DNA of 35,855 nt. It comes from a virus. Taxonomy: Duplodnaviria; Caudoviricetes. Below are positions 1 through 35,855 of this stretch, one piece after another (the stretch's first letter is position 1; each line of letters opens with the position of its first letter). Where the stretch lies: the IMG/VR virus record IMGVR_UViG_3300036833_000304, positions 1 to 35,855 of that record. The stretch is one strand, 5' to 3'. Both the position numbers and the translations under genes were made by a program. The notes below the pieces were generated by a model. The model ran no database searches. It had not been told where the DNA came from and saw only the letters and a list, made by a program, of their open reading frames with translations.

Positions 1-41
1 CCTTTGCGCACGCAACGATGAATCCTCAGCCGGGGGCGCTG

Positions 42-662
42 ATGAAGCAAAAATCGCTCCGCGCAGAAACCGCCATAGCTTGGCCCGCCGATCATATCGA
101 GCGCCGGCTGCTCGCGAAGTTAATACCGTATGCGCGTAACGCTCGCATCCACACCGAGAGACAAATCTCGCAGATCGCTGCTTCAATGAAGGAGTGGGGT
201 TGGACAATGCCGCTCCTTGTCGACGAAGACGACGTCTTGATCGCCGGTCACGGTCGAGTGCTCGCCGCGCCGCTTCTCGGCTGGACCGAGGCGCCGGTCA
301 TGGTAGCGCGCGGCTGGAGCGAGGCGAAAAAGCGAGCTTACCGGATTACCGACAATCGACTAACGGAACTCTCGACCTGGGACGAAGAGCTTCTCGGTCT
401 CGAATTCGCCGATCTCCGCGATTTTGACGCGCTACTCGACCTAACCGGCTTTGAGAGCGCGACGATCGACGATCTTATCGCCGGTCCGCAACCACCGGAG
501 AGCTTCTCGGAATATGACGAGAATATTGAGGTCGAGCACGAATGTCCGAAATGTCACTTCCGCTGGTCGGGTGCCGCGCATACTGAGCGCAAGACGATTG
601 CGAACGGAGACGCCACCATACCGCGTTCCGGCAATGGAGCAAATCGCGGCGATCCCGCTTAA
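42..662 (+). CDS. ParB/Srx N-terminal domain protein with C-terminal CxxC
   Basis: LIPYARNARIH, WGWTMPLLVD, LIAGHGRVLAA, AYRITDNRL motifs; HECPKCHFRW near the end; ATG42 follows GGGGG (ATG18 is the alternative). Confidence 0.88.
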   Translation: MKQKSLRAETAIAWPADHIERRLLAKLIPYARNARIHTERQISQIAASMKEWGWTMPLLVDEDDVLIAGHGRVLAAPLLGWTEAPVMVARGWSEAKKRAYRITDNRLTELSTWDEELLGLEFADLRDFDALLDLTGFESATIDDLIAGPQPPESFSEYDENIEVEHECPKCHFRWSGAAHTERKTIANGDATIPRSGNGANRGDPA

Positions 663-1977
663 CGGTTATCGAGCGATCTCGACGTTTAGCGGCTGCGGCG
701 GGTCCTCGCTCGGCTATCGCATGGCCGGCTTCAAGATCGTTTGGGCGAACGAGTTCATAAAGTCCGCGGCGGCGAGCTACCGCGCCAATTTCCCCGAGAC
801 GACGATAGATCCGCGCGACATTCGCCAGGTCACTCCGGCGGCGATCCTACGCGCAACCGGGCTCAAGAAGGGTGAGCTTGATCTTCTCGACGGCTCGCCG
901 CCTTGCGCCTCGTTCTCGACCGCCGGCAAAGTCGCGAGAGATTGGGGCAAAGTCAAAGCCTACTCCGAAACGAAGCAACGGACCGATGACCTCTTTTTCG
1001 AATATATCCGGATACTTAGGGGCTTGGCACCAAAGGTATTCGTTGCCGAGAACGTCGCCGGTCTCGTCAAGGGTGCGGCCAAAGGCTACTTCCTCGAGAT
1101 ACTCGCCGAACTCAAAGCGGCCGGCTATTGCGTCGCCGCGCGCGTTCTCGATGCGCAATGGCTCGGTGTTCCGCAGTCACGGACTAGGCTGATCTTTGTC
1201 GGCGTCCGCGACGATCTCAATCTGCTACCGGCTTTCCCGAAGCCGCTCGCGTACCGCTATAGCGTCCGCGACGCGCTACCGGAGCCATTCGATTCCAAGG
1301 GCCAGGAATACGATCTCTCGAAACCGGCGCCGACGATATGCGGCGGCGATACGCTCGGCCTGGCGCCGTTCCAGTTCGAGGTCGAGTGGGTCGCGATCGA
1401 GCATCCGAACGGCTTCGACGGCCATGCACCGCAAAGCCTCGACAAGCCGATGCCGGCTATTCAAGCCTCGCGGCCGGTTCGGCTCATGACCAAAGCCGGC
1501 CCGCGCTCCGCGAGCTTACCGGCGCCGACCGTCTTGACGCATGGCCGACGACGACATACGACGAGCGAATTGACGATCGAGGCCGAAGCCGACATGACGC
1601 GCTATGCGGTTGGCAAGGAATGGGCAAAGCTCGCTCCCGGCGAGCAATCGAGCCGCTATTTCAATCTCGTCCGCGCCGCACCCGGCGCGCCGTCGCCGGC
1701 AATTACCGTTGAAGGCAAAAAGGCGCATGCGGCCTCGGTCGCGCATCCTACCGAGTGCCGCAAGTTCTCGATTGCCGAGCTTCGCCGGATCTGCGCGTTT
1801 CCGGATGATTTTATTCTCGTCGGAACCTATGCCCAGCAATGGGAGCGGCTCGGCCGCGCGGTTCCGCCGCTTATGATGCGCGCGATCGCCGAGACGGTCC
1901 GCGACGAGATCCTCGCCAAGATCGCAGCGCCGCCGCCGAAAAGAAGAGGCCGCCCAAAGGCGGCCCCGAGGTTATAA
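598..1977 (+). CDS. DNA (cytosine-5) methyltransferase
   Basis: Motif I FSGCGG, IV GSPPC, VI ENV, VIII PQSRTR, X LGRAVPP in canonical order; start uncertain (TTG598 or ATG634). Confidence 0.93.
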   Translation: MRTETPPYRVPAMEQIAAIPLNGYRAISTFSGCGGSSLGYRMAGFKIVWANEFIKSAAASYRANFPETTIDPRDIRQVTPAAILRATGLKKGELDLLDGSPPCASFSTAGKVARDWGKVKAYSETKQRTDDLFFEYIRILRGLAPKVFVAENVAGLVKGAAKGYFLEILAELKAAGYCVAARVLDAQWLGVPQSRTRLIFVGVRDDLNLLPAFPKPLAYRYSVRDALPEPFDSKGQEYDLSKPAPTICGGDTLGLAPFQFEVEWVAIEHPNGFDGHAPQSLDKPMPAIQASRPVRLMTKAGPRSASLPAPTVLTHGRRRHTTSELTIEAEADMTRYAVGKEWAKLAPGEQSSRYFNLVRAAPGAPSPAITVEGKKAHAASVAHPTECRKFSIAELRRICAFPDDFILVGTYAQQWERLGRAVPPLMMRAIAETVRDEILAKIAAPPPKRRGRPKAAPRL

Positions 1978-2030
1978 CGCTAAGTCCGATTCGGACTATA
2001 GCGATTCCTGCTGCAAAGAAAAGGCCCGGC

Positions 2031-2396
2031 TTATAGCCAGACGATCTCGTTGCCGATCCGGAGCGGCTCGGTCCAGCCTATGAGCCGCCTCAGCTCGTCA
2101 AGCGAAATCTTCGCCGCGATCGTATTGCCGCGACCATCATGGCCGACGACGAGACCGTTGCCGGCAAAGGGCTGGTGCGCGCCGCGGACGGTAAACCAGC
2201 CGGTCTTCGGTTGTTTGAATAGACCCTCTTCGTCGACAAAGACGTCGTCACCGTTTGGTAGCTGCACGGCAAGCTCGATCTTTCTGCCGACCGCGGCTTG
2301 CATCGCTTCAAGCCTCTTGCCCTTCGGTAGCTCGATCTCGCGGAGATCGAGCGCCGCGACATCGATAAGGATCGCGCGCATAGGATAGGTGCTCAC
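2031..2396 (-). CDS. DUF3846-like protein
   Basis: VFVDEEGL motif followed by FAGNGLVVGHD; GTG start overlaps the stop of the upstream imm-like gene. Confidence 0.7.
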   Translation of the reverse strand: MSTYPMRAILIDVAALDLREIELPKGKRLEAMQAAVGRKIELAVQLPNGDDVFVDEEGLFKQPKTGWFTVRGAHQPFAGNGLVVGHDGRGNTIAAKISLDELRRLIGWTEPLRIGNEIVWL

Positions 2397-2614
2397 CGTA
2401 CCGGCCGGGTATAAGCCCAGACCAGCGCGCTGACCCAGCCGAGCATGGTCCAGCCGGCTACTAGATTGAGAATAAAGATCGCTTCCTTGTTGTAGTGATA
2501 TCGACGTCGGGCGACGATCGTCGGCAAGAAGTAAAACCCTAAAAAGCCGACGAGCAAGATTGCCGCGAGAACGATTAGCAAAATTATGAAGGCGATCGAT
2601 GCAAATGTGTCCAT
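2393..2614 (-). CDS. Superinfection immunity membrane protein (T4 Imm-like)
   Basis: YFLPTIVARRR-H-N---IFILNL--GWT-LGWV-ALVWA signature; hydrophobic helices. Confidence 0.9.
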   Translation of the reverse strand: MDTFASIAFIILLIVLAAILLVGFLGFYFLPTIVARRRYHYNKEAIFILNLVAGWTMLGWVSALVWAYTRPVR

Positions 2615-2619
2615 AGGAA

Positions 2620-3252
2620 CTAGGCCTCGACCGGAACGAGCCGATAGCGGGTTCCGCGGCCGTCCGTCATCCGTTGTTTCTCAAGCATAAAGGTTCCGGT
2701 TGCGACCGCGGCCTTGATCGTCCGACCAACCGTCGCGCCAGCACGCTTCCAGCTAAGAGCCTCCGCGACCTCGCGCTCGGTTGCGCCATCGCGCCGCGAG
2801 AGCAATTCGACGATCGTCCCGCGGACTCCGCGGAACGGTGCCTCGCTAGGAGCCGCGCTAGAAGGCCTAGAAGCGCGCTTGTCGCTTTTGGCTACGGTTG
2901 CCGGGCGCTCGCGCTTTTGCCTGCCGGCGCCTGCCGGCGCCTGCTTGCCGGCGATTTTAGCGGTAGCTTTCTTTCCGCGAGGCTTGGGTGGCGGCTCGAT
3001 AGGTTCTTGAAGCTCGGTCTCGCGGTCCTGCATAACACCGCTGCCGATCGTCACCATCGGATCGATTAAAAGCTCGGTCCGCATAAGTTCGAGATCCGCG
3101 GCGACCGGATCGATTGCCGGTGCACCGGCTTGCCACTCGATCTCGATCTCTTTGCCGGTTCCGGTAAGAACATACGTCGCGCCCGGTGCTTTGCCGGTTG
3201 CGATAGCCTTTTCCGCCGCGCGCTTTGCGGCGAACTTGGTAGTGTAGGACAT
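2620..3252 (-). CDS. Hypothetical protein with C-terminal winged-HTH (DUF3489-like)
   Basis: ATG3252 follows AAAGGG; Lys/Ala/Pro linker then IVELLSRRDGATEREVAEALSW...GTRYRL. Confidence 0.65.
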   Translation of the reverse strand: MSYTTKFAAKRAAEKAIATGKAPGATYVLTGTGKEIEIEWQAGAPAIDPVAADLELMRTELLIDPMVTIGSGVMQDRETELQEPIEPPPKPRGKKATAKIAGKQAPAGAGRQKRERPATVAKSDKRASRPSSAAPSEAPFRGVRGTIVELLSRRDGATEREVAEALSWKRAGATVGRTIKAAVATGTFMLEKQRMTDGRGTRYRLVPVEA

Positions 3253-3319
3253 AGCGTTACCCTTTGGGTTGTTGTTGACCGCACTAGGAGCGGCCGTGAG
3301 CAAATTTGATCTGCGAGCA

Positions 3320-4015
3320 GTGGAATTGCCAGGGGCAATTTCCCGGATTGGCTGTGACATTCCAGCGGTCTGGACTTTCAACGATCGCGGCGTCGCCGCC
3401 GGCTTTGACCGGCACGTCCGCGAGCAGCTTCCTTGGTACGATCTCGCGACCGGCGCCGTCGCGCATATTGCGCGGCACTATCTCTCGGATGGCGGGCTTG
3501 TCTACGATCTCGGAGCGGCAACCGGAAATATCGGCCGCGCGCTCGCCGAGCCGCTCGAAGTCCGCGGCGCTCGCCTTGTCTCGATCGAAGCAAGCGCGGA
3601 AATGGCCGCGCTCTATGACGGTCCGCAACCGGAGAATATTCAGCTCGCGCGGATCGAAGACTTTGACTTTGAGCCGTTCGACGTCGCAATCGCATTCCTG
3701 ACGCTGATGTTTGTTCCCCCGGCGCGGCGCGAGCGTCTTCTGGTCGCGCTCGAGGAGCGGCTCTTGCCGTCTGGCGCGCTGATTATCTTTGACAAGCTCG
3801 CCGCATCCGCCGGTTATCCCGCGACTATTCTTTGGCGGCTAACGCTCGCCGGCAAGGTCGCAACCGGAGTGGATCCCGCGGAGATCGTCGCCAAAGAATT
3901 GTCACTCTCCGGGGTTCAGCGACCGCTCGATCCGCGGCTCTTCGATTGCCTACCGCGACCGCCGCTCGAATTCTTCCGCTTTGGCGAATTCGCCGGCTGG
4001 CTCTACGAGAAATGA
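3320..4015 (+). CDS. Class I SAM-dependent methyltransferase-fold protein, CmoA-like
   Basis: WTF---VA--FD-HVREQLPWY and VYDLGAATGN SAM motif, LTLMF, GALIIFDK; no in-frame ATG near the expected start, GTG3320 chosen tentatively. Confidence 0.8.
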   Translation: MELPGAISRIGCDIPAVWTFNDRGVAAGFDRHVREQLPWYDLATGAVAHIARHYLSDGGLVYDLGAATGNIGRALAEPLEVRGARLVSIEASAEMAALYDGPQPENIQLARIEDFDFEPFDVAIAFLTLMFVPPARRERLLVALEERLLPSGALIIFDKLAASAGYPATILWRLTLAGKVATGVDPAEIVAKELSLSGVQRPLDPRLFDCLPRPPLEFFRFGEFAGWLYEK

Positions 4016-4025
4016 GAGCCCCCTA

Positions 4026-4523
4026 ATGCGTACCAAGCGACCAAAGCCGACCTATCTCAAGCTGGTAAAACCGGCGACTGGCAAAAAGAAAGTATCGCCC
4101 AATCCGGCCGATTGGAACGAGCCGATCCCGCTGCGCGGCGACTTGCCGATGCCGCCGCCCGAGCTTTCCGACGACGCGAAGGTCGAGTGGGGTCGGGTAT
4201 CGAGCGAGCTCTACCGGCTGGGGTTGCTGACGATCATCGACCGCGCCGTGCTCGCCGCCTATTGCCAGGCCTATGGGCGCTGGATGCAGGCCGAGCGGGC
4301 GATTACCGAGATGGCCAAGCGTGACTTGCTGACCGGTGCGTTGATGATCAAGACGGCGGCGGGCAACGCGATCCACAACCCACTCGTCAGCATTGCCAAC
4401 AAAGCAATGGCGGACATGGCGCGTTATGCCGTCGAGTTCGGCATGACGCCGTCGGCACGCAGCACTCTGAAGGCTGATCCGAAATCGAAGGATGGCGACC
4501 CGGCGGCGCGGTTCCTCGGCTGA
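4026..4523 (+). CDS. terS: Terminase small subunit, P27 family
   Basis: RPKPTYLKLV start, PPPELS--AK-EW, D---LAAYCQAY, HNPLV, EFGMTPSARS; directly upstream of TerL. Confidence 0.92.
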   Translation: MRTKRPKPTYLKLVKPATGKKKVSPNPADWNEPIPLRGDLPMPPPELSDDAKVEWGRVSSELYRLGLLTIIDRAVLAAYCQAYGRWMQAERAITEMAKRDLLTGALMIKTAAGNAIHNPLVSIANKAMADMARYAVEFGMTPSARSTLKADPKSKDGDPAARFLG

Positions 4524-6294
4524 CGATGCCGTCGGCCGCTATGCGCGCGCCGTGCTGGCGGGCGCCGTCGTCGCCGGACCGCATGTGCGCAACGCCTGCC
4601 GGCGCCACCTCACCGACCTCGACCGCGGTCATCTGCGCGGGCTGACCTGGGACCGCGTCGCCGCCGAATACGCGATCGACTTCTTTCCGACAATCCTGCG
4701 GCTGGCGGGCGGCAAGTTCGAAGGGCAGCCGTTTGTCCTCGAGCCTTCGCAGAAGTTCATCATCGGCTCGATCTTCGGCTGGAAGCGCGGTAACGGCACC
4801 CGGCGCTTTCGCCGGGTCTACATCGAGGAAGGAAAGGGCAACGGAAAGTCACCGATTTCTGCCGGCATCGGTCTTTTCTGCTTGCTCTGCGACGGCGAAC
4901 CGCGTGCTGAAGTTTACGCTGCGGCATCGCAGAAATCGCAGGCTATGGTGCTATTCCGCGCCGCCGTCGCGATGTGGCAGCAATCGGACGGGCTAAAGCG
5001 GCGTCTGACGCCCTCGGGTGCTAACCCGATCTGGAACCTGGCCGATCTCTCGACCGGCTCGTTCTTTCGGCCGATCAGCTCGGAGGAGGGTTATTCTGGC
5101 CCGCTGCCGAGTTGCGGCATCTGCGACGAAGTGCACGAGATGCGCGACGGCACGATGATCGAGATGCTCGAGCGCGGCTTCAAGTCGCGCCGCCAGCCGC
5201 TCCTGATCATGATCACCAACAGCGGCACCGACCGGCAGTCGGCATGCTGGCAGGAGCATCAATACGCGGTCGAGGCGGCCGCCGGGACGCGGACGCCGGG
5301 CAGCGACTTCGCCTTTGTCGGCGAACCGATACACGACGAGACCTTCTCTTACGTTTGTGCTTTGGATTCCGGCGACGATCCCCTCGAGGACGCCTCGTGC
5401 TGGGTCAAAGCCAACCCGCTGCTCGCGATCACGATGCCGGTCGACGAGCTCGAGCGGGCGGTGGCGCAGGCCAAGGCGATCCCCGGCAAGCTCAACGGCG
5501 TCCTGCGGCTACACTTCTGCGTCTGGACCGACGTCGAGCAGGCGTGGATGGCGCGCGCCGCGCTCGAGGCGGTACTCGAGGATTTCGATCCGATCGAATA
5601 TGAGGGGGCGGACGCGGTGCTCGGCCTCGACCTCTCCTCGGCGCAGGATCTGACCGCGCTGGCCGCGGTGGTGCGCACCGGGTCGGTCGAGGTTCCACGT
5701 GAAAACGGCGAACTCGTCCGGCTGCCGACTTTCGCCGCCTGGGTCGAGGCCTGGACGCCGGCCGACACGATCGCCGGGCGCGCGCTGCGCGATCAGGCGC
5801 CCTACGATTTATGGGCGCAGCAGGGCTGGCTCCATGCGGTGCCGGGCCGAAACATCCGGCTCGATTTCGTCGCCGCGCGCACCGTGGAACTCGCCTCGGA
5901 GGTCGTCGTCGAGAAGCTCGTCTATGACCGCTATGCGTTCGCCCGCTTCGCCGACGAGCTCGACCAGCTGGGGCTGACCGTCGAGCAGCTCGAGCACCCG
6001 CAAGGCGGGGTCCGCCGCGCCAAAGAATCGGGGCTGTGGATGCCGGGCTCGGTCGCCGCTCTGGAGTCGCTGATCCTCGAGCGCCGCATCCGGCTGCAGC
6101 GCAGCCCGGTGCTGATCTCGGCGATGATGTCGGCGGCGGTCGAGCGCGACCCGTTCGATAACCGGTGGTTCTCGAAGCGCCGCGCGGTCAACCGGATCGA
6201 CGCGCTGATCGCGCTGACGATGGCGATCGGAGCCGCTACGGCCGGTGGCGACCACACCAGCGTCTACGAGGAACGCGGGCTGCTAGTGTTATGA
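4492..6294 (+). CDS. terL: Terminase large subunit
   Basis: Walker A GKGNGKS, Walker B GICDEVHE, coupling motif ITNSG, nuclease motifs GLDLS and RIDALIAL. Confidence 0.96.
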   Translation: MATRRRGSSADDAVGRYARAVLAGAVVAGPHVRNACRRHLTDLDRGHLRGLTWDRVAAEYAIDFFPTILRLAGGKFEGQPFVLEPSQKFIIGSIFGWKRGNGTRRFRRVYIEEGKGNGKSPISAGIGLFCLLCDGEPRAEVYAAASQKSQAMVLFRAAVAMWQQSDGLKRRLTPSGANPIWNLADLSTGSFFRPISSEEGYSGPLPSCGICDEVHEMRDGTMIEMLERGFKSRRQPLLIMITNSGTDRQSACWQEHQYAVEAAAGTRTPGSDFAFVGEPIHDETFSYVCALDSGDDPLEDASCWVKANPLLAITMPVDELERAVAQAKAIPGKLNGVLRLHFCVWTDVEQAWMARAALEAVLEDFDPIEYEGADAVLGLDLSSAQDLTALAAVVRTGSVEVPRENGELVRLPTFAAWVEAWTPADTIAGRALRDQAPYDLWAQQGWLHAVPGRNIRLDFVAARTVELASEVVVEKLVYDRYAFARFADELDQLGLTVEQLEHPQGGVRRAKESGLWMPGSVAALESLILERRIRLQRSPVLISAMMSAAVERDPFDNRWFSKRRAVNRIDALIALTMAIGAATAGGDHTSVYEERGLLVL

Positions 6295-6473
6295 CGAAAT
6301 TTCTCGGCGCGCTGCTCAATGCTCTGCCGATGCTGCTGTGCGACCTGGTCGGCATCGTTGGGGCGGCGGCGGTCGCCTATGGCGCCTGGCAGATCTATGG
6401 CCCGGCCGGCTGGATCGCCGGCGGGACGCTGGCGGTCGGTGGCGCGTGGTTGATCGCTAGAGCTGCGGGGTAG
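6291..6473 (+). CDS. Small two-helix membrane protein between TerL and portal
   Basis: ATGA overlap with the terL stop; GAWQIYGPAGWIAGG between two hydrophobic segments; usual position in HK97-like prophages. Confidence 0.75.
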   Translation: MTKFLGALLNALPMLLCDLVGIVGAAAVAYGAWQIYGPAGWIAGGTLAVGGAWLIARAAG

Positions 6474-6476
6474 TGC

Positions 6477-7829
6477 ATGCGCGGCATCTTCCAGAGCATG
6501 GCGGCGCCGCGCACCCGCACCTCGGCCGGGGTCGGGGTGCCGAGCTACGGCATGATCCCGCCGTTGGGCTCGGTGCAGTCAGCCTCGGGGCTGCTGGTCA
6601 GCCAGGCGACGGCGATGGGGGTGTCGACCGTCTTTGCCTGCGTGCGGCGGCGCGCAATCGACGTCGCGCGCTGCCCGCCCTCGCTCTACACGATCAACCC
6701 GGACGGCAGCGAAGAGGGGGTCGACGACCACCCGGTTGCCGATCTGTTCAGGCGACCCAATCGGGTCCAGAACTGGCTCGAATTCGCCGAGCAGATGAAC
6801 GTCGCCTATCTGCTGCGCGGCAACGCCTACGCGGTGATCCTGCGCGACGGCCGGGGTAGGCCAAGGGAACTAATCCCGGTCAATCCCGACGCGGTAATGA
6901 TGCTCGAGGCGTGGGACGGTAGCCTGTTCTACAACATCAACCGCATCGGACTGTGGCAGATCGCAATGTTGCGCGATCAGCCGGTAGCGGTACCGGAAGA
7001 GGACATTCTCCATCTACGCGGCTTGACGTTCAACGCGCTGATGGCGGTGTCGACGATCGGGCTCGCGCGCGACACGATAGGCCTGGCGATGGGTCAGGAA
7101 CAGCAGGCCTCGCGCTGGATGGGCAACGGCGCGCGGCCGTCGGGAGTGTTGCAGACCGACGGCAAGCTGAACGAGGCGGCCGCCAAGCGCCTCAAGGCCT
7201 CGTGGGACGAGTTCACCGCCGGGATCCAAAACGTCGGCCGCACCGCGGTGCTCGAGGAAGGCGTCAAGTGGCAGCCGTTGGTGCTGACCTCGGTCGATCT
7301 TGAATTTATGAATGCGCGGGCGTTCAGCGTGCTGGAGATCTGCCGGGTCTTTGGCGTGCCGCCACACAAGGTGGCGGTCGTCGACCGCGCCGCCAGCATG
7401 AACATCCCGCAGCAGGATCAGGATTACGTCAACTCGACGGTCAGCCAGGATCTGGAGCGCTGGGAAGCCAAGATCCAGCGCACCTTTGATCTCGATCTGG
7501 AGGACATCCATGTCAAATTTGACGAGTCGCAACTCCTGCGCGCCGACATTCTGACGCGGATGAACGCCGCGCGACTGGGCGTCCTGACCGGAATCATCAC
7601 GCCAAACGAGGCGCGCCGCGCCGAGCACCTGCCGCCCAAAGAGGGCGCCGACAACCTACTGGTACCGGCCAATACCGCAGCGCTCGGCTCGGACATGACC
7701 GGCACCGCGCCCGACGCCGCCGGGCGCCCCTCAGCCGGCGTGCTGCCATTCCCCAAGGTGCCGACCTCGGGCGACCAGCCGGCTGTAGGCGAGAAGCCCG
7801 ACCCTGACGATATCGCACCCGCCGCGTGA
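6477..7829 (+). CDS. HK97-family portal protein
   Basis: LLRGNAY, EDILHLR, NGARPSGVL, VLEEG, EICRVFGVPPH, TPNEARRAEHLPP motifs. Confidence 0.96.
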   Translation: MRGIFQSMAAPRTRTSAGVGVPSYGMIPPLGSVQSASGLLVSQATAMGVSTVFACVRRRAIDVARCPPSLYTINPDGSEEGVDDHPVADLFRRPNRVQNWLEFAEQMNVAYLLRGNAYAVILRDGRGRPRELIPVNPDAVMMLEAWDGSLFYNINRIGLWQIAMLRDQPVAVPEEDILHLRGLTFNALMAVSTIGLARDTIGLAMGQEQQASRWMGNGARPSGVLQTDGKLNEAAAKRLKASWDEFTAGIQNVGRTAVLEEGVKWQPLVLTSVDLEFMNARAFSVLEICRVFGVPPHKVAVVDRAASMNIPQQDQDYVNSTVSQDLERWEAKIQRTFDLDLEDIHVKFDESQLLRADILTRMNAARLGVLTGIITPNEARRAEHLPPKEGADNLLVPANTAALGSDMTGTAPDAAGRPSAGVLPFPKVPTSGDQPAVGEKPDPDDIAPAA

Positions 7830-7838
7830 GACCGCCCG

Positions 7839-9326
7839 ATGACGACGATCCGCCGTACCCTTGCCGCTACCGCTGACGAGCTCGGGCCGCGCCAGGTCCG
7901 GGTGCGCGCCTCGACCGAGGATCTCGGCCGCGACGGACTCGTCGTGATGTCGGAAGGCATCGACATCGGCCCGTTCCGCAAGAACCCGGTGGTGCTGTGG
8001 CAGCATCAGCCGGAGGCGCCGGTGGCGCGCGTCACCCGCATCGCCATCGCCGAAGGCGCGCTCGACGCCGAGATCGAGTTTGCGCCGGAAGGGGTCAGCC
8101 GCGTCGCTGACGAGATCTGCGGCCTAGTCAAATCGGGCATCGTCTCAGGGCTGTCGATCGGCTTTGAGCCGACCGAAACCGAGCCGGTCCAGCCCGGCAA
8201 GCGCAAGGGGCCGCAGCGCGTGATGCGCTCCGAGCTGCTGGAGCTCAGCTTTGTGTCAATCCCAGCTAACCGGGAGACCGTCGTGACCCAGCGCGCAGAC
8301 GATTCCGACCCGAAGAAGCCCTATGGCGATGTCGAGTATGCCGACCCCGGCTATCAGGAGGACGGCAAAAAGCGCTACCCGATCGACACCGAGGACCACA
8401 TTCGCGCGGCCTGGAACTACATTCATCAGAAGAAAAACCAAGGGCAATACACCAGCGACCAAGTAGACAAGATCAAGGCGAAGATTATTGCTGCGTGGAA
8501 GGACAAAATCGACAAGGACGGCCCGCCTTCGGCCCAAGAAGAGGCGGCCGACGAAGACGATACGCAGCAGCGCCAGGAGGAGGAGCAGGCAGAGCCGGCC
8601 GAGAAGGAGCGTGCCGGTGTCCCCCGTCGCCTACGCCAGCTGCGTCGGCGCCAGGCGCGCAAGCGGGTACGACGCAAGCTGCGCGGCATGATGGAGGTCG
8701 GACAGCTCGCCTGGCTGGTCGAGAGTCTTTATCAAGCAAAAGTGTCAGCCGAGATTGAGACGGCGCTGGAGGGTGACGCCAGCAAGCTGCCGGGGATGCT
8801 AGCAGACGTACTGCGCGATCTCGGCGAAACGCTGGTGGCGATGGCCGAGGAGGAAACCGGCGAGCTGGTCGCCGGCACCGAGATCGGCCCTGAAGAGGCG
8901 CTCGACGAGGCCGGTCTTGACGACGATGACGCGGTGATCGCGATGGCTGCCGCGACCCCGGCAGTACGGCTGTTTCGGATCGGCTATCTGCGAACCCGCG
9001 CGGCGATGCAGAAACGCGCCGGCAAGGTGCTGTCGGCTGATACCGAGCGTTGCCTGCGCCAGATGATGGAAAACATGGATGCGGCGATGACGATGCACCG
9101 TCGCGCGGTGCGCGCGGCGACGCAGGAAACCCGCGACATGATCGATCGCTACACCAAGCCAGACGACGCGGAAGACCAGCCCGGCGAGGAGACTGCGGGC
9201 GAGGAAAACGGCGGGAATGGCGACGATGGCGAGACAAAGCCGCAACGCGCGCTCGCCGACGAAGCCTCGCGCAGCGTCGATTTCCGCCGCCGCCAGGCCG
9301 AATTGCTGCGGCTGCGCGCCGCATAA
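7839..9326 (+). CDS. HK97-type prohead protease with inserted DUF6582-like domain and C-terminal scaffold-like extension
   Basis: NPVVLWQH, GLSIGF, ELLELSFVSIPAN; then YADPGY--DGKKRYPIDT--H-RAAWNY domain; acidic/helical tail with RAGKVLSA. Confidence 0.9.
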   Translation: MTTIRRTLAATADELGPRQVRVRASTEDLGRDGLVVMSEGIDIGPFRKNPVVLWQHQPEAPVARVTRIAIAEGALDAEIEFAPEGVSRVADEICGLVKSGIVSGLSIGFEPTETEPVQPGKRKGPQRVMRSELLELSFVSIPANRETVVTQRADDSDPKKPYGDVEYADPGYQEDGKKRYPIDTEDHIRAAWNYIHQKKNQGQYTSDQVDKIKAKIIAAWKDKIDKDGPPSAQEEAADEDDTQQRQEEEQAEPAEKERAGVPRRLRQLRRRQARKRVRRKLRGMMEVGQLAWLVESLYQAKVSAEIETALEGDASKLPGMLADVLRDLGETLVAMAEEETGELVAGTEIGPEEALDEAGLDDDDAVIAMAAATPAVRLFRIGYLRTRAAMQKRAGKVLSADTERCLRQMMENMDAAMTMHRRAVRAATQETRDMIDRYTKPDDAEDQPGEETAGEENGGNGDDGETKPQRALADEASRSVDFRRRQAELLRLRAA

Positions 9327-9331
9327 ATCCG

Positions 9332-9400
9332 ATCCCGTCGCGAGGCGGGATGCCCTAGACCGCCGCTTGGGCAACGGCCTCCTGCCGCGTCGTGAGACGC
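9332..9400 (+). promoter_or_regulatory. Structured leader of the capsid gene (RNA motif copy 1)
   Basis: Hairpins ATCCCGTC-GCGA-GGCGGGAT (9332-9351) and GCGTC-GTGA-GACGC (9387-9400), both with GNRA loops, flank CGCCGCTTGGGCAACGGCCTC (9361-9381). Confidence 0.65.
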
Positions 9401-9425
9401 CGCGTCCCTACAGATGGAGCCCACA

Positions 9426-10913
9426 ATGGACGGTAGCTTGCTTCCGGCCGGCTCGCGCGTGCTTGACCTGGTCAAACAGCGGGCCGCCGCCTTTTCCGTA
9501 TTTGAGGAGCTGGCCAACAAGGACAGCCTTACCGCCGAGGAGCAGCAGACTTATCGCGACAAAAAACAGCTGGTCCACAATCTCGACGCACAGATCGCGC
9601 GCGTCCGCCAGGCGCAGGAAATGGCCTTGCGCACCGCCCGCCCGGTCGACGGCCAGACCCGTATCACCGTGCCTGCGAGCCTCGAGACCAGCCCCTACGA
9701 GAGCGACGAGGCGGCGCGCGCGCTAGCCAAGGACAAGGGCTATTTTGTCGGCAGTGCGCGCTCGGTGGTGATGGGCGGCATCTTGCGCATGGCCGGCGCC
9801 GGCAACGGCAACCTGTTTCTTGCCCGCCAGATGGCGGTCGAGAAATACGGCGAATCGCACCCGGTGACCCGCGCGCTGATCGTCTCCGAAGGCACCGCCG
9901 GCGGCTTTATCGTGCCGCCCGACTATGTCGCCGAGATCATCGAGCTACTGCGCCCGCGCACCGTCGTGCGGAGCTCGAACCCTAGGGTCATTCCGATGCC
10001 GCGCGGCACGATGACCCTACCCGGCCAGGCCACCCCGGCGACCGCCAGCTATGGCCGCGAGCAAGCGCAGATCGCGACCTCGCAGCAGTCGCTCAGGCAG
10101 ATCCTAGCCAGCTACAAAAAGCTGACCGCGATGGTGCCGGTGTCGAACGACATGATGCGCTACGCCGACCCGGCGGTGGACGCGTTTGTCCGCGACGATC
10201 TGGTCAAGGTCATCGCGCTTAGAGAGGACCGCGCGTTTCTGACTGGCGATGGTACGCAGGATACGCCGCGCGGGTTCTTGAGCTTCGCCAATGGCTGGGT
10301 GCAGCAGAACGGCGGCACGATGGGCGCCTGGAATACCGGCGCCAACTCGGTCGCCGCGGTCAACGGCCCGACGGGCGATCCGACCATCGGCATGAACGGG
10401 GGCAATTTCATCACCTCGAACCTGACCTTCAACCTCGGGACCGTCGTGCCCGAGCTCAGCGGCGTCGCCAACAAGCTCGACATGGCCAACGTCGATGACG
10501 ACCGCCGGGTATGGATGATGCACCCGCGCAGCCGCAACTACCTCTACGACATTCAGAACTCGCTCGGTCTCTATGTCTTCCGCGAGGAGCTGAACGCCGG
10601 CAACCTGCGCGGCTACCCGGTCAAGACGACGACGCAGATCCCGGTCAACCTCTGGGATACGACCGGCACCAATCAGGACTGCTCGCTGATCTTTCTCACG
10701 CAGATGGACGAGGCGATGATCCTCGATAGCATGTCCCTCGAGCTGGCGGTATCGCGCGAGGGCACTTACGTCGACGGCACCGGGGCCACCGTCTCAGCGT
10801 TCCAGAACGACCAGACGCTAATCCGCGCGATCACCGAGCACGATTTTCAGATCAGGCACGATTCGGCGACGGCGATCATCCAGTTCGTGCGCTGGGCGCC
10901 GGCAGTGCAGTGA
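9426..10913 (+). CDS. HK97-fold major capsid protein
   Basis: GGAG RBS at 9416-9419; coiled-coil delta domain; GGFIVPPDY, KKLTAMVPVSN, AFLTGDGT--PRG, WMMHP, SAFQNDQTLIRA. Confidence 0.95.
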   Translation: MDGSLLPAGSRVLDLVKQRAAAFSVFEELANKDSLTAEEQQTYRDKKQLVHNLDAQIARVRQAQEMALRTARPVDGQTRITVPASLETSPYESDEAARALAKDKGYFVGSARSVVMGGILRMAGAGNGNLFLARQMAVEKYGESHPVTRALIVSEGTAGGFIVPPDYVAEIIELLRPRTVVRSSNPRVIPMPRGTMTLPGQATPATASYGREQAQIATSQQSLRQILASYKKLTAMVPVSNDMMRYADPAVDAFVRDDLVKVIALREDRAFLTGDGTQDTPRGFLSFANGWVQQNGGTMGAWNTGANSVAAVNGPTGDPTIGMNGGNFITSNLTFNLGTVVPELSGVANKLDMANVDDDRRVWMMHPRSRNYLYDIQNSLGLYVFREELNAGNLRGYPVKTTTQIPVNLWDTTGTNQDCSLIFLTQMDEAMILDSMSLELAVSREGTYVDGTGATVSAFQNDQTLIRAITEHDFQIRHDSATAIIQFVRWAPAVQ

Positions 10914-10925
10914 GGAGGACGCGAA

Positions 10926-11375
10926 ATGGACATCAATTACGCCCGCAGCATCGGCGGTTTGATCCGCGCCGTCCCGGCGACCGGATTTGGCACGACGGTG
11001 GCGGCGAATGTTGGCGTTGCGATCGACCGCCAGCTCAATCCGCTCGCCGCCGGCATGATGCCGCTGTCGGCGCTTGGGGTGGTTCACTACAACGTCGTGC
11101 TGACCGCCGGCCAGACGCTGGGGCTGACCTGGACGCTCGACGATTCGGCTGACGGCACCACCTGGACAAATCTGATCCCGGCATTGGCGACGCCGCAGAT
11201 CGTCCAGAGCGGCACCGGCACGTTCAACGGCTGCGCCAATTTCGAGGTGCCGCTGAGCAATGCGCGGCGCTATGTCCGGTTTGGCTATACGCCGACCACG
11301 GCCTCGGCGACCTTGAGTTCGGCGGCGGAGCTGGTCATGGGCGGTTGGGGCCGGGTGCCGACGGCGCATTTCTGA
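10926..11375 (+). CDS. Probable capsid decoration/cement protein
   Basis: GAGGAGG RBS; directly after the capsid gene; beta-rich with DSADGTTWTNL and RRYVRF. Confidence 0.65.
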   Translation: MDINYARSIGGLIRAVPATGFGTTVAANVGVAIDRQLNPLAAGMMPLSALGVVHYNVVLTAGQTLGLTWTLDDSADGTTWTNLIPALATPQIVQSGTGTFNGCANFEVPLSNARRYVRFGYTPTTASATLSSAAELVMGGWGRVPTAHF

Positions 11376-11608
11376 TGACCAAGATGGTCGAGTTCACGCG
11401 CGACATGAAACCGTGGCGGCGCGGCGACCGTTACGCGCTGCCCGACGCGGTCGCCGACGAGGCGGTGCACAGCGAGACCGCGATCGTCGTGCCGTCGGTG
11501 TTCGACAAAGCCGCGCCCGAACCGGCGCTCGACCAGGCGGCCGAACGCGAGCGCCGCGACCGTCTGCAGTACCGCACTCGCGGCGGCCGGTTCGTGAAGC
11601 GGAGCTAG
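11375..11608 (+). CDS. Small head-associated hypothetical protein
   Basis: TGATG coupling; VEFTRDMKPWRRGD---LPD--A pattern of small post-capsid proteins. Confidence 0.65.
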   Translation: MTKMVEFTRDMKPWRRGDRYALPDAVADEAVHSETAIVVPSVFDKAAPEPALDQAAERERRDRLQYRTRGGRFVKRS

Positions 11609-11611
11609 CCG

Positions 11612-11869
11612 ATGTCCGGCGACCGCTTCGCTCTGATGGCCGAAGATCTGCGCGGACCCGCCGAAATGGTCGCGACGATCACACCCAGCGCCAATCCCTT
11701 GCCGTACATTACCAAGCGGATCTGGGTGGGCGGCGCGGGTAACGTCACGCTGACCACCAAGGGCGGCACTAGCGCAACCTATACCGCAATTCCTGCCGGC
11801 ACGTATCTGCTAGTGCGGGCAGCCTACGTAACGGCGGCGACCGCTACCAACCTAATCGGGGAGTATTGA
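11612..11869 (+). CDS. Head spike base protein (RcGTA rcc01079-like)
   Basis: 85 aa; PA----ITPS--PL---TKRIWVGGAGNV...PAG--L-VRA--V---TATNL pattern. Confidence 0.75.
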   Translation: MSGDRFALMAEDLRGPAEMVATITPSANPLPYITKRIWVGGAGNVTLTTKGGTSATYTAIPAGTYLLVRAAYVTAATATNLIGEY

Positions 11870-11872
11870 GCA

Positions 11873-12310
11873 ATGAGCCAATCGCATACCCGGCATCAGC
11901 AGCATGCCTCGGAGGAACCGCGGCCGACACCGCAGCCGGAGCCGGCGCCGCCGCCACCGCCGCCGGTCGAAGAGCCGGTGCCGGAGACGCCGCCGGAGAC
12001 GCCGGCCGCCGTGCAGCCGCTAGGCCATCCCCGCGCCGGGCCCCACAGTGCCACTGTCGGCACTGCGGGCGGCACGACTGCCATCGTCGTCGACATGTAC
12101 GTCCTGGCCAGCGCCGTTCCGGTGAAGGTGCATCTTTCCCAGCCGTACACGACCGCCCAGCCGCCGGGCTATCCGAGCCGCCCGTCGATGACGGGTGCTG
12201 CCCAGCACAACGTCGATTATCCGCAGACCATCGCTTCCGGCACGACGCTGGCTCTGCTGCCGGTCGAGGCCGCAGCACTGGTCGCGGCCGGCGCCGCCAC
12301 CTACGTCTGA
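11873..12310 (+). CDS. Hypothetical protein with Pro/Glu-rich N-terminus
   Basis: In-operon spacing; ends EAAALVAAGAATYV. Confidence 0.6.
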   Translation: MSQSHTRHQQHASEEPRPTPQPEPAPPPPPPVEEPVPETPPETPAAVQPLGHPRAGPHSATVGTAGGTTAIVVDMYVLASAVPVKVHLSQPYTTAQPPGYPSRPSMTGAAQHNVDYPQTIASGTTLALLPVEAAALVAAGAATYV

Positions 12311-12322
12311 GGAGTTGCCGCG

Positions 12323-13636
12323 ATGGCCGCTGATCCGAAAAGCCAGCTGCTGACTTGGACGGCATTTGGTCATCCGATCAGTGTCACGCTGCAAGAGATG
12401 CAGCAGGGCGCGCCGGTAACTGGGGCGGTTCAGCCGAGCGACAACGTAATGTTGTGGAGCGCCGATCGGGCTGCTATGTCGATAGCTGCCTCCGTTCTCG
12501 GCGGAGGGCCAGGTGGCGGCATAGCCGAAGCCCCGTCAGACAACACTAGCTATTCGCGCCAAAACGCAGCTTGGACGAACAATCCAGATTTCAACACAAT
12601 CATAGCAGGCAACCCCACCGCGCCAACCCCGCCAATGGCAACCGGAGACTTAAACGTCGCGGGCCGCCTTATGCAAAACGGCGCTCCGGTGGGCGGCGCT
12701 TCGTTGCCGGCGGCGGGCCCTAACGGTAGCGTGCTGGCCTCCAACGGTACGGCTGCAGCCTACACGCGAGACCTAACGAACCTGAACTCCGTCGTGGTCG
12801 ACCAGAATACCGTTGCTGCCCTGCCAGCACCCTACTCGGGCACACTAATAAGGGCTGCGGGGGTCGACAACGCCAACGTCCGTATAGAAATCGACTCTTT
12901 CACCAGCAATAACGGGCAAGGTCCGCAACTGTCTTTTCGGCGGACGAACGGAACAGGTGCCCTCCCGGCTCCGCCAATCCTCAACAGCCCACTGGGGCTC
13001 ATAAATTTTGCGGGCTACACCGCTGCGGGCTACGTACAGGCAGCAGCAATATATGGTCGGGCCATCGAGCCCGCCGGCTGGACCAACACAGCAAATGGGT
13101 CGCAACTAGAGTTTTACACCACGGCGTTAGGCGCCGCCGGCGGCACCCCCTCCGACTCCCTCCGTGTGACTGTTGCTCAGGGACTTCTCGTCGCCGCCGC
13201 AAATAACGTTCCGCCGACCGGCGGCGTTAATGGCGACATGGGACCAGGCACAGTTAACGTCGCAGCCGGCTACTACACCAACGGTGCTCCGGTCGGACGG
13301 ATCGTGCTGGTTCCAAGTTGGACGGCGGGAATTAATCCCAATAATATATTTGTCTACCGGGCAGACGCGGCCCGGACCATAGTCTCGGTTGTTGGGGTCG
13401 TAACAGTCACGAACGGAGCCGCAGCAACAGTATCGGTCAGACTTATCCCGGCAGCCGGTGGCGCTGGTGCGGCAATACATTCTGGTTCGATGGACTGTAA
13501 CGCCGCTGCGCTTGCCATTGGCGACCAACCATTAACGTTAACAACCACGGTGATGGCGGCGGGCGACCGGCTACTATTGGCCTCGACTGGGACCTTCACT
13601 GGTTCAATCGGTAGCATCCAAGTGACGATCCAATGA
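12323..13636 (+). CDS. Probable head fibre/adhesin
   Basis: GAGGAG RBS; foldon-like motif near the N-terminus; Gly/Ala/Thr/Asn-rich; C-terminal domain paralogous to the tail fibre at 30374; follows the spike base. Confidence 0.7.
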   Translation: MAADPKSQLLTWTAFGHPISVTLQEMQQGAPVTGAVQPSDNVMLWSADRAAMSIAASVLGGGPGGGIAEAPSDNTSYSRQNAAWTNNPDFNTIIAGNPTAPTPPMATGDLNVAGRLMQNGAPVGGASLPAAGPNGSVLASNGTAAAYTRDLTNLNSVVVDQNTVAALPAPYSGTLIRAAGVDNANVRIEIDSFTSNNGQGPQLSFRRTNGTGALPAPPILNSPLGLINFAGYTAAGYVQAAAIYGRAIEPAGWTNTANGSQLEFYTTALGAAGGTPSDSLRVTVAQGLLVAAANNVPPTGGVNGDMGPGTVNVAAGYYTNGAPVGRIVLVPSWTAGINPNNIFVYRADAARTIVSVVGVVTVTNGAAATVSVRLIPAAGGAGAAIHSGSMDCNAAALAIGDQPLTLTTTVMAAGDRLLLASTGTFTGSIGSIQVTIQ

Positions 13637-13687
13637 CTTTGTTGTTGATCATGGGGCTAACCGCCGCCGAACTTCCGCGAGGCTAAC

Positions 13688-14581
13688 ATGAGCGTCGCTC
13701 GCATCGTCACCGTAACGGCGCCTGCGCCTCCTCCTGCCGGCGGGCAGCAGTATGACCTGGTGAGCCTCGACCTGGTCAAGCAGGAGCTGTCGATCGGCGC
13801 CGACAATGTCAACGACGACGCCTGGCTGGCGCGCGCGATCAGCCAGACCTCGCGGGCGATCTCGCAATATTGCAACCGGGTGTTTCAGATCGAGGGCATC
13901 TCCGAGATCGATTATATCGAGCAAGATCCGTACCCGTATCAGACGCCTGGAACGCTGCGGACGCTGATACTGGCGCGCTGGCCGCTGACCGGGCTGTTCG
14001 CGCTGCCGGTCGCCGCCGCCGTGGCCAGCGGCAATGTCCTGCCGTTCGCCTCGACCGCCGGGGTCGCGATCGGTATGTCGGTCGCCGGCCTCGGCCTGGC
14101 GATGAACACCAATGTCGCGAGCTTTGTAGCGAATAGCTCGGTTACCCTGTCGCAGCCGATCACGGCGCCGATCCTGGCCGGGGCGACGATGCTGTTCAGC
14201 TTTACGTTGACGCAGGCGATCGACGGGTTTACCGCGCAGCCGCTGGTTTATGGCCGCGATTACACGATCGACCCGGCGCATGCCTTTCTGTACCGGCTGA
14301 ACCCGTTTACCGGCTTGCAGATGACCTGGGAGGCGTTGCCGATCACGACGACCTACCAGGCCGGTTATGCTCAGGTCCCCAGCCCGGTCGAAGAGGCCTG
14401 CCTGCTGCTGCTAACCAGCCGCTACCGCTCGCGCGGCCGCGACCCGTACCTAAAGGCGATCGAGCAGCCGGGCCTTGGCATTATGACTTATTGGGTCGGC
14501 GGGCCGCCGAAATCCGGCGCGATGCCCGAGGAGATCGGCGGGCTGCTCGACAATTACCGGGTGCCGGTGGTGCTCGCCTAG
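13688..14581 (+). CDS. Head-tail adaptor/connector (gp6-like) with inserted beta domain
   Basis: LVSLDLVKQELSI---DDAWL---I---S--I-QYCNR; TYQAGY--VP--VEEACL; LLDNYR end. Confidence 0.85.
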   Translation: MSVARIVTVTAPAPPPAGGQQYDLVSLDLVKQELSIGADNVNDDAWLARAISQTSRAISQYCNRVFQIEGISEIDYIEQDPYPYQTPGTLRTLILARWPLTGLFALPVAAAVASGNVLPFASTAGVAIGMSVAGLGLAMNTNVASFVANSSVTLSQPITAPILAGATMLFSFTLTQAIDGFTAQPLVYGRDYTIDPAHAFLYRLNPFTGLQMTWEALPITTTYQAGYAQVPSPVEEACLLLLTSRYRSRGRDPYLKAIEQPGLGIMTYWVGGPPKSGAMPEEIGGLLDNYRVPVVLA

Positions 14582-14693
14582 AAAATCTCTCCGGCGGCCG
14601 CGTGTAGCGCTGCCGATCCTCGACGGCCAAGGGCCTGCCAACTCGCGAGAAGGCCCTTCCTGGGCCGCCCAAGGCCCTTTTCCTCCCAGACTA

Positions 14694-14723
14694 GCGGCGC
14701 CTTTACGGGCGCCGCGCTTTTTT
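14694..14723 (+). terminator. Intrinsic terminator-like hairpin inside the late operon
   Basis: GCGGCGCC-TTTACG-GGCGCCGC followed by GC and T6. Confidence 0.6.
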
Positions 14724-14735
14724 CGGGAATCGGCG

Positions 14736-15227
14736 ATGGACGAATTCGGCTTGCAGCTCGAAGGCGATCGGCGGGTCGGGCTGCGCTTCGAGGAATTTCC
14801 CGAGCGCGCCCGGCAAAGGCTGGCCGCGGCGATGGACTCGATCACCCAGCGCCTGCTCGCGCGGGTCGAGGCGGCCGAGCCGATAAAGACCGGCAAATTG
14901 CGCGGCGAAACGACCGCCTATGTCAGCTCGGGCCCGAATTTCGTAAAGGGCACGGTGGCGATCCGCGTGCCCAAGGGGGCGCAGGCCGGGGTCGAGGCCG
15001 GCAAGGCCGCGGCGCTCGAATACGGCGCCCACAAGAGCATCGCGGTCAAAGCCTACAGCCGCACCCTCGACCATGTCTTCCTGCATGCGATTGCGCCGAC
15101 CGAGCAACTGGTCAGGGCTTATGTGCGCCGCGCCAACATTGCCGAGCAGCGCTTTCTGCGCGGACCGATCGACGAGATGCGCGATCAGATCCTGACCGAG
15201 CTGCGCGAAGCGGTCGAAGGGGCATGA
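14736..15227 (+). CDS. Neck/tail-completion protein (HK97 gp10-like)
   Basis: PIKTGKLR, AAALEYGA, EQRFLRGP motifs; position. Confidence 0.75.
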   Translation: MDEFGLQLEGDRRVGLRFEEFPERARQRLAAAMDSITQRLLARVEAAEPIKTGKLRGETTAYVSSGPNFVKGTVAIRVPKGAQAGVEAGKAAALEYGAHKSIAVKAYSRTLDHVFLHAIAPTEQLVRAYVRRANIAEQRFLRGPIDEMRDQILTELREAVEGA

Positions 15228-15889
15228 GCGGCAACGGTCAGAGCGCGGCGCCGCAGGGCCGCGAGGCGATTTACAGCGCGCTCTTCGCGCTCGCCCAGCG
15301 TGCGATTGCGGCGAGCTTCGCCGCCGATACCGCGGCCGGCAGCGCGGTACTGCACAACGTCTCCAGCCTGGCTAACCTGCGCGCCGGCTTTCCGGTGATC
15401 GGCCTCGGCATTGCGCCGTTGGCGGCAATCGCGACGATCGACGGGGCGAGCCAGCTCACCTTGACCCATCCGGCGACTGCCAGCGGCATTGCCGTGCCGC
15501 TGCGCTCCGGTTTTCGCACGGCCGGCCGGCGGCTGCGGCCATGGAGTCAGGTTACCGAGCAGCCGGCAATGTTTGTGCGCGACGTAGACGAGGAATACCC
15601 GCCGCGCCCGCATGGCCTGGCACGGGCAACCCTCGAAGCCGAGATTTGGATTTATTCCAATGCGGGCAAAGACCCGAACGGCATCCCGACAGCCAGCCTA
15701 GACCCGCTGGTTGACGCGGTCGAGGCCTCGCTGGAGCCGGTCTGGCCCTATCAGACGCAGACGCTGGGCGGACTGTGCACGCACGCCTGGATCGAAGGCC
15801 GGCTGATGAAAGACCCCGGCGATCTCGACCAGCAGGCCAAAGCAGTAATTCCGGTTCGCATCCTGGTCGGCGGCCCGGTGGACCCGTAA
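15224..15889 (+). CDS. Probable tail terminator protein with inserted beta domain
   Basis: ATGA coupling; REAIYSALFA, QPAMF, LDPLVDAVEASL, QTLGGL--HAWIEG, AVIPVRIL; directly before the tube gene. Confidence 0.7.
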   Translation: MSGNGQSAAPQGREAIYSALFALAQRAIAASFAADTAAGSAVLHNVSSLANLRAGFPVIGLGIAPLAAIATIDGASQLTLTHPATASGIAVPLRSGFRTAGRRLRPWSQVTEQPAMFVRDVDEEYPPRPHGLARATLEAEIWIYSNAGKDPNGIPTASLDPLVDAVEASLEPVWPYQTQTLGGLCTHAWIEGRLMKDPGDLDQQAKAVIPVRILVGGPVDP

Positions 15890-15905
15890 TCATAGGAGGA
15901 TTGAA

Positions 15906-16676
15906 ATGGCATTAGTTCAGGTCGGCTTTGGCAGCGGCCTGCTATATGGCATCCGCACCGACATCGCCGTCGCGACGCCGCGGCGGCTCGGCATCATGCA
16001 GGACGTGGCGCTAGCGTTTGCCGGCGACGCCAAGGAATTGTTCGGTCAATTTCAGTATCCGGTGGCCGTCGCGCGCGGCAAAACCAAGATTACCGGCAAG
16101 GCTAAATTCGCCGAGATCAATGCCGACACCTATAACGACTTTTTCTTTGGTCAGAACTCGGTGACGGGCGGCCTGGCGACCGCGTTTGCCGAATCGCACG
16201 CAATCCCGGCCACGACCCCCTATACCTTTGTCGTAACGAACGCGACATTGGTGCCGCTCGAAGACCTCGGGGCCTGGGACGGCACGACCGGGCGCCAGTT
16301 TATTTACACTGCGACGAGCCCGCCGACCACCACCGGGCAATACCATTTCGACCCGGCGACCGGCACTTATTCGTTCTCCGTCGGCGACGAAGGCAAGACG
16401 GTGCTGGTGGATTATCGCTACACGCTGGCCGCGACCGCGCCGAACCGCCAGGTTAGCCTGTTTAATCTATTTATGGGCACCACCCCGGTCTTCAAATCGG
16501 TCTTTACTATGACCTTCCAGACCAAGCAGACGGTGTTGGAACTCAACGCCTGCGTGGCGACATCGTTCAACTTGCCGACCCGGATCGACGACTTCGTCAT
16601 CTCGGATCTCGATTTTCAGGCGCAAGCCGACGCTGCCGGCAATGTCGGCACGCTAACGACGACGATCATTCCATGA
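15906..16676 (+). CDS. Major tail tube protein
   Basis: AGGAGG RBS; FGSG-LYG, KELFGQFQYPVAVARGK-KITGKAK, DDFVISDLDFQAQADAAGNV; precedes chaperone and TMP. Confidence 0.8.
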   Translation: MALVQVGFGSGLLYGIRTDIAVATPRRLGIMQDVALAFAGDAKELFGQFQYPVAVARGKTKITGKAKFAEINADTYNDFFFGQNSVTGGLATAFAESHAIPATTPYTFVVTNATLVPLEDLGAWDGTTGRQFIYTATSPPTTTGQYHFDPATGTYSFSVGDEGKTVLVDYRYTLAATAPNRQVSLFNLFMGTTPVFKSVFTMTFQTKQTVLELNACVATSFNLPTRIDDFVISDLDFQAQADAAGNVGTLTTTIIP

Positions 16677-17218
16677 GCGACGGCTTCGACGGCATCGTTC
16701 GCAAGGACGGCCCGCCCGGCGTGCCGGCCGAGGATCTCAAGCTGCTGGCGACGCTCGAGGCTAAGCGCGCGGCCGAAGCCAAATCCGCCAACGGCCTCGA
16801 CCCCAAGCCGCTGCGCCTGCCGGACTCGATCGCGACGACGATCGGCGGCGAGACGGTCGAGGTGCCCGAGCTGAGCTGGGCCGCGTTTAAGCGCGCCCGC
16901 CCGATCATGGAGGCCGCCGGGGCGGCGATCGATTGGGTGGAGGACCGCGAGGGCACGCTCAAGATCCTGGCCATTGCGCTCGAAAGCACGCGGCCGGAGC
17001 TGACCTTCGAGGAGATCGAGGAGCGTCTGTCGCTGCGCGAAGCAATGGGGATGGGTACGTTCTTGCTCGAACTGCTGCGCCTCTCGGGGATCGCCCAGCG
17101 GGGGGAAGTGCTGGCGGCGAGCGGCTCTTCGACATCGACTTCGACCGACTCGTCGCCGAACTCATCGCCCGCGGCTGCGCCACCGTCGACAAATGGGGAG
17201 ACATCGAGCGGACAATGA
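16673..17218 (+). CDS. Tail assembly chaperone (gpG-like)
   Basis: Between tube and TMP genes; acidic helical protein; slippery site followed by a Ser/Thr-rich tail. Confidence 0.75.
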   Translation: MSDGFDGIVRKDGPPGVPAEDLKLLATLEAKRAAEAKSANGLDPKPLRLPDSIATTIGGETVEVPELSWAAFKRARPIMEAAGAAIDWVEDREGTLKILAIALESTRPELTFEEIEERLSLREAMGMGTFLLELLRLSGIAQRGEVLAASGSSTSTSTDSSPNSSPAAAPPSTNGETSSGQ

Positions 17219-17367
17219 CGTTCCGGCGCTACCGCGCCTTGCAAGACTACTGGCGGCAGCACCCGCCGGCCGATTTCCTCGTTGCCGGCTATCTCGGCTA
17301 TAAGCCGCCCGGCAGCAGCGAACCGCAGCGCGTGACGCTGGCTGAGCTGGCGCAGATGACGGGATAG
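16673..17367 (+). CDS. Frameshifted tail assembly chaperone (gpGT-like)
   Basis: The -1 frame encodes DFDRLVAELI...MTFRRYRALQDYWRQHPP...AGYLGYKP. Confidence 0.7.
17101..17107 (+). other. Programmed -1 ribosomal frameshift site G GGG GAA
   Basis: In-frame CGG GGG GAA; the -1 frame is open to TAG at 17367. Confidence 0.8.
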
Positions 17368-17405
17368 ATAAAGAGGTGCGCCCGGGCGAGACGCGGCGGA
17401 TCTGA

Positions 17406-17804
17406 TCACTTCATGTCCGGAAAATGAACGCTGGCTATGGCGAGCATGACACAGCTATCGCTAAGTTTTCCCAGCGATGGGTTGGCGCGTTCCATGATGC
17501 CAAATAATTTTCCACAATTGGTCAATTCCGTTGCCGCGCTTTTCAGCACGCCCGGTTGCGGATTGAAAACCATGCCCAGTCCGACAAACCGGGCACAGCC
17601 GCGCGGTAGATTAGCATCGCTGGGCATTTCTCCCGAATTCTTCAATAGCCGGACACAAGCGGCGATATTATTTTGATCGGGCTCAGCTGCTCGCGCAGCA
17701 ATCAGTGGCGCAGCGGGTTGGACTGGCTGATGGCGGTCGCCCAGCACCGAACCGAGCGCCACGATGCCGCCAACGGCAATTCCGGCCTTGATGATGAACC
17801 GCAT
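17406..17804 (-). CDS. Moron-like exported or membrane-anchored hypothetical protein
   Basis: Opposite strand between chaperone and TMP; AGGAGG RBS; N-terminal hydrophobic segment; four Cys; more AT-rich than flanks. Confidence 0.7.
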   Translation of the reverse strand: MRFIIKAGIAVGGIVALGSVLGDRHQPVQPAAPLIAARAAEPDQNNIAACVRLLKNSGEMPSDANLPRGCARFVGLGMVFNPQPGVLKSAATELTNCGKLFGIMERANPSLGKLSDSCVMLAIASVHFPDMK

Positions 17805-17979
17805 TAGAAAAGACCCTCCTGTCTAGGTCGCCTGCAAGTGACGAGAGCGCGGCAACCCGGTGCAGGTTCCGGGCGTTCGGTGTACGGGCCTAGCCGCGCG
17901 CTCCCGTACATAGCGCGCCGGCTCGTTGCGAACTTGTCGATCCCGGCCAAAAACTTGATTTTGCGCACCCGGAGGAACG

Positions 17980-20900
17980 ATGGCCGATAACCTGTCGATC
18001 TCGGTCACTGCCGACACCACCCAGGTCCGCGCCCAACTGGCGATTGCCCAGGCCGACGTGCGCGCCTACAGCGCCGAGGTCCGCAAGCTCGCCAACGATC
18101 TGCGCAGCGCCGGCAACGATATGCGCGCCGGACTGACGCAGGAGCTCGAACGGCAATCGACGGCGTTGAACAAGGCGAGCGCCGAGGCCTCGAAGCTGAA
18201 AAGCGAGCTGGGCAATCTGAAGCCGCCGGATGTCTCGGGCTGGCGCGCCTTCACCGAGGAATTGGCGAAGGTGGGCCAGGCCGGCGGCGGCGCCGGCAAT
18301 CTGACCGGCATGATGAAGTCGGCCGGCGCCTCGGTCGCCGAGATCGGCGGCGAACTCGGCGTCGTCGGCCGCGCGCTCGGCGCGCTCGGCCCCGAGGGGG
18401 CCGCCATCGCCGTCGGGATCGGCGCCGCCACCTTTGCCGTCACCAAGCTAATCGAGAGCTTCAATCAACTCGGCGAGCAGGCCGAGAAATTGTCGAATAT
18501 CTCCGAGGCGGTCGGCATCCCGGCCGACAAACTGCGGGAACTCGACGAGGTCGTCAAATTGGCCGGCGGCGATGTCGAGACGATGGTCCGCGGCATGATC
18601 CTGGTCTCGAAGCAGGCCGAAGCCGCGCTCGGCGACCCGGCCGGCAATGTCGCGCAGGCGTTCCGCGCGATGCAGATCTCCGAGCAGGATCTGGAGGAGG
18701 GGCTCAAAAATCCGGCGCAACTGCTCGATCTGCTGCGCCAGCGCTTCAGCAACTACATCAACGACGGTAAGCGTGCCGCCGACTTCAACCAATTGCTGGG
18801 GCGCTCGTTCGCCGCGATTGTCCCGATCCTCAAGCAGACTGACGAGGAATATGCCGCCAATCGTCAGGCGGTGATCAGCATGCAGACCGCGGTGTCGGGC
18901 ACCAACGAGACGTTCGCCACGACCGAGCGCAACATCAAGGAGTTCGAGGGCGCGCTGCGCGGCCTCAAGATCGCGTGGGAGGAGGGCATCGTCAGCCCGA
19001 TCCTCGATACTGTCCTGCCGACGATGAGCAAGCTGTTCGAGGTGCTGACGGCGGCGAGCCGCCACGTGCTCGGCCTGAAGACGGCGCTCGAAGAGCAGGC
19101 CGAAGCGGGGGCCGGCGCGACTGCGCGCATCCCCGGCGCGCCGCTGACCGGCGAGCCGGCCGCGCGTGCCGGTGAGATGGCCAAATATCTGGCAGCCAAA
19201 GGCGTCGGTGGTCCGCAGCAGGCGGCTATTCTGGCCTCGGCGCAGGCCGAGTCGTCGCTCGGCGCGGACATGAGTTACGGCGGCGCGCATCAGGGCCTCT
19301 TCCAGTGGGATGCGACGCGCTTTGCAGCATTGCAGGAATACGCCAAGTCGATCGGCGGCGATTTCAAGGACTGGAAGGTCCAGATCGATTTTATCCTTAA
19401 AGAAATCGATAAGATGGCGCCGGAATTCAACAAGGCGACCAGCGCTGCCGAGGCGCTCAAGATCATGACCGAGAAGGTCGAGATCCCGGCCACCCCCGGC
19501 ACCCCGGCAATGGCCGCCGAGGTCGAGCGCCGCCAGACCAAGTTTTTGCCGCAGGTCGCCGGGGCCGCAGTCGCGCCGACCGGGGCAGAGGGCAGAACCG
19601 AGGCGCCGGAGATCGAGAAGGGCGTGCAAAAGGCCTATACCGCGCGCATCAAGGCGATCACTGACGAGGAGAACGCGGTCAAGGCCGGCTTGGACAAGGA
19701 GATCGCCGAGGCCGGGCACAATACCGACCAGGTGCTGGCGCTGGAGCAGAAGAAGGTCGAGGCGACCCGCGTCTACGCCCAGCAGCGCGACGAGGCCAAC
19801 GCCGAGTTCGCCGCCAAGGGCGTCACCCGCGAGAAGCAATTCGCTACCGACGTGACCCGCGCCGAGACCGAGGCGGCCAGGCAGCGGATCAAGATCGCCG
19901 ACGAGGAATACCGTCAGAAGATCGAGGGCATCAGCAAGGCCGAACAGGCAGCCAACGCCCAATTCGACCTCGAAAGAGCCAAGGCTGGGCAGAACGCTGC
20001 CGCGGTTGTCGAGATCGAGCAGCGCAAAGCTGACAAGGCTAGGGAATTCGCCCAGCAGCGCGCCGCCGCCGAGGAGGAGTTCCGCGCCAAGGGCGCTAAG
20101 ATCAACGAGGATTACGCCACCGACGTCACCAGGGCGCAGACCCAGGTCGTGCTGGCACAGAACAAGGCCGACGACCAGCGCATCGCCTCGGCGCTCAAGG
20201 TGCTCGAGGAACGGCGCCGGGAGTTGGACCAGGAGATGGCGGTCGCGCTGCAGCACGAACAGCGCCGGCAGAAGCTCGGCGACGAAACCGCCGGGGCGAT
20301 GATGGCCAATGAGGAGAGGATCATCGCCGCGCACAAGGCCGCGGTCGACAAGATCCTGGCCGACGAGCAAACGCTCGCGCAGGGGCGCGAGTCGCTCGCC
20401 GTCGAGGTCGGCAACCGGATGCGCCAAGAGAACCAGAAGACCGATGACGCGATGGTCAAGGCGCACGACCAGGCGATGCAGCAGATGAAGGCCGAAACCG
20501 ACAAGGCGGTCGCGCCGATGAATGCCGCGATGGGCACGATCTTCGACAACATGATCAATCGCTCGCAGACCGCGCAGCAAGTCATGCAGAAGGTGTTCCA
20601 GGAATTGGTCACCGGGCCGCTGCTCAAGAATATCCAGAACGCGTTCAGCAAAATGATGGAAGGCGGCGGCTTCGGCGAGAGCGTGATCGGCAAGTTCTTT
20701 GGCGGCACGTTGCTCTCAGGCGGCGTCGGCGGCGCCGGCAAGACCACCGAGGCGACCGCCGCCACCACTGCCGCTACGGCATTGCAGACCCTGGCGACGG
20801 CGGCGACCAGCGCGACCTCGGCCTTGACCGGGCATGGCGCATCGACGACCGCCAATACCGCGGCGACCACCGGCAACACGGCAGCAACCACGACCGACAC

Positions 20901-21417
20901 GGCCGCGACCACCGGCAGCGCCGCCGCGACCACCGGCGACAGCACCATTCGCGGCGTCAACACTGCCGCCACCACGCTCAACAGTGCCGCGACGTCGGTC
21001 AACACCGCTGCCACCGCCACCAATTCCGCGGCGCAAGGCGGCGGCGCTGCGGCAGGCGGGATCGGCGGCATTCTCAAGATGCTGCCGTTGATTGGGATGC
21101 TGTTCGAGAAGGGCGGCATTGTCGGCTCGGCGCAACATGGCGCGTTGCTCGGCGGTATGGGCGGCCAGATGATCTTCGCCCATGCCGGCGAGATGGTCTT
21201 GCCGCGCAACCTGTCGGAAGGCGTGCAGGGCGCGGTGGCCCGCGGCGGGCTCGGCGCCGGCAACTACGCGGCCAACCTGACGCACGCGCCGACGATCAAC
21301 ATCAACGGCGGCTCGGCGATTACCCGCTCGCAATTCGAGGGCTTGCTGCGCAGTCATGGCGATGTGCTGATGAGCCACGCGAGCAACCTGATTCGCAACG
21401 GCTGGGCACCGGCATGA
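17980..21417 (+). CDS. Tail tape measure protein with internal lysozyme-like domain
   Basis: GGAGG RBS; 1145 aa Ala/Glu/Lys helical; AAILASAQAESS...GLFQW...QIDFILKE domain; C-terminal GG-V and HAGEMVLP. Confidence 0.92.
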   Translation: MADNLSISVTADTTQVRAQLAIAQADVRAYSAEVRKLANDLRSAGNDMRAGLTQELERQSTALNKASAEASKLKSELGNLKPPDVSGWRAFTEELAKVGQAGGGAGNLTGMMKSAGASVAEIGGELGVVGRALGALGPEGAAIAVGIGAATFAVTKLIESFNQLGEQAEKLSNISEAVGIPADKLRELDEVVKLAGGDVETMVRGMILVSKQAEAALGDPAGNVAQAFRAMQISEQDLEEGLKNPAQLLDLLRQRFSNYINDGKRAADFNQLLGRSFAAIVPILKQTDEEYAANRQAVISMQTAVSGTNETFATTERNIKEFEGALRGLKIAWEEGIVSPILDTVLPTMSKLFEVLTAASRHVLGLKTALEEQAEAGAGATARIPGAPLTGEPAARAGEMAKYLAAKGVGGPQQAAILASAQAESSLGADMSYGGAHQGLFQWDATRFAALQEYAKSIGGDFKDWKVQIDFILKEIDKMAPEFNKATSAAEALKIMTEKVEIPATPGTPAMAAEVERRQTKFLPQVAGAAVAPTGAEGRTEAPEIEKGVQKAYTARIKAITDEENAVKAGLDKEIAEAGHNTDQVLALEQKKVEATRVYAQQRDEANAEFAAKGVTREKQFATDVTRAETEAARQRIKIADEEYRQKIEGISKAEQAANAQFDLERAKAGQNAAAVVEIEQRKADKAREFAQQRAAAEEEFRAKGAKINEDYATDVTRAQTQVVLAQNKADDQRIASALKVLEERRRELDQEMAVALQHEQRRQKLGDETAGAMMANEERIIAAHKAAVDKILADEQTLAQGRESLAVEVGNRMRQENQKTDDAMVKAHDQAMQQMKAETDKAVAPMNAAMGTIFDNMINRSQTAQQVMQKVFQELVTGPLLKNIQNAFSKMMEGGGFGESVIGKFFGGTLLSGGVGGAGKTTEATAATTAATALQTLATAATSATSALTGHGASTTANTAATTGNTAATTTDTAATTGSAAATTGDSTIRGVNTAATTLNSAATSVNTAATATNSAAQGGGAAAGGIGGILKMLPLIGMLFEKGGIVGSAQHGALLGGMGGQMIFAHAGEMVLPRNLSEGVQGAVARGGLGAGNYAANLTHAPTININGGSAITRSQFEGLLRSHGDVLMSHASNLIRNGWAPA

Positions 21418-22427
21418 CCGATTTCTTTGTTGGCGTCGAAGACATCAATTTCAGCCCGATCGGCACGCCGGAAGTAAATGCGGGAGGAGCCCTGTATCGT
21501 CCCGCGTGGGCGCGCTGCGCGCTCGCCTGTGGCCTTCCCGGCGGCTTTGGCCGAGCCTCTTATTGGCGCGTGCCGTCATACTGGGGATTGGCGGTCGCCG
21601 GCGCCTGGTGGTGGACGGCGCGGATTTATTCGCTAATGGACACTACTGCTGCCTATCCGTTCATGTCGTTTTTGTCGGCCGGGGATGTGCCGCGCCTGGA
21701 GATCTGGGTCGGCCCGCCGACTGGAATCGCTAATGCTGTCTGGCAGATCTGGAAGATCGACGCCGCCGGCAACCGGACGTATCTGACGACGTTTACCGGT
21801 CCGATCGGTCAGTCGGCGGTACAAAAAATCGACATCTACGTCAACTATTCGACGAGCGGCTCGATCCGGGTCTGGGCCGACAGCGACATGCTGGCCTCGT
21901 TCGACGGCGATGTGACGACCGATGGCGTCGCCACGCTGACCGGGTTTCAGATCGGCCCGTATGCGCAAATATGGTGCTCGGAGATGCTGTGGTCCGATGT
22001 CGATACCCGCAGCATCATCGGTGTCGCCACCTTGGCGCCATTGGCCAACGGCAATACCGACAACTGGGATGCGGGTGCCGTCAGCGATGTCAACGAGATC
22101 GTCTTCAACGACGGCACCGTCAATTCGTCGGGTACTGCCGGCCAGCTCCAGCAATACACGGTGGCACCCTTGCCGGTGACCCAGGGTGCGGTCCGCTCGG
22201 TGATGCTCAGCGCCCGGGCGGCGGCGTTGCCCGGCGGCCCGCAGAACCTCGATCTGGTGTTACGCACCAACAGCGTCGACACCGGCTCGCTCATGGCTGC
22301 GCCCGGCGCAGGGTTCAACAACGGCCCCGGGGCGATCTGGCAGGGCAACCCGGTCACCGGCCTGCCGTGGACCTTGCACGATCTGATCTCGCCGCCGTTC
22401 AACATCGGAATGCAGAGCGCGCCATGA
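21414..22427 (+). CDS. Tail-associated beta-sandwich protein (paralog 1)
   Basis: ATGA coupling to TMP; Trp/Gly/Thr-rich; aligns with 23085..24116. Confidence 0.7.
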   Translation: MTDFFVGVEDINFSPIGTPEVNAGGALYRPAWARCALACGLPGGFGRASYWRVPSYWGLAVAGAWWWTARIYSLMDTTAAYPFMSFLSAGDVPRLEIWVGPPTGIANAVWQIWKIDAAGNRTYLTTFTGPIGQSAVQKIDIYVNYSTSGSIRVWADSDMLASFDGDVTTDGVATLTGFQIGPYAQIWCSEMLWSDVDTRSIIGVATLAPLANGNTDNWDAGAVSDVNEIVFNDGTVNSSGTAGQLQQYTVAPLPVTQGAVRSVMLSARAAALPGGPQNLDLVLRTNSVDTGSLMAAPGAGFNNGPGAIWQGNPVTGLPWTLHDLISPPFNIGMQSAP

Positions 22428-23083
22428 CCGGGTTTAGCGACCGCACCGCGCAGGGCATTCTCAATCATATCACCGGCAAGTCGGCATTGTTCGCGATGCC
22501 GACCGCCTACGTCGCGCTGTTCACCGCCGTTGGCACTGATGCCGGAACCGGTTTCACCGAAGTCTCCGGTGGCGCCTATGCGCGGGTCTCGACTGCAACG
22601 GGCGATTGGAATGCGGCCTCGGGCTCGGCACCGAGCTTGATCACTAACGCCAACCCGTTGGTGTTTCCGACCGCGACGGCGAGCTGGGGCACGATCATCG
22701 CATTTGGGCTTTACGACGCGCCGACCGGCGGCAATCTCCTCGCTTGGGATTATTTCGGCAATTTCGCCTGGCTGCCGGCCACGGTTTCGGCCGCCTCGCC
22801 GGGCGTCTTCACCAGCCATGCGCACGGCTATGCCGCCGCCGACAATATCGTCTTTTCGACCGAATATGGCGGCGTGGCGCCGACGGTCAGCGCCGGCAGC
22901 CTGGCCGGCCTACTCGCCGTCGTCGGCCCGACCGCCGATACGCTCACGGTGACCAGCGCCGGGACCGCAGTCAATACCTCCGCGACCGGTGACGGCATGG
23001 TGCGCAAGGTCAACGCCCAGGCCATTCCGTCCGGCGTACAGCCGTCATTTGCGGCGGCCGCGCTGACAATTACCAGCGCCTGA
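22424..23083 (+). CDS. Minor tail/fibre-base structural protein
   Basis: ATGA coupling; YVALFTA, EVSGGAYARV, FPTATASWGTI, YDAPTGGNLL motifs common in phage tail proteins. Confidence 0.75.
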   Translation: MTGFSDRTAQGILNHITGKSALFAMPTAYVALFTAVGTDAGTGFTEVSGGAYARVSTATGDWNAASGSAPSLITNANPLVFPTATASWGTIIAFGLYDAPTGGNLLAWDYFGNFAWLPATVSAASPGVFTSHAHGYAAADNIVFSTEYGGVAPTVSAGSLAGLLAVVGPTADTLTVTSAGTAVNTSATGDGMVRKVNAQAIPSGVQPSFAAAALTITSA

Positions 23084-23084
23084 G

Positions 23085-24116
23085 ATGACGATCCTGTTCG
23101 CCTCTGGGGAGGATACCGGTTTCACGCTGATCGGCGCCGCTGTCGGCGCGACGACTCCGGCCGGTTGCTCGCGCTCCGGCTACGCGCGCTCGACCGCTTG
23201 CGGGGTCGGCGCCAATAACGGCACGATCGTTGCCGACCCCCCTGCCAATCGTTTTCAGACGCCGATCTTTACCGCCGGCAACCTCGTCTGGGTGCACGCT
23301 CAGTTCTTCAATGCCACCGACGTCACCACGACGAACAACCAGCAGACTTTGCTGCTGCGCTCGCCCGATGGCGTCAGCCGGATTGTTCTGCGGCAGACAG
23401 GCACGGCGGGAACTTTCAAAGTTTCGAGCCGCAATGCTGCGGGCGCGTTCACCGATCTCGCGACCGCGACCGGTGTGTTTACGCTCAACACCATTACCCA
23501 GCTCGATTTGAAGGTTGACTATTCCGCTTCGGGTGGCGTGCAGCTCTACTTGGCGGGAACGCTGGTGATCAACTATTCGGGCGATCCGCGCACCGATGCC
23601 GCGACCCAGCTCGATCAAGTCGAGTTTTCCGGCGCCGGCTTTAACGGTAATCAGCGGACTGTGTGGTCGGAAATGATCATCGCCGACGAGGATACCACGG
23701 GCATGGCGTTGTGGACGATGACTCCGCAAGCCGCCGGCGCCACTCAGTCATGGACCCCGAACACGCTCGCCAATATCAATAAGGCCGTAATCAACGACAG
23801 CACCTTGATCACGACCGCGACCGCCAATGCGTTGTCGGAATGGACCGCGCCGACTGCAGTGCCGGCGGGCACCTGGAACGTCAAGGCGGTCGTCCAGGAG
23901 GCTCGCGTCGAGCGCGGCGCCACAGGCCCGCAGCACTTCGATTGGCAATTGCGGGTAAGCGCCACCGATTATGCTGCTGGCGCCTCGAATGCGCCGGTTA
24001 CGTCATTCGGCAATTTTAGCAATTATTCCTGGCCGACCAACCCCGCAACCTCGGCTGCGTGGATCACCGCTGACCTGACAACCGGCATTCAGTATGGGAT
24101 TAAGTCTCTGACTTGA
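23085..24116 (+). CDS. Tail-associated beta-sandwich protein (paralog 2)
   Basis: Starts 1 nt after the previous stop; aligns with 21414..22427. Confidence 0.7.
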   Translation: MTILFASGEDTGFTLIGAAVGATTPAGCSRSGYARSTACGVGANNGTIVADPPANRFQTPIFTAGNLVWVHAQFFNATDVTTTNNQQTLLLRSPDGVSRIVLRQTGTAGTFKVSSRNAAGAFTDLATATGVFTLNTITQLDLKVDYSASGGVQLYLAGTLVINYSGDPRTDAATQLDQVEFSGAGFNGNQRTVWSEMIIADEDTTGMALWTMTPQAAGATQSWTPNTLANINKAVINDSTLITTATANALSEWTAPTAVPAGTWNVKAVVQEARVERGATGPQHFDWQLRVSATDYAAGASNAPVTSFGNFSNYSWPTNPATSAAWITADLTTGIQYGIKSLT

Positions 24117-24157
24117 GCGGGATCGAATCGCAGACGTAAAGACGAGGGGCGCTCGGT

Positions 24158-25366
24158 GTGGATAGCTCCAAACTCGTCACCTATGCCGTCCTCCAGGGGA
24201 CGGCGGTCAACGCCTCCAAGCTCGTCACTTATGCCGTCCTGCGAACGCCGGCGCTCGACGCTTCCAAGCTCGTCACTTACGCGGTTCTCGGGCCGGGGTC
24301 GGTTGCACTAAGCGGTAGGATCGGGGCTCAGAGCAAGGCGCGCGTCGGCGCTGGCGGCCAGCTCGGAATCGCCGGGCGGATCGGCGCTATTAGCCAGGGC
24401 CGGCTCGCTGCGGGGACACAGGGCCTGGCGTTGTCCGGTCGCGCCGCTGCGGCAGCCTCGGGCAGGGCCGACGGCAGAGCTGCGATGCCGGTCGCCGGCA
24501 CAATCACGGCGGCCAGCTTTGGCCGCTTTCTGCGGCTGCCGGCCACCGCGATGCTCAGCGTCTCCAAGCTGATCGGTGCCACCGTCGTCACCGCGCCAAG
24601 CGGGCAGCTGAGCGTCCCCAAGCTGATCGGCGCCACCGTCATCACCGCGCCGACCGGCGTACACTCGGTGGCGAAGCTGGTCGGGGCGGCGGTCGTCAGC
24701 CCTCTCGGCATTGACCAGCTCGACTGTCCGATCGGCCTGTTTCCCGACGTGCCGTTTGGCTTTCCGGTCAAGAAGAGCCCGAAATTCGCGACCATCGCGC
24801 AGACCGCCAAGCATACCAGCCGCATGTCACGCGCCGCACAGCAGATGCTGCCGTTCTGGGAATTCGAGCTGACTTTCGAGGTATTGCGCGACCAGAGCTG
24901 GAACGGGCAACCCTACCAGCCGATGAACGGCTTTACCGAGTTTGAAAAACTATGCGGGTTGTTTCTGGACACTTACGGTCAATGGGGCCTGTTCTACTAC
25001 GACGATCCGAGCGACAACTCGCGTGCCGGTCAATACCTCGGAACCGGCGACGGTCGGCAGGTCGATTTTCCGGTCGTGCGCACCTGGGGATATGGCCCGA
25101 CCGCCTTTGTCGAGCCGGTCGGCGGCGTCAACGCGATTTCGAAAGTTTATTTCGATGGCGTCGCCCAGGGCAATTTCATGTTTTCATGGAGTGGCAGCGT
25201 ATTGACTTTTAACCCGCCGCCGCCGCCCGGAGTGACGATCACCGCCGATTTCAGCTTTTTCTACCTGTGCCGGTTCACCGAGGACACGCAGCTGTACGAG
25301 CAATTTTATAAGGGTTTCTGGCAGATGAAGTCGCTCAAGTTTCGCAGTGTGCTGGGACCATGCTGA
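24158..25366 (+). CDS. DUF2460 (RcGTA g12-like distal tail) protein with repetitive N-terminal extension
   Basis: GAGGGG RBS; KKSPKFAT, WEFELTFEVLRD, FYYDDPSD, GTGDG, ADFSFFYLCRF-ED. Confidence 0.85.
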   Translation: MDSSKLVTYAVLQGTAVNASKLVTYAVLRTPALDASKLVTYAVLGPGSVALSGRIGAQSKARVGAGGQLGIAGRIGAISQGRLAAGTQGLALSGRAAAAASGRADGRAAMPVAGTITAASFGRFLRLPATAMLSVSKLIGATVVTAPSGQLSVPKLIGATVITAPTGVHSVAKLVGAAVVSPLGIDQLDCPIGLFPDVPFGFPVKKSPKFATIAQTAKHTSRMSRAAQQMLPFWEFELTFEVLRDQSWNGQPYQPMNGFTEFEKLCGLFLDTYGQWGLFYYDDPSDNSRAGQYLGTGDGRQVDFPVVRTWGYGPTAFVEPVGGVNAISKVYFDGVAQGNFMFSWSGSVLTFNPPPPPGVTITADFSFFYLCRFTEDTQLYEQFYKGFWQMKSLKFRSVLGPC

Positions 25367-25824
25367 CCCCGGATCGAAGTCCGGCGCAGGGCTGCGGCGA
25401 GTGCTCGGCCTGCTGCTTTCTGTTATCGATCGACGAGCCGCTCAACAAGCCCTATGGCCAGTGGTGCCCGCACTGCCGGCCGGGCCAAGGCGGCTGCTCG
25501 ATCTACGATTCGCGCCCGGAGGCCTGCCGCAGCTTTTCCTGCTATTGGCTGCGTTCGCAGAACCGGCCCGGTCAGGAGATGGCGCCCGAGCTGCGCCCCG
25601 ACCGCTGCGGCGTCATGTTCATGGGCTCGAGCGATGCGGGCCCGCGCGAGGTCTTTGTCCATGTTTTGCCACACCGTCCCGCGGCCTGGCGCAAGCCGGC
25701 GATCCGCGCCAAGATCGACGATCTGCTGCGGCGCGGCGGCACGGTGACGATCATCGTCGGTCAGCGCCGCAAGATCCTGCGCGCCGGTCAGCCAGTGTTC
25801 GACATCACCGACGGAGCGCCATGA
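25360..25824 (+). CDS. YkgJ-like CxxCxxCC cysteine-cluster protein
   Basis: CGECSACC, WCPHC, GCSIY--RP--CR-F-C-WL, LRPDRCGV; overlaps both neighbours. Confidence 0.82.
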   Translation: MLTPDRSPAQGCGECSACCFLLSIDEPLNKPYGQWCPHCRPGQGGCSIYDSRPEACRSFSCYWLRSQNRPGQEMAPELRPDRCGVMFMGSSDAGPREVFVHVLPHRPAAWRKPAIRAKIDDLLRRGGTVTIIVGQRRKILRAGQPVFDITDGAP

Positions 25825-26489
25825 GCTATATCAATTTCCCGGTTCCGACGCCGGTGTTTCCGGCGATGCCGACAGTTGGCTGGTCGGTCAAGAAATCGCC
25901 GGTCTGGCCGCCCGCGACTACTGCGCTCAGCGTCTCCGGGCGCGAGCGGCGGGCGGCGCGGCAATCCTATCCGACCTGGCAATTCGAGCTGACCTACCAG
26001 GTGCTGCGGGAAGAGACGCAGAATGACCCGATCTATCAGCCGAACTCGCCCTACCGCGAGCTCGAGCTGATCTCGTCGTTGTTTTTGACGTGTCTCGGCG
26101 GCTACGGCGAATTCTATTTTGCCGATCCCGACGATTCGACACGGCTGGCAACCCGGATGGGCACCGGCGACGGCAAGGGGAAAGAATTCTTCTTTTATAT
26201 CAATTACCCCTCGGGTCAGAGCCAATTGCCGACATTCTTTGCGCCGCCGGGTGCGGTCTTCGATCTGACGGCGGTCTATATCAACGGCAGCTTGATACCG
26301 CCGAGCTATTACAGCTGGGGCATCACCTCGGTGGTCTTCATCAGCGCAGTGCAGGCCGGCGACGTCGTCACCGGCGATGTCTCGTTCTATTACCGCTGCC
26401 GGTTTGACGATGACGTGCAGAATTACGAGCAATTCTTCAAGAACATCTGGGCCTATCCGACGTGCAAATTTAGCAGCGTGAAGCCATGA
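25821..26489 (+). CDS. Second DUF2460 (distal tail) protein
   Basis: GGAG RBS and ATGA coupling; GWSVKKSP, SGRERR, WQFELTY, GTGDG, FYYRCRFDDD. Confidence 0.85.
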   Translation: MSYINFPVPTPVFPAMPTVGWSVKKSPVWPPATTALSVSGRERRAARQSYPTWQFELTYQVLREETQNDPIYQPNSPYRELELISSLFLTCLGGYGEFYFADPDDSTRLATRMGTGDGKGKEFFFYINYPSGQSQLPTFFAPPGAVFDLTAVYINGSLIPPSYYSWGITSVVFISAVQAGDVVTGDVSFYYRCRFDDDVQNYEQFFKNIWAYPTCKFSSVKP

Positions 26490-26668
26490 ACTATGTGATC
26501 TGGAGCGAGCAGCATTGCGCCTGGCTGCTTCCCGAGAAGGGATACACGAACTCGCTGCGCATCGCCGGGCGTTATCCGAAAGAGGAGGCCGAGGCGATCG
26601 TCGCGAAGGCGAACGCTTATCAGCCGACTTTCCCGGATGTCGCACTCCCCGACCCGTTCGCCAAATGA
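26486..26668 (+). CDS. Small hypothetical phage protein
   Basis: ATGA-coupled on both sides; IWSE-H--W----GYT-----AGRY--EEA. Confidence 0.7.
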   Translation: MNYVIWSEQHCAWLLPEKGYTNSLRIAGRYPKEEAEAIVAKANAYQPTFPDVALPDPFAK

Positions 26669-27564
26669 AGCCGGTCTCGACCGAATATTTAACGATGATC
26701 CGGCAGCAGCAACGCTCGATCATCGCCGACCTCTACACTGTCACCTTGGCCACCGGGCCCAGCGATTATTTCACCGATTTTGATATCGATGTCATCGTCA
26801 ACGGTCAGTCCTACAAATCGCAGACCCTGCGCTTCGAAGGGATGAAGCTGAAGATCGCCGTCGGATTGGAGGTCGACGAGCAGGATGTCAAGATCTCCGC
26901 ATTGCCGAGCGACACATTGCACGGCGCCAACTTTCTGCAGGCGATGGTCGACGGGCTGCTGGACGGCGCGTGGCTGACCCGCGACCGCGCGGTGTGGCGG
27001 GTGATCAGCGGCAATGTGTTCAACGATGTAGACGGGGCAGATCCGATCCAGGTGACCCGCCTATTCTATGGCCGGATCAGCGACATCACCAAGATCGGCC
27101 GCACCTTTGTCGAGCTCAAGGTCAAAAGCCCGCTGGTCCTGCTCAACATCGACATGCCGCGCAATGTCTATGCGAACGGCTGCAACTGGACGTTGTTCGA
27201 CCAGGGCTGCACGATGATCAAGGAGAGTTGGGGGACTCACGGCAGCGTCGGAACGGCCAGCTCGACCTTTATCCAATGGGCCGGCGGCGTGCCGAACGTG
27301 ACCGGCGGCGACGGCCGGCCTTTTTATGAGCAAGGCCGCATGCGGTTTACCTCCGGCGTATTGGCGGGTGAGCAGATTTATATCGTCGGCAATGACAGCA
27401 ACGGCCTGGGAGTGCTGGGGCTCGAGTCGTTGCCGCAGACGGGCGACAATTTCATCGCCTATGCCGGCTGCGGAAAGACCATGAACGCATGCCAGCACAA
27501 GTTCAACAACCTGCAGCATTTCCGCGGCTTTCCGTTTGTGCCGCCGGTAGTCTTCGGGATATGA
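26665..27564 (+). CDS. DUF2163 baseplate hub protein (RcGTA g13-like)
   Basis: GLEVDE, DGLLDGA, CNWTLFDQGC, YAGCGKTMNACQHKFNNLQHFRGFPFVP. Confidence 0.9.
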   Translation: MKPVSTEYLTMIRQQQRSIIADLYTVTLATGPSDYFTDFDIDVIVNGQSYKSQTLRFEGMKLKIAVGLEVDEQDVKISALPSDTLHGANFLQAMVDGLLDGAWLTRDRAVWRVISGNVFNDVDGADPIQVTRLFYGRISDITKIGRTFVELKVKSPLVLLNIDMPRNVYANGCNWTLFDQGCTMIKESWGTHGSVGTASSTFIQWAGGVPNVTGGDGRPFYEQGRMRFTSGVLAGEQIYIVGNDSNGLGVLGLESLPQTGDNFIAYAGCGKTMNACQHKFNNLQHFRGFPFVPPVVFGI

Positions 27565-28016
27565 GCGAGACCGAGGAGCGCGCACGGCTCGTCGCTGAAG
27601 CGAAGAGTTGGCTCGGCACGCCCTATCGCTCGGCCGCCGATGTCAAGGGCGCCGGGGTCGATTGCGTCATGCTGCTGATCCGCGCCTTTGTTGACGCCGG
27701 AATGATCGCGCCGGTCGATCCCAGGCCATTCCCCGAGCAGTGGGCGGTGCATCAGGCCGAGGAGCTGTATCTAGCCGCGGTCCGCGAGAGGGCGCATGAG
27801 GTGGCACCGCCGCCGGCCAGGATGCCATTGCCGGCCGATGTCGTGCTGTTCCGCATGGCGCGCGTCTATGCGCACGGCGCGATCGTCCTCGATTGGCCCT
27901 ATGTGATCCACGTCATGCGTCGGCCGCAGGAAGTGATGATCCAAGACTGCGAGCGAACGGGACTGCTGATGAGGCTTGAAAAGAAATTCTTCAGTCTGTG
28001 GCCTCGCACGGTTTGA
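27561..28016 (+). CDS. NlpC/P60 tail-tip peptidase (RcGTA g14-like)
   Basis: AKSWLGTPY, KGAGVDC (catalytic Cys), DVVLF, HGAIV (His). Confidence 0.9.
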   Translation: MSETEERARLVAEAKSWLGTPYRSAADVKGAGVDCVMLLIRAFVDAGMIAPVDPRPFPEQWAVHQAEELYLAAVRERAHEVAPPPARMPLPADVVLFRMARVYAHGAIVLDWPYVIHVMRRPQEVMIQDCERTGLLMRLEKKFFSLWPRTV

Positions 28017-28020
28017 ACCG

Positions 28021-30372
28021 ATGGGCTTTCTCTTTGGCAGCGGCACTCCACAGCCGAAGAAGCCGCCCGATTACACGCGACTACAGGTTCAAACTTCAGT
28101 CAATTATCTCCCGATCCCGCTCATCTATGGCTGTCCGCGCGTCTCGCCTAACCTGCTGTGGGCGGACGACTTCAGGGTCGTTCACGTCAAGACCAGCAGC
28201 GGCGGCGGCAAAGGACTGTTGACCGGCGGCAAGGGCAGCTCGACGACGACCTCGTACTACTATGCCTCGCTGATCCTGGGCATCGGTGAAGGGCCGATCG
28301 GCCCGCCGATCATGATCTGGATCAATACGTCGCAATATGTCTACGGCCAGCAGCCGACTGGCCTGATCGGTGCCGCCGGGCCGCCGTTGCGCAACATCAT
28401 CACGCCGCTGAAAGGCGGCGGGGGTGGCACCCCGCCGCCGCCGCCGGGCACGACGTTCCCGGGCACTTGGTACGGCGGCACTCCAGACCAGGCGCCCGAC
28501 CCGGTGATCGCCGGCCGCCATCCCGGCGAGTCGCTGGCATACGCCGACACCGGCTATTTCTCGCTGATCGACGCCGAGTTGGATTCGAGCGCCAGCGTGC
28601 CGCAATATAGCTTTGTCATCGGCGGCCATTGGCGCGGCAGCTGTCCGCTCAACAACGATTTTTACGCCGGCTTTGCCGATGCCGACCCGACCCTGTGCAT
28701 CATCGATCTATTGACCAATCTGCAGTTCGGCGTTCCGGGATTTCCGCGCACGCTGATCGATCCTTCGATCTTTACCTCGACCGGGACGACGACGCAGGGC
28801 GACAACTCTTACCAGACCTGGTGTCAGGCGGTCGGGATCGGCTTTTCGACCGTGCTCAACGGCACCGAGGCGGCGCGCTCGATCCTGGAGCGTTGGCTCT
28901 TGGTCACCAGCGCCGCAGCGGTATGGACCGGCAGCACGTTGAAGATCATTCCCTACGGCGATTCGGGTTGGTCCGGCAACCCCGGCTGGGAAGCCGGGGC
29001 CGGTATTCCCTTCAAATATTACCAGCCCAATGTGAAGCCGCTGTTCGATCTGACCGACGACGATTTCTTGCAGGCCAGCGGCAGCGAAGACCCGGTCACC
29101 GTCACCCGCAAGGATCTGGCCGACGTCTACAACACGGTGCGGATCGATTATCAGGACCGCGCCAACCAATGGAACACCAACACCGCCGAGGCGCGCGACG
29201 ACAATGCCGTAGAGCTGTTCGGGATGCGGGTGCAGTCGGTCAGCGCCAACGAGCTTACCTGGCGGGGCTACGCCGACGCCGCCGCTACTCTGATCATGCG
29301 GCGTAATGTCCAAGTCCGCAATACCTATACGTTCAAATTGCCGTGGGATTACGCGATCCTCGAACCGATGGATATCGTCACGATCACCGATGCGGTATTG
29401 GGGCTCGACAAAGCGGCAGTGAGGATCACTGCAATCGAGGAGGACGAAAACGCGCATCTGACGATCACTGCAGAGCAGTTCACCCCAGGCTGGATCGTGC
29501 CCAGCCTCTATCCCGGTCAATCCTCGAAGCAATACACGGTCGACACCAGCGGGATCGCCGGGTCGGTCAATCAGCCGGCGATTTTCGAGCCGACCGCGGC
29601 ATTGGTTGTCGCCAAGGGCGGCAGCGGCGCCTACGTCGCCATCGGGGCGTCGGGCGGGCCGAGCGGCGTCTATGACCCGAATTGGGGCGGGGCCGACGTC
29701 TACCTCTCGGTCGACAATGTGACCTACGTCAAGCAGGGCACGATCACCGGGCCGGCGCGGCAGGGCATATTGCAGGCGCTCTTGCCGACCTATACCGGCG
29801 GCAATCCGGACACCAGTTCGGTTCTGTCGGTCAACCTGGCCGAGTGCGACGGCGAGCTGGAGACGGTGACCGCGGCAGACGCCGCGGCCGCGCGCTCGCT
29901 CTGCGTCGTCATCGATCAGAACCAGGAAGGCTTCGAGCTGCTGTCGTATCAGACCGCGACCTTGACCGCAGCCAACGCCTATAACCTGACGACATTGTAT
30001 CGCGGTCTCTACGGCACCAAACCCTGCCAGCACGCGGTTGGCGCGCTGTTCCTGCGGCTCGATCAATCGGTGTGGGAGATATCATTGCAACCACAGTACG
30101 TCGGGCAACAGCTCTATTTCAAATTGCAATCCTTCAATGTCTTTAATCAAGGCTATGAAGACCTGTCGAGCTGTACGGCCTACAGCTACACGCCGACCGG
30201 CGCCGGCATCAACCCGGCCTCGAACTCGATCTGGCAGGCGCTGACGGCCAATACGCCGACCGATTTCGGGCTGATCGGCCAGCCGGTGCTCGGCGCTCTC
30301 GACCTCGACCTCGGCGGCGGCGTCGGCAACTGCGAGCCTACTCTCGGCCTCGTCGATCTAGGGACCGTCTGA
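28021..30372 (+). CDS. Central tail tip / host-specificity protein (RcGTA g15 megatron-like)
   Basis: QTSV--LPIPLIYG, GIGEGPI, DADP, LEPMDIVTITD, ELLSY--ATL, L-RGLYGT, YFKLQSFN. Confidence 0.88.
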   Translation: MGFLFGSGTPQPKKPPDYTRLQVQTSVNYLPIPLIYGCPRVSPNLLWADDFRVVHVKTSSGGGKGLLTGGKGSSTTTSYYYASLILGIGEGPIGPPIMIWINTSQYVYGQQPTGLIGAAGPPLRNIITPLKGGGGGTPPPPPGTTFPGTWYGGTPDQAPDPVIAGRHPGESLAYADTGYFSLIDAELDSSASVPQYSFVIGGHWRGSCPLNNDFYAGFADADPTLCIIDLLTNLQFGVPGFPRTLIDPSIFTSTGTTTQGDNSYQTWCQAVGIGFSTVLNGTEAARSILERWLLVTSAAAVWTGSTLKIIPYGDSGWSGNPGWEAGAGIPFKYYQPNVKPLFDLTDDDFLQASGSEDPVTVTRKDLADVYNTVRIDYQDRANQWNTNTAEARDDNAVELFGMRVQSVSANELTWRGYADAAATLIMRRNVQVRNTYTFKLPWDYAILEPMDIVTITDAVLGLDKAAVRITAIEEDENAHLTITAEQFTPGWIVPSLYPGQSSKQYTVDTSGIAGSVNQPAIFEPTAALVVAKGGSGAYVAIGASGGPSGVYDPNWGGADVYLSVDNVTYVKQGTITGPARQGILQALLPTYTGGNPDTSSVLSVNLAECDGELETVTAADAAAARSLCVVIDQNQEGFELLSYQTATLTAANAYNLTTLYRGLYGTKPCQHAVGALFLRLDQSVWEISLQPQYVGQQLYFKLQSFNVFNQGYEDLSSCTAYSYTPTGAGINPASNSIWQALTANTPTDFGLIGQPVLGALDLDLGGGVGNCEPTLGLVDLGTV

Positions 30373-30373
30373 C

Positions 30374-31471
30374 ATGCTCGAAGTGCAAATGCTGCGCGGC
30401 CCGAACGCCGACGTGGTCGCCTATACCGGGCCGGTCGGCGAAATCGTAATCAACACCACGACTTGGGCGATCCATGTGCAGGACGGCGCGACGGCCGGCG
30501 GGCACGTCCTCGGTTCGGTCACGCCGCCATTCCTGGTGCCGCAGGGAGGCACCGGCCTGACCTCGCTGCCGGCGAATGCGGTGCTGCTCGGCGCAGGGAC
30601 GGGCCCGATCGCCTCGTCGGCACCGGGTGCGGCTCACGGCGTGTTCGGCAGCAACGGTGCCACTGCCAACCCGACGTTTCAGACCCTGTCGGCGCTGCTC
30701 GACGCGGTGTTTGGCAGCGCGCAAGGCGACATCCTGATTCGTGGTGCTGCCGGCTGGCAGGCGCTGGCGGCCGGTCCGGCCGGCGATTTTTTGCAAACCC
30801 ACGGCAGCGCGGCCAACCCAACCTGGGCATTGCCGCCCGGCGCCGGCACGATCACCGCCGTCAACCCAGGCACCGGCTTGAGCGGCGGCGGCGCTAGCGG
30901 TGCGGTCACGCTCGGTTTTGCCAACATCGCCAATCTCGATCTGCTGGCGAACACCACCGGAGCCTTGGGCCCGCCCTTGCCGATCACGGTATCCAATCTG
31001 TTCGACGCGACGCTCGGCGCTACCCGCGGCCAGCTGATGTTTCGCGGTGCCGGCGGTTGGGTGGTGCTGGCTCCGGGCATTGCCGGCCAAATGCTCCAGA
31101 CCGGCGGCACTGGTGCCGATCTGGCCTGGGCGGCATCTGGGCTGACTGCCTCGGTGTCGTGGCTGGTTGGGCAAAATCCCGCCAACGCGATGCTGTTCCG
31201 CGCCGCCCAGGCACGCACGATAGACAGCCTGACCGGGGTCGTTACCGCCGCCAATGGCGCCGCGGCGACGGTCTCGGTATTGCGCTATCCGGCCGGCAGC
31301 AGCAGCGGGGCGGCGGTCCATTCCGGCTCGTTCAACGCCGCCGGGGCGGCCTATACCGACCAGCCGCTAACCCTGACGACGACGGCATTGGCGGCGGGCG
31401 ACCGGCTGGTGCTCAGTACCACCGGGACGTTTGGCGCCTCGGCCGGCGGCATCCAGGTGAACCTGCATTGA
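30374..31471 (+). CDS. Tail fibre with Mtd-N-like N-terminal anchor
   Basis: VQMLRG---YTGPVGEIVINT----VQDGATAGG; two LDA-FG---G----RGA-GW-L-G repeats; GTITAVNPGTGLSGGG. Confidence 0.8.
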   Translation: MLEVQMLRGPNADVVAYTGPVGEIVINTTTWAIHVQDGATAGGHVLGSVTPPFLVPQGGTGLTSLPANAVLLGAGTGPIASSAPGAAHGVFGSNGATANPTFQTLSALLDAVFGSAQGDILIRGAAGWQALAAGPAGDFLQTHGSAANPTWALPPGAGTITAVNPGTGLSGGGASGAVTLGFANIANLDLLANTTGALGPPLPITVSNLFDATLGATRGQLMFRGAGGWVVLAPGIAGQMLQTGGTGADLAWAASGLTASVSWLVGQNPANAMLFRAAQARTIDSLTGVVTAANGAAATVSVLRYPAGSSSGAAVHSGSFNAAGAAYTDQPLTLTTTALAAGDRLVLSTTGTFGASAGGIQVNLH

Positions 31472-31504
31472 CCGTCAACCCCGGCTGAGCTGCGGAGCGA
31501 AACT

Positions 31505-31741
31505 ATGTGTTTTGGACTCGGAGCGATCGAGCATTTGCTGATCTGGATCGTCGTCGTCGTCGCGGTTTTTGCGATTATCCGTGTCTTGCTGTCGCTGGCG
31601 ACACCACCGGCAGAGCTTGCCTGGGTGCTACAGGCTGCGATCCAGGTTGTGAAGATCGTCTTATGGGCGGCGATCATCATTGCGGTCATCGTTGTCGCGT
31701 TTGCGCTGCTCGCCTGTATTGTGCCGTTGCCGATCCATTAG
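31505..31741 (+). CDS. Small two-TM membrane protein (holin candidate)
   Basis: GGAG RBS; two long hydrophobic helices; directly before the amidase-like gene. Confidence 0.6.
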   Translation: MCFGLGAIEHLLIWIVVVVAVFAIIRVLLSLATPPAELAWVLQAAIQVVKIVLWAAIIIAVIVVAFALLACIVPLPIH

Positions 31742-31753
31742 GGGGCTGTGAGA

Positions 31754-32134
31754 ATGGCATGGCGCTGCGATGATCCAGAGCGGCATCGGGGCCGGGTGGT
31801 CGACAATGGCGAATGCGTGCGGTTTTGCCAGATCGCCACACCGGGTCTACCCCATACCTCGCGATGGCGGCGCGGGCGCCAGGCCCGAGGTAGCGCGCTC
31901 GAGCCGGGTACGGTGATCGCGACCTTTGACGGCGATCTCTATACCAATCGCACCGATGGCAGCTCGCACGCCGCGATTTTTATCAGCGAATTAGGGCACG
32001 GTTTGCGGGTCTGGGACCAATGGCGTGGGCATCCGGTCAGCGAACGGACCATCCGCTTTCGCGGCGGTCAGGGCAAACCCGTAAATGATGGCGATCGTTT
32101 TCATGTCGTCGAAGGCTTTGTCGAGCAGCCGTGA
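31754..32134 (+). CDS. BPSL0067/Tae2-like Cys-His peptidoglycan amidase (endolysin candidate)
   Basis: GECV, TSRWRRG, PGTVIATF---Y-N, HAAIF, VWDQW, NDGDRFHVVE. Confidence 0.8.
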   Translation: MAWRCDDPERHRGRVVDNGECVRFCQIATPGLPHTSRWRRGRQARGSALEPGTVIATFDGDLYTNRTDGSSHAAIFISELGHGLRVWDQWRGHPVSERTIRFRGGQGKPVNDGDRFHVVEGFVEQP

Positions 32135-32754
32135 ACGCCACCCCGCCGCCGCCCGGTGGAACATTGGGGCTGATCGACCGGGTGTTGAGCTACGTCGATC
32201 GGCCATGGAAGATCGCAGCGGTTGTCGTCATCGCCGCGGCCGCGATCATCGGCATAACGCTGTGGGAAAAGCGCGCCGAGGTCGCCGAGGCGGTGTTGGA
32301 AGGATGGGTCAGCCCGCAACTGCGGCCCGCCCGCTTTCCAAAAACCGCCGCCCGCCTGCTCGACGCCACCAACGCCGACATCGTGCTGCTCGCCAAGGTG
32401 TCGCTACGCAATAATCTGATTACCAACCTTGACGGGCTGCGCCGGGCCGACCCGGCCTGGGAACCGGTGCTGAACCCACGCCCCCTCTATGGCGCGATCC
32501 GCGATCCAGAGCGCTATCTGGCGCTGATCGAGGGCCGGCCGGTATGCCACGACCTCGACCCGGACGACGGCGAGGAGGAGCGCGCCGAGGCGGCACTCGG
32601 CATCAAGCGCAGATGCTATCAGGCTGTCCCGCCAGTGCTCGATTCGCTCGTCGGCATCGTGGCGATTGGTTGGCGGCAACCGCCCTCGGCTGAGGCCGAG
32701 GGCGGGGCGAAGAGCCTCTTATGGACGGCCGCCTCGGAGCTGGCGACGTGGTAA
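32131..32754 (+). CDS. Single-TM protein with soluble C-terminal domain (T4 holin T-like architecture suspected)
   Basis: GTGA coupling; amphipathic N-terminal helix, one TM, then a domain with two Cys and CYQAVPP----VGIVAIGW. Confidence 0.6.
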   Translation: MNATPPPPGGTLGLIDRVLSYVDRPWKIAAVVVIAAAAIIGITLWEKRAEVAEAVLEGWVSPQLRPARFPKTAARLLDATNADIVLLAKVSLRNNLITNLDGLRRADPAWEPVLNPRPLYGAIRDPERYLALIEGRPVCHDLDPDDGEEERAEAALGIKRRCYQAVPPVLDSLVGIVAIGWRQPPSAEAEGGAKSLLWTAASELATW

Positions 32755-32857
32755 GGTACCGCGGCCCCGACCCCGGGTCGACTTACCTAGATCGGACATT
32801 ATCAACCCATCAAAGAAGCACCCTCGGCCCCGCCGCGGCCCTTCTATGATATGCGCT

Positions 32858-33109
32858 TTAGAGGCGACGGCGCCGATAAAGCACGCCAAATCCGATCAGG
32901 GCGCTGCCGAGCAGCCCCAGCGAGGTGGGCTCGGGGACGCCAGGGGTCGATGGCGACGGTGCGCTGGTCAGGCAATTGGGCTGGTTGATTATCCGCCCCG
33001 CGCCGAAAGTGTTGCCGCCGCCCTGGACGGCGGCCGGGGTGATGCAGGTAGGCAACTCTTGGATCGCCAGCCCGCTGCCGATGGTGCCGAAGGCGGTGTC
33101 GACCGCGCT
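32858..33109 (-). pseudogene. 5'-truncated PEP-CTERM protein remnant
   Basis: Ends VPEPTSLGLLGSALIGFGVLYRRRRL*; frame open back to TAG at 33110-33112 with no ATG or signal peptide. Confidence 0.72.
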
Positions 33110-33132
33110 CTACAACCGTTTAATCGCGAGTA

Positions 33133-33244
33133 TTGCAGCCGCGGGGCCCCACGGCTGCGAGAGGGTTGGGAGTGCGCTTGCGGACCCCCCGCAAGCGCTG
33201 GGTCGGGGCCAAATCATCGGCGCGTGGGGGTCACGCGCTTTTTT
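33133..33244 (+). ncRNA. Candidate structured RNA leader or sRNA ending in a terminator
   Basis: Three hairpins (33135-33158, 33174-33198, 33220-33238 plus T6); loops ACCCC and GGGGT are complementary. Confidence 0.55.
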
Positions 33245-33262
33245 CTTAAAGGAGCTAACACA

Positions 33263-33880
33263 ATGCCGTTTGTCGAAGGCTATCTCGAGGAGAAGATCAT
33301 CGTCGGACCGGGGCGTCCGACGCACCCGATCGCGCCCGGGGGTCCGCCGCCGGTCATCGACAATTCGCTGCCCGACATCCCGGGGCCGGTCGATCCCGGC
33401 TGGGGCGTGCCGTTGCCGCCGGTTGTCAGTCACCCGATCGCGCCAGGGCCATCGCATCCGATCGTGCTGCCGCCGACCTATCCGGTCGATCCGGACTATG
33501 GTCTGCCGCTGCCGCCGACGGTGTGGCCGCAGCCGCCACGCCCGGTTGATCCCGGTTATGGCGTCCCGGTGCCGATCGACCCGACGCACCCGATCTATCT
33601 GCCGGTCGCCCCGAACAACGATCTGCCGATCCCACCGGGCGGCGTCTATCCGCCGCTGCCACCTTACGTGTCGACCGGGCCGGTAGGGCAACTGATGTGC
33701 TTTGTGTGGATCCCGGGAATCGGGTACAGGTGGACCACGATCGACGTCAATCTAAAGCCGACCCACCCAATCATTCTGCCGCCATCGACAGTGCCGGGCG
33801 TTCCGACGCATCCGATCGCTCCAGGCGGGGAGCCGACCCACCCGATCGATCCAGGCGGACAGCCGACGCCGCGCCGGTAA
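33263..33880 (+). CDS. Proline-rich repeat protein (P[TS]HPI and PVDPxYG repeats)
   Basis: AAGGAG RBS at 33249-33254; 205 aa; FVWIPGIGYRW motif; followed by a strong terminator. Confidence 0.85.
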   Translation: MPFVEGYLEEKIIVGPGRPTHPIAPGGPPPVIDNSLPDIPGPVDPGWGVPLPPVVSHPIAPGPSHPIVLPPTYPVDPDYGLPLPPTVWPQPPRPVDPGYGVPVPIDPTHPIYLPVAPNNDLPIPPGGVYPPLPPYVSTGPVGQLMCFVWIPGIGYRWTTIDVNLKPTHPIILPPSTVPGVPTHPIAPGGEPTHPIDPGGQPTPRR

Positions 33881-33903
33881 AACCTACATACCCGAACTTT
33901 GTC

Positions 33904-33939
33904 GCCGCGCTCTCCTCCGGGAGGGCGCGGCTTTTTTTT
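33904..33939 (+). terminator. Rho-independent terminator
   Basis: 12-bp stem GCCGCGCTCTCC/GGAGGGCGCGGC, C(UCCG)G tetraloop, T8. Confidence 0.93.
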
Positions 33940-33958
33940 CGCTCCGCGCCGCTTAAAT

Positions 33959-34174
33959 CTACCAGCCGCGACCTTTTCCTAGTCGATACACGCGCGCAGC
34001 GGTTACCGGTGTCCGACTGATCTTTCGAGCGGCATCACTGAATGTACCGCCGCTGTCGATAATTCGGCTAATGACCGGATAGTGTCGGCAGCTGTCGATC
34101 AGCATCTCCCGATAGCGATTGACCTCCGCATCGACCCACGCCGCGATTTGCGGTGGCAATTCATTCGAGATCAT
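33959..34174 (-). CDS. Small hypothetical protein, possible C-terminal HTH
   Basis: 71 aa; GGTFSDAARKISRTPVTAARVYR resembles a helix-turn-helix. Confidence 0.5.
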   Translation of the reverse strand: MISNELPPQIAAWVDAEVNRYREMLIDSCRHYPVISRIIDSGGTFSDAARKISRTPVTAARVYRLGKGRGW

Positions 34175-34182
34175 TCCTTTCG

Positions 34183-34255
34183 AACTCGCCCTCTTCAAAA
34201 GAGGGGGAGTTATGGCCCCGGAACGCCGCTTGGGCAACGGCCTCGTGCAGCGCAC
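34183..34255 (+). promoter_or_regulatory. RNA motif copy 2 (same core as the capsid leader)
   Basis: Hairpin 34183-34211, then GCCC, then identical CGCCGCTTGGGCAACGGCCTC (34224-34244), then GTGC-AGC-GCAC. Confidence 0.6.
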
Positions 34256-34336
34256 GGGTTGTCACCCTTCTCCGGACGTTTCGGCTGCACCGGCGCCGGG
34301 GCTCGCTACTCCTGCCCGGCAGCGCACGGGTTGTCA
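34247..34336. repeat. 18-bp perfect direct repeat, two copies
   Basis: GCAGCGCACGGGTTGTCA at 34247-34264 and 34319-34336. Confidence 0.9.
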
Positions 34337-34370
34337 TGTGCGGAGTATGCCAGAGGATACCGGGGGTTTT

Positions 34371-34736
34371 TCACTCTGGGTGTTTCTGGCGGTACAGTCT
34401 GACGACCAGCTCCGCCATCTGCTCCTGCTGCTCTGGAGTGAGGTCTTTGACGTCGCTCCAACTGTCGAGCAGCGAGGCCGCCGTGTTGTAGGGGATATCG
34501 GCTGCCTTGCTCAGCCGGACCACTCGCCGTTGTTCTGCAGTATCGAGATAGGTACCGACGGCGAACGCAACGGAGGCAATGACGAAAAATCCCGCCACCA
34601 CCGCCGCTATCAGTTTGTCTTTGCGTTCTGCATGATAGCGGCGCAACCTGGGCCGCTGCCGCGGCTGCCGTAGGTATCTCGGTCGAGAACCTCTATACCC
34701 GGCTCCGCAAGCTGCGGCGCGAGGATGCAAGTGCAC
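34371..34736 (-). CDS. Hypothetical single-TM protein (start uncertain)
   Basis: Basic stretch, TM LIAAVVAGFFVIASVAFAVG, helical C-terminus; the N-terminal third may not be translated. Confidence 0.5.
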   Translation of the reverse strand: MHLHPRAAACGAGYRGSRPRYLRQPRQRPRLRRYHAERKDKLIAAVVAGFFVIASVAFAVGTYLDTAEQRRVVRLSKAADIPYNTAASLLDSWSDVKDLTPEQQEQMAELVVRLYRQKHPE

Positions 34737-34904
34737 AAATCACCTGAGCAAACGACCGAACGAGATCACCTTCACTGTCCGCTCGGCTGCGAACACCCGC
34801 AGCCATTCCATGCGGGCGAAATGATCCTATGCGGGCTCTGCTTCCACTTCGCCGATCGAGTGACGCCCATGGAGGCATGCACAAAGGAGCTTTGCAGTGG
34901 CTGA
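34725..34904 (+). CDS. 59-aa Cys/His-rich (zinc-ribbon-like) protein, absent from the supplied ORF track
   Basis: MQVHKSPEQTTERDHLHCPLGCEHPQPFHAGEMILCGLCFHFADRVTPMEACTKELCSG; stop overlaps the next start. Confidence 0.65.
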   Translation: MQVHKSPEQTTERDHLHCPLGCEHPQPFHAGEMILCGLCFHFADRVTPMEACTKELCSG

Positions 34905-35340
34905 GCAAACGACCGTCGGCACGCCTCTTTTCGTTGGCCCAATCGAGCGCGGGCAGCTCGGCCGACTGCGGGAGTTTGCCGCTCGCCATCCGGTCGACAT
35001 GATCACGCTGAGAGACCGGCTGCAGACCCGCGCCGGCAAGCGCGTCCACATGCGCCAGATGACCAAGCAGACGGTGTATCTGCCCGAGGCCTACGCGGTG
35101 ACCTTCAGCATCGAGACCGGGCACCGGATCGGTACCTGCCGCCACATGTCGATGTCGGTCGACCGCGAGGGCCGCGTGCCAAACAAGCATGCGGTGTGGA
35201 TGGTCGCTGAGGAGCTAGGCTTTACCGGCGGGCTCGAAGCGTGTGCTGCGATCTGGCCCGAGGAGCTCGAAGGCCACGGCAAGGCGATCAATGTTGTGCA
35301 GGCGGTTGCCGCGTCGTCCGGTACCGGCGGTCGTGCATGA
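34897..35340 (+). CDS. Hypothetical phage protein
   Basis: AAGGAG RBS and GTG start; VTFSIE, CRHMSMSV--GRVP---AV-MVAEELGF. Confidence 0.8.
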   Translation: MAEQTTVGTPLFVGPIERGQLGRLREFAARHPVDMITLRDRLQTRAGKRVHMRQMTKQTVYLPEAYAVTFSIETGHRIGTCRHMSMSVDREGRVPNKHAVWMVAEELGFTGGLEACAAIWPEELEGHGKAINVVQAVAASSGTGGRA

Positions 35341-35367
35341 CCGGAAAGCCACCTGAGCAAACGACCG

Positions 35368-35607
35368 ATGCCCTTTGAAATAATCGAGGCCACCGATGCG
35401 GTGCAGACGCGGGCGAGGAAGTACCGCGATATTTTTGCGCTGGAGGTCGGACAAGCTTTGCGCATTCCGCTTACCGAGTTGTCCTATGAAACCGGCGACC
35501 CGACCGGCACGGTGCGCACCGTGGCGTGGAAATACGGTCGGCGGCTAGGCCGCAAATTCGTCACCCGGCGAGACGAAACAGCGGTGTTCGTCATCCGCCG
35601 AAAATGA
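35368..35607 (+). CDS. Small basic putative DNA-binding protein
   Basis: RKY--F-LEVGQ...YGRRLGRKFVTR-----FVIR pattern of small phage DNA-binding proteins. Confidence 0.72.
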   Translation: MPFEIIEATDAVQTRARKYRDIFALEVGQALRIPLTELSYETGDPTGTVRTVAWKYGRRLGRKFVTRRDETAVFVIRRK

Positions 35608-35705
35608 TGCCGGATTTTATTCATGCACGATAAAAACGCACCCGCGCAAACGACCGATAGGCTTCCGAGCCGGTCGAGAAAACCTAACACGACGGGCCGC
35701 GAACC

Positions 35706-35855
35706 CTATTCTCTTTCCCGGCCGCGCCAGCGGCGGTATGCGGTGCCGAAGCCGAGGAGTGCCGCCGCGAGCAGTCCGAGCGAGCCCGGCTCGGGAACCG
35801 CGGCGCTGGTCGCCTGAAACTGTAGGTTCGACTGCAGCTGCTGGGTTCCTATCGA
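35706..35855 (-). CDS. PEP-CTERM sorting-domain protein (3' end only; runs off the window)
   Basis: ...SIGTQQLQSNLQFQATSAAVPEPGSLGLLAAALLGFGTAYRRWRGRERE*; absent from the supplied ORF track. Confidence 0.85.
   Translation of the reverse strand, partial: SIGTQQLQSNLQFQATSAAVPEPGSLGLLAAALLGFGTAYRRWRGRERE

What the first reader, a model, noticed from the sequence alone, without database searches (positions are those of the whole stretch)
34725..35700. Cassette-like array: successive small ORFs begin with the same in-frame DNA motif (EQTT/AQTT)
Seen: CACCTGAGCAAACGACCGA occurs exactly at 34741 and 35350, with shorter versions CTGAGCAAACGACCG at 34901 and GCAAACGACCGAT at 35646. Each lies within about the first 11 codons of a + strand ORF and in the same frame: MQVHKSPEQTTE (34725), MAEQTTV (34897), MTGKPPEQTTD (35337), MHDKNAPAQTTD (35623). 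What follows each motif is unrelated. Synonymous positions are identical (CAA ACG ACC), which points to a DNA/RNA-level role. Inference: a recombination joint that lets unrelated cassettes be inserted, deleted or swapped in frame behind the previous start signal. Alternatives are a shared operator or translation element like mycobacteriophage start-associated sequences, or an N-terminal sorting tag.
Basis: partly seen in the sequence, partly recalled or inferred. Interest (0 to 1): 0.8.

Follow-up and report, generated by a model that had tools for sequence, protein, structure and literature searches.

The report
Portable gene-start joint in soil phages
An uncultured soil phage and ten other phage or phage-like sequences repeat one short DNA signal inside the first codons of unrelated small genes, and relatives stop matching right at it, so it likely acts as a joint that plugs new genes in behind a ready-made translation start.

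Summary
The repeat is real (0 of 200 simulations). In this window only two of four copies head a clear gene in frame: copy 3 heads a 13-codon ORF (in frame in a relative), copy 4 a doubtful ORF. Ten other phage-like loci carry the same kind of array. There, 24 of 50 gene starts not picked by the search pattern have in-frame ACG-ACC in codons 2-12, against 0 of 33 and 0 of 24 control genes. The core is 9 nt, asymmetric and codon-fixed, and sits where leaderless homologues have their own start codon. Homology between relatives runs up to the core and stops there. The operon usually opens with a resolvase-family gene, mostly lacking its catalytic serine, so it is probably not the enzyme. Best reading (0.5): a portable start module (ribosome site, AUG, short leader holding the upstream stop) that doubles as a gene-swap joint. 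No circles or deletions were seen, and shared stretches are short for annealase recombination. The scan noted similar arrays on other DNA, not this motif. New variant of boundary-sequence/PeSL shuffling.

The parts
34579..34635 (+). 18-codon mini-ORF behind a GGAGG ribosome-site-like stretch, with a degenerate copy of the leader (P-A-T-T, codons ACC ACC)
   Evidence: sequence
34583..34747 (+). Helix-turn-helix remnant without an in-frame start; its stop is the TGA inside motif copy 1; 48% identical to the resolvase-type HTH that opens the array in L002
   Evidence: (weak HTH Pfam hits, below cut-off)
34725..34758 (+). Joint copy 1: ATG, 9-codon leader, core CAA ACG ACC at 34749-34757
   Evidence: loose end at 34758 in run X1
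34725..34904 (+). 59-aa Cys/His-rich protein (CPxxCEHPQPF...CxxC), 74 relatives, function unknown; its stop is the TGA in copy 2
34897..34915 (+). Joint copy 2: GTG, 4-codon leader, core at 34906-34914
   Evidence: X3 contig matches 34689-34912 then diverges
34897..35340 (+). 147-aa protein of an unnamed family (189 homologues); the leader replaces the family's usual start
35337..35378 (+). Joint copy 3 as a 13-codon leader ORF, core at 35358-35366; overlaps the next gene's ATG
   Evidence: in-frame form in P0166
35368..35607 (+). 79-aa protein, weak match to phrog_10287 (unknown function)
35623..35656 (+). Joint copy 4: ATG, 9-codon leader, core at 35647-35655; heads a doubtful 64-codon ORF (to 35817), possibly an orphan leader at the array end
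   Evidence: X5 contig matches 35494-35656 then diverges

Best explanation
The repeat is the fixed 3' end (NAnACGACC) of a short gene-start module that stands in front of most small genes of one operon, and it likely serves as the joint at which genes are gained, lost and swapped. Shown: each module has an ATG/GTG, a 3-10 codon A/C-rich leader that usually contains the upstream gene's stop, and the core in frame; the core lies where leaderless homologues have their own start codon; relatives share sequence up to the core and not beyond; the same gene family occurs with different leaders or none. Inferred: a new gene is joined on by microhomology between the core (AAACGACCG) and a common native start (AAATGACCG-like), so its Met codon is replaced and it is translated, coupled to the upstream gene, from the module's AUG. 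Inferred: later exchange between copies is done by phage annealing proteins (RecT/Erf) rather than by the neighbouring resolvase-like protein. Inferred: the module is kept because it makes any incoming gene expressed at once.
For: Ten other arrays (L002, L155, L020, L211, L161, L165, L173, L180, L206, L212). In-frame exact core in 24 of 50 non-query starts, 1 and 0 of 50 in the other frames; 0 of 33 window structural ORFs and 0 of 24 divergent small genes; 7 of 8 hits among 263 roughly called ORFs of G001-G004 lie in the arrays. Breakpoints: L161/L180 624 nt and window/L002 127 nt alignments end at the motif; L206 carries 49 nt of the resolvase tail plus leader behind another gene; contigs of runs X3 (224 nt, 12 differences) and X5 (163 nt, 5 differences) end at copies 2 and 4, and 4 of 13 listed right-hand loose ends fall on a motif. 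Identity among non-query copies 0.43 left, 0.27 right of the core. Native Met of the two closest leaderless homologues of the 59-aa protein aligns with the ACG codon; one array gene has ATG ACC G at the core position (L155:2392). Upstream stop inside the leader in 57 of 64 starts. RecT in G001 and L206, Erf in G004.
Against: Exact identity between copies of one array is mostly 6-13 nt, at most 20, below the 23-27 bp minimal pairing segment given for Red-beta (PMC3945230). Homologous exchange does not explain why the last 9 nt are far better kept than the rest of the leader. Start regions are not less folded than controls (MFE -12.5 vs -10.7, p 0.11). Nine of 13 listed right-hand loose ends fall elsewhere, several on well-matching pieces (35607, 35639, 34627). 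For the 147-aa family the commonest native Met aligns with the second Thr codon (40 of 119), the first only in 9. No annealase gene in the window, which is 62% complete. Arrays are related by descent, so counts are not independent.
Confidence: 0.5

Rival explanations
1. The core is a sequence-specific regulatory site, bound on the mRNA just behind each start (by a small RNA or protein) or on the DNA (stoperator-like, by the resolvase-derived HTH protein), that co-regulates the whole operon; swapping at it is a by-product of the repeats.
For: Asymmetric, one orientation, confined to one operon. Core kept at nucleotide level while the leader diverges; position -2 is A in 35 of 36 copies though not used for selection. 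A resolvase-family or HTH gene opens 6 of 7 motif-found arrays whose upstream DNA is visible, and 37 of 39 family members end His-X-stop, as the overlap with a leader predicts.
Against: The identical 16-nt copy stands beside three different HTH types (window/L002, L161/L180, L155). L206 has copies without the gene. A DNA operator need not keep frame or sit at the native start. No separate complementary copy turned up in the near-complete G001 and G004 (exact pattern only).
Confidence: 0.2
2. An integron-like capture system: the serine-recombinase-family protein at the head of the operon (or its active ancestor) recombines at the core and fuses captured genes at their own start codon.
For: First copy overlaps the stop of the resolvase-family gene in L155, L161, L180, L002 and the window. 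L155's protein has intact YxRVS and LDRLGR motifs (Pfam Resolvase E 7e-42). Sharp right boundary.
Against: 38 of 39 members of the main family have Gly at the catalytic Ser position and the aligned profile lacks the Arg68/Arg71 equivalents; the window and L002 keep only an HTH. No dyad symmetry (best 0.39 identity), whereas serine-recombinase sites are symmetric 26-30 bp sites (recalled). Direct repeats with a resolvase would delete, not gather, genes (established knowledge).
Confidence: 0.15
3. The leader works as a peptide: an N-terminal x-[QEK]-T-T tag for packaging, secretion or degradation, like the T4 capsid-targeting sequence.
For: Always in frame with a start; hydrophilic leaders. A close relative in run X3 has two synonymous changes inside copy 1's core (34751 A>G, 34757 C>G). 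The codon before the core varies synonymously (CAA/CAG).
Against: 24 of 30 Thr-Thr pairs use ACG-ACC against 14% expected. Single-base variants of the core are 3 synonymous and 9 non-synonymous, near the neutral 1:2. The Mom-like and radical-SAM genes and the window's 79-aa gene start at their own ATG behind an out-of-frame leader. Distance from the N-terminus varies from 3 to 10 residues.
Confidence: 0.1
4. Neutral relic: serial duplication of one gene start, helped by the general A/C-rich bias of N-terminal codons in GC-rich genomes.
For: Thr/Gln/Glu-rich N-termini occur by chance (G003 capsid gene; L227). A scan for the 13-mer near an ATG gave no in-frame excess (26, 43, 22 by frame of 91 sites).
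Against: Absent from control genes of the same phages; same core beside resolvase-like genes only 41-66% alike and in phages with unrelated head genes.
Confidence: 0.05

Closest known systems
PeSL (promoter-early stem-loop) cassettes of T4-type phages (PMC2839356; abstract and passages)
   Same: Repeated start signal in front of small unrelated genes in a variable region; gain and loss of genes mapped to the repeats; crossover can fall near SD/ATG.
   Different: PeSLs are intergenic promoter-terminator units with proven mini-circles. Here the conserved part lies inside the coding sequence behind the AUG, genes overlap, no promoter or terminator is found between them, and no circle was seen.
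Boundary-sequence model of phage mosaicism (passage in PMC3233612; original lambdoid papers not read)
   Same: Short conserved sequence at gene borders proposed as target of homologous recombination.
   Different: Boundary sequences are described as lying between genes; this one is translated, in frame, supplies the first residues and sits at the incoming gene's native start.
Start-associated sequences (SAS) of cluster K mycobacteriophages (PMC3203893; passages)
   Same: Short, asymmetric, one orientation, tied to starts of non-structural genes, function unproven.
   Different: SAS lie 3-7 bp upstream of the start and contain the SD core; they tend to stay with a gene family. This core is downstream at a variable in-frame distance and is not tied to gene family.
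Capsid-targeting sequence of T4 internal proteins (PMC3012670; passages)
   Same: Diverse small proteins sharing only an N-terminal segment.
   Different: CTS is a peptide signal; here codons are fixed, distance from the N-terminus varies, and several genes escape the frame.
Stoperators of cluster A mycobacteriophages (PMC9283540, start of abstract in search listing; passage in PMC3203893)
   Same: Many asymmetric oriented sites and an HTH protein nearby.
   Different: Stoperators are spread over the genome; this core is confined to one operon, is frame-locked and does not co-vary with the HTH.
Multi-site invertase systems such as Min of p15B (recalled; only named in PMC6906374 passages)
   Same: Resolvase/invertase-family gene beside several in-frame sites within ORFs.
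   Different: Those sites are symmetric and inverted and swap homologous tail-fibre ends; here copies are direct, asymmetric, and the enzyme is mostly dead or truncated.

Membership tests
PeSL cassettes | sigma-70-like promoter in each unit | tested here: not met
   0 promoter-like sites in 33800-35855; the scan does not cover other promoter types
PeSL cassettes | stem-loop terminator in each unit, intergenic position | tested here: not met
   No terminator-like site between the array genes; upstream stop lies inside the leader in 57 of 64 starts
PeSL cassettes | gene gain/loss breakpoints at the repeats | tested here: met
PeSL cassettes | mini-circles from recombination between copies | tested here: inconclusive
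   No joints in assembled contigs of 5 runs; contigs drop rare variants
SAS (cluster K) | asymmetric, single orientation, at non-structural gene starts | tested here: met
SAS (cluster K) | lies 3-7 bp upstream of the start and contains the SD core | tested here: not met
   Core is at codons 4-11
Serine-recombinase site-specific system | adjacent recombinase with catalytic Ser and Arg residues | tested here: not met
   Met only in L155; Gly at the Ser position in 38 of 39 homologues; HTH only in the window
Serine-recombinase site-specific system | site with dyad symmetry around a 2-bp core | tested here: not met
   Best dyad score 0.39 over 10 nt; information near 0.1 bit beyond +7
Integron | IntI-type integrase and palindromic attC sites | tested here: not met
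   No dyad; no Rfam match of note. Tyrosine integrases face the array end in G001 and G002 but were not tested for the IntI domain
T4 capsid-targeting sequence | peptide-level conservation at a fixed N-terminal position | tested here: not met
T4 capsid-targeting sequence | tagged proteins are packaged in the virion | not testable with these tools
   No cultured phage or proteome; no match among annotated phage records
Stoperator | repressor binds the sites and blocks elongation | not testable with these tools
   Indirect: same site beside different HTHs

The most novel reading that the evidence does not exclude
These phages carry an undescribed, sequence-specific gene-capture system: a factor (a resolvase-derived protein, or another phage or host enzyme) cuts or pairs at the asymmetric NAnACGACC core and fuses incoming genes at their own start codon, building an integron-like operon of anti-host accessory genes in which each cassette carries the translation start of the next.
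Probability: 0.15. Interest if true: 0.85.

Novelty: new variant of a known kind. Interest (0 to 1): 0.56.

Why it matters
How phages gather small accessory genes with borders that match gene borders is an open question (targeted boundary sequences versus random joining plus selection, PMC3233612 passage). This is a clean case where the border is a 9-nt translated signal at the incoming gene's own start codon, shared by phages with unrelated head genes, so the two models can be tested with two copies on a plasmid. The arrays hold Mom-like, Lar-like, methylase, dNTP-hydrolase-like and acyl-carrier-like genes, so the motif is also a marker for finding candidate counter-defence genes among ORFans.

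Tried and rejected
Global frame test: a 13-mer with an ATG within 25 nt in viral contigs gave 26/43/22 sites by frame (91 distinct sites from 120 loci), so most database hits are chance and the element is rare. Further motif scans gave no new array (0 of 53 loci; 0 of 25). Circles or deletions: no joints in the array in Logan contigs of runs X1-X5; contigs cannot show absence. No RNA holder listed. Chi-like genome-wide hotspot: AAACGACC occurs 5 times in the window, 4 in the array, and mostly in the arrays of G001-G004. Promoter on either strand: none by consensus scan, and spacing to the ATG varies. Structured RNA: one Rfam match at E 0.53, below threshold, on the terminator. Unstructured-start explanation: not supported. 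Cultured representative or host prophage: no match in annotated phages; resolvase-like family not found in 400 sampled genomes of G005's phylum apart from G005 itself. Function of the 147-aa protein: no usable Atlas hit. PHROG start positions as a test of native starts: too few matches. No structure or complex prediction was run.

Full report
Setting. The window is a partial (62% by the record), 64% GC tailed-phage contig with terminase, HK97-type portal, capsid and tail genes on the + strand. The only run holding most of the stretch is labelled soil metagenome (it may be the source sample). The finding lies at the right end, after a terminator at 33904-33931.

Observation. All are in frame with a start 4-9 codons upstream. 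Copy 3's ORF is only 13 codons and the 79-aa gene has its own ATG directly behind the motif; contigs of run X1 agree letter for letter over 34272-35268 and 35270-35537. A member of the same protein cluster, P0166, has a PPEQTT leader in frame with that gene. Copy 4's ORF is doubtful. The TGA in copies 1 and 2 closes the upstream frame; for copy 1 that frame is an HTH remnant.

Relatives. Exact-motif scans gave arrays in 3 of 27 viral loci, one more among 120 loci, and 7 of 54 metagenome loci, 5 of them new; the other hits were single and look like chance. Searching with the gene that opens the arrays added L212 and re-found L072's contig as L211. In all, ten distinct other arrays; two more scans (53 and 25 loci) added none. 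The four longer records have different head genes from the window and from each other where checked; G004 encodes a GcrA homologue, which points to alphaproteobacterial hosts (inference). In G001 and G002 the array faces a tyrosine integrase gene.

Specificity. I listed 64 starts by hand from the rightward chains; 14 were found by the search pattern and are set aside. Of the other 50, 24 have exact in-frame ACGACC in codons 2-12 (36 within one mismatch), against 1 and 0 in the other frames. This list is biased upward: for L206 I entered only the two motif-bearing starts, and three genes behind out-of-frame leaders were represented by their leaders. Controls: 0 of 33 window ORFs left of 33900 (6 of 33 within one mismatch, allowing three starts each), 0 of 24 small genes of the divergent operons, and 1 hit outside the arrays among 263 roughly called ORFs of G001-G004.

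Nucleotide or peptide. Of 30 non-query Thr-Thr pairs 24 are ACG-ACC; Thr usage in the gene bodies predicts 14% (the copies share descent, so the nominal p overstates). Single-base variants are 3 synonymous and 9 non-synonymous. Position -2 is A in 35 of 36 and position -1 never C. Against this, a close relative in run X3 has two synonymous changes in copy 1's core. The site has no dyad and information falls to about 0.1 bit after +7. L212 has a variant (Gln-Thr-Ala, ACG GCC/GCG).

Joint behaviour. L161 and L180 align for 624 nt through the resolvase-like gene and stop at ACGACCG; the window and L002 align for 127 nt and stop in the motif; L206 holds the last 13 codons of that gene plus leader behind a different gene. 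In contigs of other runs, a 224-nt piece ends in copy 2 and a 163-nt piece at the last base of copy 4, each followed by unrelated DNA; 4 of the 13 right-hand loose ends listed fall on a motif, 9 do not, and 43 loose ends were not shown. The leader is not part of the gene families: 0 of 119 listed homologues (of 189) of the 147-aa protein and 2 of 66 anchored homologues (of 74; 8 not anchored) of the 59-aa protein carry it, one of these with another leader type. The fusion point is the native start to within a codon: the two closest leaderless homologues of the 59-aa protein put Met on the ACG codon, while for the 147-aa family the commonest Met position is the next codon. No circle or deletion joint was seen.

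The neighbouring gene. Six of seven motif-found arrays with visible upstream DNA open with a resolvase-family gene or its HTH. The main family (39 homologues) matches gamma-delta and Tn3 resolvase over the full length but has Gly at the catalytic Ser position in 38 of 39; only L155 has an intact-looking enzyme. Thirty-seven of 39 end His-X-stop, which fits the overlap with a leader but also any 8-nt ATG/TGA overlap. The same 16-nt copy stands beside three unlike HTHs, which argues against it being their operator or crossover site.

Mechanism. Shown: anatomy, specificity, breakpoints, independence of leader and gene. Inferred: joining by microhomology between the core and native starts; exchange by annealases, present in G001, G004 and L206; retention because the module gives a start coupled to the upstream gene (stop inside the leader in 57 of 64 starts; coupling at overlaps is shown for other organisms in PMC6728339, passages). 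The weak points are real: exact identity between copies is at most 20 nt, under the 23-27 bp quoted for Red-beta (PMC3945230, passages); start regions are not less folded than controls; and nothing in this model explains why the last 9 nt are kept best. That excess conservation is the unexplained core of the finding and keeps a sequence-specific factor in play (regulatory site 0.2, capture enzyme 0.15).

Comparison and novelty. It works like PeSL and boundary-sequence shuffling but fails PeSL and SAS membership on position and parts. Four literature searches for such an in-frame start motif found no description; the library lacks most subscription papers, and no supplements were read. Earlier notes of this scan describe similar shared-leader arrays on other DNA, one beside a serine recombinase, but none with this motif; they were not checked here. 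Verdict: real, lineage-wide, a new variant of a known kind; interest 0.56.

Noticed in passing
window 32858-33055 (-) and 35706-35855 (-): Two PEP-CTERM sorting-signal ends above the Pfam cut-off flank the proline-rich gene and the array; unusual cargo for a phage, or host DNA at a prophage edge.
   Followed up: no
window 9361-9381 and 34224-34244: A 21-nt hairpin-like direct repeat, one copy just upstream of the major capsid gene, the other left of the array region.
   Followed up: no
window 34246-34263 and 34318-34335: Exact 18-nt direct repeat that on the - strand encodes two successive M/V-T-T-R-A-L stretches; 34265-34301 between them is shared with many other contigs in runs X1, X2, X4.
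   Followed up: no
window 33263-33880: 205-aa proline-rich repeat protein with no Pfam or PHROG match; many divergent relatives in the same runs and a similar gene in G001.
   Followed up: no
L180:467-1138 and 38 homologues (alignment A1): A phage family of resolvase-like proteins that keep fold-level similarity and the HTH but have lost the catalytic serine; role unknown.
   Followed up: partly
L002 and L011, strand opposite the array, about 500-900 nt upstream: Both have a look-alike CCTGAGYAAMCCCCCG just before a leftward ribosome site and ATG.
   Followed up: no
L212 (G005): The array with the Gln-Thr-Ala variant sits on a phage-like contig in a bin labelled Rhodoferax; an IS5-type transposase-like ORF pair interrupts a methylase gene on the divergent side. 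The host label is unverified.
   Followed up: no
window 34627: A contig of run X5 matches up to 34627 and then diverges, at the left edge of the HTH remnant, suggesting a second junction that truncated the HTH gene.
   Followed up: partly
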